Shown: positions 1 to 64,000, counted from the first letter of the stretch. The stretch: 64,000 nt of DNA from an uncultured Bacillota bacterium (GCA_905212975.1 CAJMGO010000001.1:110650-174649); one strand, 5' to 3'. Notes: generated from the letters alone by a model not told the origin. Numbers and translations are program-made.

Positions 1-22
1 TAAATGATAGGGTGGTGAGAAA

Positions 23-256
23 ATGAAAGAAGCAAGTGGTGAAGCAAACATGACAGTAATTACTATTCTTTTAATAGCTATAGTAGGTGCTGTTGGGACA
101 ATCGTGATTAATAATATGATGAACAAAACTAAAACAAGTACTTGTTGTGAAGCAAACGGTGGTACATGGCATGGAGGAAAATGCTATTCAGACGCAACAG
201 CAGATGCAGCAGGAAAAATGACTTATTCTGGTGAATTTACTCCAAAGTGTGATTAA
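23..256 (+). CDS. Small membrane-anchored Cys-rich protein, possibly a Flp-like or minor pilin
   Basis: 77-aa ORF with RBS ggtggtgagaaaATG. It has a short polar leader (MKEASGEAN), one hydrophobic helix (VITILLIAIVGAVGTIVI) and a Cys-rich tail (CC..C..C). The family assignment is an inference from context. Confidence 0.45.
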   Translation: MKEASGEANMTVITILLIAIVGAVGTIVINNMMNKTKTSTCCEANGGTWHGGKCYSDATADAAGKMTYSGEFTPKCD

Positions 257-269
257 TAGGAGGTAGTTT

Positions 270-683
270 ATGAAACAGTCGGTAGGAACGACATTTATGT
301 TAAATTTTATAATAGTTTTTATTGTAGTAACGTTTGCGTTCTTATCGGCAACTCTAAGCTACATGAAAGCTTTTAAAGTTAATACAAAGATTGCTAATGC
401 AATTGAAAAATATGAAGGTTATAACTCTCTTGCTATAGGAGAGATTAATTCTAAATTGGATACACTAGGATATTTAAAAGGTAAAGCATCATGTTCTGAA
501 AGAAAAGGTGTTAAGGCTATTAATAGTTCTCAATTTAATTATTGTGTATATGATTATGGTATTGATAAAAATAATTATAGAAAATATGGAATAATTACTT
601 ATATTAATCTTGATTTACCAATAGTTGGTAATATTAAGATAAAAGTATATTCTGAAACTGAAAAAATGTATAATTATGGATAG
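270..683 (+). CDS. TadE/pseudopilin-like membrane-anchored protein (paralog 1)
   Basis: RBS taggaggtagtttATG. The leader MKQSVG is followed by a hydrophobic stretch TTFMLNFIIVFIVV, as in TadE/TadF-type pseudopilins but without the usual Glu. Clear paralog of 692..1141. Confidence 0.5.
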   Translation: MKQSVGTTFMLNFIIVFIVVTFAFLSATLSYMKAFKVNTKIANAIEKYEGYNSLAIGEINSKLDTLGYLKGKASCSERKGVKAINSSQFNYCVYDYGIDKNNYRKYGIITYINLDLPIVGNIKIKVYSETEKMYNYG

Positions 684-691
684 GTGATGTT

Positions 692-1141
692 ATGAGACAA
701 GCTGTTGGTAGTGCTTTTATATTGAATTTGGTTATTATTTTTATAACTCTTATGATGCTTGTTTTTGTAGGATCAATAAGTTATTCAAAGGCATATAAAA
801 CAAAGAATAGAATTATTAATATCATTGAAGATAATAAGGGATATAATGAATCTTCTATATCTGAAATTGAGACTTTTATGGCAGATACTGGATATCAGAT
901 TAGTTTGACTTCAGATTGTACTAAGGTAGCGCCAAATACTAAAAGTAGTAGTTTAGTATATCCTACTTCTAGTATTAAACCAGGATATAGGTACTGTATA
1001 TTTGAAAATAAAGCTTCAAATGATAATGGTGTTTATTATACAGTTGTAACTTTTATGAAATTTGATTTTCCTATTATAGGAAATTATATTGAATTTCCTG
1101 TAAAAGGTGAAACAAAAATATTGAGTAAATTGTGGGATTAA
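692..1141 (+). CDS. TadE/pseudopilin-like membrane-anchored protein (paralog 2)
   Basis: The leader MRQAVG is followed by SAFILNLVIIFITL. It shares SYxKAxKxxxxIxNxIExxxGYN with 270..683. Confidence 0.5.
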   Translation: MRQAVGSAFILNLVIIFITLMMLVFVGSISYSKAYKTKNRIINIIEDNKGYNESSISEIETFMADTGYQISLTSDCTKVAPNTKSSSLVYPTSSIKPGYRYCIFENKASNDNGVYYTVVTFMKFDFPIIGNYIEFPVKGETKILSKLWD

Positions 1142-1154
1142 GGAGGAAAATGGC

Positions 1155-2153
1155 ATGAATGTGATAATAGCTAATAAAAATAGGGCTATTTTAGATCAAT
1201 TGAATATTGATGTAATTAAAAAAATTGAAGGTGAATTTGATGCTGATAGTATTGTTGAAAACTTCAAGAACTTTTTTTACCAAAGAATGATTTTGGATAT
1301 TACAGCAATTAAAGGATATAAGGATATTAGAAATTTACAAAAATTATCCGTTTCACTTGATCCTGATAAAATCATTTTGTTATTAGATGATTCAGTTGAA
1401 ACTTCTGATCCCTCTTATTTATCAAAATTGATTTCTATTGGAATATATAATTTTACTAAGAATTTAGATGGGATTATGTATTTATATAATACGCCTAATA
1501 CATATAGAGATGTTGCATATATACATCAGATAGAACCTGTTGTTCAACCTCAAGTTCAACAACAACGTAATATGTTTGTTGCTCCTGTACCTATTCAAAC
1601 AGCAAGTCAAAGTAATACTGGTATGGGTAGAAGAATAATAGGTATAAAGAATGTTACTAAGCAATCTGGATCTACTACTTTAACTTATATGATGTATAAT
1701 AGATTATCTAAATTTTATGATACTGTAGCAGTAGAAGTTGGTAAATCTGATTTTAAATTTTTTAACAATCAAAATTTGAGAACAATTGATTCTAATGGAG
1801 TTAGTGATTTTATTATAAAAAATGGTAATAAAGAGATTATTTTGGTTGATACCAATGATGATGGGCATGCACTTGAATTATGTACAGATGTAATTTATTT
1901 GCTTGAACCATCTGTTATTAAATTAAATAAAATGATGATGATTCATCCTGATATGCTTGGTAAATTAAAAAATGAAAAAGTTGTTTTAAATCAAAGTTTA
2001 CTTACTCATAGAGATGTATTGGATTTTGAACGTGAATCTGGACTTAAGATTTACTATAATATGCCACCTCTTGATGAGAGAAGTAGTAATAGTAAAGATT
2101 TAGATGCATTTTTAATGAGCTTAGGATTTAATAGGATAAATGCCAGTATTTAG
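1155..2153 (+). CDS. CpaE/TadZ-like ParA/MinD-superfamily protein with a degenerate Walker A
   Basis: 332 aa. It has an N-terminal receiver-like segment, then a P-loop-like region GIKNVTKQSGSTTL where KGGxGKT is expected, and a later hhhhD (ILVDTNDD). Assigned by motif recognition only. Confidence 0.45.
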   Translation: MNVIIANKNRAILDQLNIDVIKKIEGEFDADSIVENFKNFFYQRMILDITAIKGYKDIRNLQKLSVSLDPDKIILLLDDSVETSDPSYLSKLISIGIYNFTKNLDGIMYLYNTPNTYRDVAYIHQIEPVVQPQVQQQRNMFVAPVPIQTASQSNTGMGRRIIGIKNVTKQSGSTTLTYMMYNRLSKFYDTVAVEVGKSDFKFFNNQNLRTIDSNGVSDFIIKNGNKEIILVDTNDDGHALELCTDVIYLLEPSVIKLNKMMMIHPDMLGKLKNEKVVLNQSLLTHRDVLDFERESGLKIYYNMPPLDERSSNSKDLDAFLMSLGFNRINASI

Positions 2154-2184
2154 TGTATAATACTGTTTAAAATATTGGTTTTTA

Positions 2185-2213
2185 TTGACAAAATATATAA
2201 TATAATGTATTAT
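2185..2213 (+). promoter_or_regulatory. Sigma-A-type promoter for the first pilin-like gene
   Basis: TTGACA (2185-2190), 17-nt spacer, TATTAT (2208-2213). Confidence 0.5.
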
Positions 2214-2237
2214 TTATTTAGAAAGAGGAGGTAAATT

Positions 2238-2591
2238 ATGAGTAATTTATTTATGTTAGATTGTGGCATTCAAATTGATCCAATGGTACCAGCATTTGTA
2301 CGTTTATTAATTAATGCTATTAAAATAATTGTACCAATCGTTTTAATTATATTTGGTATTGTTGAAATGTTAAAAGCTGCTACAGCTAATGATGAAAAAG
2401 TAATGAAAGAAGCACAAGGAAAATTAATTAAACGTATTATTTATGCAGTATTAATTTTCTTTATTGTAGCTATAGTTCAATTAGTATTTAATGTTTTAGC
2501 AAAAGCTGGAAGCAATGAATCAAAAAATGAAATTCCTGCTTGCATTAGTTGTTTTACATCTAATGGTGATGATTGTTGGCAAGGAAAGTAA
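2238..2591 (+). CDS. VirB2/TrbC-like pilin-like conjugal transfer protein (2-TM hairpin, copy 1)
   Basis: RBS agaggaggtaaattATG. Two hydrophobic helices flank the conserved loop AATANDEKVMKEAQGKLIKR. The tail is CISCFTSNGDDC. The gene is bounded by its own promoter and terminator. Confidence 0.6.
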   Translation: MSNLFMLDCGIQIDPMVPAFVRLLINAIKIIVPIVLIIFGIVEMLKAATANDEKVMKEAQGKLIKRIIYAVLIFFIVAIVQLVFNVLAKAGSNESKNEIPACISCFTSNGDDCWQGK

Positions 2592-2622
2592 AAAAACAAT
2601 TCTAAAAAATTGTTTTTTTTTT
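2592..2622 (+). terminator. Rho-independent terminator
   Basis: Stem AAAAACAATT / AATTGTTTTT with a 6-nt loop, followed by a T-run. Confidence 0.75.
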
Positions 2623-2656
2623 AATTCTTTGATATAATCAGTTAAGAGGTGTAATA

Positions 2657-3754
2657 ATGGATAAAAAATTATTAAAAAAATTACTTATTATAATTGGCGG
2701 TTTTGTTGGATTTTTAATTCTTTTTATAATTGTTATTTCAATTATAAGGGGTATTTCTAATAAAAAAACATCATATGAAAAAATAAAATCAAATGCTGTA
2801 GTTGGAGCACAAAAATATTATGATTCATTAAAAGAAAAACTTAATTCTGGTGAATCTATGGAAATAAGTTTTGATGAATTAATTGCTAAAAAGTACATGG
2901 ATGAATATGCTTCTAAATTGGATGATGGCGTTAAATGTAGTGGCAAGGTAATAATATCTAATAGATTTGATACTATAGTTTATACATCTAATATGGATTG
3001 TGGAAAACATTATAAAGATGAAACTTTATATGATCATATAATTTCTAATAATGAAATTGTATCTTCGGGGGATGGAATATATGATTTATATAATAGATAT
3101 ATATATCGTGGAGAAAATGTAAATAATTATGTAGAGTTTGATAATAAAACTTGGTATATTGTTGACATTGAAAAAAATGGAAATATTAGATTATTTAATT
3201 CTAAAAAATCTTTAGAAAGTGATTCTGTTTGGGATGATAGGTACAATGTTACTGAAGATACTGAAGTTGGATATAATGATTTTGAAAAAAGTAGAATTTA
3301 TGATTCACTAAAAGAATTAGAAAAAACTACAATAACAGAAAATGGAAAAAAATATATAATTCCTCAAGATATATGCTATGGAGCAAGAAATAAAAACTCA
3401 ACTGATAATAGTAACTCTATAGAATGCTCTAAGACTTTAAGTAATCATATGTTAAGTACTTTAACAGTAAGTGATGTTATTACAGCAAGTATTGATTCAA
3501 CTTGTAATTCTATAAGACAAAGTCAATGTTCGAATTATAATTATTTAGCTTCAAGAAAAATTAGTTCAATGTGGACTTTTATTGCTGATTCAGATAATAG
3601 CTATAGAGTTTATACATCGTATAAAGGAAAGGTACTTTATAAAGATACTAATGATTATTATAACTTATATGTAACAGTTAAATTATCGCCTGAAGTATTA
3701 TATTTATCTGGTGATGGTTCAGAAGAAAATCCTTATAAAATTGTAGAAAATTAG
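2657..3754 (+). CDS. N-terminally anchored extracellular protein of the transfer cluster, function unknown
   Basis: 365 aa. One TM helix (LLIIIGGFVGFLILFIIVISII) is followed by a Cys-containing ectodomain ending GDGSEENPYKIV. Confidence 0.6.
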   Translation: MDKKLLKKLLIIIGGFVGFLILFIIVISIIRGISNKKTSYEKIKSNAVVGAQKYYDSLKEKLNSGESMEISFDELIAKKYMDEYASKLDDGVKCSGKVIISNRFDTIVYTSNMDCGKHYKDETLYDHIISNNEIVSSGDGIYDLYNRYIYRGENVNNYVEFDNKTWYIVDIEKNGNIRLFNSKKSLESDSVWDDRYNVTEDTEVGYNDFEKSRIYDSLKELEKTTITENGKKYIIPQDICYGARNKNSTDNSNSIECSKTLSNHMLSTLTVSDVITASIDSTCNSIRQSQCSNYNYLASRKISSMWTFIADSDNSYRVYTSYKGKVLYKDTNDYYNLYVTVKLSPEVLYLSGDGSEENPYKIVEN

Positions 3755-3762
3755 GTGATAAA

Positions 3763-4257
3763 ATGAAAAATAAAATTAAATATTTAATTTTACCAGTATT
3801 ATTCTTAAATTTATTCTTTACATTTAATTTTAATGTAGACGCTGCAATGGAAACTAATCCTAATGCAAATTATGACACTACAACAATATCTTGCGGTAAT
3901 GGCTATGCAAAAGGAATACCAAGGGGATTAGCTATAATGTCTAGAAATGCTATAAAAGTGATTAAATATGCTGTACCTGTTGTTTTAATTATTATGGGTA
4001 TAATTGATATGATTAGAGCAGTTTCAGCTAATGATGAAAAAATCATGAAAGAAGCAACTGGAAAATTTATTAGAAGAATAATTGCTGCTGTATTGGTGTT
4101 CTTCGTTATTGCACTTTTGCAGTTTATTTTTAGAATTTTGGGAAATGCAGAAAAAGAAACAGGAAGTGGTAAGATGAATGCTGATGGTATAATGGGATGT
4201 ATTAACTGCTTTACAAATAGTGATTTATATTGTATAGAGGATATTGAAGAAGACTAA
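3763..4257 (+). CDS. VirB2/TrbC-like pilin-like protein (copy 2, with cleavable signal peptide)
   Basis: Signal peptide ending NVDA/AME. The same 2-TM core as copy 1 is present (AVSANDEKIMKEATGKFIRR), with tail CINCFTNSDLYC. The core is about 80 percent identical at nucleotide level to copy 1, judged by eye. Confidence 0.6.
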   Translation: MKNKIKYLILPVLFLNLFFTFNFNVDAAMETNPNANYDTTTISCGNGYAKGIPRGLAIMSRNAIKVIKYAVPVVLIIMGIIDMIRAVSANDEKIMKEATGKFIRRIIAAVLVFFVIALLQFIFRILGNAEKETGSGKMNADGIMGCINCFTNSDLYCIEDIEED

Positions 4258-4272
4258 TTTTAGTCTTTTTTT
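4250..4272 (+). terminator. Rho-independent terminator overlapping the stop codon
   Basis: Stem AAGACTA / TAGTCTT with a 4-nt loop, followed by a T-run. Confidence 0.65.
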
Positions 4273-4315
4273 ATTATGCTTGATAAATAATGTTATGAAT
4301 GTTTTTATATAATAG

Positions 4316-4344
4316 TTGATAAATTAAAAAAAAAAATGTATAAT
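4316..4344 (+). promoter_or_regulatory. Sigma-A-type promoter for the VirB6-like gene and downstream operon
   Basis: TTGATA (4316-4321), 17-nt spacer ending in TG, TATAAT (4339-4344). Confidence 0.55.
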
Positions 4345-4385
4345 TAATGTGAGATTTTGTGTCTTTAGAATAGGGGCGAAGTGCA

Positions 4386-6770
4386 ATGAATTTATTTAAT
4401 ATATTACTTACATATAGAAAAACTTGGTTAGGTGATATACCAAGATCACTTTTTTCTAGTATAGACAGTGCTGTATATCAAATGATATCTAGTGTTTATG
4501 GACTTATTGAGGATTTAGCACATGTTCAAATTTTTAAAGAAGGTGTAATACAAAATTTTTATAATAAAACTTATGCACTTCTTGCTATTTTCATGGTATT
4601 TAAATTAACTTTTTCTATAGTTTCATATGTATTAGATCCTGCAAAAGTTACAGACAAATCGGCTGGATTTGGTAAAATAATTACTAATGTTATGATTATG
4701 TTTGTAATGATATTATCTGCCCCAGTAGTTTTTAAAAATTTATATAAACTACAGGAAATGATATTAGATGAGGGTGTAATTTATAATTTCTTGTTTCAAC
4801 AAGGAGATCAAGAAATTAATGCTGATGGAGAAAAAAAACTTATAATAGGTGATCCGGAAGCTTGTAAGAATTGGAGAGAAAATCCGGATTATTATGGGTC
4901 TAGATCAGAGCTAATAAATTCTGAGGTAGGTAGTTGGTATGTAGCAAATAATGGTGATTATATTTCACTTATGCTATATAGAAACTTTTTTAATCTAGGA
5001 ACACTTAATGATGGGCAAAATCTAGGTTACAGAACTGGTGATGATGCTGATAATTCATATCAGTATTTATGTAATGGTAAGGATATAACTGTACATGGAT
5101 ATTCTGATATAACTGATTTAATAGATATGATAAATGATACTGTTAACCGCTCTGGGAAAAATGATTATTATGTAATTGATTATAAATATGTAGTTGGTAC
5201 TGCTGTTGGTGTATTTGTTTTACTTGAACTTATTTCAATTGCTTTTGATGTTGCTGTTAGGGCAATAAAACTAGGCTTTTTACAACTTATTGCTCCAATC
5301 CCAATTATGTCATATATAGATCCTAAATCGGGTAAAAATGGTCTGTTTTCTAATTGGATAAAAGAGGTTGGAAAAACTTGGATAAGCTTATTTACTAGAT
5401 TATTTGCTGTATTTTTTGCAGTATTTATAATATCAAGTATAGATTATGCAATGGTTGAGAGTATTAATACTGATAATTATACAATGCAATCAAAGTCGTT
5501 TTTTATAATAATGTTTGTAATAATTGGAGCGTTGATGTTTGCAAAACAATTACCACAATTATTAGAACAATTAATACCAGGTATGAAAATGGGAAAAATG
5601 CAATTAAATCCATTTAAAAAAATAGCTGACGAGGCACTTGGAGGAAAAGCCTTACTTGGTGGTGCAGCTGCTCTTGGTGCAGCAGGACTTGGTATGGCAA
5701 CAAATGTGGGATCAAGATTAGTTGATAAAAACACATGGAAAATGCGTAATAAAGATGGTAAACTTACTTTTGGTTCTGTTATGAAAGGACTTGGAGGTGG
5801 ACTTACGCGAAGTGTAACAAGTGGTATAGCTGGTGCTGGAAGTTCTGCATTTAGAGCAGGCAGAATGACTGCAAAAGATGGAAAAATTGGAAAAGGAATG
5901 TGGACTGGATATCAGGAATCTAATAAAGCTAGATTTGATAGAGACGATAATTTACGTAAAGCAGGTGTTGTAACAGCTGAAGATAAGCTTAGATATTTTA
6001 TGGGTTCTTTAGGCGCCGATGCAGCAAGATTGACCGGTAATTTAACTAAAGGACAAAGAGATCAGATTAGTTTGCAAGAAATGAAGGCAACACTTGAAAA
6101 AAGCAAATATAATTTAGAACAAAGAAAAAATGCTGCTTTAGAACCTGTAAAATCATATAGCTCGTATATGGATCAAATAAAGGATGAAGTTGATAATGAT
6201 TCAGCTGTAAAGAAAGCTAAAGAAAATTATGAATTAGCTAAATCAGGAATGATTAAGGGTGCTCATGGAAAAGGTGCAGTAGCAGAATATAAATCTAAAT
6301 TTGAAGCTGCTGAAAGAGAAGCTTATTCAAAAGTTATGTCAACGGAATATGGACAGAAGCTTAAATCAGCAGCTATTAGTGCAACTAATAGTATGAATCT
6401 ATCTGCCGAAGAAAAAACTGCATATTCTAACTTTGATAATTATTCTTCATTTAAGAAAAATAGAGGCGATTCTAAGACTTTAGCATCTTCTCGTGCATTA
6501 GATTTTGTTAATGATGAGCAAAATATTAAAGCTCAAGAAGCTGCAATACATGAATTTGAAAATAGTTCTGATTACAAGATGGGTCAAGCTACTAATAATG
6601 ACAGAAGGTCAACAGGTACATTAAAAGCTGGTCAACAAGTTAATCCTAATGTTGGTAATGTAATGGATAATCCATATTATGATCCAGGATATTATGGCAA
6701 TAATGGAGGACCTGGAAGACCACCAAGAGGTGGAAATGGTGGAGGTCCAAGAGGTGGCGGAAGACCATAA
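4386..6770 (+). CDS. VirB6/TrbL-like polytopic membrane protein with a long hydrophilic C-terminal extension
   Basis: 794 aa. Multiple TM helices include LGFLQLIAPIPIMSYIDP, a VirB6/TrbL-type motif. A Gly/Ala-rich linker and a Lys/Glu coiled region follow, and the terminal tail is GGPGRPPRGGNGGGPRGGGRP. Confidence 0.6.
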   Translation: MNLFNILLTYRKTWLGDIPRSLFSSIDSAVYQMISSVYGLIEDLAHVQIFKEGVIQNFYNKTYALLAIFMVFKLTFSIVSYVLDPAKVTDKSAGFGKIITNVMIMFVMILSAPVVFKNLYKLQEMILDEGVIYNFLFQQGDQEINADGEKKLIIGDPEACKNWRENPDYYGSRSELINSEVGSWYVANNGDYISLMLYRNFFNLGTLNDGQNLGYRTGDDADNSYQYLCNGKDITVHGYSDITDLIDMINDTVNRSGKNDYYVIDYKYVVGTAVGVFVLLELISIAFDVAVRAIKLGFLQLIAPIPIMSYIDPKSGKNGLFSNWIKEVGKTWISLFTRLFAVFFAVFIISSIDYAMVESINTDNYTMQSKSFFIIMFVIIGALMFAKQLPQLLEQLIPGMKMGKMQLNPFKKIADEALGGKALLGGAAALGAAGLGMATNVGSRLVDKNTWKMRNKDGKLTFGSVMKGLGGGLTRSVTSGIAGAGSSAFRAGRMTAKDGKIGKGMWTGYQESNKARFDRDDNLRKAGVVTAEDKLRYFMGSLGADAARLTGNLTKGQRDQISLQEMKATLEKSKYNLEQRKNAALEPVKSYSSYMDQIKDEVDNDSAVKKAKENYELAKSGMIKGAHGKGAVAEYKSKFEAAEREAYSKVMSTEYGQKLKSAAISATNSMNLSAEEKTAYSNFDNYSSFKKNRGDSKTLASSRALDFVNDEQNIKAQEAAIHEFENSSDYKMGQATNNDRRSTGTLKAGQQVNPNVGNVMDNPYYDPGYYGNNGGPGRPPRGGNGGGPRGGGRP

Positions 6771-6793
6771 AATGAAAAAGGAGGAATAAAAAG

Positions 6794-7117
6794 GTGAATG
6801 GAATTTATTTAATACCTGCAAATGCCAAAAAATCATTATTGATTTTTGGACTATTTAATAAGGTTGATTTAATAATATTTGGTTCAGGGTGCTTAGCAAC
6901 ATTACTTATGATACTTACAATACCAGTTGGAAGTTTTGTTTGGAGTATTGTTGCTATCCTACCTGCTTTAATATGTGGACTTTTGGTATTGCCAATACCA
7001 AATTATCATAATATTTTAGGTGGAATTAGATCAATAATTGTTTATTTTAAGGAAAGAAAGAATTTCATATGGAAGGGTTGGTGTTTTAGTGAAAACGCAG
7101 AAGAGTCAAAAGAGTAA
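6794..7117 (+). CDS. Small 2-TM protein in the VirB3/PrgI/TcpE position
   Basis: 107 aa with a GTG start after aaaggagga. It has two hydrophobic helices and lies immediately upstream of the VirB4-like genes. Confidence 0.5.
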   Translation: MNGIYLIPANAKKSLLIFGLFNKVDLIIFGSGCLATLLMILTIPVGSFVWSIVAILPALICGLLVLPIPNYHNILGGIRSIIVYFKERKNFIWKGWCFSENAEESKE

Positions 7118-7640
7118 ATATACAAATTCATTTGTGCCGGTTCAGGCTATCACAAATGGTATGATTATTCTTGATAATGGTGAAAAGATTACTGGTATTA
7201 AAATAATGCCAAGGAATATATTTATTCTTGAGCAAAATATGCAGGATGCTATTATAACAAATTTACGTAATGCTTATAATGCAATTGATTATGAATTTTG
7301 GCTTGTAGTTGCTGATAGACCTGTTGATATAAATGTATATTTATCACAATTACAACTTTTATATAATTCTGTTACAGATCAAGCTAAAAGAAAATTGATT
7401 ATGGAAGATATAGATAAAGCTAATATGTTTATGGATAATAATATAGTTGATACAGAATATTATTTACTTTTCAGAGAAAAGGATACTGAGGTTGCAAATA
7501 AAAAGATTAGACAATTGATTATGAATTTTGCTAATGCAGGGCTTAATTCACATCAAACTACTAATGATGATTTAAGAATTGTACTTGATAACTTCTTGAA
7601 TGGTGGAGTTAGTACTACTTTTGGGACGGTGATGGGATAA
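7089..7640 (+). CDS. VirB4-family N-terminal domain encoded as a separate ORF
   Basis: SFVPVQAITNGMIILDNGEKITGIKIMPRNIFILEQN resembles the start of Gram-positive VirB4 (CD1110-type) ATPases. The start is uncertain: the ORF track begins at 7038 (TTG), and GTG 7089 follows GGAAGGG. The stop at 7638-7640 lies 1 nt before the next ATG. Confidence 0.55.
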   Translation: MKTQKSQKSKYTNSFVPVQAITNGMIILDNGEKITGIKIMPRNIFILEQNMQDAIITNLRNAYNAIDYEFWLVVADRPVDINVYLSQLQLLYNSVTDQAKRKLIMEDIDKANMFMDNNIVDTEYYLLFREKDTEVANKKIRQLIMNFANAGLNSHQTTNDDLRIVLDNFLNGGVSTTFGTVMG

Positions 7641-7641
7641 T

Positions 7642-9426
7642 ATGAATTTAAAAGAACAAATTGCTCCTAAAGGGCTACAATTTAAATCAAATAGTTTTAT
7701 CATTAGTGATAAGTATGCAACTATATTAACTGTTATTGGTTATCCTAAATATATTAATCCTGGTTTTTTATCTTCATTAACTAGTATGTCTGGTATTAAA
7801 ATTGTAATTAAACATATTCCTATGCCTTTTTCTTCAATTAGAAAAATGCTTAATAAAGAAATTGCTTCTTTAAAGGAAAGATATCAACAAGAAAAAGACA
7901 AAACTCTTCAAGAAAGAATTAGAATGGATTATGAAACAATTGAACAATTTGTTTCAATGCTTGCTGCATCTGAATCAAAAACTTTTGATTTTCAAATGCA
8001 TATTATGATAACTGCAAATTCTGAAGAAGAACTTCAAAATAAAAAACAACAATTAAAGAATTATTTAGATGCTATGGAATTAAGGGCATATCCTTTAAGA
8101 TTTGAACAAGAACAAGTATTTAAATCTATGCTTCCTTTGTATGGTGATCAACCAATTGAAAAAAGAATTGGTACTCCAATTCCTTCTCCAACTGTAGCTG
8201 CTATGTATCCATTTATATTTGATAGTATAAAGGATCCAGGTTTATCTACTTTGCTTGGTGTTGATTTCTCTGGAGGAGTTATATTATTTAATCAATTTTT
8301 ATATCAAATAAAAAAAGAACATAATAGAAATAATGCAAATATGATAATGTTAGGTACTTCAGGTAGTGGTAAATCAACGGCTGCTAAACTTATTATAAGA
8401 AGTCATTTAAGAAATGATTATAAGGTTGTTTATATTGATCCTGAAGGTGAATTGGAAGAAATGTGCACAAAAATGGGTGGAGATTTCATTGACCTTGGAA
8501 AAGGTGGAGAATATGGTATGATTAATCCACTTGAAGTTGTAGTAGATGCTGATGAAGATGAAATTGCAAGTGGACTTGGTTATACGGTTTTAACTAGAAC
8601 ACTTCAAACAGTAAAAGCATTTATGAAATATTATGATCCACATATTGAAGAAGATGTCTTGAATATGTTTAGTGAAATGTTACAAGAAACTTATAGAAGA
8701 TTTGGAATTGATTTTAATTCAGATTTTTCTAAATTTTCTTCTAAGGATTATCCTACATTTAGAGATGTGTATGCTACTATTAGAGGTAAATTAAATTCTA
8801 TGGTTGAAAAAACTCAAGAAAAAGATATAATGGAAAAACTTGAGATAAAAATAAGACCTTTAGTTAAAGAATTAAAATACTATTTTGATGATCATACAAC
8901 TATTAGTCCTAAAAGTTCATTTATAGTATTTAATATAAGAGAATTGATGAATGCTGATCAAAATATTAGAAATGCATTATTCTTTAATATATTAAAATAT
9001 GCTTGGGGATTAACTTTGGACAAGTCTGTAAATACTGTTTTAGCAGTAGATGAGGCACATGTATTATTGTCAGGTAATAATACACTTGGGGCTGATTTCT
9101 TAGCTCAAATTCAAAGACGTGCAAGAAAATATAATACTGGTACTATGATAATTACTCAACAACCTAGTGATTTTAGTGATCCAGCAGTAATTACTCAAGG
9201 AAAAGCTATATTTGATAATGCTTCTTATTATTTAGTAATGGGATTAAAGAAACAAGCTGCTGAGGATTTAGCATTATTAATTGATTTAAATGATAATGAA
9301 AAAGAAAATATTAAAAGATATAATCAAGGTGAAGCTTTATTTGTTTGTGGTAGCCGTAGAATGCAAATTAATATTGTTGTAACTGAAAAAGAATTAGAAT
9401 CATTTGGAAGTGGCGGAGGACTATAA
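7642..9426 (+). CDS. VirB4-like conjugal transfer ATPase (main body)
   Basis: Walker A GTSGSGKST, Walker B LAVDEAH, and IITQQPSDF. It starts with APKGLQF...YATILTVIGYPKY, which is typical of the internal part of VirB4/TraE proteins. Confidence 0.85.
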   Translation: MNLKEQIAPKGLQFKSNSFIISDKYATILTVIGYPKYINPGFLSSLTSMSGIKIVIKHIPMPFSSIRKMLNKEIASLKERYQQEKDKTLQERIRMDYETIEQFVSMLAASESKTFDFQMHIMITANSEEELQNKKQQLKNYLDAMELRAYPLRFEQEQVFKSMLPLYGDQPIEKRIGTPIPSPTVAAMYPFIFDSIKDPGLSTLLGVDFSGGVILFNQFLYQIKKEHNRNNANMIMLGTSGSGKSTAAKLIIRSHLRNDYKVVYIDPEGELEEMCTKMGGDFIDLGKGGEYGMINPLEVVVDADEDEIASGLGYTVLTRTLQTVKAFMKYYDPHIEEDVLNMFSEMLQETYRRFGIDFNSDFSKFSSKDYPTFRDVYATIRGKLNSMVEKTQEKDIMEKLEIKIRPLVKELKYYFDDHTTISPKSSFIVFNIRELMNADQNIRNALFFNILKYAWGLTLDKSVNTVLAVDEAHVLLSGNNTLGADFLAQIQRRARKYNTGTMIITQQPSDFSDPAVITQGKAIFDNASYYLVMGLKKQAAEDLALLIDLNDNEKENIKRYNQGEALFVCGSRRMQINIVVTEKELESFGSGGGL

Positions 9427-9458
9427 TTTAAATGATATAAAAGTTTGGTGGTGATAGA

Positions 9459-11555
9459 ATGGATGGAAAAAATGATATGAATAAAGTAAATAATAAAAGT
9501 AATGGAAATAATAGTTTTCCATCCCAACCAAACAAATTTATAAATAATTATAAAAAAAATAGTTCTGATAGCTCTAATTTGAAAGATACTGTACAGCGAG
9601 GTCAAAAGCAAAATGATTTAATAAATAAACAAAATGAAATTTTAAAGAAAAATATAAGTAAACAGGCTGTTGAAAATCCTAAAGAAAGTAATATAGTAAA
9701 GGGGAAAAATTCTAATACTGAATCAAATGGATTATCAAAGAACATGGCTGTTAATAAAGCTAAAAATTTGATGAATTCTATTCATAGTAATAAGAAAAAA
9801 AATAATGCTGATTCTAATGATACAGATAGTCAAGATGGAAAAAAAGAAAGTACTGCAGATTCGTTAAAAAAGAAAATTTTTTCATCTTTTATTACGTCTT
9901 CAACTGGAATACCAAAGCCATTGGCTGATAAATTTTCAAGTAAAGCTGTTGACAAATCTAAAATTGTGTCTAAAATTTTAATTTATGGAGGAATCTTCTT
10001 TGTATTTATTTTTATAGCCGCTATAGCAAGTATTATTTCTGCTTCTGGAAGTGAAGGTGGAAAAGATTCGGAAAAAGAAAATTTTTCATTATTTGTTAGT
10101 GGTGAAATGTCTGATGTAGATTTTTATAATTATTTGGTTTCTAGAAATTTAGTTGATGGTTCATGTATTAATCAAGATGATGATACTTTAAATGATAATT
10201 GCCCCGAGATGGATTTTTTTAAAAAAATTAATGAAAAATTGGGAAATGAAAATAGTTCTTCAAAAGTAGAAAAAATGTTAATTATATATTATGCAATCAC
10301 TTATAATAGAGATGACATTGATTATTCTGAAATTAATGATTCGAAAGAGCTTAATGATTTATTAGCTAATAAAAATGATCTAAAAAATTATATAAATGGT
10401 GATTATATTACTAATTATAGAAGTGATATTTCTACTTATCCAGATTTTGATTTATATGCAAAAATTTCAGACGGAATTATATCAGATGATAGTAGTAAAA
10501 ATATTGCTGTAAGTAACTATTCTGCATGTTCTTCTATAGTTGTAGAAGGCATAGAAACAGCTATGTCAATTGATGATTATATTGCAGGAGTTGTAGCTTA
10601 TGAATTTAATGGCGAAGGAAATAGTGAGTCTTGGAAAGCTTTTTCTATTATGCTTAGAACATATATTATTAATTTAACTGATGGTTGTAAAAATCAATTT
10701 TTGCCTAATAAGATTCAATATAATAATAATCCTTCTGATGAAGTAAAAAAATCTGTAAATGACAGTTCAAAAACGATTTTAAATGATTCAAATGAAGCTT
10801 TAGGAACTGTTAGTTATAGTGATTTCTGCTATGATTGTAATGAAGGAAATTCTGATATATATAATGATAGTAGTAATTTTGAGGAAATAATAAAAAAGTT
10901 TTATCCAAATTATGAATTAAAAAAATATGGAAGTAGTATGGGTGGACCTATTAATGGTAATTATTCAAATCTTTTCTATTATGTAGCAAGTGATTTCAAA
11001 GATGCTCATAAAAATTATAAGGCATCAAAAATAAAAAATTTAAAATATTATGATGGTACTGTTTATATTAGTGCTAGTACATATCAATGCCCATGGTGGG
11101 CTAAAGCTAGAGCTTTAGAAATGTTGGATACAATTACAGTTGCCGATGAAGAAGCAAGAAAAACAGTTATTTCTTATGTGAAAAATTCTATGGGAAATGG
11201 AGTTGACTGGTATACTTTAAAGACTTTAGAAAATTTACCACATAGTGATGATGCTTCTCAAGCATTACCGGGAGCCATTGTTTCATGGTCATGGACATAT
11301 CCTTATTGTACACCTGGAAGAATAAAACAAGAATGGGTAAAGTCTGATGGTACTTGTTACAATTTTGGCCATGTTGGTATTGTTGAAAATGTAACTTATA
11401 ATGATGATGGTACCGTATCTAAGATATATGTTTCAGAATCAGGTGGAACAGATGGAATTTATGTTCATGAATACACTTCGGAAACTATAAAAAAAGGTTG
11501 GGCTGGCATCACTGGTGACTATCAATTTAATGGTTATGTATATCTTTTAAATTAG
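9459..11555 (+). CDS. Bifunctional cell-wall hydrolase: SpoIID/LytB-like domain plus C-terminal CHAP domain
   Basis: An N-terminal K/N/S-rich low-complexity region is followed by one TM helix. DDYIAGVVAYEFNGEGNSESWKAFSIMLRTYIIN is SpoIID-like. YQCPWWAKARA ... FGHVGIVE gives the CHAP Cys/His. Confidence 0.7.
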   Translation: MDGKNDMNKVNNKSNGNNSFPSQPNKFINNYKKNSSDSSNLKDTVQRGQKQNDLINKQNEILKKNISKQAVENPKESNIVKGKNSNTESNGLSKNMAVNKAKNLMNSIHSNKKKNNADSNDTDSQDGKKESTADSLKKKIFSSFITSSTGIPKPLADKFSSKAVDKSKIVSKILIYGGIFFVFIFIAAIASIISASGSEGGKDSEKENFSLFVSGEMSDVDFYNYLVSRNLVDGSCINQDDDTLNDNCPEMDFFKKINEKLGNENSSSKVEKMLIIYYAITYNRDDIDYSEINDSKELNDLLANKNDLKNYINGDYITNYRSDISTYPDFDLYAKISDGIISDDSSKNIAVSNYSACSSIVVEGIETAMSIDDYIAGVVAYEFNGEGNSESWKAFSIMLRTYIINLTDGCKNQFLPNKIQYNNNPSDEVKKSVNDSSKTILNDSNEALGTVSYSDFCYDCNEGNSDIYNDSSNFEEIIKKFYPNYELKKYGSSMGGPINGNYSNLFYYVASDFKDAHKNYKASKIKNLKYYDGTVYISASTYQCPWWAKARALEMLDTITVADEEARKTVISYVKNSMGNGVDWYTLKTLENLPHSDDASQALPGAIVSWSWTYPYCTPGRIKQEWVKSDGTCYNFGHVGIVENVTYNDDGTVSKIYVSESGGTDGIYVHEYTSETIKKGWAGITGDYQFNGYVYLLN

Positions 11556-11564
11556 AGGTGTAAT

Positions 11565-12236
11565 ATGAAAAAATTTACAAAATTATTTCTGTTAATATTA
11601 TTAATGTTTTCTATAAGTGGTTGTTCTACGGAACATGAGTTAGTTATTGATGATAATGGAATGACAGAAAAAATTAATATTATTGTTCCAAAAACTGAAG
11701 AAAATAAAACTAAAATTTATGGACAGTATCAAAATAATTTATATGCCATAGATAATGATTATACTAAAAAAATGTATGATAAAAAAATATCAGAGAATGA
11801 GGATAATTATGTATTAACATATAAAGTAAATTATGCTTTTTCTGAAATAAAATTCGATTATTTGTTTAGTACTTGCTTTGACTCATATAGTGCTGTAAAA
11901 GGAAATGATAATACATTTATAATAAGTACATCTAAAGGATATAATTGTTTATATTATGAAATGGGAAATTTTGATAAATACGAATTAAAAATTAGGACGA
12001 AATATAATGTATTAGAAACAAATGCTGATTCTATTGATAAAGATGTTATGAAATGGAATATTGATTTTACTAATTATGAAAATAAAAATATATATTTAAA
12101 GATTAGTCTTGAAAAAAATAAAAAAAATATTTCTGCTTATGGTATTTTGATAATTATTTTTGCTTCTATTCTTGTATTAAGTGGTATAATATTTTTAATT
12201 GTTAAAGCAATAAATAAGAAAAATAATAAAATTTAG
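11565..12236 (+). CDS. Lipoprotein with an additional C-terminal TM anchor, function unknown
   Basis: Lipobox FSISGC after a hydrophobic signal, plus a C-terminal helix GILIIIFASILVLSGIIFLIV. Confidence 0.6.
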   Translation: MKKFTKLFLLILLMFSISGCSTEHELVIDDNGMTEKINIIVPKTEENKTKIYGQYQNNLYAIDNDYTKKMYDKKISENEDNYVLTYKVNYAFSEIKFDYLFSTCFDSYSAVKGNDNTFIISTSKGYNCLYYEMGNFDKYELKIRTKYNVLETNADSIDKDVMKWNIDFTNYENKNIYLKISLEKNKKNISAYGILIIIFASILVLSGIIFLIVKAINKKNNKI

Positions 12237-12246
12237 GAGGTAACTT

Positions 12247-14337
12247 ATGAAACTAAAATTTAGAGCTGATCCGAAAAACTGGTTTATATTTGGAGTATTC
12301 ATGATATTCTTATTCTTGTTAATAGATTTGATTGTCGTAAATGCTATAGCATTTTTAAACAATACGTCTTTTACTTTAAATCCTTTATTAGCTTTTTCAG
12401 AAGGTCTTATAGCACCTGTTATGGTATTTTATATAGGTACTGTTATAGTTGTTTTCTCAAGTTTAAATTCATATTTTTTTGAAAGAGAAAAAGGAATAGG
12501 TTTTTCTTCATCTCCAAAAAAAGAAAAAGGTTATTCTAGGTGGGCAAGTGATAAGGAATTTAAGAAAATATTAAAAAAAGTTAATCCTAAATCACCAACA
12601 TCAGATGTTGCTGGAATTCCACTTATTAATAATGGTAAGGAAATATGGGTTGATGATGGAGAATGGCATAATTTAGTAATTGGGTCCACTGCATCTGGTA
12701 AAACTGAATCAATAGTTCAACCTATGGTTAAAACTTTAGCAAAAGCTGGCGAATCAATGATTATTACCGATCCTAAAGGTGAAATATATGAGAGAAATGC
12801 AGAAGAATTAAGAGAAAAAGGATATGAAATTATTTTACTTAACTTCCGTAATCCACAGATGGGTAATTGTTGGAATCCACTTACTCTTCCTTACAGCTTA
12901 TATAAATCTGGAAATAATGATAAAGCAACAGAGCTTCTAGATGATTTGGCTAAAAATATTCTTTATGATGAAACAAGTAAAGGCCAAGATCCATTTTGGG
13001 AAAATACCTCTGCTGATTACTTTGCTGGACTTTCTTTAGCTTTATTTGAAGATGCTAAAGAAGAAGAAATTAACTTAAATACAATTAACTTGATGACAAC
13101 AATAGGTGAGGAAAAAATAGGAAATACTACATATATGAAAGAGTATTTTAGCGACAAAGATAAATCTTCACCTGCATATGTTAATGTTGCAAGTACTATT
13201 ATGGCCCCAGCTGAAACAAAAGGATCAATTTTATCTGTTTTTAAACAAAAAATAAAATTATTTTCTTCTAAAGAAAATCTTTCTGAAATGTTAAGTCGCA
13301 GTGATTTTGATATGAAAGATATTGGGAAAAAGAAAACAGCTGTATTTATAGTAATTCATGATGAAAAAAAGACATATCATCCACTTGCTACTATATTTAT
13401 TAAACAATGTTATGAAACTTTAGTTGATGTTGCTTTTGAAAATGGGGGTAAATTACCATTTAAAACGAATTTTATATTGGATGAGTTTGCAAATATGCCA
13501 CCTTTAAAGGATGCAGATGCAATGGTTACAGCAGCTCGTTCAAGAAAAATAAGGTTTACTTTTATTATTCAAAACTTTGCCCAGTTAACAGAAGTTTATG
13601 GTAAAGAAAAAGGAGATACAATAAAAGGTAACTGTGGTAACTGGATATATTTGATAAGTAGTGAATTGTCTGCTCTAGAGGAAATAAGTAAAATGTGTGG
13701 TGAGGTAAAATCTAAAAAAGATGATAAGACTGCATCTACTCCACTTGTTACAGTAAGTGATTTACAGAGACTTCCAATGTATACAATGATAATTTTGAGA
13801 ACCAGAGAAAACCCTTTTAAAACAAAAATGACTCCAGCATGGAAAATGGAAAAAGAAGGTATGTGGGATAAAGTTTATCCAAAATCAGATTATCCACACA
13901 GAGAAAAAAATAAAGTTCCAGTTTTTGATTTAAAGGAATATGTAGATAAAAAAAGAGAAGAAAAAATTAACCAAATGATGTCAAATAGTGAGAATAAAGG
14001 TCCATCAATGTTTGATCCTTCTGCAATGTTTAGTCCTAAGAAAACTCCTTTCAATCCAATGATGGGAAAAAATCCTGGGCTTGATGTTGATGAAATAGTA
14101 AAAAGATTGGATGCAAAAATTGCTGAATTAGAAGAAGAAGAAAGATTAGAAAATGAAAAAAATAAACAACAAGAATTAAAAGATAAGAAAGATATTAAAG
14201 AAGTTATTGATTTTAAGGATGAAAAATCAGAAAAAGATAAAAAAAAGGATGACTTTATTGATACAAAAGTTTCTTCTGATGCAGATATAACTGATGATCA
14301 ATTTTTTGATGATTTCTTTTATGATGATGATGAATAA
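12247..14337 (+). CDS. Type IV coupling protein (VirD4/TraG family)
   Basis: Two N-terminal TM helices, Walker A GSTASGKTES, TDPKGE, and Walker B FILDEFANMP followed by IIQNFAQL. The C-terminal tail is acidic (DDQFFDDFFYDDDE). Confidence 0.85.
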   Translation: MKLKFRADPKNWFIFGVFMIFLFLLIDLIVVNAIAFLNNTSFTLNPLLAFSEGLIAPVMVFYIGTVIVVFSSLNSYFFEREKGIGFSSSPKKEKGYSRWASDKEFKKILKKVNPKSPTSDVAGIPLINNGKEIWVDDGEWHNLVIGSTASGKTESIVQPMVKTLAKAGESMIITDPKGEIYERNAEELREKGYEIILLNFRNPQMGNCWNPLTLPYSLYKSGNNDKATELLDDLAKNILYDETSKGQDPFWENTSADYFAGLSLALFEDAKEEEINLNTINLMTTIGEEKIGNTTYMKEYFSDKDKSSPAYVNVASTIMAPAETKGSILSVFKQKIKLFSSKENLSEMLSRSDFDMKDIGKKKTAVFIVIHDEKKTYHPLATIFIKQCYETLVDVAFENGGKLPFKTNFILDEFANMPPLKDADAMVTAARSRKIRFTFIIQNFAQLTEVYGKEKGDTIKGNCGNWIYLISSELSALEEISKMCGEVKSKKDDKTASTPLVTVSDLQRLPMYTMIILRTRENPFKTKMTPAWKMEKEGMWDKVYPKSDYPHREKNKVPVFDLKEYVDKKREEKINQMMSNSENKGPSMFDPSAMFSPKKTPFNPMMGKNPGLDVDEIVKRLDAKIAELEEEERLENEKNKQQELKDKKDIKEVIDFKDEKSEKDKKKDDFIDTKVSSDADITDDQFFDDFFYDDDE

Positions 14338-14362
14338 AGTGTTAAAAACACTTTATTTTTTA
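14337..14362 (+). terminator. Rho-independent terminator
   Basis: Stem AAGTGTT / AACACTT with a short loop, followed by a T-rich run. Confidence 0.55.
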
Positions 14363-14406
14363 TTTATATATATGGTATAATGAAAGTAATTATAGGAGGA
14401 AAAATT

Positions 14407-16389
14407 ATGAAAAAAAAAGGTATTTTTTATATTTTATTTGCATTTTTAATAATGTTTGGTTTAAAAGCAAATGTATTTGCTGAGGGGGATGACCTTTTTT
14501 GTGTATATAAAGTAGAAAATGCAAAAGAAGCGTTGCCAAGTAATAATGGTGATTATTTTGCCTTATCTCTTTATGACGACAAATGGAAGGTAAGGCGATT
14601 GTATTCTAGCGAAAATGAAACATATTATAGTTTTAGTGGGAATTATTCAGATGATGATTATGATTATTTGGCTTCATCTCTTAATACTGAAGTTTTTGAG
14701 TGCCCTAAAAATATATATGCTATTTTAAAAAACAAGGATTCAAGTTCTATTTTAAAAAATATAATTGGAAACATAAACATAGGTCCAAGTTTTACTTTAG
14801 AACAAAATGAAAAATTTAATGTTGGTAATTTAAAACTTTTAAGTTTCCCTCAAAAAATATGTTCATATAGTGATGAAAATAAATCTTCTTATATTCAGTT
14901 GATTCGTTCTTCTTCTGGGGTTCTAGCAAATCCATTTATTGTATCTGGGAATGCAGGAATTGTTAGTAGTTTTAAAGGCAATGCTAGTTTATCTAAAATA
15001 AAGGTTCCTTTTGAACTTGATAATGGTTCTTGTTACAAAGAGTTATATATTGGCGATAATATATCTAATGATGAATCAAAAGCTGGAAGCTCTAGTAAAA
15101 AATGGAACTTAATTTCTAATACTAATTTTATTGAGGTTGATGAAAACGGAAATTCTAGTGAAGGTGGTAATTCGTTTAAGTCGCTTGCATGTACTTATAC
15201 CGATGGTTCTAACGACTATATTTTAAGTCAAGGATATGCCGGTAAAATTACATTTGTAAGGTTGGCTTCAAATGATAAAGGAATTGCTAGTTCGAAGTAC
15301 ATTGTTAATAATAACTCCCTTGATTCATTTCTTTTAGATACTTCTAATGGTGTTATGTTTGATTATGGAACTAAATATTTAGATTCATGCCCTAGAAAGC
15401 TTTTTGCTGATTCATCTAAATATATAACAAATAATTCTACAGGAGCTATAAAAACATTTACAGCAACTGATTCAATTGTTTGTATTACGGCTCAATCTGG
15501 GACTTATAAAAGTGGAAGTGAAGGTTATTACTATGTTAAAACAAGAAAGGGTTTATATACTGCCTCTACTAAATTAGTTAATTCAAGTGGTGTTATAAAT
15601 AATTTAAAGAATTTTAAATTTGATGAATATAAATTTTTTAATTCTTCTGCTTCACAGGATAAAAAAGCCGAAGACATTTGTGGCAAAGTCGAAGTTTCAG
15701 ATGAAAATGGTTTTATTAGAAATAATTTTTTTAATATTGCATTTAAAAATAAAGGCTTAAATGAAGAAGGAATTTGTAAATATGGTGACATACAAATTAA
15801 GTTGAATTATAAAAATAAAAAATTTAGTGTCGTTTCTTCTAATAGTTGTTCTAATGGTATTGATGTTTCTAGGGTGGGTTGGAGTGATGTATCTAATTCA
15901 GTAAGCACTGGATGTAATTATGATTCTAAGTTTAAAATTGATAATTGCAAATTAGTAAAAAATAGTAACGGTAGTTCAATAGATCAAAATTATGAATCAG
16001 ATAAAAAAAATGACTTGAAAGAAGGAGAATCATCAGTTGTAAAAGGAAACATTGTTAAAAAATCTTCTTATAAACAAAATAGAACATATTATAAGCCAAT
16101 ATGTGGTTTATTTAAAAAGCCTGATGATGGTGGAAAACTATTTAATTATATTTTGAATGCTTATAAAATTGTTAAAGTGGTTGTTCCTGTATTAGTTGTC
16201 ATACTAACTATAATAGAATTTTTAAAAGTTTTATTTAGTGGTGAAGATAAAACTATGAAAGATGCTTTTAAAGCTACTACAACAAGATTTATATTAATTG
16301 CTGTATTAATATTTGTCCCTGTAATAGTAGAATTTGTTATAAAAATTAGTGGTGTTTCTGAAAATTGTTTACAGTATTTTGTTAAGTAA
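14407..16389 (+). CDS. Large secreted protein ending in a third pilin-like 2-TM module
   Basis: RBS taggaggaaaaattATG and a signal peptide ending NVFA/EGDD. A Cys-containing, Ser/Asn-rich ectodomain of about 590 aa follows. The C-terminus VVPVLVVILTIIEFLKVLFSGEDKTMKDAFKATTTRFILIAVLIFVPVIV aligns with copies 1 and 2. Confidence 0.65.
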   Translation: MKKKGIFYILFAFLIMFGLKANVFAEGDDLFCVYKVENAKEALPSNNGDYFALSLYDDKWKVRRLYSSENETYYSFSGNYSDDDYDYLASSLNTEVFECPKNIYAILKNKDSSSILKNIIGNINIGPSFTLEQNEKFNVGNLKLLSFPQKICSYSDENKSSYIQLIRSSSGVLANPFIVSGNAGIVSSFKGNASLSKIKVPFELDNGSCYKELYIGDNISNDESKAGSSSKKWNLISNTNFIEVDENGNSSEGGNSFKSLACTYTDGSNDYILSQGYAGKITFVRLASNDKGIASSKYIVNNNSLDSFLLDTSNGVMFDYGTKYLDSCPRKLFADSSKYITNNSTGAIKTFTATDSIVCITAQSGTYKSGSEGYYYVKTRKGLYTASTKLVNSSGVINNLKNFKFDEYKFFNSSASQDKKAEDICGKVEVSDENGFIRNNFFNIAFKNKGLNEEGICKYGDIQIKLNYKNKKFSVVSSNSCSNGIDVSRVGWSDVSNSVSTGCNYDSKFKIDNCKLVKNSNGSSIDQNYESDKKNDLKEGESSVVKGNIVKKSSYKQNRTYYKPICGLFKKPDDGGKLFNYILNAYKIVKVVVPVLVVILTIIEFLKVLFSGEDKTMKDAFKATTTRFILIAVLIFVPVIVEFVIKISGVSENCLQYFVK

Positions 16390-16438
16390 ACTATTTAAAT
16401 ATTTAAATAAATCACGGACGCATATAATATACTGGGTG

Positions 16439-16735
16439 ATGCATATGTTATCTAGTATATCGGTTCGTGATTTTTTATTGAATAGAATTAATAGTAATAT
16501 TATTGATATAAGAAGTGTTGAAAGATATAATAATAATCATATACCAGGTGCTATTAATATTGAACAAAATCAATTATTAATAAATGCTAGTAAGTATTTA
16601 AAAAAGAATGAAAGATATTATATATATTGCCAAAAAGGTATTAGTAGTCAAAAATTATCTATGATTTTAAATAATATGGGATATATGACTACAAGTATTT
16701 CTGGTGGATATGAGGAATGGATAATGCAAAGTTAA
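16439..16735 (+). CDS. Single-domain rhodanese (sulfurtransferase)
   Basis: IIDIRSVERYNNNHIPGAINI plus the active-site loop YCQKGISS. The ATG at 16439 avoids overlap with the previous gene; the ORF track starts at 16349. Confidence 0.75.
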   Translation: MHMLSSISVRDFLLNRINSNIIDIRSVERYNNNHIPGAINIEQNQLLINASKYLKKNERYYIYCQKGISSQKLSMILNNMGYMTTSISGGYEEWIMQS

Positions 16736-16795
16736 TAAAAGGACTTAGGTCTTTTTATTTTTATTTAATTGTTTTATAATATATATGGTGAGTAT

Positions 16796-17278
16796 ATGAA
16801 ATTAGAATCTATTGAATTAATAAATTATAATGAAAAATATAAAAATATTTTAGAACAAATAAATAAAGATAATTTACATCATTATGTTAAGCAAATAGAT
16901 GAAAGATTGTTGCTTAATGGTGAGAATGTTGATTTTAAATTGGATTGTGGTTATCTAGTTAAATATATGGATAAAATAATTGGTTATGTTTATTTATCTA
17001 ATATATCTAATTATAGAATGTATATCGAATATCTTATTTTATTTTCTGAAAGAAACAAAGGGTATGGGCATATGGTATTAAAGGAAATTACTGATTTTAT
17101 ATTAAGTAATTATAATATAAAAAGGATATGTTTAGATATTGATAAAAGTAATTTGGCTAGTATGAATACAGCTTTATCTTGTGGTTATATGTATGAAGAT
17201 GATGATTTAATTGATAATTCTAGTAGTATTGAGTTTAGTTTAGATAATGCATATTTTATTTCTAAAAAGTTGCACTAA
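16796..17278 (+). CDS. GNAT family N-acetyltransferase
   Basis: Acetyl-CoA motif RNKGYGHMVLKEI. The ATG at 16796 follows GGTGAG. Confidence 0.7.
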   Translation: MKLESIELINYNEKYKNILEQINKDNLHHYVKQIDERLLLNGENVDFKLDCGYLVKYMDKIIGYVYLSNISNYRMYIEYLILFSERNKGYGHMVLKEITDFILSNYNIKRICLDIDKSNLASMNTALSCGYMYEDDDLIDNSSSIEFSLDNAYFISKKLH

Positions 17279-17349
17279 TTTTAGAATTATGATTTTAAAT
17301 TTATGGGTAGTATGGTATAATTATATATACAGAATATGGAGGTAATGAT

Positions 17350-18171
17350 ATGACATTTGCTACAATAACTAGTTTTGTAACAAAACTTTTAGATGTAATG
17401 GTTGTTTGGTTTTTAATCTATTATATCTTTAAAAATGTAAGAAAAAATGTAAAGATGCTTCTTTTATTTAAGGGAATCTTAATATTGGTTGCGTTAAAAT
17501 TAATAAGTGATTGGTTAAATTTGGTTACTGTTGGATATATATTAGATTATGTTATTCAATGGGGACCTCTAGCTTTAATTGTAATTTTTCAACCTGAAAT
17601 TAGAAATGTTCTTGAATATTTAGGTAGAAGTCAATTATTAGGTAGACATAAAACTTTAACTGTTGATGAAAGAGAAAAAGTAGTTTATGAGATTGCAAAC
17701 GCGATGGATTATATGAAAAAAGCAAGAATTGGTGCTTTGATTGTAATTGAAAGGGATAATTCTTTAGGTGATTATATTGAAAAATCTAAAAAATTATATG
17801 CTGATATATCTAGTGAATTATTGATTTCAATATTTTTCCCAAACAATCCATTGCATGATGGTGGTGTTATAATTCAAGGTGATAAAATTACAAGTGCTGG
17901 AGCTGTTTTCCCAACAAGTGATAGTGTAAAAATAAGTAAGAGATTAGGTACTCGTCATAGAGCTGCACTTGGTATATCAGAAACTGGTGATTGTATTTCT
18001 TTGATTGTTTCAGAAGAAACTGGAAGACTTTCTATGGCAATAAATGGGGAATTATTATATAACATGACATTAGATGAGATTAAAATAAGATTATTAGAGG
18101 AATTAAGACCTAAAAAATCATTTATAATAGATGAGGAGGATGAAGATGAAGAAAATTCTAGTAGCAATTAA
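17350..18171 (+). CDS. cdaA: Diadenylate cyclase CdaA (DacA)
   Basis: Three N-terminal TM helices plus DisA_N motifs LHDGGVII and GTRHRAALGISE...SEETG. Confidence 0.9.
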   Translation: MTFATITSFVTKLLDVMVVWFLIYYIFKNVRKNVKMLLLFKGILILVALKLISDWLNLVTVGYILDYVIQWGPLALIVIFQPEIRNVLEYLGRSQLLGRHKTLTVDEREKVVYEIANAMDYMKKARIGALIVIERDNSLGDYIEKSKKLYADISSELLISIFFPNNPLHDGGVIIQGDKITSAGAVFPTSDSVKISKRLGTRHRAALGISETGDCISLIVSEETGRLSMAINGELLYNMTLDEIKIRLLEELRPKKSFIIDEEDEDEENSSSN

Positions 18172-19504
18172 AAACTTCTTCAAAAAAATTGTTAAAATTA
18201 TTGATAGAGCAATTGTAACTCCTATAACTCATTTAATTTATAAAATATCTTCTAAATTTGATAATTCAAGTAAAAAGATGGAAAATTTACTATCAAAAAC
18301 AAATACTCTATTATTTATTTCTTTAATTTTAGCGGTTGGAATATTTGTTGTTATTGATCAAAAAATATTAGTGTTTACTGATAATACAGCTGAAATTTTA
18401 AAGAATCAACCTGTTACCGCTATATATAATAAAGAAGCTTATGTTGTTGAGGGAATACCTGAGGTTGTTGATATAACATTAATTGGTAGTAAAACTGATT
18501 TATATATTGCTAAGCAATCTTCAAATCATAGTGTTACAGTTGATTTAAGTACATTAAAGCCTGGAACACATAAAGTTGGTTTAACTTACAGTCAAAGTAG
18601 TGGTAAAATAGAATCTGTAGTTAATCCTTCAAGTGTAACAGTTGTTATATATCAAAAAGTTTCTAAAACTATGTCATTATCTGTTGATGTTGTTAATAAA
18701 GATAAATTAAAGCAAACTCTTGTAATTGATAATGTTGATTATGATACTGATAAGGTTGTTATAAAAGGAGCTGAATATCAAGTTGAGAAGGTAGCAACAG
18801 TTAAGGCTTTAGTAGATGTTGCTTCATTAGTATCAACTGAAGTTGGTACTCAAACTTTGAAAGATGTTCCTTTGGTAGCTTATGATGCGAAAGGAAATGT
18901 TGTAGATGTTGAGATATTACCTGGAACTATTGATGTAGATGTTACCATATCATCTCCAAGTAAAGAGGTACCAATTAAAGTTATTCCTAAAGGTGAGGTA
19001 AGTTTTGGATTAGGTATTAATTCTATTGCATTAAGTAGTAATAATGTGGTGGTTTATGGAAGTAAAAGTGTACTTGATGAATTAACTTATATTCCTGTTG
19101 AGATTGATGTAAAAGGTTTAAAAGAAAATATGGAGTATAAAGTTGAATTAGAAAAGCCTGTTGGTGTTACTTCGCTTTCTATAAATAATGTTACTGTAAA
19201 TGTATCTCTTGATTCTTCTACAAGTAAAGATTTTTCAGATATAAGAATAGATACTAGAAATATTGCTTCTGGATATTCAGTTCAAGCAATGTCCGAAGAA
19301 GCTTCTAAGGTAACTGTTACTGCTAAAGGTGTTAAATCTGTACTTGATTCTATTAAATCCGAGGATATATCTGCATTTATTGATTTAGATGGATATACTG
19401 AGGGTGAATATGATGTTGAGGTTAAAGTTGAAGGAACTGATTTAAAAGCACAATATGCTTCAAAAACAAAAAAAGTAAGAATAAAAATTATAAAAAAGAA
19501 ATAA
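18146..19504 (+). CDS. cdaR: CdaA regulator CdaR (YbbR-repeat protein)
   Basis: It overlaps the cdaA end, with RBS GAGGAGG before ATG 18146. It has one TM helix and then repeated beta-rich YbbR-like modules (V..V.V.G). Confidence 0.8.
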   Translation: MKKILVAIKNFFKKIVKIIDRAIVTPITHLIYKISSKFDNSSKKMENLLSKTNTLLFISLILAVGIFVVIDQKILVFTDNTAEILKNQPVTAIYNKEAYVVEGIPEVVDITLIGSKTDLYIAKQSSNHSVTVDLSTLKPGTHKVGLTYSQSSGKIESVVNPSSVTVVIYQKVSKTMSLSVDVVNKDKLKQTLVIDNVDYDTDKVVIKGAEYQVEKVATVKALVDVASLVSTEVGTQTLKDVPLVAYDAKGNVVDVEILPGTIDVDVTISSPSKEVPIKVIPKGEVSFGLGINSIALSSNNVVVYGSKSVLDELTYIPVEIDVKGLKENMEYKVELEKPVGVTSLSINNVTVNVSLDSSTSKDFSDIRIDTRNIASGYSVQAMSEEASKVTVTAKGVKSVLDSIKSEDISAFIDLDGYTEGEYDVEVKVEGTDLKAQYASKTKKVRIKIIKKK

Positions 19505-19634
19505 CTTATTATTATTTCTTTTTTTTGTTTACATTTTTTTGTAAATTATTAATTTAAATATTAAAATAATTTTTTTAATATTGTAAATATTAATTAATGT
19601 TTGATATAATTAAGAAAATAGAAGAGGTGTTTAT

Positions 19635-20174
19635 ATGGAAGAAAAAGATATTGAAAGATTTAATATTTTAAATAATCAAGAAAATAATTTTAATAATATT
19701 TCATCGCAACAACAAAATATGGTAAATGGAGTACAGCAAACTAATACAGGTGTTAATCAAATATGGCCAGATGCACAATTTTATCAAACACCAAATCCTG
19801 CAGATTTATTAAAAAATGATATTGATGAAAGTAATTTAAATGATTTTTCAAATAACCAATCTGCATTTAGTAATAATACTTCCGAGCAACAAGTAATGCC
19901 TAATGTAGAGAATCACGATTTTATTGAACAACCTACACAAGTAACTACTGATAGTAATGTTCAGTCAATACAAAATAATTCTTCTCAAGTTGAACAAACA
20001 AATAATGAAAATATTACTGTTCAGCAGCCCATTCAAGAACAAAATGTAAAAGAATCAAAGAAAATAAATAATGGATATAAGGAAAAATCTAATAGTACAT
20101 TTATAATAATTATTTTTATTTTATTAGCGCTTGTTATAATTTTTTTACCTCAAATATCAAATCTTATAAAATAA
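19635..20174 (+). CDS. Gln/Asn-rich tail-anchored membrane protein, function unknown
   Basis: 179 aa. A low-complexity Q/N/S region is followed by a single C-terminal helix FIIIIFILLALVIIFL. Confidence 0.55.
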   Translation: MEEKDIERFNILNNQENNFNNISSQQQNMVNGVQQTNTGVNQIWPDAQFYQTPNPADLLKNDIDESNLNDFSNNQSAFSNNTSEQQVMPNVENHDFIEQPTQVTTDSNVQSIQNNSSQVEQTNNENITVQQPIQEQNVKESKKINNGYKEKSNSTFIIIIFILLALVIIFLPQISNLIK

Positions 20175-20190
20175 AAAGGCTTATGCCTTT

Positions 20191-20502
20191 TTATTTTTGA
20201 ACTGATAATTCAATTATTAAATCCATATTATCATCTTTTTCAATTATATTTTTATGTAATAAATTACATTTTTCACATTTATATATAATTTTAAATGTAT
20301 CTTTAAATTTTTCTATACCTATTGGTTTTAATAGACCTTTGCATTCATTTGATCTGTCTCCAGGATTAATATCTACATGTTTAGAATATAAACAATATGG
20401 ACAATGATCTCTTGCAGTGTATTTGGATTTTTTTACTTCTTTACCACATTTTTCACATATAAAATTTTCATTTCTCATTGTAAAGTTTTTCATATATTTC
20501 AC
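20191..20502 (-). CDS. RNHCP domain protein (zinc-ribbon-like)
   Basis: CEKCGK ... ARDHCPYCLYSKHVD ... CEKC. Confidence 0.7.
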   Translation of the reverse strand: MKYMKNFTMRNENFICEKCGKEVKKSKYTARDHCPYCLYSKHVDINPGDRSNECKGLLKPIGIEKFKDTFKIIYKCEKCNLLHKNIIEKDDNMDLIIELSVQK

Positions 20503-20596
20503 CTGTTTAAATTATAACATATTCTCTTATTTTTGTATAAAAAAAGTGTTAACTCATGTTATAATATATATATTGTAAGTTTTGGGAAGTGGTATA

Positions 20597-21319
20597 ATGG
20601 ATTATAAAATAATGATAGATGAATTTGAAGGTCCTATGGATTTATTACTTCATTTAATTAAAAAGGATAATATAGATATAATAGATATTAGTATTGAAAA
20701 AATTACGAAACAATATTTAGATTATATAGAAGAAATGGAAAATCTTAATTTAGATATAGCTAGTGAATATTTAATCATGGCTGCAGAACTGTTAGAAATT
20801 AAGTCATCCAAATTATTACCTAAACAGGAAAATGATGAAGTAGAAGAAGATTTAGAAGCTAATTTTATAAATAGATTAATTGAATATAAACAATATAAAG
20901 AAATAACTCAACAATTTAAAGAATTAGAAGAAAACAGGAAAGAAGTTTATACTAAAATACCTGATAGTTTAAATGAATATAAACAAAATTCTACTATTGA
21001 TTTAGGAGATACCACAATAGCTGATTTAATTTCAGCTATGAATAACTTTTTAAGTAGAAAAGAACTTGAAAAGCCTTTAAATACTAAAATAACTACAAAA
21101 GAATACAACATAGATGAAAGAAGTTATGAGATAAGAAAAATTCTAAAGAAAAATAAAAAAATGAATTTTAAAGAACTTTTTGATGTATATAGAAAAGATT
21201 ATATAGTTGTTACTTTTTTAGCTATTTTATCTATGGCAAAAAAACAAGAAATAGAAATAAAACAGGATAATAATTTTAATGATATTTATTTATCTTTAAA
21301 GGAGAATGGACATGAATAG
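20597..21319 (+). CDS. scpA: Segregation and condensation protein A
   Basis: FEGPMDLLLHLIKKDNIDIIDISI is the canonical ScpA N-terminus, and scpB follows immediately. Confidence 0.85.
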   Translation: MDYKIMIDEFEGPMDLLLHLIKKDNIDIIDISIEKITKQYLDYIEEMENLNLDIASEYLIMAAELLEIKSSKLLPKQENDEVEEDLEANFINRLIEYKQYKEITQQFKELEENRKEVYTKIPDSLNEYKQNSTIDLGDTTIADLISAMNNFLSRKELEKPLNTKITTKEYNIDERSYEIRKILKKNKKMNFKELFDVYRKDYIVVTFLAILSMAKKQEIEIKQDNNFNDIYLSLKENGHE

Positions 21320-21875
21320 AAAAGCATTACTTGAAGGGCTATTATTTGCAGTAGGTGAAGAAGGTCTTTCAATTGAGAGAATAGAAGAAATAATGGATAT
21401 TAGTTATGAAGAATTAAAGGAAGTAATTGCTTCTTTAAAAGAATCATATGATAGTGATGATAGAGGTATTAAATTAGATGTATTAGGTAATAGGTTAAAA
21501 TTAACAACAAAATCTATTCATAAAGAATATTATCAAAAATTATTAGAAGAGGAAGAAACAGGGGTACTTAGTCAGGCAGCACTAGAAACTTTGGCTATTA
21601 TAGCATATAATCAACCAATTACTAGAATAGATGTTGATGAAATTAGAGGAATATCTAGTTCTCATATGATAAGAAAATTAGTATCAAGGGATTTAATAAA
21701 AGAAGTAGGTAGAAGTGAAGGTGCGGGTAGACCAATATTGTATGGTGTAACTGATGAATTTTTGGATTATTTTGGACTTGCAAGTATTGATGATCTTCCT
21801 AAAATAGAAGAAAATAAAAGTGTAGAAGTAGAGGATACTGATTTATTTGAATCTAAATATAATGATGAAAAATAA
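21312..21875 (+). CDS. scpB: Segregation and condensation protein B
   Basis: LEGLLFAVGEEGL ..., LSQAALETLAIIAYNQPITR and GRPILYGVT. Confidence 0.9.
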   Translation: MNRKALLEGLLFAVGEEGLSIERIEEIMDISYEELKEVIASLKESYDSDDRGIKLDVLGNRLKLTTKSIHKEYYQKLLEEEETGVLSQAALETLAIIAYNQPITRIDVDEIRGISSSHMIRKLVSRDLIKEVGRSEGAGRPILYGVTDEFLDYFGLASIDDLPKIEENKSVEVEDTDLFESKYNDEK

Positions 21876-21967
21876 AATTTAGATTAAATTTTATTTTTTT
21901 AAATAAATTTTATAAAATGTTTACTTGAATATTTTAAATTGATATAATTAGCATAGGATGTGATTAT

Positions 21968-22531
21968 ATGAAAAATAAAAAAATTATTATTGGAATTTGT
22001 TTTGTAGTTTTATTACTTGCTGTTATATTAGTAATTTTTAATATAAATAATAATAATAAAATTAATACGAAAGATGATATTATTAAAATGATTAATAGTA
22101 TTAATAAAAAATTAGAAAATGAATTACCAAGTCTTGAAACAAAAAGTATTGATATTAATAATGTTGATGAGGTCAATGCATATACTGGTTTAGAATCAAA
22201 TAAAGATATTGAAGAATTAATTGTATCTGTTCCTATGATGACTTCACAAGCATATAGTGTTGCAGTTATAAAAGTTAAAGATTCTGCTAATGTTGAAAAA
22301 ATCAAACAAAATATATATGACAATATTAATATGAGTCGTTGGATATGTGTCAGTGCTGATAAATTGTATATTACTAATAGTGGAAATATTATATTTACTG
22401 TAATGTCTGATGAAGATACTGCTAAATCTGTTTATAATGAGTTTAAAAAGTATGTAGGTAATAAAATTGGAAAAGAATTAGAAAAAAGTGAAGAGAATAT
22501 TGAATTACCACCAGAAATGATTGTTGAATAA
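21968..22531 (+). CDS. Membrane-anchored protein, DUF4358-like
   Basis: An N-terminal TM helix, then MMTSQAYSVAVIKVKDSANVEKIKQNI, which resembles DUF4358 (recalled from memory). It lies upstream of the MBOAT/DHHW pair. Confidence 0.45.
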   Translation: MKNKKIIIGICFVVLLLAVILVIFNINNNNKINTKDDIIKMINSINKKLENELPSLETKSIDINNVDEVNAYTGLESNKDIEELIVSVPMMTSQAYSVAVIKVKDSANVEKIKQNIYDNINMSRWICVSADKLYITNSGNIIFTVMSDEDTAKSVYNEFKKYVGNKIGKELEKSEENIELPPEMIVE

Positions 22532-22567
22532 GCACCTTAAAAGGTGCCTTTTTAAAAGGAGGGTAAC

Positions 22568-23959
22568 ATGTTATTTACTAGTATAAGTTTTTTATATTAT
22601 TTTTTACCTTTAGTATTAATAATATATTTTATTGTACCAAGAAAGTATAAAAATTTAATTTTATTTATATTTTCATTGTTATTTTATTTCTATGGAGAAC
22701 CAAAATATATTTTTTTAATGCTACTTGAAATATTTGTAGCTTACATAGGGGCTATTTTAGTTGATAAATATAAAAGTAAGGATATATTTATATTTATAAT
22801 ATTTATTCATATTTTACTTTTAGTAATATTTAAATATACAGATTTTATAATAGAAATTTTTAATAATGTATTTAATTTTAATTTAAAGTTATTTAATATA
22901 TCATTACCTATTGGTATATCTTTTTATACGTTTCAAATTATTAGTTATATAGTTGATGTATATAAGGGAAAAGTTAAGGTTCAAAAAAACTTTTTAAAAC
23001 TCGCTACGTATATATCTTTGTTTCCACAATTGATTGCAGGTCCAATAGTAAGATATGAATCTATTGAAAAAGAACTTGATGATAGAAAAGAAACATTTGA
23101 AGATTTTTCTTATGGTGTTAGAAGATTTGTAATAGGTCTTTTTAAAAAAGTTTTGATTGCTAATATTTTAGGAGAATTAATAACTAAGTTTAATTTAATT
23201 GATGAAAGAAGTGTATTGCTATATTGGATATTTAGTATTTCGTATATGTTACAAGTATATTTTGATTTTTCTGCTTATTCAGATATGGCTATTGGTCTTG
23301 GAAGAATGTTTGGATTTCATTTTTTAGAAAATTTTAATTATCCATATATTTCAAAAAGTATAACAGAATTTTGGAGAAGATGGCATATATCACTTGGAAC
23401 TTGGTTTAGAGATTATGTTTATATTCCCTTAGGTGGTAATAAAGTTAATAAAATAAAATTTTTAAGAAATATAATTATAGTATGGTTACTTACAGGTATA
23501 TGGCATGGAGCTAGTTTAAATTTTTGTATATGGGGATTATTTTTTGGTATAATGCTTATAATTGAAAAGTTTAGCTTTAATAAATATTTAGAAAAAATAC
23601 CTAGTTTTATAAGAAGAATATATGTATTATTTATAGTAATGATTAGTTTTATAATATTTGGTTCTAGTAATATGAATGATGCATTTAATACAATCAAAGG
23701 TTTATTTGGTTTTAATAAAGAGGTATTTATAAATAACTATACAATTTATTATTTAAAAAATTATTTATTTGTTTTAATTTTGGCAATATTATTATCTACT
23801 CCACTTATAAAAAAATTAGTTTTAAAGTTAAAGAAAAATTGTTTTATTAAGAAATTATTCGATATATTGGAAATTGTATCTATACCTATTATTTTAGTAA
23901 TAGTGACTTCATATTTAATTGATAATTCATACAATCCTTTTTTGTATTTTAGATTTTAG
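22568..23959 (+). CDS. MBOAT family O-acyltransferase (AlgI/DltB-like)
   Basis: Polytopic membrane protein with the signature FWRRWHISLGTWFRDYVYIPLGGN. Confidence 0.85.
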   Translation: MLFTSISFLYYFLPLVLIIYFIVPRKYKNLILFIFSLLFYFYGEPKYIFLMLLEIFVAYIGAILVDKYKSKDIFIFIIFIHILLLVIFKYTDFIIEIFNNVFNFNLKLFNISLPIGISFYTFQIISYIVDVYKGKVKVQKNFLKLATYISLFPQLIAGPIVRYESIEKELDDRKETFEDFSYGVRRFVIGLFKKVLIANILGELITKFNLIDERSVLLYWIFSISYMLQVYFDFSAYSDMAIGLGRMFGFHFLENFNYPYISKSITEFWRRWHISLGTWFRDYVYIPLGGNKVNKIKFLRNIIIVWLLTGIWHGASLNFCIWGLFFGIMLIIEKFSFNKYLEKIPSFIRRIYVLFIVMISFIIFGSSNMNDAFNTIKGLFGFNKEVFINNYTIYYLKNYLFVLILAILLSTPLIKKLVLKLKKNCFIKKLFDILEIVSIPIILVIVTSYLIDNSYNPFLYFRF

Positions 23960-23968
23960 GAGGTCAAC

Positions 23969-25045
23969 ATGAATAATAAAATTAAAAATATAATTACTTC
24001 ATTACTTTTTTCTTTTATATTAATTGCTTTTTTTATAATCAATATAATTAAGAAAGATGATGATATATCAGTTTTGGAAAGAAGACATTTAGAAAAATTT
24101 CCAAAATTGACTATAAATTCTTTATTCAATGGAACATTTTTTGAAAAATTTGATATATATGCAAATGATCAATTTATTAATAGAGATAAATTTAGAAATA
24201 TAAAAGTTAATTTAGAATTAATTACTAAAAAAAATTATAATAATTTATATTTATATAATGGGTATATTATTGAACAAACATATCCTCTTAATGAAAAGTC
24301 AATAATTAATTTAACTAATAAAATTAATAGTATAAAAGATAATTATTTAATAAATAATAATGTTTATTATACTATAGTTCCTGATAAAAATTATTTTGTA
24401 AATAATAATAATTTAAAAATGGATTATAACAAATTAAAAAATATTATGAATAGTAATTTAATTGATTTTAAATATATAGATATATTTAATTTGCTAAGTT
24501 TAAATGATTATTATAAAACTGATTCTCATTGGAAAGAAGAAAACATAAAAGATGTAGCTTTATATATCGCAAATAATATGGGAACTGATTTAAATAGTAC
24601 TTATAAAGAAAAAACTATTACTGAATTTAAAGGAGTATATTTAAATCAATTGCCTATAAAAATGAATATGGATAGTATTAAAATTTTAAAGAATGAAATT
24701 ATAGATAATAGTATTGTATATAATTATGAGACAAAAAAATATTCTGAGGTCTATGATTTAGAAAAAATAAATTCTTTGGATAAATATGATATATATTTAT
24801 CGGGTGCTGCAGCTTTAATTGAAATTGTAAATAATTCTGCTCCTAAAAAAGAATTAATTGTATTTAGGGATTCATATGGTAGTAGTTTAATACCATTATT
24901 AATAGAGGGATATAGTAAGATAACTGTTATTGATACAAGATATATATCACCTAAATTATTAGCTGATTATGTTGATTTTAATAACAAAGATGTTTTGTTT
25001 TTATATAGTGTTATATCAATAAATAATAGTTATTCGTTTAGATAG
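23969..25045 (+). CDS. DHHW family protein (AlgX/AlgJ-like partner of MBOAT)
   Basis: An N-terminal anchor, YYKTDSHW (DHHW-type motif) and FRDSYGS. Confidence 0.7.
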   Translation: MNNKIKNIITSLLFSFILIAFFIINIIKKDDDISVLERRHLEKFPKLTINSLFNGTFFEKFDIYANDQFINRDKFRNIKVNLELITKKNYNNLYLYNGYIIEQTYPLNEKSIINLTNKINSIKDNYLINNNVYYTIVPDKNYFVNNNNLKMDYNKLKNIMNSNLIDFKYIDIFNLLSLNDYYKTDSHWKEENIKDVALYIANNMGTDLNSTYKEKTITEFKGVYLNQLPIKMNMDSIKILKNEIIDNSIVYNYETKKYSEVYDLEKINSLDKYDIYLSGAAALIEIVNNSAPKKELIVFRDSYGSSLIPLLIEGYSKITVIDTRYISPKLLADYVDFNNKDVLFLYSVISINNSYSFR

Positions 25046-25156
25046 GCTAGTTATAATTTTACTAGATTTTATAAATCTAAAATTAGATATATGATACAAT
25101 AATTTTTAAACGTGGTGTACAAAATACTAAAATATAGGAAAGAGTATTTTATTTTA

Positions 25157-25185
25157 TTGAAACCATGTTTTTTTTATGTTATAAT
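25157..25185 (+). promoter_or_regulatory. Sigma-A-type promoter of tRNA-Leu
   Basis: TTGAAA (25157-25162), 17-nt spacer, TATAAT (25180-25185). Confidence 0.6.
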
Positions 25186-25193
25186 TTAGTTAT

Positions 25194-25279
25194 GCCAGCC
25201 TGGCGGAATGGTAGACGCATCAGACTCAAAATCTGACGGTAGCAATACTGTGAGGGTTCAAGTCCCTTGGCTGGTACCA
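25194..25279 (+). tRNA. tRNA-Leu (anticodon CAA), type II with long variable arm, CCA encoded
   Basis: Acceptor stem GCCAGCC/GGCTGGT. Anticodon stem TCAGA/TCTGA with loop CTCAAAA. T-arm GAGGG-TTCAAGT-CCCTT. Discriminator A followed by CCA. Confidence 0.9.
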
Positions 25280-25337
25280 GATTGATAGTAAACTCGAAAC
25301 AATATTTCGAGATAGAGATAATAGATTAATTAACATC

Positions 25338-25365
25338 AAGGTATAGAAATATACCTTATTTTTAT
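25338..25365 (+). terminator. Rho-independent terminator downstream of tRNA-Leu
   Basis: Stem AAGGTATA / TATACCTT with loop GAAA, followed by a T-rich run. Confidence 0.6.
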
Positions 25366-25426
25366 TTAAAAAATTAATAAATAAATTTATTTGATATGAT
25401 ATAATAAAAACAATTGAGGTGTATGT

Positions 25427-26635
25427 ATGAAGAAAAAGATATTTATAGTTGTATGTATAATATTACTTATTATATGTGGTGTATTTTTATGTAATTTCAT
25501 ACATGAAAAAAGTCTTGAAAATACTATTGATAATACTAAGTTTCAGATAAAAAATAATAAAGATATTGAGGTATACAGTGATGTAAAAGTTCCAAGTTTT
25601 ATTTATGATTTAAAGGGTACTTTAATAGAAGATTTTAGTATTGATACAAAAGAATTGGGGAAAAAAGAAATAATATTTTCTTATAATAATGAGGATGGTC
25701 ATAAGAGAAGAGGAAGTTTTTATATTAATGTAGTTGATACTACTAATCCAGTTATTTTATTAAGTGATTCTTATTCTGTTACTGTAGGATATAATAAAAA
25801 CTTAACTGATGTTATTATGTCTTTTGATAATTACGATAGTAAGCCTAATCGTGAAATTATAGGTGAATATGATTTAAATAAACCGGGTATTTATAATCTA
25901 GAATATAAAATTACTGATAGTAGTGGTAATGTAACTAGTAAACAATTTAAATTAAATGTTTTAAAAAAGAGTAAAAGTGATACATCAGTAAAAAAAACAT
26001 ATACATATTTTAAAGATGTAGTTTCTAATTATAAAAATAATGATACTAGTATAGGAATTGATGTTTCTAAATGGCAAGGTAATATTGATTTTAATAAATT
26101 GAAGGAAAATGGTGTAGAGTTTGTTATAATAAGAATTGGAACTCAAAATGGATTTGATGGAGAAATATTAGAAGATGTTTATTTTAAAAATAATATAGAA
26201 AAGGCAAAGAAAGCTGGATTTGATGTAGGATTATATTTTTATTCTTATGCTAAAACAAAAGAAGAAGTATTAGAGCAGGCTAAGTGGATTATTGATAAGT
26301 TAGATGGTATGAAATTAGAACTTCCTATTGCGTATGATTGGGAAAGTTGGAATAGTTTTAATACAACTAATTTAAGTTTATATGAATTTAATGAATTAGC
26401 TTATACTTTTATGAATTATATAGAAAAAAATGGGTATAAATCTATGTTATACGGAAGTAAGTATTATTTAATTAATGTTTTTTCTACTGATAAGACTGTA
26501 TGGCTTGCTCATTATACAAATAAAACTGATTATGATGGTAAATATTATATTTGGCAGATGTGTAATGATGGGAAAGTATCTGGTATTAATGGTTATGTAG
26601 ATATTGATATTTTATATAAAAACGAGAAAGATTAA
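25427..26635 (+). CDS. Membrane-anchored GH25 muramidase with an Ig-like domain
   Basis: A TM anchor, an Ig-like segment (DTTNPVILL...YKITDSSGN) and a GH25 core IGIDVSKWQGNIDFNKLKENGVEFVIIRIG. Confidence 0.8.
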   Translation: MKKKIFIVVCIILLIICGVFLCNFIHEKSLENTIDNTKFQIKNNKDIEVYSDVKVPSFIYDLKGTLIEDFSIDTKELGKKEIIFSYNNEDGHKRRGSFYINVVDTTNPVILLSDSYSVTVGYNKNLTDVIMSFDNYDSKPNREIIGEYDLNKPGIYNLEYKITDSSGNVTSKQFKLNVLKKSKSDTSVKKTYTYFKDVVSNYKNNDTSIGIDVSKWQGNIDFNKLKENGVEFVIIRIGTQNGFDGEILEDVYFKNNIEKAKKAGFDVGLYFYSYAKTKEEVLEQAKWIIDKLDGMKLELPIAYDWESWNSFNTTNLSLYEFNELAYTFMNYIEKNGYKSMLYGSKYYLINVFSTDKTVWLAHYTNKTDYDGKYYIWQMCNDGKVSGINGYVDIDILYKNEKD

Positions 26636-27573
26636 TCTTTCTCGTTTAATTTATATCCTTGATATGTTCCTCTTCTTTTAAATTCTTTATCTATTTCATT
26701 TAAAACACCAAACTTTTTTATTAACCATGTTGGTTCTATTAAATCATCTATTTTAGGATCAGCTGTAATTCTGTTTATTACAATACTACTTCTTAAGTTC
26801 TCTAATTGATCACATACTATATTGACATATTCTTCTTTAGTTAATATATGGAATGGTTTATTTTTATATAAATGTTCAAGTGCTGTATCTTTTAAAATCG
26901 ATAGCATATGTATTTTTATTCCTTGAATATCTAATTTATTTAAATATTTAATAGTATCTATCATCATTTCTTTTGTTTCAAATGGAAGTCCATTTATTAT
27001 ATGAACTACAACATTAATATTTCTTTTTCTAAGGTCATTAACGCAATCTTCAAAACATTTTAATGTATGGCATCTATTTATTAGTTTAGATGTTTTATCA
27101 TGTATTGTTTGTAAGCCTAATTCTATTGTAAGGTATGTTTTTTTATTTAATTCTTCTAAATAATCCATACAATCTTTTGATATAGAATCTGGACGTGTTG
27201 CTATGGATAATCCAACTACATTATCTTGATTTAGGATCAATTCATATTTTTCTTTTAATATTTCAAGTGGAGCGTATGTATTTGTATTAGCTTGAAAATA
27301 TCCTATATATTTACTATTTGGCCATTTTCTTCCTACTATTTCTTTTATTTCATTAAATTGTGTTACAAGATCTTTTGTTTTATCTCCTGCATATTCGCCA
27401 CTACCTAATTTTGAACAATAAATGCATCCACCATATCCTTTTGTACCATCTATATTTGGACATGTAAAACCTGCATTTAAACTTACTTTAAATACTTTAC
27501 TGTTAAATTTATTTTTATAAAAATAATCTAGGGTATGATATTGTTTGTTACTATTTGTATATTTAAAGCCCAT
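26632..27573 (-). CDS. TIGR01212-family radical SAM protein
   Basis: CPNIDGTKGYGGCIYC cluster region with GYFQANTNTY, typical of the YtqA/TIGR01212 family. Confidence 0.8.
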   Translation of the reverse strand: MGFKYTNSNKQYHTLDYFYKNKFNSKVFKVSLNAGFTCPNIDGTKGYGGCIYCSKLGSGEYAGDKTKDLVTQFNEIKEIVGRKWPNSKYIGYFQANTNTYAPLEILKEKYELILNQDNVVGLSIATRPDSISKDCMDYLEELNKKTYLTIELGLQTIHDKTSKLINRCHTLKCFEDCVNDLRKRNINVVVHIINGLPFETKEMMIDTIKYLNKLDIQGIKIHMLSILKDTALEHLYKNKPFHILTKEEYVNIVCDQLENLRSSIVINRITADPKIDDLIEPTWLIKKFGVLNEIDKEFKRRGTYQGYKLNEKD

Positions 27574-27705
27574 AAAATCACCTTAAATATATATTATATT
27601 ATAAATTTTATTAATTGTGAAAAAAATATGAAAAAAACATTAATTAATTTAAAATATGTGTAAATTAATCATATAATTTGGTATAATTAATAAGGAGGGT
27701 ATGAT

Positions 27706-29124
27706 ATGAAAAAAAATAATTTATTAAAGGTTATAGCTATTACATGTTTAGTATTTTTAGTTCTTACTTGGATAATTCCAACAGGATCCTATAGTGGCTC
27801 TACATATACTAAGGATTCTATAAGTGCACTTGGAGTAGGTGATTTATTTATATATTCATTTCATTCAGTGTATTTATCTATAGCTATAATTGGTATGATT
27901 GTAATTCTTTTAATAGGAGGATTATATGGTGTATTAAATAAAACTGGTGCTTATCAATCACTTGTTGAAAAGATAGTTAAAAAGTATAATGGTAAAGAAA
28001 AATATTTTATTGTTATCTCTATACTGCTATTTAGTATTTTAACTTCTTTAACTAGTTTAATATATCCATTATTTATTTTAGTTCCATTTTTTATTACAGT
28101 TATTTGTTTATTAGGATATAATAAATTTACTGCATTTTTATCTACATTTGGAGCTATTTTAGTAGGTAGAATAGGTACAACTTATGGTTATAATTTAGAG
28201 GGTTATAATTATTCTAAACAATTTTTTGGATTAGATATAAATTCAAATATTTTGTTTAAAGTTATTTTATTTGTTTTAACTGTTGGTTTACTTATTTTCT
28301 TTACTTTGAAAAATTCTAAATTAGATAAGAAAAAAACAAAATCTAAAGATGAAAAAATCATTTTATATGAAGAAAAATCATCAAATAAAAGTTCAAAAGC
28401 TTTAGTTATACTTTTAAGTATTATGATGGTATTTGTAATAGTTGCTATGTTCAACTGGGAAGGTGCTTTTGGTATTGATTTCTTCACAAATATTCATTCT
28501 AAAATAACAGGGTTTAGTATTGTTGGTAGAAATATATTTGCTGAATTACTTGGTTCTATTAATCCAATAGGATATTGGTCAAATTATGAACTTTCACTTG
28601 TTTTAATTTTAAATATTTTTATAATTGGAAAGGTATATGGATTAAAATTAAAAGAAATCTTAGATGGATTTATTGATGGTGTGAAGGCTATTGTTGGTGT
28701 TGCTATAATAGGTTTTTTAGCAACAATATTATCATCTGTGGTATTCACACAATTATATAATATTAGTTCACATACAATTTTTCCAACTATAGCTAATAAG
28801 ATCTTTACTGTATTTGGTACTAATGCATTTTCATTAAGTGTTGTATCAGGTTTTGGAACATTATTCTTTGGTGATTTACCTTATGTATTTAATGATTTAT
28901 ATACACCTGTTTCAGCAATGTATTCAAATTTAGCTGATGCAGCATATATTATTCAATCTGTATTTGGTTTCATTTCACTAATTTTACCTACAAGTATAGT
29001 CCTTTTAATGGGATTAAGATATTCTGATATATCATTTGGTGAATGGTTTAAAAAGGCTTGGAAATTACTTTTAGGATTACTTGTTTGTTTAGTAATTGCT
29101 ATATTAATTGTGGTATTAGTATAA
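27706..29124 (+). CDS. YfcC-family membrane transporter
   Basis: Polytopic membrane protein. The N-terminus LVLTWIIPTGSY resembles YfcC-family proteins. Confidence 0.6.
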   Translation: MKKNNLLKVIAITCLVFLVLTWIIPTGSYSGSTYTKDSISALGVGDLFIYSFHSVYLSIAIIGMIVILLIGGLYGVLNKTGAYQSLVEKIVKKYNGKEKYFIVISILLFSILTSLTSLIYPLFILVPFFITVICLLGYNKFTAFLSTFGAILVGRIGTTYGYNLEGYNYSKQFFGLDINSNILFKVILFVLTVGLLIFFTLKNSKLDKKKTKSKDEKIILYEEKSSNKSSKALVILLSIMMVFVIVAMFNWEGAFGIDFFTNIHSKITGFSIVGRNIFAELLGSINPIGYWSNYELSLVLILNIFIIGKVYGLKLKEILDGFIDGVKAIVGVAIIGFLATILSSVVFTQLYNISSHTIFPTIANKIFTVFGTNAFSLSVVSGFGTLFFGDLPYVFNDLYTPVSAMYSNLADAAYIIQSVFGFISLILPTSIVLLMGLRYSDISFGEWFKKAWKLLLGLLVCLVIAILIVVLV

Positions 29125-29174
29125 AGGCTTTCTTTTGAAAGCTTTTTTTTGTATAATATTTTAAGGTGGTTACT

Positions 29175-29804
29175 ATGAAGTATAGTGTTGATAATAAAGA
29201 ATATGATGTCTTAATAGAAAGAAAGAATAATAAAAATACATATATAAAAATTAAAAATAATGTAATTGTTGTTACAACTAATTATCTAGTATCTGATAGA
29301 AAGATAATTAAGTTATTAGATAGTAATATTCCTTTTTTAAGAAAAGCTTTGAGGATGGAAGAATATAAGCGTGAAAAAAATGATAATTTCTATTATTTTG
29401 GTAAAAAATATGATATTATTATTACTCCTTTATATGATGTTGAATTTATAAATGATAAGGTTTATACAAAAAGTTTAGATTCTTTAGACAAGTATTTAAG
29501 AAAAAATGTGAAAGAAATATATAAAGAAAGAGTTGACTTTTATTATAAACAATTTGTTGAAAATATTCCTTATCCTATTATTAAGTTTAGAACTATGAAA
29601 ACAAGATGGGGAGTATGTAATAGAAGTAATAATAGTATTACATTAAATAATGAGTTAATTAAATATGATATTGGTTGTTTAAATTATGTTATAGTTCATG
29701 AGTTATCTCATTTTGTTCATTTTGATCATTCTAAAGAATTTTGGACTACTGTAGAAAAATATTATCCAGAATATAAAAAATATCGGGATATGCTTAAAAA
29801 TTGA
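29175..29804 (+). CDS. YgjP-like (DUF45/M48-type) metal-dependent hydrolase
   Basis: RWGVCN ... VIVHELSHFVHFDHSKEFW (HExxH). Confidence 0.75.
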   Translation: MKYSVDNKEYDVLIERKNNKNTYIKIKNNVIVVTTNYLVSDRKIIKLLDSNIPFLRKALRMEEYKREKNDNFYYFGKKYDIIITPLYDVEFINDKVYTKSLDSLDKYLRKNVKEIYKERVDFYYKQFVENIPYPIIKFRTMKTRWGVCNRSNNSITLNNELIKYDIGCLNYVIVHELSHFVHFDHSKEFWTTVEKYYPEYKKYRDMLKN

Positions 29805-29849
29805 CATTATTCTAGTATATTATGTACTAGAATTTTTTTTGGTGATAAT

Positions 29850-30020
29850 ATGAAAGTAAAAGTATTTGATGAAAGTCATGAAAAGGATTTAGAAGAATCA
29901 ATTAATAAATTTATAGATGAAGGAAATGATATTATTGATATAAAATATCAGGTTGCTTTTGAAATAGTTGGTGAAGAACAAATATATTGTTTCTCTGCTC
30001 TTATTATGTATGAAAAATAA
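29850..30020 (+). CDS. Cse60-family small protein (below the ORF-track size cutoff)
   Basis: The 56-aa ORF MKVKVFDESHEKDLEESINKFIDEGNDIIDIKYQVA... matches my recollection of Cse60. The preceding RBS is GGTGA. Confidence 0.55.
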   Translation: MKVKVFDESHEKDLEESINKFIDEGNDIIDIKYQVAFEIVGEEQIYCFSALIMYEK

Positions 30021-30074
30021 CTTGATTTTTTTTATTCTTATGGTGTATAATATGCCTCATGAAAAGGTGATTTT

Positions 30075-30233
30075 ATGTTTAATTATGAAAAAGTAAAGAT
30101 TTTAAAGAAAAAATTTAGAAATTTAGATATTGATTCTATGATTGATACAAATAATGCTAATATAGAAGATAAAGCTCTTATGAAGATAAAAAGATCTAGT
30201 ATTGGAAAAGGATTGATAGACTATTATGAATAG
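30075..30233 (+). CDS. Possible small protein (52 aa)
   Basis: ORF MFNYEKVKILKKKFRNLDIDSM... preceded by aaaaggtga. There is no recognisable family. Confidence 0.3.
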   Translation: MFNYEKVKILKKKFRNLDIDSMIDTNNANIEDKALMKIKRSSIGKGLIDYYE

Positions 30234-30328
30234 TCTTTTTTTTTTATATTTTATCAATTTTTCTTGTTTAAAAATTATTATTTATTTTCATAATAAACAT
30301 AGAATAATAATTAGAAAGGGTGAATTTA

Positions 30329-32635
30329 ATGTTTAGTGCATTTACTGAAGAATCAAGAAAAATAATGATAAAGGCTTATGAAGAAATGAAAAAATTAAGA
30401 CATCCTTATGTTGGTAGTGAACATTTACTTTTAGCAATCTTAAAAGGTGAGAACGATGTGGCTGAAAGATTAAAAGAATGTGGTCTTACATATAAGAAAT
30501 TTTTTGATGAGATTGTAAATATTATAGGTTATGGTAAAGAGGTAAGTAAGTGGAAATTATATACTCCTCTTTTAAAGCGTATTATTGAAAATGCTATGGT
30601 AGATGCAAAAGAAAATAATAACGGTGAGGTAACAATAGAACATCTTTTTAATGCTTTACTTGAAGAAGGAGAGGGTGTTGCTGTTAGAATTATTATTGGT
30701 ATGAATATAGATATTGATGAATTATATCAAGAATTTTCATTTAGATTTACAAACAATCAGAAGAAAAATAAGAGTAAAAAATTATTATTAGATGAAATAG
30801 GAGTTGATTTAACTAAAAAGGCTTTAGATGGTAAATTAGATCCTGTTATAGGCCGTGATGAAGAAATAAAACGTGTTCTTGAAATATTATCTAGAAGAAC
30901 TAAAAATAATCCTATTTTAATAGGTGAAGCTGGTGTTGGTAAAACTGCTATAGTAGAAGAAATTGCTCGTATGATTGCAACAAATAATGTACCTCTTTTT
31001 TTAAGGGGGAAAAGAATAATTAATTTAGATATGGCATCTTGTGTATCTGGTACTAAATATAGAGGTGAATTTGAAGAGAGAATAAATAAAATATTAAAAG
31101 AAATAGAAAATGATGATAGTATAATTTTATTTATTGATGAAATTCATACTATTGTAGGGGCTGGTGGCGCTGAAGGTGCAATAGATGCATCAAATATATT
31201 AAAACCTGCTCTAGCACGTGGCAGTATAAGATGTATAGGAGCAACAACAACAGATGAATATAAAAAATTTATAGAGAAGGATGGAGCTTTAGAGCGTCGT
31301 TTTCAAAAGGTTATAATTGAAGAACCTAGTAAGGAATCTTTAAAAAATATATTAATGAAATTACGCCCTATATATGAAAAATTTCATTCAGTATCTTTAA
31401 GTGATGAGGTAATAGATAGTATTTTAGATTTATCAAGTACATATATATATGATAGAAATCAGCCTGATGCTGCTATTGATGTATTGGATGAAGTATGCGC
31501 TCGTGTAAGACTAAGAGAAAACAAGATGGTAAAAAAATATAATATTTTAAAATCTGAATATAAAGAAATTATTGATATTAAGAATAACTGTATAAAAAAT
31601 AATGATTTTCATCAGGCTTCAATATATAAAGATAGAGAAAATGAAATTGTAAATAAAATAAATGAAATAGAACTTAATTTATATAAAAATAAAAAAACAG
31701 CTGTTTTAAAAGCCGATGTGGTGCATGTAATATCATCTCGTACTAAAATACCTTTATATGAAATAACTGATGATAATAAAGGAATTCGTCTTATTGAAAA
31801 TAAATTAAAAGATAAAGTTATAGGTCAGGATAAAGCTATAAGGCAATTAGTAAATATAACAAAACGAATTAGATTAGGTTTTACAGAAAATAAGTGCTAC
31901 TCATTTATGTTTATTGGTAGTAGTGGTTGTGGTAAAACTTTACTTGCTAAAACTTTTGGTGATGCATTATTTGGAAGTGGTAAAGTTATTAAACTTGATA
32001 TGAGCGAATTTAATGATCCAAGTAGTTTAACTAAACTTATAGGTTCATCTCCAGGATATGTTGGATATGATGATAATAATATATTTGAAACTATAAGGCT
32101 AAATCCTTTTTCTATATTAATATTAGATGAAGTAGATAAAGCATCTAAAAGTGTTATGGATTTATTTTTTCAAATATTAGATGAGGGTAAAATTAAAAAT
32201 TCTAAAGGTATTGATATAAGATTTGATAATGTTATTATAATTATGACATCTAATATAGGAACTGAACAAATTAATGTTGGGTTTAATAAAGAAAAGAATA
32301 AAGTTAATAATAGTTTGATAGAATATTTTGGTACTGCATTTATGAATAGAATTGATAATGTGATTAGTTTTAATAATTTAGATGAGAATAGTATATTAAG
32401 TATAATTGATTTAAAATTGAAGTTATTAAAAGAAAAGTATAAAACGAAAGGTATAAAATTAACTTTTGATAAAAATATAAATAAAGAAGTACTTAAATTA
32501 TCTAATTATGAAAAATATGGCGCTAGAAGAATAGATAAAATTATTAAAAATAATATAGAAGAAATTATAATAGATGGTATTATTGATGGAAAAAATAATA
32601 TAAAAATAGAAAATTTAAATACAATATTGGTTTAA
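30329..32635 (+). CDS. clpC: ClpC-like Clp/Hsp100 ATPase
   Basis: Two Clp_N repeats ([11 protein letters not shown]; [10 protein letters not shown]) and two AAA modules (GEAGVGKTA...FIDEIH; GSSGCGKTL...ILDEVDKA). A VGF tripeptide lies in the ClpP-docking position. Confidence 0.8.
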
Positions 32636-32637
32636 TC

Positions 32638-32666
32638 TTGACATGATAAAAAAATAATTTTATAAT
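32638..32666 (+). promoter_or_regulatory. Sigma-A-type promoter of the T-box leader
   Basis: TTGACA (32638-32643), 17-nt spacer, TATAAT (32661-32666). Confidence 0.65.
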
Positions 32667-32667
32667 C

Positions 32668-32899
32668 ATTGTAAAGCGTTGAACAAAAGGAGTAATATAA
32701 TATATATTTAAAGAGAGTAAGTGGTAGGTGTAAACTTATAATATGTATATATGAAGGTAGTTTGGGAGCTATATATTTGAACATTTAGTAGAGTATATCG
32801 TATTTCTGCGTTAAAGAATTTGAGTGTAATTTATTTTAAATTATAAATTAAGGTGGTACCACGTAAATCACGTCCTTATACTAGGATGTGATTTTTTTT
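32668..32899 (+). promoter_or_regulatory. T-box riboswitch leader, probable Val specifier GUA
   Basis: The stem I base is GCGTTGAAC..GGAGTA, and the AG bay is AGAGAGTA (32712-32719). The specifier candidate is GAAG-GTA-G (GTA at 32757-32759). The T-box sequence is AATTAAGGTGGTACCACG (32846-32863). A terminator hairpin (32866-32893) is followed by a T-run. Confidence 0.8.
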
Positions 32900-32912
32900 A
32901 GGAGGAAAAGTT

Positions 32913-33650
32913 ATGAAAGATATGAAAGAATATATGAGTATATTTAATAAATATGTTAAAGGTTTTGATTTAAAGAATAAAAATATAATGAGAAAATTTC
33001 ATCATACATATAGGGTAGTTGAGTATGCTAATGATATTGCTGTATCTTTAAAATTAAATGATGATGATATTGTTTTAGCAAAAGTATGTGCATTATTTCA
33101 TGATATTGCTCGTTTTATCCAAGCAACACAATATAATACTTTTATAGATTCAAAATCTTTTGATCATGGTGATAAGGGCTATGAAATAGTTAAAGAATTT
33201 ATAGAAGAAATATCTGATGATAAAGATATACAAAATATAGTATTATATTCTATAAAAAATCATAATAAAAAAGAAATTCAAAATGATTTAAGTGAAAGAG
33301 AAAGGTTATTTTGCAATATAACAAGAGATGCTGACAAATTAGATATAATGATGGAACAAGCTTATCAAATAAATGATGGTATATATGATTTGAAAAAAGA
33401 TATACTTGATTGTATTTATAATCATGAACTTGTTAAAAATAAGTATGTTGAAAATGATATAGATCATGTATGTAGAGTAATATCTTTTATATTTGATATA
33501 AATTATAAGTATTCATTAAATATAGTAAAAAATATAATTATAAATAAAAAATTTGAATTATTAGAAGCTAATATAGATACTTTGGAGTTAAAAAAATTAA
33601 AAGATTCTGTATATGAATATTTAGAAAAGAGGATTAAAGAATTATGCTAG
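32913..33650 (+). CDS. HD-domain phosphohydrolase
   Basis: H...FHDIARF and RDADKLD motifs. The 3' end overlaps the valS start by 7 nt. Confidence 0.7.
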
Positions 33651-36199
33651 AAAAAAAATATGATTTTAAAAGTGTAGAAAATGGAAGATATGATGTTTGG
33701 AAAGAGAAAGGTTATTTTGAATCAGGTGATTTATCTAAGAAACCCTATGCAATAGTTATACCTCCACCAAATGTTACTGGAAAACTTCATCTAGGTCATG
33801 CATGGGATACAACTCTTCAAGATATAATGATAAGATATAAAAGAATGGATGGATATGATTGCTTATGGGTTCCAGGTATGGATCATGCTGGTATAGCAAC
33901 ACAAGCAAAAGTAGATAAAAAATTGCGTGATATGGGAATTAATCCAAGAAGTATGAAGAGAGATGAATGGTTAAAACATGCTTGGAGTTGGAAAGACGAA
34001 TATGCTGATAATATACATAAACAATGGGCTAAATTAGGACTTTCTTTAGACTATACAAAAGAAAGATTTACTCTTGATGAAGGATTATCTAAAGCAGTAA
34101 AACATGTATTTGTAACTCTTTATAATGAAGGTTTAATATATAGAGGAGAAAGAATAATAAATTGGGATCCTGTAGCTATGACTGCTCTTTCTAATGAAGA
34201 AGTTATATATAGTGATGATGAAGGTGCATTTTATCATTTAAAATACTTTATAGAGGGTACAGATGATTATCTAGAAGTTGCTACAACACGTCCTGAAACA
34301 TTATTTGGAGATACTGCAGTTGCTGTAAATCCAGAAGATGAAAGATATAAAAATTTAATAGGTAAAAATGTTGTTTTACCAATAGTAAATAAATTAATAC
34401 CAATAGTAGGAGATGAACATGCTGATCCTGAATTTGGAACAGGTGTAGTTAAAATTACTCCAGCTCATGATCCTAATGATTTTGAGGTAGGAAATAGACA
34501 TAATCTTGAAAGAATAGTAGTAATGAATACAGATGCTACTATGAATGAAAATGCGGGTATTTATGAAGGCTTAACACGTGAAGAATGTAGAGAAAAATTA
34601 GTTCAAGATCTAAAGAAACAAAATTTATTAATTAAAATAGAACCAATGGTACACTCTGTAGGTCATTCAGAAAGAACAAATGCTGTTGTTGAACCATATT
34701 TATCAAAACAATGGTTTGTAAAAATGAGACCACTTGCAGATAAAGTTTTAGAAAATCAAAAAAATAAAGATACAAAAGTTAATTTTGTACCAGAAAGATT
34801 TGAAAAAGTAATGAATCATTGGATGAAAATTACATATGATTGGTGTATTTCACGTCAATTATGGTGGGGTCATCAAATACCAGCTTGGTATAAGGGTGAA
34901 GAAGTTTATGTTGGAGAAGAAGCTCCTAAAGAAGATGGATGGGTTCAAGATACTGATGTTCTTGATACTTGGTTTTCAAGTGCACTATGGCCTTTTTCAA
35001 CATTAGGTTGGCCAAATAATACAAAAATGCTTGAAAGATATTATCCTAATAATGTATTAGTTACTGGTTATGATATTATTCCATTTTGGGTTAATAGAAT
35101 GACTTTTCAAGGTTTGAAATTTACAGGACAAAGACCATTTAAAGATTGTTTAATACATGGTTTAATAAGAGATAAACAAGGTAGAAAAATGAGTAAATCT
35201 TTGGGTAATGGTGTAGATCCAATGGATGTAATTGAAAACTATGGATGTGATGCATTAAGATACTTTTTAGCTACTTCTATAGCTCCTGGTATGGATTTAA
35301 GATATGATGAAGAAAAAGTAACTTCAACTTGGAATTTTATAAATAAATTATGGAATGCATCAAGATTTGTATTAATGAATATAGAAACATATGAATATAA
35401 AGAATATGACTTCAATAATTTAAATATAAGTGACAAGTGGATTCTAACAAAATTAAATAATGTTATCAAAAATGTAAGAAAACATATGGAAGTATATGAA
35501 TTTAATGTAGTTGGTAGTGAATTATATAGTTTTATATGGAATGATTTCTGTGATTGGTATATAGAACTTTCTAAAATAAATATGAATGATACAACAAAAT
35601 CAGTGCTTATAAAGGTATTATCAAGTATATTAAAAATGCTTCATCCTTTTATGCCTTTTGTTACAGAAGAAATTTATTTACAACTTCCAGGACATGATGA
35701 AACAATTATGTTAAGTAAATATCCTCAATATAATGCTAATGAAATATTTGAAACAAATTTAGATGAAATTATAAACTTAATTAAAAAAATAAGAACTCTA
35801 AAACTAGAAAATAATATAGGAAACGATTATAAATTAGTATTTAATAGTTCTATTCCAAAAGAAATAAGTATAGTTTCAAAAATGTTAAAAATTGATGATG
35901 AAAATATTTTAAAAAATTTTGAAAATAAAAATTTTGAAAATATAAAAATTAATTTTAATAATGAAATAATAAATTTATATTATGATGGAAGTGCAAATAA
36001 AGAAGTAATGCTTGAAAAATTAGAAAAAGAAGAGTTAAGATTAACATCAAGTATTGAAAGAAGAAAAAAATTACTTTCAAATGAAAATTATGTTAATAAA
36101 GCTCCAGCTAATTTAGTAGAAAATGAAAAAAATACACTAGAAAAAGAAATAAAAGAATTAGAAACAATTATATTAAAAAAGAAAGAAATTAGTGAATAA
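33644..36199 (+). CDS. valS: Valine--tRNA ligase
   Basis: HIGH ([12 protein letters not shown]), KMSKS ([10 protein letters not shown]), a CP1 editing region and a C-terminal coiled coil. Confidence 0.95.
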
Positions 36200-36360
36200 T
36201 TTCTTTTTTTATGTACATATTAAGAATGGATTTTATATAAATTACAATTCCATTTACACACTTCGACAAATTTTTTTAAATAGTCTAAAAATATATTGAC
36301 TATATAAAATGAAGTGTGCTATATTAATAATGTAATAATAATAGAGGAGGGAAGAAAGAC

Positions 36361-36792
36361 ATGAAGAAAAATACAAAAGGTTTTACTTTAATTGAATTAT
36401 TAGCTGTTATCGTAGTATTAGCTGTTATCGCTTTAATTGCTACTCCAATAGTTTTAAATTTAGTTAAAGAAGCTAAAGAAGGAGCTGCAAGAGAATCAGT
36501 TACTTCATACATGAAAGCAGTTGAAAACACTGTATTAAAAGAAATGGTTAATGGAAAAGATGTAACTTTCTGTACATCATATACTATTGATGGTACAACT
36601 TTAAAGTGTACAGGTGACCCTGAAAAAAAATTAACAGTTGATGTATCTGGTAAAGGGCCAACTGCAGGTACTGTTACTATGAATGCTGATGGTTCTGATA
36701 TTAAGGCTACTGGTGTAAAGGTTGATACTTATGGACCATTTAAATATAGTCAATCTGATGGAACATCTGTTGAAACTAAAGTTGAATCTTAA
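36361..36792 (+). CDS. Type IV pilin / ComGC-like prepilin
   Basis: Canonical prepilin leader MKKNTKG/FTLIELLAVIVVLAVIALIA with Glu at +5. Confidence 0.8.
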   Translation: MKKNTKGFTLIELLAVIVVLAVIALIATPIVLNLVKEAKEGAARESVTSYMKAVENTVLKEMVNGKDVTFCTSYTIDGTTLKCTGDPEKKLTVDVSGKGPTAGTVTMNADGSDIKATGVKVDTYGPFKYSQSDGTSVETKVES

Positions 36793-36804
36793 TTTTGAGA
36801 TTAA

Positions 36805-36837
36805 AAAAACAGATGATAAACATCTGTTTTCTTTTTT
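36805..36837 (+). terminator. Rho-independent terminator; a second hairpin follows at about 36845-36875
   Basis: Stem AAACAGATG / CATCTGTTT with a 5-nt loop, followed by a T-run. Confidence 0.75.
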
Positions 36838-36909
36838 GTAAAGAAGTGTACAATTTTAATTTGTATACTTTTTTGTATATAAATAAATATATTTCATATG
36901 ATATACTGA

Positions 36910-37118
36910 AAATGTAATATAGAAGAGAATATTACACGAGAACAGTCCACGGAATGTGGGTTCCGCAAGAGAATAAAAAAATAGGAACTGTCCCCCTGAG
37001 AACAGTTCCACAAAAGAATAAAAAGGGGTTGGCTAGTGTGATACTAGCACCAATCCAAAATTTGAATTGGTGCTTCCTATAGTACTTTAAAAAGCTTATT
37101 TTGTCAAGCTTTTTTTTA
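36910..37118 (+). ncRNA. Candidate structured small RNA of about 200 nt, class unknown
   Basis: A weak promoter (TTGTAT..18..TATGAT, 36873-36902). Hairpins lie at 36913-36936, at 36940-36963 (loop GGAAU) and at 37027-37073. The hairpin at 36984-37009 has the apical loop CCCCCUGAGA. A strong terminator sits at 37091-37117. No ORF is present. Confidence 0.35.
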
Positions 37119-37149
37119 ATTTATTTTAAAAGTTTTATATATTATTTAA

Positions 37150-37178
37150 TTGACACGAAAATATGTATGTTATATAAT
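37150..37178 (+). promoter_or_regulatory. Sigma-A-type promoter of recG
   Basis: TTGACA (37150-37155), 17-nt spacer, TATAAT (37173-37178). Confidence 0.6.
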
Positions 37179-37206
37179 CAAGTTATGAAGAGAGGTACAT
37201 ATTATT

Positions 37207-39183
37207 ATGCTTGAAAATATTAAAGGAATAGGTAGTAAGACTATAAGTTATTTAAATAAACTTGGGATATATAATATAGATGATTTAATGAATTTTTATC
37301 CTTTTAGGTATGATGTAATTGAAAGAAGTAATTTAGATAGTTTATCTGATAATTCTCCTATTATAATAGATGGTATTATTGAAAGTATACCTAGTGTTTT
37401 TTTCTTTAATAAAAAGATGAATAAAATGACTTTTAAGATTAATTGTGGTACAAGGTTATTTAATATAACTATATTTAATAGAGCATATATGAAGAATAAT
37501 ATTAAAATAGGTGGTTATATTACTGTAATTGGTAAGTATGATTTAAAGCATAATAATATTGTAGCTAATAATATTATACTTTCATTAATTGATAAGCCAA
37601 GAATAGAACCTGTTTATCATACTACTTATGGTATTACTGAAAGTAAAATAAAGAGTATTATTCAAGAATGTCAATTTAAAGAGTTTAAATGTATAGATTA
37701 TGTGCCAGAATATTTATGTGAAAAGTATAATTTTAAAGACAAAAAGAGTTGTATTTTAGAAGTACATTTTCCAACTAATAAACTTAAATTAAAGAATGCG
37801 TTAAATAGACTTAAATATGAGGAATTACTTATTTTTATGCTTAAGATGGAATATTTAAAGAATAATTCTATGCTTAAATATGGTTTAAAAAGAAATGTAG
37901 AGTTTTCTTTGGTGGAACAATTTATGAAAGAATTACCTTTTGAATTAACTATTGATCAGATGAATAGTGTTAAGGATATTTATAGTGATTTAATAAGTGA
38001 ATATAGGATGAATAGACTTTTACAGGGTGATGTTGGAAGTGGTAAAACTATCGTTTCTTTTATAGCTATGTATATTAATTATTTAAGTGGTTATCAAAGT
38101 GCTTTAATGGCTCCAACGGAGATTCTTGCTCAACAACACTATAATAATATTTTAAGTCTATTTAAAGGTAAAGATATAAATATTAAGATGTTAAGTGGTA
38201 AGATGAAGGCTAAGGATAAAAAAGAAGTATTAGATGGTTTGAAATCTGGTAGTATAGATATTGTAATAGGAACTCATGCTTTATTTACTGATAATGTTAT
38301 ATATAAGAATTTAGGACTTGTTATTACAGATGAGCAACACAGGTTTGGTGTTAATCAAAGGGGTAATTTAAAAAATAAGGGAACCTTGTGTGATGTACTT
38401 TATATGAGTGCAACTCCTATACCTAGAACTTATGCTCTTACATTATATGGCGATATGACTGTATCTAGTATAATGGCTATGCCAAATGGTAGAAAACCTA
38501 TAAAAACTTATATTAAGTCTGAATCACAAATAAAAGAAGTATTAGAGGCGATGTATAAAGAATTAAAGAATGGTCATCAAATTTATGTTATAGCACCTTT
38601 GATAGAAGAAAGTGACAAAATAGACTTAAATGATGTTTATAAATTAGAGGAAAATATGAACAAAGCTTTTGGTAAGCTATATAAAATTGGTGTACTTCAT
38701 GGAAAAATGAAGGAAGATGAAAAGAATAATATTATGCAATCTTTTAAGAATAATGAAATACAGATACTTATTAGTACTACAGTAATAGAAGTTGGAATTG
38801 ATGTAGGAAACGCTACTATGATGGTTATTTTTGATGCTTATAGATTTGGTTTATCAGCACTTCATCAATTAAGAGGAAGAGTTGGAAGAGGTAATCTTGA
38901 ATCTAGTTGTTATTTGATAAGTAATAGCGAGGTAGAAAGATTGAAAATATTAGAATCAACATGTGATGGTTTTAAAATAAGTGCTGAGGATTTTAGGTTA
39001 AGAGGTAGCGGTGATTTATTTGGTATAAAGCAAAGTGGGGATATGTCTTTTAGACTTGCTGATATAAAAAGAGATTATAATATTCTTTTGAAGGCAAAAG
39101 AAGATGCTCAAGAATTAATTAATAATGGACTTTATAAATATGGTGATTTAGAAAATTTAATTAATAATATGAATCTTGACTAA
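37207..39183 (+). CDS. recG: ATP-dependent DNA helicase RecG
   Basis: A wedge/OB N-terminal region, helicase motif I GDVGSGKT, motif II TDEQHRFG, and QLRGRVGRG. Confidence 0.9.
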   Translation: MLENIKGIGSKTISYLNKLGIYNIDDLMNFYPFRYDVIERSNLDSLSDNSPIIIDGIIESIPSVFFFNKKMNKMTFKINCGTRLFNITIFNRAYMKNNIKIGGYITVIGKYDLKHNNIVANNIILSLIDKPRIEPVYHTTYGITESKIKSIIQECQFKEFKCIDYVPEYLCEKYNFKDKKSCILEVHFPTNKLKLKNALNRLKYEELLIFMLKMEYLKNNSMLKYGLKRNVEFSLVEQFMKELPFELTIDQMNSVKDIYSDLISEYRMNRLLQGDVGSGKTIVSFIAMYINYLSGYQSALMAPTEILAQQHYNNILSLFKGKDINIKMLSGKMKAKDKKEVLDGLKSGSIDIVIGTHALFTDNVIYKNLGLVITDEQHRFGVNQRGNLKNKGTLCDVLYMSATPIPRTYALTLYGDMTVSSIMAMPNGRKPIKTYIKSESQIKEVLEAMYKELKNGHQIYVIAPLIEESDKIDLNDVYKLEENMNKAFGKLYKIGVLHGKMKEDEKNNIMQSFKNNEIQILISTTVIEVGIDVGNATMMVIFDAYRFGLSALHQLRGRVGRGNLESSCYLISNSEVERLKILESTCDGFKISAEDFRLRGSGDLFGIKQSGDMSFRLADIKRDYNILLKAKEDAQELINNGLYKYGDLENLINNMNLD

Positions 39184-39217
39184 TTGTGTAAAGTTTAAAT
39201 TTATTTTTTAAATGTTG

Positions 39218-39246
39218 TTGACTATAATTTTTTATAACTATATAAT
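39218..39246 (+). promoter_or_regulatory. Sigma-A-type promoter of a short transcript
   Basis: TTGACT (39218-39223), 17-nt spacer, TATAAT (39241-39246). Confidence 0.55.
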
Positions 39247-39252
39247 TATCTT

Positions 39253-39350
39253 AGCGTGAATGTATCACGCAAACTCTTTTACGAAGCTTAAATGTGAAGG
39301 AGTTAACCAAAAACCCCCTGAAGAGCCCATTTTGGGCTCATTTTTGTTTT
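39253..39350 (+). ncRNA. Candidate sRNA or leader of about 100 nt with a C-rich single-stranded motif
   Basis: A 5' hairpin GCGTGA/TCACGC (39254-39270). Unpaired AAAAACCCCCUGAA lies directly 5' of the terminator GAGCCCA/TGGGCTC (39323-39339), which is followed by a T-run. Confidence 0.35.
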
Positions 39351-39401
39351 GATTTTAATAATTTTATAGTATAATATAATTAAATTAAGGAGGAAAGGAA
39401 A

Positions 39402-39851
39402 ATGGAAATAAGTAAAATTAAAAAAACATTAATTGAACAAAAAAATATGAATTTACCTGGTAATCTTTATCATAAGACACAACTTGATTTTACTTATAAC
39501 ACTAATCATATTGAAGGATCTACAATAACTCCTGATGAAACTGCAAGTATATATGATACAGGGACAATTTTAACAAGCAAAGATAAAATTATTGTTTTAA
39601 AGGATGCCGCTGAAACAAAAAATCATTTTACTTTATTCAAATATATGTTAGGTACTATTGATGATAAATTATCTGAAGATATGATTAAAAAATTCCACTT
39701 TATTTTAAAAGATGGAACTCTAACTGATAGTGAAAAAGAATGGTTTAATGTAGGTGAATACAAAAAGAAGAAAAATTTTGTTGGTAATATTACAACATCA
39801 CTTCCAAGTGACGTAGCAAGTGATATGAAACAATGGCTAATTACTTTTTAG
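39402..39851 (+). pseudogene. Fic-family gene truncated before the catalytic motif
   Basis: It keeps the N-terminal inhibitory-helix motif TNHIEG ((S/T)xxxE(G/N)). The ORF stops at ..MKQWLITF, just where HPFxxGNGR normally follows. A strong RBS is retained. Confidence 0.5.
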
Positions 39852-39868
39852 AGGATAATGAATAATAT

Positions 39869-41080
39869 ATGAAACAAGATATAAGTAAAATAAATAGAAG
39901 TATAAAAATTTATCCTATTTTCGCATCATTTACAGGAGATTTAATATTTTTTGTACCAATTGATACACTTTTTTTAACATTGGTAAAAGGATTGAGTGCA
40001 AGTCAAATAACAGCAATGACAATGGTTTCATTAATAGTATGTATAATTCTTCAAAAGGTAATATTATCTATTGTGAAAAAAATGGGTAATGTAAATTCAT
40101 TAAGATTGGGTTCGACTATGTTATTAATTGCATCATTAATATTAACCTTTGGAAAATCGTTTATTGCTATGTTATTGTATAAAACTATACATGAATTAGC
40201 GGTTATGTTTTTAAATATGGATGAAATTGTCCTAAAGAATAATTTAAAAGCATTAGACAGAAAAGATGATTATTTTAAAATCAGAAATAAATCTAAAATC
40301 ATTTATGCAATTATAACTTTATTTACTGCATTAGTTGCTGGTCAAATGTTTAATATAAATAATTATTTACCAATGTATTTATCAATAATAATATATATAG
40401 TTGTATTAGGAACTTCATTTTTATATTATGAAGCAAAAGGTAATGATGAACTAGAGATTAATAAAGGCAAGAAAAAATTAAAAATGACATCATTAATATT
40501 TTATATATTATTATCAAATGCAATATTTTATTCAATAATAAAAATGGGACAAAATAATAGCAAATTGTTTATGCAATATGATTTTCAAAAATTTTTATCA
40601 ATTGAAATGGTAACATACTACATTACAACAATAGTATTTTTATCAAGAATAGTGAGATTAGTTGGTAATGTAATATTTGGAAAATTATACATAAAAATAA
40701 AAGATAAAATGAGCGTTATTTTAACTATATGTTTGGCATTATCATTTTTATTATTAATTACTGGACATTTTGTAGATTCAAATTTTGTCTGTAAGGTAAT
40801 AATTATGTCTTTTGGCTTTTTCTTAATATTAGCAATAAGAGATTCTTTTCAAACATATATAGAAGATGTTGCACTAACTATATCTAATAAAGAAGAACAA
40901 CAAGAAATTATTATTAAAATTGAAGTGTATAGAAGATTGGGAACATTAATATTAAGTACTATTTTTACATTAATATTATTAAAATATGAATTAATAGTAA
41001 TAGAAATAATATTGTTAATATTAAGTATCATAGAAATATATATTAACAAAAAATTATGCGATAAAATTGCAACTACATAA
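39869..41080 (+). CDS. MFS-like polytopic membrane transporter
   Basis: 403 aa with roughly 10-12 hydrophobic helices. There is no specific signature. Confidence 0.5.
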   Translation: MKQDISKINRSIKIYPIFASFTGDLIFFVPIDTLFLTLVKGLSASQITAMTMVSLIVCIILQKVILSIVKKMGNVNSLRLGSTMLLIASLILTFGKSFIAMLLYKTIHELAVMFLNMDEIVLKNNLKALDRKDDYFKIRNKSKIIYAIITLFTALVAGQMFNINNYLPMYLSIIIYIVVLGTSFLYYEAKGNDELEINKGKKKLKMTSLIFYILLSNAIFYSIIKMGQNNSKLFMQYDFQKFLSIEMVTYYITTIVFLSRIVRLVGNVIFGKLYIKIKDKMSVILTICLALSFLLLITGHFVDSNFVCKVIIMSFGFFLILAIRDSFQTYIEDVALTISNKEEQQEIIIKIEVYRRLGTLILSTIFTLILLKYELIVIEIILLILSIIEIYINKKLCDKIATT

Positions 41081-41318
41081 GTGTTTAAATTATTTATAAT
41101 AACTAAAATATTAACCACCCATTCAACCACCAAAATGTGAGATTTTTATTTTAAAGGTGTAAACTTATTTAAACTTTTGTAAATTAAAACCCTTTGAAAA
41201 TAAAGGGTTTGCTAATATAAAATAATTTAGAGTACGTGATATAAGTTTGCCCCCTGAAATCCCGTCTATATGGCGGGATACTTTGTTTATAAGGGATTTT
41301 TAACCATTTTGGATTTAT

Positions 41319-41359
41319 CTAGATACCACACTAGATACCAAATATTAGTTTTTAGATAC
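41319..41359 (+). repeat. Three direct copies of TAGATAC(C/T), a possible recombinase arm site or operator
   Basis: CTAGATACC at 41319-41327 and 41331-41339, and TAGATAC at 41353-41359, all in a 450-nt non-coding junction. Confidence 0.4.
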
Positions 41360-41531
41360 TAAATTATATTTTAATTAAATTTTATTTAAATACTTAGATT
41401 TAAATTATCTATGGTATTTTTATTTTGATAAAGAAAATAGATATATTTTTAAAAATATGATAAAATTAAAGTGTAATTCATAATCAAAATAGGATATTGA
41501 TGATCTATGTAAAATTGCAGAAACTTTAGAT

Positions 41532-41885
41532 ATGTCATTACAAAAACTATTGAAGGCTGCAGGTTATGATGAAATGTCTTTATATTTTCATGCTCATAAA
41601 AATAAAGATAAATATGCTGATAAGTCTAGTAAAGATTTAAAAGAATTAATTGAACAATATAAAGAATCGAAAACTGATTTATTACAATTTGATTTTACAA
41701 AAAGAGAGAAAGCAAGAGAAGCAGGATTTATCATATTTAAGGTAGCAGAACATTTAAAATTACTTAAAGAAGGTAAAAGTGAATACACCTTAAAACAAGC
41801 AGTAGAAGAATTAAATAAAGTACAAGAATTACTTAATCCAGTTATGGATAAATATGATTATAGTAAATTACCGAAAAGTGATTAA
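41532..41885 (+). CDS. Hypothetical protein, probably the remnant of a 5'-truncated XRE-family regulator
   Basis: The frame is open from 41493 and reads DIDDLCKIAETLDMSLQKLLKAAGY. That is the last helices of an HTH_XRE domain without its N-terminal half. Confidence 0.4.
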   Translation: MSLQKLLKAAGYDEMSLYFHAHKNKDKYADKSSKDLKELIEQYKESKTDLLQFDFTKREKAREAGFIIFKVAEHLKLLKEGKSEYTLKQAVEELNKVQELLNPVMDKYDYSKLPKSD

Positions 41886-41908
41886 TGCAAGAAAGTAGGT
41901 ATAAAAAT

Positions 41909-42436
41909 ATGAAAGTGTATATAGTAAGACATGGACAAGTTCCTCATAACACTTTAAAACAATATAATAACCAAAATGAAGATTTAACAGAAGTAGGAAT
42001 AAAACAAGCAGAGAAATTAAAAGAAAAAATTAAAAATATTGATTACGATATTATTATAAGTTCTCCACTTGTAAGAGCCATACATACAGCAGAAATAATT
42101 AATATAAATAATAAAGAAATTATAATAGATAATAGACTTGAAGAGAGAAATCCAGGAAGTTTAAGTGGACAACCTTTAGAAGTCACAAATAGGGAAGAAT
42201 ATTGGAATTATAATACTGAAATCCAATACGGAACATCAGAAAACATAAAAGATTTCGTTAAAAGGGTTTATGACTTTTTAGATGAATTAAAAATAAAAGA
42301 TTATGAAAGTGTATTAATAGTAGCACATAGTGGAGTATCAAAGGCATTCAGCGGATATTTTGAGGGAATACAAGATGGAAAGTTCTTAAATAGAGGACTT
42401 AAAAATTGTGAAATAAAGGAGTACGAACTAAATTAG
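41909..42436 (+). CDS. Histidine phosphatase family (phosphoglycerate-mutase-like) protein
   Basis: VYIVRHGQ (RHG motif), SSPLVRAIHTA and VAHSG. An alternative start exists at 41885. Confidence 0.8.
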   Translation: MKVYIVRHGQVPHNTLKQYNNQNEDLTEVGIKQAEKLKEKIKNIDYDIIISSPLVRAIHTAEIININNKEIIIDNRLEERNPGSLSGQPLEVTNREEYWNYNTEIQYGTSENIKDFVKRVYDFLDELKIKDYESVLIVAHSGVSKAFSGYFEGIQDGKFLNRGLKNCEIKEYELN

Positions 42437-42448
42437 GAGGGTAGTATT

Positions 42449-43261
42449 ATGCAAAGGTTTAATTATCATATTCATACATATAGATGTGGTCATGCAGATA
42501 ACAATATGTCTGATGAAGATTTTGTAAAACTTTTTGTAAAAAAAGGATTTAACAAGATAGCATTTACGGATCATTGTCCAGAAAAAGAAATAATAGATAA
42601 TAGAAAAAATATGAGAATGAAATACAGCGAAAAAGATGAATATTTAAGTAGTGTAAAAGAATTAAAAGAAAAATATAAAGATATAATTGATATTGAAACA
42701 GGATTTGAAATAGAATATCTTCCTGGGCAAGAAGAAAACTTGTTAGAATTAAAAAATGAAACTGATAAAATAATTTTGGGGCAACATTTTATATATGATG
42801 AAAATAACGAGATAAAATTTTTAAGAAGAAAAAAATATACAGATGAAGATGCTTTAAAGTATGCAGAATATATAAAAATAGCAATTGAAAAAAATATACC
42901 AGATATAATAGCACATCCTGATGTATATATGTTAAGTAGAGATACTTATACAGAAGTAGATGAAAAGGTTGCACATATAATTTGTTCAGCAGCAGAAAAA
43001 TATGGAATACCAATAGAAATTAATTTATCTCATCCTAATGAATGTATAATAGGAAAAAGAGATAATATTGTTTATCCTTGCAAAGAATTTTGGAAAGTAG
43101 CCTCAGAATATAGAAATTTAAAGGTATTATATGGAGTAGATGCTCATTGGGATTATCAAATTTTGAATTATGAAACAGCAATTGAAGTTGCTAATAAACA
43201 TATAGGAATGGATATTATAAATCAATTAAATTTTTGTAATGAAGAATTAGAGGTAGAATAG
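42449..43261 (+). CDS. PHP-domain phosphatase (HisJ-like histidinol-phosphatase family)
   Basis: HIHTYRCGHA, FTDH and IAHPD motifs. Confidence 0.75.
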   Translation: MQRFNYHIHTYRCGHADNNMSDEDFVKLFVKKGFNKIAFTDHCPEKEIIDNRKNMRMKYSEKDEYLSSVKELKEKYKDIIDIETGFEIEYLPGQEENLLELKNETDKIILGQHFIYDENNEIKFLRRKKYTDEDALKYAEYIKIAIEKNIPDIIAHPDVYMLSRDTYTEVDEKVAHIICSAAEKYGIPIEINLSHPNECIIGKRDNIVYPCKEFWKVASEYRNLKVLYGVDAHWDYQILNYETAIEVANKHIGMDIINQLNFCNEELEVE

Positions 43262-43268
43262 GAGAAAA

Positions 43269-44438
43269 ATGAAACAATATTTCAATAATAAAAATTATAG
43301 AATGTTATATTATGATAGTTTTTTTAAGACATTTGCTAATGGAATATATTCAGTATTTACACCTGTTATTTTATACAAATCTGGTGTAAGTATAACAATG
43401 ATTATTTTCATTTATATGATTCAATTTTTAACTATGGGGCTATTTACACCGCTTGCTGGTACGCTATCTAAAAAAATAGGATTGGCTAATACTAAACTAT
43501 TAAGTTACATTTTAAAGAGTATAAGTATGTTTTTAGTTTTAAATGTTGAGAAAAACATAATACATTATTTAGGAATTGCAATAATATATGGATTTAGCGG
43601 GGCAGCTAATAATCCACTTAATACATATATCCCAAGTAAAATTGTAAAAGAAAATTTTAGAGGAAGATTCAATTCATTTACATATATTTTAAGATGTTTT
43701 TAAAGCATAATAGGATATATATTGGCAGGAATATTTTTAATAAAAGACAATAATTTAGCAATTATAATTTTAGTAACTTTTTCATATTTGATTGCGTATT
43801 TAGCATTATTAAATTTAGATAAATCAAATTTGAGTTATGAAATAAAATCATCTTTTAAAGAAAGTTATAAATATTTATTTAATAAAAATGAAAATAAATC
43901 ATTGAAGAAAGTAAGTGGGTTACGCTCTTTTATAATACTGGAAAGATTAATTGCTGTTCCATTATATTTATATATTTCAATAATGGATTTAAAAACTTTT
44001 ACATCATTATATGTGATTTCAACAATTATAGAATTATTGAGTTTATTTATTAGTGGCAATACTTTTGATAAGGACAAACAAAGAACTTTTAATATTATTT
44101 CTATAATTAAAGGTTTAATAACTGCAATATTTATATTTGCAAAAAATACATATATTTTAATGATAAATCAATCACTATATAAATTAGTTGATAATGTATA
44201 TGATTCTTCATATTCAGCATTGTCACAAAGTAAAGTTGAAACAGACAAAAAAGATACGATGTTACTTTCAATGATTCACGAAATGTGTTTATGTTTCTAT
44301 GAGTTTATAGTGTTATTTATTTTAATGTTGATAAGTTTAATAAATGTTAATTTTACTTTTAAAGTGATGTTTATAGGCTCAATAATTATTTTATTTATAA
44401 CTGCAAGATTAGTGAAAAAATGGAATGTAGAAAATTAA
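43269..44438 (+). pseudogene. MFS-like transporter interrupted by one in-frame TAA (43701-43703)
   Basis: ORFs 43269..43703 and 43722..44438 are in the same frame. The junction reads ..YILRCF*SIIGYILAGIFL.., a continuous TM helix. Confidence 0.55.
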
Positions 44439-44497
44439 ATTAAATGATATTTAATTAGGTATGGACAAAGTAATTGTGAAATTAAGGAGTATGAATT

Positions 44498-45160
44498 ATG
44501 AAAGAAAAATTTAAAGATTTAACAATAGAAGAAAAAGAAGAAAAATTTAATGGATTAATAAATTATGCAAATAAAATTAAAAATAAATCATTAAGAAATG
44601 TATGCATTAATATATTGAATGATTTTAAAGAAGAATTATCATGTCGTGGTGCAGGTCATGACGGAATAGAAAAATTTAAATATAATAGAACACATCAATG
44701 TTTTGATGGCGGTTTATTAGACCATTTATTAAATGTTACAAAAATATCATATAACATAGCATTAACATACGAGAAAGATGTTGATATTGATTTAATTTTG
44801 TTCGGTGCAATCTTGCACGATTTAGGTAAAATAAAAATATTTGATAAATATGATAAAGACAATGAAATTCATTCTAATTTGAATTATAATTATCTACTTG
44901 TCGACCATGTTTATATAGGTGAAAAAATTGTGGAAGAATATTTGTCTAAAGAAGATATTTCAGATAAATTAAAATATCAAGCCCTTCATATAATTGCAAC
45001 TCATATGGATACTTTAGATAAGCATATGGCTGAGGCTTATATTGTTAGTTATGCTGATGAAATAGATGCGTATATTGAAAATATAATAAGTTACCCACGA
45101 AATTCTATAAATCCATTATTTAATACCTATTTTTATGAAAGCGATAATAGTGATAAATAA
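44498..45160 (+). CDS. HD-domain protein
   Basis: GGLLDHLLNV and GAILHDLGK motifs. Confidence 0.65.
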   Translation: MKEKFKDLTIEEKEEKFNGLINYANKIKNKSLRNVCINILNDFKEELSCRGAGHDGIEKFKYNRTHQCFDGGLLDHLLNVTKISYNIALTYEKDVDIDLILFGAILHDLGKIKIFDKYDKDNEIHSNLNYNYLLVDHVYIGEKIVEEYLSKEDISDKLKYQALHIIATHMDTLDKHMAEAYIVSYADEIDAYIENIISYPRNSINPLFNTYFYESDNSDK

Positions 45161-45196
45161 TTGTGAAATAAAGATATATGAACTGTAGGTGGTAAT

Positions 45197-45757
45197 ATGA
45201 ATTTTAATTATGTTGATTTTCTATCATCCAGTGATAAAAAATCTATAAAAAAATTGTATTATGAATCATTCGATAAAGAGGAAAGATTTCCATTTTGGTT
45301 AATAAAGAAATGTTCTAAAGAAAAGAATGTAAAGTTTAATGTAATATATAACAAAGATAAAGTAGTTGGTTTTCAATACATTATTGAGTATGATAATATT
45401 GCTTATTTAATGTATTTTGCCATTGAAAAAAATCAAAGAAATAATGGATATGGCTCAGAAATATTAAAAAAATTAAATAGAAGTTATAAAAATATTTTAT
45501 TGTGTATTGAAAAAGCAAATGAACAAGTATCCGATATTAAGTATAAAAGAAAACAATTTTATTTAATAAATGGATTTGTTGGTACTAATAAGTACATTGT
45601 TGATAATAATGTTGAATATGAATTATTGAGTAATAATAGTAATTTAAATATAACTAAAGAAATATTAGAAAAAAGATATACAATGATGACAAGTTCCAAA
45701 ATATTAAGATTTATAATAAGTAAAATCTTTAATGTTTATAATATTAAATTGAAGTAG
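45197..45757 (+). CDS. GNAT family acetyltransferase
   Basis: FAIEKNQRNNGYGSEILKKL (Q/RxxGxG motif). Confidence 0.7.
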   Translation: MNFNYVDFLSSSDKKSIKKLYYESFDKEERFPFWLIKKCSKEKNVKFNVIYNKDKVVGFQYIIEYDNIAYLMYFAIEKNQRNNGYGSEILKKLNRSYKNILLCIEKANEQVSDIKYKRKQFYLINGFVGTNKYIVDNNVEYELLSNNSNLNITKEILEKRYTMMTSSKILRFIISKIFNVYNIKLK

Positions 45758-45765
45758 GTGAATTT

Positions 45766-46398
45766 ATGAATAAAGTATTTTTATATTTATATCCAATTGA
45801 AGAGTACACTAAAGTGTTCGATTTAGGGAATGAATATTATGATGAAATTGGTGTTAGAAGACCTTTAGATGTCTTAAATCAAGCAATTCAAAAAAGATAT
45901 AGAGATAATGGGTATCAAATTGTATATGCAATTTATCCAGATAAAGAGATTTATGGTATATTACCACAGTCAAATGATAAAATAGTATATACTGACATTA
46001 CATTTGCTAAGGCAAGTGGATATAACCAAGATGGAAGTGAAAAAACGATTGATGATGTTGTATATCCAAACGAACAATATATTTTAGAACAATTAGGAAA
46101 TGTAGATGAGTTAGTAATTGGTGGATATCATTTTCAAGATTGTTGTAAACGAGTTGGAGAAGTAGCATTAGCAAATGGTGTAAACACAATAATAGATTTA
46201 GATATGACAGATTTATTTTTTAATTTATATAGACAAGAAGAATATTTTAATATAGATTCATATGATCCAGCTAGATTTAAAGAATATATGATGAATAAAA
46301 TGAGTAGATATGGAGATGAATTTTCTGAAAGATTGTTTAATAGAAATTATCAAAGTAAAGCATATGGTTTTGGGAAATTTAATAAAAAACAAAAATAG
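45766..46398 (+). CDS. Hypothetical protein, weakly isochorismatase/cysteine-hydrolase-like
   Basis: ELVIGGYHFQDCCKRVGEVALANG resembles the hhhxGxxxxxC strand-helix of isochorismatase-like hydrolases. No other motif was verified. Confidence 0.35.
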   Translation: MNKVFLYLYPIEEYTKVFDLGNEYYDEIGVRRPLDVLNQAIQKRYRDNGYQIVYAIYPDKEIYGILPQSNDKIVYTDITFAKASGYNQDGSEKTIDDVVYPNEQYILEQLGNVDELVIGGYHFQDCCKRVGEVALANGVNTIIDLDMTDLFFNLYRQEEYFNIDSYDPARFKEYMMNKMSRYGDEFSERLFNRNYQSKAYGFGKFNKKQK

Positions 46399-46481
46399 AA
46401 TATTTATAGATAAGTGTAGCGAATAATTTTTGAAAATTTAAATTATAGTGTATAATAAATACCAATCAGGGTGGTGAGTTT

Positions 46482-47210
46482 ATGAGTGGTTTAAAAATAT
46501 TATTAAATGATATAAATAACATATATCAATTATCATACTGTATAATATATTATAAAAATTTAGAACAAAATGATAAAATAGAAGAGTGTAATAATAAAAT
46601 CCAAAATATTTATAATAAATACAATATTAATAATATAAATGAATTAATATTGATAATTGGAGAATTTGTAAAAAATATTGAAATAATAAAAGATGCAGAA
46701 TTAGTAAGATTATTGATATTTGTGATTTTAGATTCTAAAAAAAGAAAAGTATTAGATTATAATGATGAAATATTAAAAAATATTTATAAGTATATTATAG
46801 AAAATGGATTATATGATCCAAATTGGAATATTGGAACATCAAGTGAACCATTATTTGCAATGCTACCTAATTCAAGTGATTTATATAGCGTAAATATGCT
46901 TGTATTTAATAATGAATTAATTGACTGGAATATACTTAACAATGGTACTGATGCTTTTATCTCTTTTGTATATGGTTATTTAAATTCAAGTTCAGATGTT
47001 GAACAATCATATTATTTAGAAATAATCAATAGTGCTATTAATAGGGTTGATTTTGATAGTACTAAAAGATATAAATCCAGTCAAAAAAAAGTTTGTTATG
47101 AAACAATGTCTATTAATGAAAGTTTAGAAAAACTTTATAATAACCATCCATCGATTACCTCTATTTTAAATTTGGTAGCACAAAAGGTTAAAACAAAAAA
47201 TATAATTTGA
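46482..47210 (+). CDS. Hypothetical protein
   Basis: 242-aa ORF with RBS gggtggtgagtttATG. No recognisable motif. Confidence 0.5.
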   Translation: MSGLKILLNDINNIYQLSYCIIYYKNLEQNDKIEECNNKIQNIYNKYNINNINELILIIGEFVKNIEIIKDAELVRLLIFVILDSKKRKVLDYNDEILKNIYKYIIENGLYDPNWNIGTSSEPLFAMLPNSSDLYSVNMLVFNNELIDWNILNNGTDAFISFVYGYLNSSSDVEQSYYLEIINSAINRVDFDSTKRYKSSQKKVCYETMSINESLEKLYNNHPSITSILNLVAQKVKTKNII

Positions 47211-47289
47211 TACTAATACTTATCATTTTAGTGTTAAATTTAGAAAATACATTTACTTTTAAATAAAAAAATATAAAATATTGAAATAT

Positions 47290-47450
47290 CAGATTGATAA
47301 CCAATTAGAGAAAGATTATATATGCAATAAATGTCATAAAATGGGAATTTTTAATATAGAAATTAATTGGTCAGAAAAGGATAAAAATAAGAGTATTATT
47401 AACATAAGTAGGTTAAAAAATAATCAAGGTATAGGAATATACCTTTTTTT
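47290..47450 (+). repeat. Diverged, expanded copy of the 3' flank of tRNA-Leu, including its terminator hairpin
   Basis: Three collinear blocks are shared with 25278-25357. They are CAGATTGATA (47290-47299), ATTATTAACAT, and ATCAAGGTATAGgAATATACCTT (47423-47445, one mismatch in 23). Confidence 0.5.
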
Positions 47451-47477
47451 CATGTATAATAAATAAAGGTGGTAGTA

Positions 47478-48536
47478 ATGAGAATAGGAATAGATATAGA
47501 TGATACTATGACTAACATAAAAGATAAACTCACAAATGCTGCAATACAGTATGCTAAAAGTTTAAATAAAGATGTACAAAATATAGATTATAATATTGTT
47601 GATATATATAACAATGGAAATATTTATCAAAAATTATTTAATTTTAATTATGAAGAATTAAAGTATTTTTTAGGAACAATACAAGAAGAAATAACTGATA
47701 ATGCTTTTCCAAGAGAAAATTGTGTTGAAGTAATAAATAAGTTACATAATGATGGTAATGAAATATATATAATTACTGCAAGAGATAAAGAATTTCATGA
47801 AGATCCATATTTACAAAGTAAGGAATGGCTTGAAAAAAATTCAATTTACTATGATAAATTAATTGTTAATGCCAGAGATAAAGGACAAGCATGTATAGAA
47901 AATAATATTGACTTATTAATTGATGATAGTATAAGTAATTGCTTAAATGTTGATAATTTGGGAATTGATACTATAATTATTGGAAATAAAAATGATAGAG
48001 GAATAAAAAACATTAATAATTGGCAAGAAATATATGAATATATAGAAAATCATAATATAATTAAGATTATTCAATATCAAGAAAAATATAAAGATGAAAT
48101 ATGTTCATTTATTAATGAATGTATGCATAACTTTATAGGTAGACCTTATAAAGAAAGATTAGATGTATCTAATATAGAAGAATATTACATAAAAAATAAT
48201 GGTAATTTTTGGTTATCAATAGATGTAAAGAGTGATAAAATAGTTGGAAGTATTGCTATTGAAAATAGAGATAAATATGGAATACTAAAAAGATTTTATG
48301 TGGATAAAGAATTTCAAAAACTAGGAATAGGTAATCGTCTTTATAAAACATTTTATAATTATGTAAAAGAGAAAACTAACATAGAAGAAATAGATCTTGC
48401 TTGTGGCAAAATTTTAAAAGAAGCACATAAATTTTATATTAAAAATAATTTTGAACAAGTTGAAAGTTTACCTATAAGTATGCATTATGCAGACGATGAT
48501 GATTTTTTTGTAAAAAAAGTAGATAGAGGAGAATAG
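47478..48536 (+). CDS. Fusion of an HAD-type (NT5C-like) nucleotidase domain and a GNAT acetyltransferase domain
   Basis: N-terminal IGIDIDDTMT (DxDxT) and LLIDD. C-terminal FYVDKEFQKLGIGNRLYKTF. Confidence 0.65.
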   Translation: MRIGIDIDDTMTNIKDKLTNAAIQYAKSLNKDVQNIDYNIVDIYNNGNIYQKLFNFNYEELKYFLGTIQEEITDNAFPRENCVEVINKLHNDGNEIYIITARDKEFHEDPYLQSKEWLEKNSIYYDKLIVNARDKGQACIENNIDLLIDDSISNCLNVDNLGIDTIIIGNKNDRGIKNINNWQEIYEYIENHNIIKIIQYQEKYKDEICSFINECMHNFIGRPYKERLDVSNIEEYYIKNNGNFWLSIDVKSDKIVGSIAIENRDKYGILKRFYVDKEFQKLGIGNRLYKTFYNYVKEKTNIEEIDLACGKILKEAHKFYIKNNFEQVESLPISMHYADDDDFFVKKVDRGE

Positions 48537-48538
48537 CA

Positions 48539-49735
48539 GTGGTGGTTAAAAAAGTTTTCAACAAAAATGAAAATAAAATATTATTAATGTTAGCTTTTTT
48601 TAGTATTTCTATTGGACTTTGGAATAATTTTAGGCAATTATGGTTAGAAGATAACTCATTTTCTGTTTCAAATATTAGTAATATCATAAGCCTAGGTACA
48701 TTGATAAGTGTAATAGCAATAGCATTAATTGGAAAATATGTAAAATTAAATAAACTAAAAAACACATTATCAATTGTTCTTATTTTAAAATTTGTTAATA
48801 TGTTGTTCTTATATATTTTAAATAATTCAAATTTATTATTGCTAATCAATATCTTGATAATAATTGATATTGTCACAGAATACATAACCATAACAAGTAT
48901 TTATCCGTTAATAACAACACTTACTAAAAATGGTACTATATATAGCAAGAGAAGATTAACAGAATATTTGTTTAGGGACATCGGAATATTATTTGGTGGT
49001 ATTTTTATTGGAAAGACTATTTCTGGAATTTTAATTAATTATAATGTTTGTTTAATAATTTCAAATATATTTCTATTAATTTCTATTTTTATAATAATGA
49101 CAATGAGAATAGATACAAGTAATGAAATAAGCAAAGACAAAACTTCTTGTTTAAAAATTGTATTAAAAAGTAAAATTATGTATTTATATTTAATATATAC
49201 ATTGATTGGTACTATTGCTATGTCAACTGCATTGGGTTTAAAAATGTTAACATTAACAAATTATTTTAATTTTAGTGATAATATGGCAACAGTATATTTA
49301 TTAGTAATTGGATTATTAGCAGATGTATTTGGAATAATTGCTTTAAAATATCTAACACCAAAAAATGATTACCTAACGATAACATTAAAATTTGGTATAA
49401 GGTTTTTAGGATATATTTTAGCCTTCTTTTCTAATAATTTATTTATTATTATAATAGCAATATCTTGGTCAATTTTTATATCTACAGCATATGAAAATAT
49501 TTGTGATGCGGTATATATAAATAGACTTGAAAATAGATATCAATTAAGTTTTTCAAATATGTGTCATATTATAAGATTTTTAGGAGAATCAATAGGGGTG
49601 TTTCTTTGTGGAATAATGTATGAAATAGGATTAAAATATATGTTTGGATTGTCAGCATTGTTTATGGTGTTTCAAATTAGTATAGCCTATTATTTAATAA
49701 GTTTAAGAAAGAAAGAGGCTGTTATCAATGAGTAG
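48539..49735 (+). CDS. MFS-like membrane transporter
   Basis: 398 aa with about 12 hydrophobic helices. GTG start after agaggaga. Confidence 0.55.
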   Translation: MVVKKVFNKNENKILLMLAFFSISIGLWNNFRQLWLEDNSFSVSNISNIISLGTLISVIAIALIGKYVKLNKLKNTLSIVLILKFVNMLFLYILNNSNLLLLINILIIIDIVTEYITITSIYPLITTLTKNGTIYSKRRLTEYLFRDIGILFGGIFIGKTISGILINYNVCLIISNIFLLISIFIIMTMRIDTSNEISKDKTSCLKIVLKSKIMYLYLIYTLIGTIAMSTALGLKMLTLTNYFNFSDNMATVYLLVIGLLADVFGIIALKYLTPKNDYLTITLKFGIRFLGYILAFFSNNLFIIIIAISWSIFISTAYENICDAVYINRLENRYQLSFSNMCHIIRFLGESIGVFLCGIMYEIGLKYMFGLSALFMVFQISIAYYLISLRKKEAVINE

Positions 49736-50258
49736 AATTACCTTAATAACAAAATTCAAAGAAAAAGAACTAAATAATCAACTAAAGAATATTCATTATC
49801 ATATGTGTAAAGTACCTTATGGTATTAATGATGAATTGAGAAATGAAATTGATAATTTGCCATATCATTTTACAATATTTGCTACTGATAAACAAAATGA
49901 AAGTAAGTTATTAAATATTGCTAGTGATATAAAAATGAATAAAATAAAATTAAAAATTAACGATATAAGAATAATGAATGAGCGAAATAATAGTTTTGTA
50001 TTATACTTTTCCATAGAAGAAAATAAAGATATAAAAGAATTACAGAAAAAATTCTTTTAACAAATTCCTGGAGAGAATTATGATCCAGATAAATTTACTT
50101 TTCATATGACATTACATATTGATAAAGATGAAAAATTAGTTAATAAAATAAAAGAAGAGATAGAATTTAATTTTAAGTCATTTAGACTTGTATTTGATGA
50201 ATTAGCTTTATATGACTATCCTGGAGATATGATTAAAGAAATTAGTATAAAGGAGTAA
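49728..50258 (+). pseudogene. 2H phosphoesterase (LigT-like) interrupted by one in-frame TAA (50058-50060)
   Basis: The first HxT motif HFTIFAT lies before the stop. The second, FHMTLHI, lies after it in the same frame (..QKKFF*QIPGENYDPDKFTFHMTLHI..). Confidence 0.6.
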
Positions 50259-50264
50259 AATAAT

Positions 50265-50735
50265 ATGATAGAAAATTTAAAAGATAAATATGTATTTTTT
50301 GATGTTGATGGAACATTGTCTGAGTATAGATATAAAGATAGATTATATGGCGGCGGATGTTCTGAACTTGGCTGTCAATCGCTTGAAGATTTATTGTTTA
50401 ATGATTTATTTTATAAGGCTAGACCACTTAAAACAATGCAAAGAGTTATAGAAAATTTGGACAGTAATAAAATACTTATTTTAGGTGCAGTTACAACTAA
50501 TACTGAAATAGAACAAAAATATAAATGGCTATCTAAACATTATCCAAATGTAAAAAGAGAAAATATATTTTTTATATGTTCTACATTATTAAAACCAGAA
50601 GTTATAATTGAATATTGTAAACACTATAACATTGATATAAAACAAACAGTATTTGTAGATGATAGAATAGATGTTTTAAGAAAAGCAGAAGAAATGGGAA
50701 TAACAGCATATCATCCTAGTTCTTTTACAGAATGA
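50265..50735 (+). CDS. HAD-superfamily phosphatase (nucleotidase-like)
   Basis: VFFDVDGTLSE (DxDxT) and FVDDR. Confidence 0.65.
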   Translation: MIENLKDKYVFFDVDGTLSEYRYKDRLYGGGCSELGCQSLEDLLFNDLFYKARPLKTMQRVIENLDSNKILILGAVTTNTEIEQKYKWLSKHYPNVKRENIFFICSTLLKPEVIIEYCKHYNIDIKQTVFVDDRIDVLRKAEEMGITAYHPSSFTE

Positions 50736-50751
50736 GTAGGAAAATTGAAGT

Positions 50752-51969
50752 ATGAAAAGATTATTAAGAATTAGTTTTGATTTATCACTATTATCATTTA
50801 TACCAATAATATCTTGGTTTCTACTTGGAATAATAGTTGATAAGAATTTAATTAATATATTTACACTAACTTATCCGTTACAATTTATATATTATATAAT
50901 TAAGTCTATATTTTCTACTGGGGCTAATATAAGTAAAGAAAAAGATAAAAATGAAAATGCAGTAATGTCAGGTTTAGTATTAGGAACAATTGTTTCTATA
51001 ATTATTTTTACTATAATTCTATTAAATGTAGATAATTATATTAGTTTTATGAATATGGATATAAGTACATATAAAAACTTTACTATATATTCAATATTAC
51101 AACTATTTATTTGTTTAGAATTTGCGATGATGCAAGATAAACTATATTATGAAGAAAAAAATAAATTAGCAAATAAACATTCTTTAGTATTTAATTTGTT
51201 AAATTTTATATTATTGATTGGAACATCTTTAATAACAAAAAATCAAGTTATTATAATTGCAACAACATTAATTCCATTAGCAATATATACTTTGTATATT
51301 TATATTAAAAATAGTAATAATTTTAAATTTAATATTAATGTATTAAAGTGTATAAAATACGATTCAGTTGAGTTGTTCAATAATATTGCATTCTTTTTAA
51401 TATTCTTGTTTGGATTATCTAATGCCTTAGAATATGGAGAAATGTATGCAACTGCTTTAACTTTTATAGCATTAATAACAGATACACAGTGGGATACTTT
51501 TGATGCTATAAAAGAGGCAGCAACAATAGATATTAGTAAAAGAAAATTTAATTATATAGAACATAGAAATAATGCTTACAAATTATCAGGAATATTATTT
51601 GGGACAAGCTTAATTATGTTTGTATTATTATATGGATTTTATGATTTAGATTTTAAAATTACAATGCTATATTTTTCATTTGAAATAGTTAATTTTTTAA
51701 TTTATCCAATATATAGAATTAAAACTTGTTATTTACAATTAGAATATTCAGCTTTTAAAATTACATCAAATAAGATAATAGCATCAATACTTAGAATGTT
51801 CATGTCATTATTAAAAACGCCATTTTGTACAGGAATAGGACAAGTTTGTTCATCAGTTTATCAATTTATAACAGTTAGTATAATGTTTGGTCATAGTTTT
51901 AAAATTGATAAAACAGGTTGTGTTGTTAAAAAGAAATCAATATTGAATAATGATACTATGACAGACTAA
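50752..51969 (+). CDS. Polytopic membrane protein, possibly MOP/flippase-like
   Basis: 405 aa with at least 10 hydrophobic helices. No specific motif. Confidence 0.45.
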   Translation: MKRLLRISFDLSLLSFIPIISWFLLGIIVDKNLINIFTLTYPLQFIYYIIKSIFSTGANISKEKDKNENAVMSGLVLGTIVSIIIFTIILLNVDNYISFMNMDISTYKNFTIYSILQLFICLEFAMMQDKLYYEEKNKLANKHSLVFNLLNFILLIGTSLITKNQVIIIATTLIPLAIYTLYIYIKNSNNFKFNINVLKCIKYDSVELFNNIAFFLIFLFGLSNALEYGEMYATALTFIALITDTQWDTFDAIKEAATIDISKRKFNYIEHRNNAYKLSGILFGTSLIMFVLLYGFYDLDFKITMLYFSFEIVNFLIYPIYRIKTCYLQLEYSAFKITSNKIIASILRMFMSLLKTPFCTGIGQVCSSVYQFITVSIMFGHSFKIDKTGCVVKKKSILNNDTMTD

Positions 51970-52087
51970 ATATAGATATATTGTGTCTAATTTTATCGTC
52001 ATTGCCGTCATTTTATGTAAATTATGTAAAAAAAATCAAAAAACAATGTTATAATAGAAAACAAATAAATGAATTTAGGAGGATATT

Positions 52088-52675
52088 ATGTATAGTGAAG
52101 ATGCTTATTGCTTGGGATTATTATATGCGCATATATATGCGAATAAAAAAATGGTATTAAAAGATGATCTGGATAAATTCCATAAAATTATTGAATCTAA
52201 TTTAAGGAGTATGAATAAAGATATATATGCCACTGGTTGGTATGATAATGATCCTAGTATATATTTTGCAAGTGAAGGAAAAAATGGTGAAATATATTAT
52301 GTTTTATATCCTAATTTTGATTTAGATAGAGCTAAGTCAAAATATATAGGATGTTTATCTACTGATGTATTAGTTGCTTCTCAAAAAGAAAATGCATTAA
52401 ATTCAATAGATTTAAAAAAAGAAAACGGAAGAATTGTTAAGAAAAAAATAAATGAATTGCGAATTCCTACTTATGACTTTTTAAAAGATGTAGAAGTTTG
52501 TGAGATTAAGCATAACGAAGATCATATACAACTTCAAGAAGCAGCTAATAGAAGAATTGAGGAAGGTAGACGTAGGGAAGCAAAAGCTTGGCATGATGCT
52601 AAAGATTTTCATGTTGGAACAAGTGCAGTTGATGTTGAAATAGGACAAGAAATAAAAAAATTAATACGAAAATAA
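52088..52675 (+). CDS. Hypothetical protein
   Basis: RBS taggaggatattATG. 195 aa with a charged helical C-terminus (RRIEEGRRREAKAW). Confidence 0.5.
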   Translation: MYSEDAYCLGLLYAHIYANKKMVLKDDLDKFHKIIESNLRSMNKDIYATGWYDNDPSIYFASEGKNGEIYYVLYPNFDLDRAKSKYIGCLSTDVLVASQKENALNSIDLKKENGRIVKKKINELRIPTYDFLKDVEVCEIKHNEDHIQLQEAANRRIEEGRRREAKAWHDAKDFHVGTSAVDVEIGQEIKKLIRK

Positions 52676-52685
52676 GGTGAAAGTT

Positions 52686-53291
52686 ATGTCTATATTAAAA
52701 AATAGATATTATTGTATTAGTAAAGATAACAAAGTATTTGCATATATAATTGTAAAAAAAGATTTTTATGCAGAAGGATTTATTATTGATGAGGGAATTG
52801 TATTATCTGGTTATTTCTTTAATTATGGGCAATTGAATTGTTTCAAATTAGACAATTCAACGCAAGAAATAAATTCTATGCCGAAAAGTATTTCTTTTGT
52901 TCCAACAATTAAAAGTCGTTCAATAAATTTAGACGGAATCATAGAATATCCTCAATTTGATTTATATAATTCTGAGATGGATGAATATTGTAGTACTTGG
53001 TTAAAGGATAAATATGATTCATCTTATTCAATTAATTTAATTGATAATCCAGAGTATATTGAAAAAATAAACTATTTAATAAGAAAAGGTATTAGTAATT
53101 TAAATGAAAAAAATAAAAATATCTATGATTACATAAAAAATCATAGATATTGTAATTTGAAAGAACAATTAAGAGATATTAGTTTATCTTCTTTTGATGA
53201 AGAATTAATAACTGATTTAAAGGATTATTTAAATATATTAAATTCTAATAAAGAACAGAAAACAAAAAAATTAAGAAAAAGAAAAAAATAA
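52686..53291 (+). CDS. Hypothetical protein, translationally coupled to 52088..52675
   Basis: The RBS AAGGTGA overlaps the upstream stop. The tail is Lys-rich (KTKKLRKRKK). Confidence 0.5.
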   Translation: MSILKNRYYCISKDNKVFAYIIVKKDFYAEGFIIDEGIVLSGYFFNYGQLNCFKLDNSTQEINSMPKSISFVPTIKSRSINLDGIIEYPQFDLYNSEMDEYCSTWLKDKYDSSYSINLIDNPEYIEKINYLIRKGISNLNEKNKNIYDYIKNHRYCNLKEQLRDISLSSFDEELITDLKDYLNILNSNKEQKTKKLRKRKK

Positions 53292-53358
53292 TAGGAGGAA
53301 ACAATATGGGTAATTTTAATGAAGAGATGAAAAAAGAATTAACAGAATATACTTAAAA

Positions 53359-53538
53359 ATGGATGAATTAGCTCATAATCTATCAAGTAGACTTAATATA
53401 AAGAATAATTCAATAAATCAAAGTCAAGATAGTCGAGAAGCAATATCTAAACAAGATGAAATTGAAAAAGAACTATATGAAGTTAGAGTATTTAATGAAG
53501 ATGATAGAAAAAATAATAAGTCTTGTAAATTAGAGTAA
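53359..53538 (+). CDS. Small coiled-coil ORF (59 aa), possibly the frameshifted continuation of a 16-codon ORF at 53306..53356
   Basis: A strong RBS ataggaggaaacaatATG serves the 16-codon ORF, which ends in an A-run (acttaaaaatgg). The 59-aa ORF is in another frame and has no RBS of its own. Confidence 0.3.
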   Translation: MDELAHNLSSRLNIKNNSINQSQDSREAISKQDEIEKELYEVRVFNEDDRKNNKSCKLE

Positions 53539-53589
53539 CACAAAGCCTTACTATACATAGATGATGTATCTGAAAAATACTCAAATGAT

Positions 53590-53853
53590 ATGGAAAATAA
53601 TGTTTATTATGAATGCATATGTTTAGAATGTGGTAAACATAAAGATTATAAAATGTCTTTATCCGATAGAAGGCATATAATAAAAACTAATTTATCGCCT
53701 ATGGAAACTTTCATGTCATTTTATGAAGTAAGAAAAAGATATTTAGAATTAATAAAACAAAATTGTACAGTAGAAGAAATAATTGATAATTTGAATTCCT
53801 TTTATAAAAAGAATCAGGAACAAGGCCCAGTATTAACAAAAAAGAAAAACTAA
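53590..53853 (+). CDS. Small hypothetical protein with a CxCxxC cluster
   Basis: 87-aa ORF containing YYECICLECGKH. The RBS is weak. Confidence 0.4.
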   Translation: MENNVYYECICLECGKHKDYKMSLSDRRHIIKTNLSPMETFMSFYEVRKRYLELIKQNCTVEEIIDNLNSFYKKNQEQGPVLTKKKN

Positions 53854-53985
53854 TTCTAGTTTAAGATTTCAATTAATTTTAAATTTTAGAGGTTTTGGGT
53901 TTTTCCTATATTGAATTTTTCGGGATGACAAATTCAGGGCTGGCTAAGACAATAATTTTAATAAAATAAGCATTAGTTTTTTTCA

Positions 53986-54306
53986 CTAATGCTTATTATT
54001 TTTTTCAAAAATTAACGGGTTATCATTCTTAATTTTTAAATTATATTTTATTAAAAGTATTTCTTTGATTTTTGGTATCATATCATCTATTGATTCTTGA
54101 TAACAACACAGCATATCAAATGTAGAATTAATATGATTATATAGAGGAGAATCACATAAACAATCTTTATAGAAACAATCTTTCAAATAAAATGCAATTG
54201 CTTCTGGAATGATAAAACTTACCATATATTTTTTAAAATTATTATCTATTGGAACAATTCTATTAAAGAATTCTTCATCTGATACATCTTTACCGTTTAG
54301 AATCAT
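53986..54306 (-). CDS. Hypothetical Cys-rich protein
   Basis: 106-aa ORF followed by a bidirectional hairpin AAGCATTAGT/ACTAATGCTT (53968-53996). Confidence 0.45.
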   Translation of the reverse strand: MILNGKDVSDEEFFNRIVPIDNNFKKYMVSFIIPEAIAFYLKDCFYKDCLCDSPLYNHINSTFDMLCCYQESIDDMIPKIKEILLIKYNLKIKNDNPLIFEKNNKH

Positions 54307-54582
54307 ATATAAATATCTTCTTTCAAAATAACTTCATCAACAACATTTTTATAATTATTCATTTTATTTTTTTTAGATAGTTTTTTATTTTTTTTTCCTG
54401 TAGTTATTCATCATAGTTTCAAATTTTATATTACATTCATTACTTACTGAAGAAAGATAGTCAGTAAGTTGATTATTCATTAGTAGGTTTCTATATAATT
54501 GTTTTTTATGTTTTTTAATATAATTTAGTTTTAACAATGATACGGATAAAATATAAATTATCCGTATGAATGAAAAAAACAA
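54303..54582 (-). pseudogene. TnpV-like gene remnant in two fragments
   Basis: KKHKKQLYRNLLMNNQLTDYLSSV... and, in another frame, MNNYKNVVDEVILKEDIYI* (54303-54362). These resemble the central and C-terminal parts of transposon protein TnpV as I recall them. The N-terminus is missing. Confidence 0.5.
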
Positions 54583-54587
54583 TATTG

Positions 54588-54639
54588 TTCCGCAAATGGT
54601 ATAAAATATATTGACATATTATTCCAGAAACGGTATAAT
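54588..54639 (+). promoter_or_regulatory. Promoter of the Fic/ATPase operon, with two 17-nt direct repeats that may be an operator
   Basis: TTGACA (54611-54616), 17-nt spacer, TATAAT (54634-54639). The repeats are TTCCGCAAATGGTATAA (54588-54604) and TTCCAGAAACGGTATAA (54622-54638). Confidence 0.55.
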
Positions 54640-54660
54640 CTATATATAGAGGTGATAACT

Positions 54661-55575
54661 ATGCAAATTAGAGAAGCTAGTGAAAAATGGAATATTAGTG
54701 AAAGAAGAATAAGACAACTTATTCAAGATGGAAGAATTGAAGGTGCTGAAAAAATAGGCACAACATGGAATATTCCAGATGATGCTAATAAGCCGATTGA
54801 TAAAAGGGTAAAAGATGAAATAGAATTCAAAATAGATCTACCTGAAGATTATTTTAAAGAAGTTGATGAAAAACTTGAAAAATTAAATAGTAAAAGGCCC
54901 TTATCTAAAGAAGCAACTGAGTCATTACAAAATGCAATTAATCTTGAATGGACATATAACAGTAATGGTATTGAAGGTAATACATTAACATTAAAAGAAA
55001 CTAAAGTAGTATTAGAAGGTATTACTATAGGTGGAAAGTCTGTAAGAGAGCACTTAGAAGCCATAAACCATGAAAATGCTATTGAATACTTAGAAGAATT
55101 AATTGGTACAAAAAGTGAAATATCCGAATGGAATATTAAAGGATTACATCAATTAGTTTTAAAAGGAATTGATGATGAAAATGCCGGAAAATATAGAAAT
55201 CATAATGTAATTATAGGTGGAGCACAACACAGACCACCAGAATATATAAAGGTTCCAGAATTGATGGAAAAATTAATGATGAACTATGATGAATGGGATA
55301 AATATCATCCAATAGTAAGAGCAGCATTATTGCATGGTGAATTAGTTAAAATTCATCCATTTATAGATGGAAATGGTAGAACATCTAGATTAATAATGAA
55401 TATGGAATTAATGAGAAGTGGATATGTACCAGTTATTATTAAAAAAGATAATAGATTAAAATATTATGAAGCACTCGATAAAGCGCATACAACAGGTGAT
55501 TATACTGATTTTGTTAAATTAGTAACAGAAGCGGAAAATGAAATGCTTGATAGATATTTATCAGTAATTGAATAA
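54661..55575 (+). CDS. Fic-family protein with an N-terminal HTH domain (intact)
   Basis: HTH-like MQIREASEKWNISERRIRQLIQDGRIEGAEKIG. The inhibitory motif is SNGIEG, and the catalytic motif HPFIDGNGRTSR is complete. Confidence 0.85.
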   Translation: MQIREASEKWNISERRIRQLIQDGRIEGAEKIGTTWNIPDDANKPIDKRVKDEIEFKIDLPEDYFKEVDEKLEKLNSKRPLSKEATESLQNAINLEWTYNSNGIEGNTLTLKETKVVLEGITIGGKSVREHLEAINHENAIEYLEELIGTKSEISEWNIKGLHQLVLKGIDDENAGKYRNHNVIIGGAQHRPPEYIKVPELMEKLMMNYDEWDKYHPIVRAALLHGELVKIHPFIDGNGRTSRLIMNMELMRSGYVPVIIKKDNRLKYYEALDKAHTTGDYTDFVKLVTEAENEMLDRYLSVIE

Positions 55576-55602
55576 TTATTAAAAATCAGGAGGTAGCAGT
55601 AT

Positions 55603-57564
55603 ATGTATGTTAATAATATCAAAATAAAAAATTATGGTTCAATAGAAGAACTTGAAATAAATGCAAGTTTAAACGAAGATGGTTCACCAAAGCCAATAAT
55701 TCTAATGGGAAAAAACGGATCAGGTAAAACACTTTTACTCTCTCAAATTATTCAAGCTATATTACTATATAAGTCTGATAAATATAATGAAATGCCTGAA
55801 AAAGATAAAAATCAACTATATAAAGTAATGTCTACATCATATATAAAAAATGATAAAGAAGAGTCTTTTGTTTCTGTATCATTTAACAATAAAAAATATA
55901 ACTATGTTGAAGTAATGAGTAAGAATCCAAATAATACTATTGAAAATAATAGTTATCCTGATTATACTTCAAAATTGAAAAATAATACTGACTTTAAAGG
56001 AACAGGAATGTATAACGATAAAACTGGAGAATTAGACTATGATAAAAATGTATGTCTATATTTTCCTGTTGATAGACATTATATACCAGGATGGAAAAAT
56101 AATAACTTAAAATCTAATATTGGAGCAGAAAATAAAATAATCGGCATAAATACAAGAAATGTATTATGTAATACAATACAAAATGATTTTGAAGGATTTA
56201 TTATTAATTCTGTGGTAGATCAATATTTATATGATCAAAAAAAATTTCTTAGAAATGGTGAAAGATTTTTAACAGATTCAGCAGGTAATCCGATAATTAA
56301 TTATATTGGCAAAAATAACAGTATAATTAATTTTATTAATAGTATACTTAGTGAGTTTAAGAATGATAAATATAACAGAAAAAGATTATATATAAGCAGA
56401 AAAGAAAACAGAAAAATTGGTGTAATGGGAATAAAAAATAATGGCGGTGATGAAGAAATTATTGACTCGTTTAGTAAACTTTCAACTGGCGAGTATTCAC
56501 TATTATCTATGTTTATTGCTATACTAATGGATTATGACAAAACTCAATCTAATAATTCATTTAATTTCCAAGACATTAAGGGAATTGTTCTTGTCGATGA
56601 AGCTGAATTAAATCTTCATATTGATTTGCAAATGAATGTTCTTCCAAGGTTGATGAAGAAATTTAAAAATGTTCAATTTATTATTACTACACAGTCTCCT
56701 TTTTTGATATATGGTATTAATGATATATATAAGGGTGCTTGTGATATATATGATATGCCTAAAGGAATTAAGGTTGAAAACATAATTGATTTATCCGAAG
56801 TAAAAAAAACATATGATGCATTGATTGAACATAATGAAAATTTATTTAGCTTAGTAAATCAAACAAAAAACAAAATTAAAGATTCAAATGCTGATTTAAT
56901 AGTTATAACCGAAGGAAAAACTGATCCTATTTATTTAAAAATGGCTAAGAATAAATTAGTAGTATTAAAAGATAAAAAAATAAAGTTTATTGGATTAAAA
57001 ACTGAAGACGCTAACAAATATCAAGATGAAGGCTGGACTGCTTTAAATAAATTAGCAGAAGCATTGACTGTTGTACCTCAAAGTGTGCCTGTAGTATTAA
57101 TGTATGATAGGGATGTTTTGATTAAAGAAATGCTAGAAAATAAATATCTTGAATTTTCTGAAAATATTTACAAAATGTGTATTCCTATACCATCACACAG
57201 AAATGATAGTAAAGATCTTTGTATAGAGCATTATTTTAAAGATAGTGAACTTAAACGAAAAGATGCTGAAGGAAGAAGATTATACTTAGGTAAAGAATTT
57301 AACAAAAACGGCATAAGTTATAAAGGAAATTTAATGTGTAAATCACTTGAAAAATGTGGTGCAGATAGTATAAAAATACTTGATGGATCAGGAAAAACTA
57401 AAATTTATGATCAAGGTGATGAAGAACAAAAAAATTTGGCACTTTCAAAAATTGCTTTTGCTAATAATATAAAAGATGAAATAGAAAATTTTAATGATTT
57501 TAATTTTAAAGAATTTAATAGTATTTTTTCTATTTTTGAAGAAATAATAAATATAAAAAAATAG
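55603..57564 (+). CDS. ABC/AAA_15-21-type ATPase fused to a TOPRIM-like (OLD / DUF4435-like) C-terminal domain
   Basis: Walker A GKNGSGKT, signature-like LSTGEYSLLS, Walker B IVLVDEAELNLH, and ITTQSPF. The C-terminal domain has IVITEGKTD ... LMYDRD (E ... DxD). Confidence 0.75.
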   Translation: MYVNNIKIKNYGSIEELEINASLNEDGSPKPIILMGKNGSGKTLLLSQIIQAILLYKSDKYNEMPEKDKNQLYKVMSTSYIKNDKEESFVSVSFNNKKYNYVEVMSKNPNNTIENNSYPDYTSKLKNNTDFKGTGMYNDKTGELDYDKNVCLYFPVDRHYIPGWKNNNLKSNIGAENKIIGINTRNVLCNTIQNDFEGFIINSVVDQYLYDQKKFLRNGERFLTDSAGNPIINYIGKNNSIINFINSILSEFKNDKYNRKRLYISRKENRKIGVMGIKNNGGDEEIIDSFSKLSTGEYSLLSMFIAILMDYDKTQSNNSFNFQDIKGIVLVDEAELNLHIDLQMNVLPRLMKKFKNVQFIITTQSPFLIYGINDIYKGACDIYDMPKGIKVENIIDLSEVKKTYDALIEHNENLFSLVNQTKNKIKDSNADLIVITEGKTDPIYLKMAKNKLVVLKDKKIKFIGLKTEDANKYQDEGWTALNKLAEALTVVPQSVPVVLMYDRDVLIKEMLENKYLEFSENIYKMCIPIPSHRNDSKDLCIEHYFKDSELKRKDAEGRRLYLGKEFNKNGISYKGNLMCKSLEKCGADSIKILDGSGKTKIYDQGDEEQKNLALSKIAFANNIKDEIENFNDFNFKEFNSIFSIFEEIINIKK

Positions 57565-57565
57565 C

Positions 57566-58677
57566 TTAGTCATCTTCTAAGCTATCTATAACAGAAACAA
57601 CAGAGTCGAGGGCAGTACTAAACATATGTGAATATGTGTTTAGTGTTTCCTCGATTTTTGTATGCCCTAAATATTTTGCAAATAATGTAACATTAGCACC
57701 ATTATTAATAAGTAGTGATGCATAAGAATGCCTAAAGTCATGAATCCTAATAACTTTTAAACCAGCAAGATTAGCTAGTTTAGTTCTTCTAAGTTATATA
57801 TTAGAATCAGCTATAGGTTTAGCATCAGATACAGCAAAGAAATCATCATTAAATCCGTAATACTCTTTTTTATTCTGTTCATAGAGCATTTTAAGGCCAT
57901 TTAACAAGACTTTAGTAATGGGAACTATTCTTCTACTATCTCTTGCCTTAGTATTCGAAAATTCAAACTTTAAGTAGTTATTTCTTTGCGTTATTTGCTT
58001 ATTAACTGATAATACTTTTTTATCAAAATAAATATCCTTCCAAGTAAGTCCTTTTAATTCTCCTTTACGAAGTCCATAGTAATAAAATATTTCAAATACA
58101 CATTTTCATCTCAGATCATCTTCATAAGAAATAAACTTTTTAAATTCATCATAAGTATAATAAGCCATTTCTTTTCTACGTTCATTAGGATCTTGGAACT
58201 TTGTCATTTTATTATATACTGCTTGAAAGTTTAAGTTATGCCATTTAACACCAAAATTCAATATAGATTTAGGAAATTTATAAATATTATTTTTATATCT
58301 AAGAGATATATTAATTTTATTTATCTCTCGTTTCCATTGCTCAAACTGCATGATATTAAAATCTTTCAATTTAACAGTAAAGAAGCATTCTATGAACTTT
58401 TCTTTATTATCATACACCATACTTAGTAGTATCTTTCATTATTTCATCATTATGCATTCTAAATTCATCATATAAATCTTTAAATGTCATATTATTATCT
58501 TCAACTTTATCAGTAGAAGTAACTAAAAACATTCTTTCTGCATCAGATGCTTCTTTTTTTGGTTAAATATTTTTTAGATCTATATTGTTTAGTAGCACCA
58601 AATGCATCTTTATAGCTAAACTTAAAATACCAAGCTCTACCATTTTTAGTAGGTTTAGGATCTTTGTAAACTGCCAT
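57566..58677 (-). pseudogene. Tyrosine recombinase (phage-type integrase) with at least two frameshifts and two in-frame stops
   Basis: The N-terminus MAVYKDPKPTKNGRAWYFKFSYKD..KKYLTKK breaks in an A7 run (T-run 58554-58560 on +). A second frame change lies near 58420. In-frame stops are TGA at 58106-58108 and TAA at 57794-57796. The catalytic R (ARDSRRIVP), HDFRHS, LGH and Y (NTYSHM) are still readable. Confidence 0.8.
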
Positions 58678-58828
58678 TATTTCACCAGCTTTCTTGTAGA
58701 AATCCCTAATTGGTGATATAATTAAATACGAGAAATCTCCAAAATTATATTTATTATAATTATTAAAGTTTACCAGACCTTTTTAATTAAGGATTTTTCA
58801 TTTTGATCACTGTTCAAGCAGTGGTTTT

Positions 58829-59357
58829 TTAGTCATAATATCTTTTAACTTGAACTGCAGAGCCAATAACTCTAAAGTCCTCATATTCAATAGTACCTTT
58901 TAAATAAGTAGTAGGTTTAAAATCACCACCAAGATTTAAAGGCATAACCATTATTCCATCATTTATAGTAATAAGTTTTCTAATTGTTACTATATCTTGC
59001 CCTTTTTCCATAACACAATAAAATCCATCTTTAGTCATCTTATTTTGTTCTCTAAGTATTATATAATCATTTTGATGAAACTCAGGATCCATAGTATTAT
59101 CAGGCATAATTAATCCAAAATAACTTTGTTTGTTCTTTATCCATTCTGGAGGTATTAGTTCTTCAACAACTTTAAATGCATTAGTTTTATCAGATAATAT
59201 ATTTCCAAAATATATTTTAGAAAAAACATCAACTATAACGGTGTCATCATTTAATAGATCATCTTCATCTTCAAGCATCTCTTCAATTAAATCAGATTTC
59301 TTGATAACAAAGTAATCAGCAATCATATTAATTTTTTCTACTCTTGGAAATATTTTA
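58829..59357 (-). pseudogene. LexA/CI-type repressor remnant: S24 peptidase-like domain with only the tail of its HTH
   Basis: The S24-like core reads MPDNTMDPEF (where GDSM is expected) ... VTIRKL. The frame stays open upstream of the ATG and reads ..KIFPRVEKINMIADYF, the end of an XRE HTH. It then runs into the hsdS fragment. Confidence 0.55.
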
Positions 59358-59771
59358 GTGTATGAACAACTAACACAATATATTGTTGAATCAACAAATT
59401 ATAGTGACGCTTATAAAACACCTGTTTTAACTGCAGGAAAGAGTTTTATATTAGGATACACTAAAGAAGAAACTGGGATATTTAATAAATTACCAGTTAT
59501 AATATTTGATGATTTTACTACTTCATCTAAATATGTTGATTTTCCATTTAAAGTTAAATCATCCGAAATGAAAATATTAAATTGTAATCCGGGGATGAAT
59601 ATAAAATTTTACTATTATTTGTTACAATCTCTTGATTATGATGCATCTACTCATAAACGTTATTGGATATCTGAATCTGCTCAAATGACTGTTCCTTTTC
59701 CAACAAAAGAGGAACAGGATAAAATTGTAAAAAATGTAGAACAATTATTAAATTTAATTGATCAAATATAA
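59358..59771 (+). pseudogene. hsdS: Type I restriction-modification specificity subunit (HsdS) fragment with a single TRD
   Basis: YKTPVLTAGKSFILGYT ... VIIFDDFTTSSKYVDFPFKVKSS.MKIL ... EEQDKIV. It lacks an N-terminal half, and there is no hsdM or hsdR nearby. Confidence 0.6.
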
Positions 59772-59911
59772 TGAATAAAATGTATTAATAATCAGACTGA
59801 AAGTTTTAAAAATATTTAAAAAATAGCGAAAAAATGTTATAATAAATTTGGATAATAGAGTGTATTTCCTTTTTAAGATGGAATATGCTCTTTTTTGATT
59901 GGAGGTAGTGT

Positions 59912-61168
59912 ATGCATAAAATATACTTGAATGATAATGTAATTAGAAATTTTAGAAATACTATTAATGATTATATAGATTTTTCATTGTTAAAAAAATA
60001 TAAAAATAATGACAATGCTTGGAATTCGATATGTGCATTAATGGATAGAATAGAAGATATTGTAATTTATCTTAATGAAAAGAAATTAAATACTGGAAAA
60101 TGGAATAGATGTGCATTTGATTTCTTTGAATTTATTGAGCAAGCTGGAGTTTTAATTGAATGTATAGATGAATTATATAAAATATATGACATTAAACCAA
60201 GCAGGACAAAAATTATATTTAAACATAAAGAAATAAATGAAAAATATTTATTAAAATTAAAAAAAGATAATAAAATAGCTAAAGTTGGAGATTCAAATTA
60301 CTTTGAATATATAAGATCTTTAAGTTCGGTTCATCCAGGTAAAACTGATAGACATAAAGAATTTCAATTTGCAAACTTTGAAGTTAGTCCATATGTTGTA
60401 TGGAACGGTGGTATCTACGCATTAGATCCTAGATGTAATGGTGAAATTATATTAGTTACATATAACAACGAAACAGATCAAATGCTAATTAATAAATCTA
60501 TTTATATAAAAGAGATATTTAATTTTATAAAATACAAATATTATTCAATAAATTATTTAACAAAATATGTTAAGAAATATTATCTTGATGAAATTAAAAC
60601 TTTAAGAGCCACCCCAATAAGAAAAAGAAATGATTTAAAAAATAACCTTGAATATTTGAATAATTTAGTTAATGTATCAAAAAAGAGATGTCCTAACATA
60701 ACGGATGAAATACAAGAAGTAATTGATATATTTAATCAGCAAATAACAAGAGAAGAAAATATTAATAAATACAATAAGTATTGCAATGCACTATTGTATT
60801 CAATGAAGGGAATTCATAGGCAACTTCAGAATATGGATTTTAATTGTGAATCTCCCATAGATAATCTTTTATTTAAACTTTTAGTTGGTGAAATTCATAT
60901 TAAAAATAATGCTAAAATGAATTATTCATATCCATTACAAAAAATATTAGACCTAAAGCTTGAAAGTTGTGATAAGGAATTTGCTTTGATTCAATATAAA
61001 ACACTATTACCATTTTTTAATAAATATATCAAAGTAACAGAAGAAGATTTATATCAATTAAGTTATGAAGAACTGTATGTTTTGAGTCAAATAGCAATTT
61101 ATTTGCATGAATTAGAATATAATGATATAGTCAATTTTTGCATACCTAATGATGAAGAATTTAGATAA
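59912..61168 (+). CDS. Hypothetical protein (418 aa) with a possible HEPN-like Rx5H motif
   Basis: RBS ttggaggtagtgtATG. The motif is YIRSLSSVHPGKTDRH. The protein looks predominantly helical. No family was recognised. Confidence 0.55.
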   Translation: MHKIYLNDNVIRNFRNTINDYIDFSLLKKYKNNDNAWNSICALMDRIEDIVIYLNEKKLNTGKWNRCAFDFFEFIEQAGVLIECIDELYKIYDIKPSRTKIIFKHKEINEKYLLKLKKDNKIAKVGDSNYFEYIRSLSSVHPGKTDRHKEFQFANFEVSPYVVWNGGIYALDPRCNGEIILVTYNNETDQMLINKSIYIKEIFNFIKYKYYSINYLTKYVKKYYLDEIKTLRATPIRKRNDLKNNLEYLNNLVNVSKKRCPNITDEIQEVIDIFNQQITREENINKYNKYCNALLYSMKGIHRQLQNMDFNCESPIDNLLFKLLVGEIHIKNNAKMNYSYPLQKILDLKLESCDKEFALIQYKTLLPFFNKYIKVTEEDLYQLSYEELYVLSQIAIYLHELEYNDIVNFCIPNDEEFR

Positions 61169-61188
61169 TATAAAGAGGTTAGAATAAC

Positions 61189-62064
61189 ATGAAAAGAAGT
61201 AAAATAAAAGGATATATTAATGATCTAGAAAATAAAAATAAAAATTTTTCTTTTGATAAGTCAATAAAAATATTAGACATAAGTAATGCTGTATATATTG
61301 ATATAATAGAAAAATATGATTTTAAAAGTATAACAAACTATAAAAATTCAAAATATTTGTTTAAAGAAATCTCTAATGAATTAAATGAAATTACTGAATT
61401 ATTAAGTAATAATAAAACTTTAATGGCAGTGTGTTTGTTAAGAAATGTCTATGAGGAAATAATGTATATTATAGCAACATCTTATTGTGACAATTTAGAT
61501 ATAGACTTTATGACAAAAGCAGGATATTTTAAAGATATAGTTGCTGATAATTGTAATGAATTACTTGGAGATATTTATACATCAGATGAGATAAAAGGAA
61601 TATATAGTTATTTATCTAAAATAACCCATGTAACTAATATCAAAGAAGCTGTTAGTTATTTATCAGGCAATAAAATAATAAAAGGATATATAGTTAATGA
61701 AATAAAATATGTTTCTTTGATAATAGAAAATCTGTATATTACATTTTTAAATAAAAAATCAAAGCTTGATAACAGCATGTGTGATAATATTATCTCTGTA
61801 GCTGGATATGTAGAATTAATTAATACTATGTATTATGTGGCTAATTCAACAGGCGAAACTAAAAGAATAGAAAGTTACTTTTATGGAGAAAAGAATAAAA
61901 AATATCTAGAAAAGCAAAAGGAATTAATGATAAGCGATTTTAAAGAATTACAGTCAAATAAAGATGAATTATCTAGATCTATAAAAATTATTTCGAAGGA
62001 ATTAGATAAACAACTAGCAGAAAATAATTACACAGAAATGGTAAATAAAATACTAAACTCATGA
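61189..62064 (+). CDS. Hypothetical helical protein (291 aa), possibly AbiV/DUF5677-like
   Basis: RBS aaagaggttagaataacATG, 20 nt after the upstream stop. It has CLLRNVYEEIMYIIA ... YSYLSKITHV and a C-terminal coiled coil. Confidence 0.55.
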   Translation: MKRSKIKGYINDLENKNKNFSFDKSIKILDISNAVYIDIIEKYDFKSITNYKNSKYLFKEISNELNEITELLSNNKTLMAVCLLRNVYEEIMYIIATSYCDNLDIDFMTKAGYFKDIVADNCNELLGDIYTSDEIKGIYSYLSKITHVTNIKEAVSYLSGNKIIKGYIVNEIKYVSLIIENLYITFLNKKSKLDNSMCDNIISVAGYVELINTMYYVANSTGETKRIESYFYGEKNKKYLEKQKELMISDFKELQSNKDELSRSIKIISKELDKQLAENNYTEMVNKILNS

Positions 62065-62075
62065 GAGAATTATAA

Positions 62076-62104
62076 GCAGTAGAAATAACACTACTGTCTT
62101 TTTT
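62076..62104 (+). terminator. Rho-independent terminator of the 59912-62064 operon
   Basis: Stem GCAGTAG / CTACTGT (one G-U pair) with an 8-nt loop, followed by a T-run. Confidence 0.6.
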
Positions 62105-62122
62105 AGGTACAATTTAGGTACA
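62103..62122 (+). repeat. Direct repeat TTAGGTACA x2 at a module junction
   Basis: Copies at 62103-62111 and 62114-62122. The architecture is analogous to the TAGATAC repeats at 41319-41359. Confidence 0.4.
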
Positions 62123-62465
62123 AGAATACTAAAAAACCACGGTAAATGACGGTTTATGCCAATATAAAAAGGCCAATAAATAAAGGGCTTAACACCATTC
62201 AGCCTCTTCTAACTGAAGAGAGCATTTAAACGTGCTCTCATTTTTATTTATATTAAAGTGTTTTAGAACTATTAAGTAATTTTTGGTACACAAATTTAAT
62301 ATTGGTTAAAATTTTATTGAACGTTTTAATGAAAATTTATGCTTTTTCATTAATTTTGTTAAAGATATAAAACCTAAGAAATTGTTCTTTAAAATTTTTT
62401 TATGTGTATGATACTGACAAATAAGAATTTTTTTTTGTTATACTATTATTAGTTGAGGTGCTAAG

Positions 62466-62804
62466 GTGTCCGAGAGAGATTTAGATTCAAGTATAAATGA
62501 TTATATTGAAACTGAAACACCTAAAAACTATGTAAGACAACAAGAATGGGATATGGCTATTGGACTTCAAGAAGTTGATAACTTAAAACCTTCTAAGTAT
62601 TTAGAAAAGTTGTTACATGAAAATGTTACAGGTGAAAAAACTATTTATGAAGTAGAACGTGAGTTAAAATAATATTATATAGAAAAGGATAAAACAAATA
62701 ATAGTTTCTTAATTAAATTCTATGAGAACTTATTATTAGGAAAGAATAATAATTTACATTCAAGAAATTTAATTGTAGAAGCATTATTTAATAAAGAAAA
62801 TTAA
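62466..62804 (+). pseudogene. Fic-family gene remnant: N-terminal VbhA-like region joined to a C-terminal tail, with an in-frame TAA
   Basis: QEWDMAIGLQEVDNLKPSKY..GEKTIYEVERELK*YYIEKDK..FLIKFYENLLLGKNNNLHSRNL. The TAA is at 62670-62672. The central HPFxxGNGR domain is absent. Confidence 0.45.
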
Positions 62805-62953
62805 AAAGAAGCGTTAGTACAGGCTTATTAATTTAATAGGTTTTTGTATTGGCGTTTTTTTAGTTGTAAATTTGATACTTATATATCTTATTATTACCCA
62901 AAAATAAAACTTTTAATATTTTAAGAACTAAAGTATAAAAAAAATTAAAAAAA

Positions 62954-62980
62954 TTAGCACTCATCTATTGACAGTGCTAT
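62954..62980 (+). promoter_or_regulatory. CIRCE-like inverted repeat (HrcA operator) overlapping the hsp20 promoter
   Basis: TTAGCACTC-N9-CAGTGCTAT compared with the consensus TTAGCACTC-N9-GAGTGCTAA. A TTGACA lies inside the spacer/right arm, and TAGTAT lies 17 nt downstream. Confidence 0.6.
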
Positions 62981-63092
62981 TAAAAAGTGATAGTATTATA
63001 TATGTAAGGTTGATAAAGCCTTATGGGTATTAAAATTATATTTGTGCTACCTTATAAAGGTGTCAACACATAGTGAAAGGAAGTCGATTAAT

Positions 63093-63506
63093 ATGATGTT
63101 AGTACCAAGAAATAATTTTGATTTGTTTGATGATATTTTTGGAGATCCAATGTTCTTTAAAAATGAAAGTAAGTTAATGAAAACTGATATAAGAGAAACA
63201 GATGATAATTATATCATTGATGTAGATTTACCTGGTTTTAAGAAAGAGGATATAAAAATTGATATAACTGATGGATATTTAAATATATCTGCTAAAATGA
63301 ATTCTAAACATGAAGATAAAAAAGAAAAATATATAAGAAAAGAAAGATATTTTGGTGAATGTTCTCGTAGCTTTTATGTTGGTGATGACATTGAAACTGA
63401 AAGTGTAAATGCTACATATAAAGATGGTATTTTGAGTTTGGAAATTCCAAAAGTTAAAGAGCAAGAAAAATTACCTGAAAAAAAATATATTGAAATTGGA
63501 GAATAA
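63093..63506 (+). CDS. Small heat-shock protein (Hsp20/alpha-crystallin family)
   Basis: The alpha-crystallin core is DIRETDDNYIIDVDLPGFKKEDIKI...GILSLEIPK. ATG 63093 follows gaaagga. Confidence 0.85.
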   Translation: MMLVPRNNFDLFDDIFGDPMFFKNESKLMKTDIRETDDNYIIDVDLPGFKKEDIKIDITDGYLNISAKMNSKHEDKKEKYIRKERYFGECSRSFYVGDDIETESVNATYKDGILSLEIPKVKEQEKLPEKKYIEIGE

Positions 63507-63512
63507 TAATAT

Positions 63513-63550
63513 AAAGTCTATAAATCATTTTATAGACTTTATTTTTTTTT
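63513..63550 (+). terminator. Rho-independent terminator of hsp20
   Basis: 11-bp stem AAAGTCTATAA / TTATAGACTTT with a 6-nt loop, followed by a long T-run. Confidence 0.8.
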
Positions 63551-63738
63551 ACTTTTTTTATTTTTAAATTGATATATAATGTATGTATGGTGATTTGATA
63601 AAGTATTTAGACTATTTTCCGGGTAAAGTTGTTGATAATGATATTGATAATTTATTTTTTAATAAGTAATGTATTTATATTATTACTTATTTTTTTGTTA
63701 TAAATATGATATACTATTTGTATTGCAAGGAGGTATTT

Positions 63739-64000
63739 ATGATTTATTTAGATTATGCAGCATCAACACCTGTTGATGATCAAGTTTTAGACACGTTTTA
63801 TAATGTTTCAAAAAAATATTATGCTAATCCAAATTCTATTCATAAATTTGGTGTTGAAACTAAAAATTTAATTGATAATAGTACTATTGATATAGCAAAT
63901 AAATTAGGTGTTTTGAAAGAAGAAATTATATATACTTCTGGAGCTAGTGAATCTAATAATTTAGTTATTAAGGGTATTTGTGAGCGATATAAAAATAGGG
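63739..64000 (+). CDS. Cysteine desulfurase (NifS/IscS-like), 5' part; continues beyond the window
   Basis: RBS aaggaggtatttATG. MIYLDYAASTPVDDQVL...IIYTSGASESNN is the canonical class V aminotransferase N-terminus. Confidence 0.8.
   Translation, partial: MIYLDYAASTPVDDQVLDTFYNVSKKYYANPNSIHKFGVETKNLIDNSTIDIANKLGVLKEEIIYTSGASESNNLVIKGICERYKNR

Follow-up and report, generated by a model that had tools for sequence, protein, structure and literature searches.

The locus studied here lies in a 64,000-nt stretch of DNA from an uncultured Bacillota bacterium (hereafter the window), and it poses the question of whether an HTH-Fic gene (gene 1) and the ABC-ATPase/Toprim gene that follows it (gene 2) form a dedicated two-gene defence system, as a preliminary description had proposed, or are separable parts of something larger. 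We consider it probable that the locus is a defence hotspot in a decayed prophage-like element, in which the Fic leader and an integrase flank an exchangeable slot, and that gene 2 is a stand-alone defence nuclease. The features of the Fic module and of gene 2 are the following.

54524–54578, no strand: left boundary of the HTH-Fic module, with an inverted repeat, placed where homology starts in other loci
54582–54611 and 54616–54645, plus strand: two direct repeats of 30 nt, 34 nt apart, with one operator-like palindrome each
54588–54601 and 54622–54635, plus strand: operator-like palindromes T(T/A)CC-N6-GG(T/A)A, consensus TACCG-N4-CGGTA
54611–54639, plus strand: sigma-70-type promoter TTGACA-17 nt-TATAAT, a 12/12 match kept in loci L081, L088, and L094
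54661–55575, plus strand: gene 1, HTH-Fic, 304 aa, from Fic and HTH profile matches and motifs
55603–57564, plus strand: gene 2, ABC-ATPase/Toprim fusion, 653 aa, from domain profile matches and motifs
55603–56790, plus strand: N-terminal ABC ATPase head of gene 2 (aa 1–395), AAA_21 by Pfam, PtuA-like by PADLOC, PDB, and Foldseek
56791–57564, plus strand: linker helix (aa 395–427) and C-terminal retron-Eco2-type Toprim of gene 2, from PADLOC, profile, and AF2

Gene 1 opens with an ATG at 54661, with AGAGGTGA just before it, has its stop at 55575, and matches the Pfam Fic family with 82 bits. Its active-site motif HPFIDGNGRTSR (aa 232–243) conforms to the HxFx(D/E)GNGRxxR of class II Fic AMPylases, and the inhibitory helix (S/T)xxxE(G/N) is present in the same chain, N-terminal to the core, as SNGIEG (aa 101–106), opposite TVAIEGN in the alignment with FICD. 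This alignment to FICD/HYPE takes in the Fic core as well as the inhibitory helix and reaches 6e-39, although FICD carries a TPR where gene 1 has an N-terminal HTH of excisionase/MerR type (aa 1–55), weak in Pfam (HTH_17, E 0.0016) and matching a PHROG excisionase at 1.4e-9. The likely role of the protein would be that of a FICD-like class II AMPylase. Among defence models, PADLOC matches it to the Fic protein PDC-S04 (1.5e-38) and to SoFic (1.2e-35), the latter over profile positions 29–271 of 361 only, and the C-terminal domain of SoFic is absent from gene 1; with 34.5 bits against a cutoff of 550 for the NCBIfam SoFic equivalog, this is not SoFic at equivalog level. A dN/dS of 0.059 against a 90–93% identical copy indicates purifying selection. 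A 107-aa ORF located 5' of Fic in some loci was considered as a class-I-type Fic antitoxin and rejected, having no PADLOC or PHROGs family match and no (S/T)xxxE(G/N) motif that could be seen by eye.

Gene 2 follows after a gap of 27 nt, with an AGGAGG ribosome binding site at 55588–55593 and an ATG at 55603. The preliminary description had read gene 1 as an HTH fused to a class II Fic with both an inhibitory motif and a complete active-site motif, and gene 2 as a 653-aa protein starting 27 nt later behind a strong RBS, with an ABC ATPase head and a Toprim domain carrying the Glu...DxD pattern. The Pfam Fic match and the motif positions bear out the first assignment, every motif listed for gene 2 was located in the sequence, and its two domain calls were right. 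In the ATPase head these motifs are GKNGSGKT (aa 36–43), LSTGE (293–297), VLVDEAELNLH (329–339), and TTQSP (362–366), with the Walker A at 36–43, the signature at 293–297, the Walker B residues D332/E333, and H339; the head also has invariant residues in a family alignment. The head matches Pfam AAA_21 (4.3e-13, 50.4 bits), the PADLOC PtuA model (2.5e-30), and the PtuA of retron Ec83 in the PDB (1.6e-14), and the leading Foldseek matches of gene 2 are again PtuA (E 7e-14), so that PtuA of Septu and retron I-A provides its best matches in both sequence and structure. However, the NCBIfam PtuA equivalog demands 500 bits and gene 2 reaches 55.7, and PtuA partners a separate HNH nuclease, PtuB, whereas gene 2 has a fused Toprim. 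No PtuB or HNH nuclease gene lies next to gene 2, its downstream neighbour being a convergent integrase pseudogene. Gene 2 is also under purifying selection (dN/dS 0.10 against a 90–93% identical copy).

The Toprim domain carries ITEGKTD (aa 435–441) and MYDRD (500–504). Residues E437, D441, D502, D504, E542, R559, and K616 are invariant among family members, those at catalytic positions across 25 diverse ones. Its best matches are retrons I-C and XII, with the PADLOC RT-Toprim_I-C model at 8.6e-20, and the family profile matches retron Ec67 (PDB 9lm3, 9i2f) at 1.5e-6. The catalytic roles of E374, D378, D460, and D462 in this retron, Eco2, have been described (PMC12916289, PMC12405507), and these four residues align with E437, D441, D502, and D504 of gene 2. 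The two Toprims are homologous, with ITEGKTD identical, the DxD shared, and the C-terminal helix matching. They differ in their control: gene 2 has a fused ABC ATPase as regulator, whereas Eco2, a trimer bound together by msDNA, has an msDNA cage. No reverse transcriptase (RVT) domain is present in gene 2, the N-terminus of which is the ABC ATPase. An AF2 model of the Toprim domain (pLDDT 86) shows the beta-alpha-beta arrangement of Toprims, in which strand 1 is followed by E437 and strand 3 by the DxD. In Foldseek this model matched AriB with a probability of 0.99 but weakly (E 7.5e-3, TM ~0.3), TsOLD was likewise a weak match (probability 0.51), and among viral structures (BFVD) nothing was found under E 0.06. 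Since these PDB matches are weak, the fold is assigned mainly from sequence homology to Eco2. Elsewhere, the same Toprim domain is fused to ABC ATPases, FtsK, NB-ARC plus TPR, and Sacsin/SLFN, a range of fusions typical of immune effectors.

Single-gene defence proteins joining an ABC ATPase to a Toprim are already established, namely class 1 OLD, fused PARIS, and HEC-04. Gene 2 could be a divergent member of one of these, recognisable by defence finders, a reading we regard as unlikely in spite of the identical architecture (ABC ATPase with C-terminal Toprim). As in class 1 OLD, a single chain contains both domains, neither a helicase nor an RT lies beside the gene, and the Toprim acidic metal site of Glu, DxD, and a second acidic cluster (E437, D441, D502, D504, E542) is invariant. 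The full-length model aligns with TsOLD (PDB 6p74) over 578 columns, at rank 50 (E 1.6e-9) and with a poor TM of 0.21/0.26. HEC-04 has itself been validated as an ATPase-Toprim fusion (10.1101/2024.01.29.577857). PARIS requires an AAA_15 or AAA_21 ATPase above threshold (PMC9122126), and gene 2 clears the AAA_21 threshold of 27 bits with 50.4; the PADLOC AriA model also matches (2.7e-15), and in Foldseek the Toprim domain has AriB as its best specific match. PARIS resembles gene 2 as well in using an ABC ATPase to control a Toprim nuclease and in residing in mobile-element hotspots by an integrase. However, the Toprim domain has no match to any Pfam family, DUF4435 (PF14491) included, at E values up to 10, nor to the PADLOC models Old, GajA, AriB, HEC-04, or ATPase-Toprim_I-B, and thus neither the class 1 OLD family (P2 Old, TsOLD, YbjD) nor HEC-04 is detected in it by HMM. 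For full-length gene 2 the PADLOC matches considered were the best 25 of 68 families, with the HEC models included in the PADLOC copy. The ATPase is nearer to PtuA than to AriA, and the top Toprim matches are the retrons mentioned above. The DefenseFinder profile for fused AAA_21 and DUF4435 has a low cutoff of 20 bits, so the ATPase part alone could trigger a PARIS call.

The relation between the two genes can be judged from their distribution. A dedicated two-component system, in which for example AMPylation by Fic would control or complement the nuclease, might be suspected from the shared orientation, the short gap and single strong promoter, the presence of the pair in seven loci with differing left flanks, and the intactness of two genes under purifying selection beside pseudogenes. 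Co-conservation across genomes had been set in advance as the check on the proposed two-gene system, which did not pass it. Fic is retained upstream only in the closest copies of gene 2 (88–98% identical, seven loci including this window), while gene 2 homologs at 67, 58, 47, and ~30–35% identity have no Fic immediately upstream; homology to the Fic-less loci begins 20–30 nt ahead of the gene 2 ATG. One homolog, from Selenomonas, sits between hsdS and hsdR in a type I R-M operon, and near a few others, some kb off, there is a Fic-like gene that is unrelated. Of ~22 more distant homolog loci with the same Toprim, among the matches listed, two or three have Fic-like sequence within 6 kb; among the matches listed by the contig scan most were distant ATPase-only relatives, and the scan serves as a negative control for Fic adjacency only. 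On the other side, the same Fic leads at least 20 other cargo families, the types of cargo are dispersed across the Fic tree, and several of them (PDC-M11A/B, PD-T7-4, PD-T4-6, HsdR) are defined without Fic. As the genes are not co-conserved, a dedicated two-gene module is unsupported, and we judge it very improbable. A toxin-antitoxin relation between Fic and cargo was rejected on account of the size, diversity, and autonomy of the cargo systems. Transcriptional coupling of the pair is real, given that the seven loci share an identical 27-nt junction and one promoter, and with shared transcription there may be functional crosstalk between Fic and gene 2.

The defence hotspot that we favour becomes apparent when the Fic loci are compared with each other. 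The features on its right side are as follows.

55579–57557, no strand: variable cargo slot from the Fic stop to the integrase stop, defined by breakpoints and filled here by gene 2 with its own RBS
57559–57587, minus strand: hairpin and T-run, terminator of the convergent integrase, overlapping the gene 2 stop codon
57566–58677, minus strand: tyrosine integrase pseudogene, the right conserved flank, with two frameshifts and in-frame stops
58829–59326, minus strand: truncated CI/LexA-like repressor, S24 peptidase domain only, HTH missing

HTH-Fic genes that are 88–97% identical to gene 1 occur in ~60 metagenomic loci with at least 20 unrelated cargo families downstream, among them PDC-M11A/B, PDC-M04A, the PD-T4-6 kinase, PD-T7-4, HsdR, an OLD-like ATPase, AbiD, and Macro. 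On the Fic tree, cargoes of different types interleave, and cassettes have been exchanged. DNA homology to the window ends at the Fic stop codon and returns at the integrase stop codon, with sharp breakpoints (55559–55594 and 57545–57573) in ~35 loci. A defence hotspot of mobile elements is recognised by flanks that are conserved, breakpoints that are sharp, and many unrelated cargoes among which known defence genes are enriched, all of which is seen here; together with the Fic-less homologs, the varied cargoes and the homology breaks at stop codons lead us to regard the locus as such a hotspot, with the ATPase-Toprim as one cargo. The defence role proposed earlier for gene 2 thus gains support from context. 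The closest parallel are the P2/P4 hotspots of E. coli (Rousset et al., 2022), where integrase-adjacent conserved genes also bracket a slot of exchanged, unrelated defence systems; here the host is one of the low-GC gut Bacilli and the HTH-Fic anchor also supplies the promoter. No description of a Fic-integrase hotspot was found in the literature searched. P2 Old shares with gene 2 a location in a prophage hotspot, and a true OLD-like protein (L131) occurs as a separate cargo of the same Fic-integrase slot.

A prophage-like integrative element, now decayed, of a low-GC lineage of human-gut Bacilli would have its integrase-proximal end in this region. Its unrelated defence cassettes are probably swapped by recombination in the flanks, which are formed by the putatively autoregulated Fic leader and the convergent integrase. 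Pieces of the integrase pseudogene are 92–98% identical to the intact 369-aa integrase of locus L089, and homology to related elements stops at 59354. On the left, ~45 independent loci with differing upstream flanks begin to match the window at 54524 or 54529, at an inverted repeat with arms at 54529–54549 and 54558–54578 (core ATACGGATAA/TTATCCGTAT). A search elsewhere in the window for att-like direct repeats of this boundary gave AT-rich noise only and no element ends. Of the earlier statement that the pair is intact while everything around it decays, the intactness of the pair and the decay of the right flank stand; decay has been shown for that flank only.

The promoter upstream of Fic (TTGACA at 54611–54616, TATAAT at 54634–54639, 17-nt spacer) is the sole 12/12 match within 54300–57900; promoter-like sites overall showed no excess in this 25% GC DNA, with 24 found against 30 expected from shuffling. 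A consensus-like promoter inside two 17-nt direct repeats, taken as a plausible autoregulatory operator, had been noted before. The promoter is perfect, and the repeats are real and longer than thought, reaching 30 nt with 80% identity. Only three TWCC-N6-GGWA matches occur in the 64-kb window, and two of them are the repeat cores TTCCGCAAATGGTA (54588) and TTCCAGAAACGGTA (54622). The second palindrome overlaps the -10 box, and the palindrome is conserved upstream of Fic homologs down to 50–57% identity, with a variable spacer, which bears out the operator idea. Gene 1 would probably regulate itself, its excisionase-type HTH occupying the two TACCG-N4-CGGTA sites over the gene's promoter. That promoter would also drive any downstream cargo. 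HTH-Fic would not be a specific partner of the ATPase-Toprim.

Since one Fic precedes almost every cargo, it could act for all of them. The protein might be a generic gatekeeper of the slot that represses the shared promoter until infection or stress signals its release, perhaps by way of the AMPylation of Fic itself, with all cargoes coupled at the level of expression; we regard this as an unlikely alternative. The operators over the -10 box retained in diverged Fic homologs, the cargo genes that begin 5–70 nt past the Fic stop, many of them with no evident promoter, the homology of Fic-less loci from just before the gene 2 ATG, and the strong conservation of Fic (dN/dS 0.06) are consistent with it. 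However, there is a weak promoter-like site in the 3' end of Fic (55547–55576, 10/12 matches), the same cargoes work elsewhere without Fic, and Fic alone is already catalogued as defence (SoFic, PDC-S04) and, in a Streptococcus prophage, forms a moron by itself. With equally little confidence, HTH-Fic could be pictured as the controller of a plug-in defence platform, combining operator binding with sensing of infection or stress by a FICD-like switchable AMPylase/deAMPylase activity, and with either cassette release or modification of a common target. If this were true, a single regulator would serve >20 unrelated immune cargoes in gut Bacilli.

Going back to the hotspot with gene 2 as an autonomous occupant, the slot here holds a PtuA-like ABC ATPase joined by a long helix to a retron-Eco2-type Toprim, a protein that may act as a stand-alone abortive-infection nuclease akin to OLD, fused PARIS, or HEC-04. 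The ATPase head would oligomerise and hold the nuclease silent until a phage cue shifts its ATP-dependent conformation, freeing a two-metal Toprim site (E437/D502/D504 and D441/E542) that would cut nucleic acid and abort the infection. The most likely target, by analogy, would be host tRNA or another RNA, because the homologous Eco2 Toprim is a tRNA-nicking RNase and the more distant ATPase-coupled AriB and P2 Old also cut tRNA, although other OLD-family Toprims cut DNA.

For the gene 2 family ~240 clusters were found, from Firmicutes, Bacteroidota, and Proteobacteria, patchily distributed over the phyla. A non-immune function, such as DNA repair, maintenance or addiction of the element, or cell-cycle control like that of the archaeal OLD-like Cran1, seems remote. 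Roles outside defence are possible for ABC ATPase/Toprim proteins (PMC12796447), and the neighbourhoods of some homologs are unremarkable, but the slot otherwise holds recognised defence genes, one homolog lies inside a type I R-M operon, and both the patchy distribution and the recurrence of the Toprim in retron, NLR-like, and SLFN fusions argue for immunity. If confirmed, gene 2 would define a widespread uncharacterised single-gene family combining a Septu-type ATPase with a retron-Eco2-type RNase domain, and a simple protein-only model for the gating of a Toprim nuclease by an ABC ATPase. The Eco2-type Toprim would be a promiscuous immune effector (ABC, FtsK, NB-ARC/TPR, and Schlafen-like fusions) and the Fic-to-integrase slot of uncultured human-gut Bacilli a compact hotspot that is easy to search. 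For about half of the cargo families no known defence model gives a match, and the slot is therefore a practical source of new candidate systems. Among GenBank phages, tblastn with gene 2 gave partial matches only, in unannotated faecal contigs; phrog_8323, of unassigned function, matches gene 2 over its full length, indicating that phages carry this family.

The locus is made up of the following features (coordinates within the window):

54582–54611 and 54616–54645, direct repeats around the promoter, each 30 nt long (80% identity)
54611–54639, promoter (TTGACA-17-TATAAT)
54661–55575 (+), gene 1, HTH-Fic, 304 aa; the most likely start is the ATG at 54661, preceded by AGAGGTGA
55603–57564 (+), gene 2, ATPase-Toprim fusion, 653 aa, starting 27 nt after gene 1 behind AGGAGG
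57566–58677 (-), convergent integrase

A preliminary description had proposed genes 1 and 2 as a two-gene defence module. The observation itself (promoter, repeats, both genes, and all the motifs quoted in them) is confirmed in the sequence. The two-gene-system interpretation is not supported. We consider gene 2 a likely stand-alone abortive-infection ATPase-Toprim nuclease, whose substrate and trigger we infer, and which is one of several interchangeable cargoes behind an HTH-Fic leader that is probably autoregulated.

Seen from gene 2, a 92% identical copy (locus L081) has Fic in front of it and a left flank unlike that of the window, and no adjacent Fic was found beside the copies at 67, 58, and 47% identity, the 58% copy directly abutting a phage integrase. 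Homologs in Parageobacillus and Enterobacter (~33% identity) are solitary, and a full-length one in Selenomonas ruminantium (29% identical; locus L104, 2237–11935) lies within a type I R-M operon, flanked by hsdM/hsdS and hsdR, an embedded-defence arrangement. This last locus also has nucleotidyltransferase, P4 cII-like, RES, and second AAA_15/21 ATPase genes. When Fic was used in tblastn, a Fic domain was nearby in only two or three of ~22 Toprim-bearing loci, among the matches listed. At 8702–10721 of locus L082, downstream of the 67% homolog, there are the reverse transcriptase of a group II intron and a gene of just 211 aa with a weak Fic domain; L082 is probably a plasmid or integrated mobilisable element, since it also bears Mob_Pre, Zeta toxin, and YhcG-like nuclease genes.

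Seen from Fic, identity to gene 1 reaches at least 72% in more than 100 clusters, which far outnumber the close relatives of gene 2; a close Fic homolog carries the label "Bacilli bacterium" in one source. Downstream of a 91% Fic homolog there are three ORFs without assignment followed by an integrase, downstream of an 86% homolog PDC-M11A plus PDC-M11B, and downstream of a 74% homolog a Macro domain. A metagenome scan for Fic gave 69 loci, mostly from human gut, in which the first downstream ORFs cluster into at least 20 unrelated families, several of them without any match whatsoever. The two genes are therefore not conserved neighbours, given that gene 2 homologs occur without an adjacent Fic and Fic occurs with this variety of cargo in the slot between its stop codon and that of the integrase.

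Cargo found behind Fic, with number of loci
PDC-M11A, 12 loci
ATPase-Toprim, 7 loci (window counted)
356-aa protein without assignment, 7 loci
PDC-M04A / DUF3800, 7 loci
351-aa protein without assignment, 4 loci
PD-T4-6 kinase, 3 loci
PD-T7-4 / DUF4145, 2 loci
HsdR, 1 locus
OLD-like ATPase, 1 locus
AbiD, 1 locus

Candidate cargo, with position in the coordinates of each related locus
356+112+230 aa, L088 4992–7058
351+117+181 aa, L124 5983–7940
578–593 aa, L114 5943–7679
253–268 aa, L117 4796–5557
420–453 aa, L119 5921–7282

None of the recurrent families in the second list is matched by a Pfam or PADLOC model, and their position makes them candidates for new defence genes. In another related locus (L131, 5935–7734) the cargo is a 599-aa protein with matches to two PADLOC models, Old and AriA; the slot can therefore take an OLD-like protein that is recognised or, in exchange, the ATPase-Toprim that is not.

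The limits of the exchanged segment are sharp. In blastn comparisons, homology to the window begins at 54524 or 54529 in ~45 loci, ends at 55559–55594, around the end of the Fic stop codon (55575), and resumes at 57545–57573 in ~35 loci, the integrase stop being at ~57566. In a neighbour-joining tree of Fic the cargo types are interleaved, ATPase-Toprim appearing in at least three separate places. Because cargo differs behind similar Fic genes, breakpoints are sharp, and cargo types are mixed on the tree, the slot is a defence hotspot in which cassettes have been swapped repeatedly while the flanks on both sides are conserved, and not a case of pair co-evolution. It belongs to the prophage-hotspot kind, and no description of a Fic-anchored one was found in the literature searched.

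Regarding gene 2 itself, the ABC-like ATPase head that had been proposed is borne out at residues 1–395 (Pfam AAA_21, 4.3e-13). The best PADLOC match of this half is PtuA of Septu and retron I-A (2.5e-30), the PDB match is retron Ec83 PtuA (1.6e-14), and PtuA also gives the top Foldseek matches (E 7e-14; AF2 model with pLDDT 83.5). For the C-terminal 260 residues Pfam gives no match up to E 10, and their PADLOC matches are RT-Toprim_I-C (8.6e-20), RT-TIR_XII (7e-14), and, weakly, AbiLii. A profile of 19 family members matches the solved retron Ec67/Eco2 RT-Toprim (9lm3, 9i2f) at 1.5e-6, with ITEGKTD identical. The Eco2 Toprim is an RNase nicking tRNA acceptor stems, in which E374/D460/D462 coordinate metal A and D378/S513/E515 metal B (PMC12405507, PMC12916289). 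Gene 2 residues E437, D441, D502, and D504 are the counterparts of Eco2 E374, D378, D460, and D462, and together with E542, R559, and K616 they are invariant across 25 family members of only 30–35% overall identity. Modelled with AF2 (pLDDT 86, pTM 0.83), the domain has a beta-alpha-beta Toprim layout, with the Glu after strand 1 and the DxD after strand 3. Its Foldseek matches are weak, the best specific one being AriB of PARIS (probability 0.99, E 7.5e-3), with TsOLD at probability 0.51. The evidence thus favours the Toprim-like domain of the preliminary description, a prediction for which homology to Eco2 is the main support and the fold search a modest one.

Defence systems that combine an ABC ATPase with a Toprim are well established, for example OLD classes 1–4, Gabija, Wadjet, PARIS (also in a fused form), and HEC-04, a validated single-gene system (PMC10568477, PMC9122126, 10.1101/2024.01.29.577857), and tRNA is cut by P2 Old, AriB, and Eco2 (PMC12445682, PMC12409363, PMC12916289). 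Gene 2 has the architecture of these ABC ATPase plus Toprim systems and probably shares their logic. By sequence its Toprim domain falls outside both OLD, as no Old or GajA model of PADLOC matches it, and PARIS, with neither an AriB model match nor DUF4435; HEC-04 is absent from the PADLOC matches of this domain, the full-length comparison covering the best 25 of 68 families. The two halves are closest to PtuA (ATPase) and retron I-C (Toprim), respectively.

The gene 2 family comprises 243 clusters at E ≤1e-5, most of ~650 aa, from Firmicutes, Bacteroidota, and Proteobacteria, and phrog_8323 (function not annotated) matches gene 2 end to end. The Toprim family profile recovers 2233 representatives at E ≤0.001 and 768 at ≤1e-30. 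Partners fused to Eco2-type Toprim include ABC ATPases, an FtsK-type ATPase, NB-ARC plus TPR, TPR arrays, and a Sacsin/Schlafen-like protein, and there are short forms too. Promiscuous fusion is a typical trait of immune effector domains. Four of the matched proteins (P0279, P0362, P0365, and P0376) carry Toprim fused to an FtsK/SpoIIIE ATPase, NB-ARC plus TPR (NLR-like), TPR arrays, and a 1607-aa Sacsin/Schlafen-like protein, in some cases at the N-terminus.

Gene 1 scores 82 bits with Pfam Fic, and its nearest solved structures are FICD/HYPE (E 6e-39). In this alignment the inhibitory SNGIEG faces FICD TVAIEGN and the HPFIDGNGRTSR motif is identical, which argues for a class-II AMPylase, as first described, and a FICD-like one. 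The N-terminal HTH matches Pfam weakly (HTH_17, E 0.0016), a PHROG excisionase family at 1.4e-9, and TIGR01764 at 0.0014. Fic proteins like gene 1 are already in PADLOC as single-gene candidates (PDC-S04, 1.5e-38; SoFic, 1.2e-35), the NCBIfam SoFic equivalog cutoff being far from reached. In Streptococcus prophage Javan422 an HTH-Fic 44% identical to gene 1 is a lone moron, with the terminase gene on one side and the portal gene on the other. About a third of Fic loci have a 107–110-aa ORF between the shared promoter/leader and Fic (e.g., L088 3675–3998 and L124 4657–4989), with the same opening codons as Fic (MQIK...), no match in PADLOC or PHROGs, and a presence unrelated to cargo type. This ORF might act on Fic as a regulator or antitoxin, by analogy with AS1, a small protein reportedly adjoining SoFic.

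The promoter is the sole 12/12 match in 54300–57900, in DNA where promoter-like sites are generally not enriched (24 found vs 30 expected from shuffles at ~25% GC; host GC 24.7%). Both repeat cores fit the palindrome T(T/A)CC-N6-GG(T/A)A (consensus TACCG-N4-CGGTA), found 35–48 nt upstream of the Fic start codon in homologs as distant as 50–57% identity, and in some loci also at ~73 nt, with half-sites retained and spacers variable. Only three matches occur in the whole 64 kb window, two of them within the Fic promoter. This conservation before diverged homologs, together with the rarity, supports a putative protein-binding operator overlapping the -10 box. Of the autoregulatory operator initially suggested, the conserved site over the promoter holds, and the Fic HTH would be its presumed binder. 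A 10/12 promoter-like site (TTGATA-18-AATAAT) at 55547–55576, within the final Fic codons and right before the cargo, is by itself not significant in AT-rich DNA; a genuine promoter here would let every cargo be transcribed independently of Fic.

Two frameshifts plus in-frame stops make the window's integrase a pseudogene, and the CI-like repressor is reduced to its S24 peptidase domain, the HTH being lost, whereas in related loci the integrase, S24 repressor, Cro-like HTH, and phage replication genes are intact. The integrative element in the window is therefore a decayed one. Its decayed right flank (57566–59771) also includes a 137-aa HsdS fragment after the repressor. Beside it the pair is intact, as had been noted, both genes being under purifying selection (dN/dS of 0.06 for gene 1 and 0.10 for gene 2 vs the L081 copies). 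Exactly where homology to the ~45 related loci starts there is an inverted repeat (54529–54578, core ATACGGATAA ... TTATCCGTAT), which lacks canonical terminator features and could be a recombination site, an element end, or a protein-binding site.
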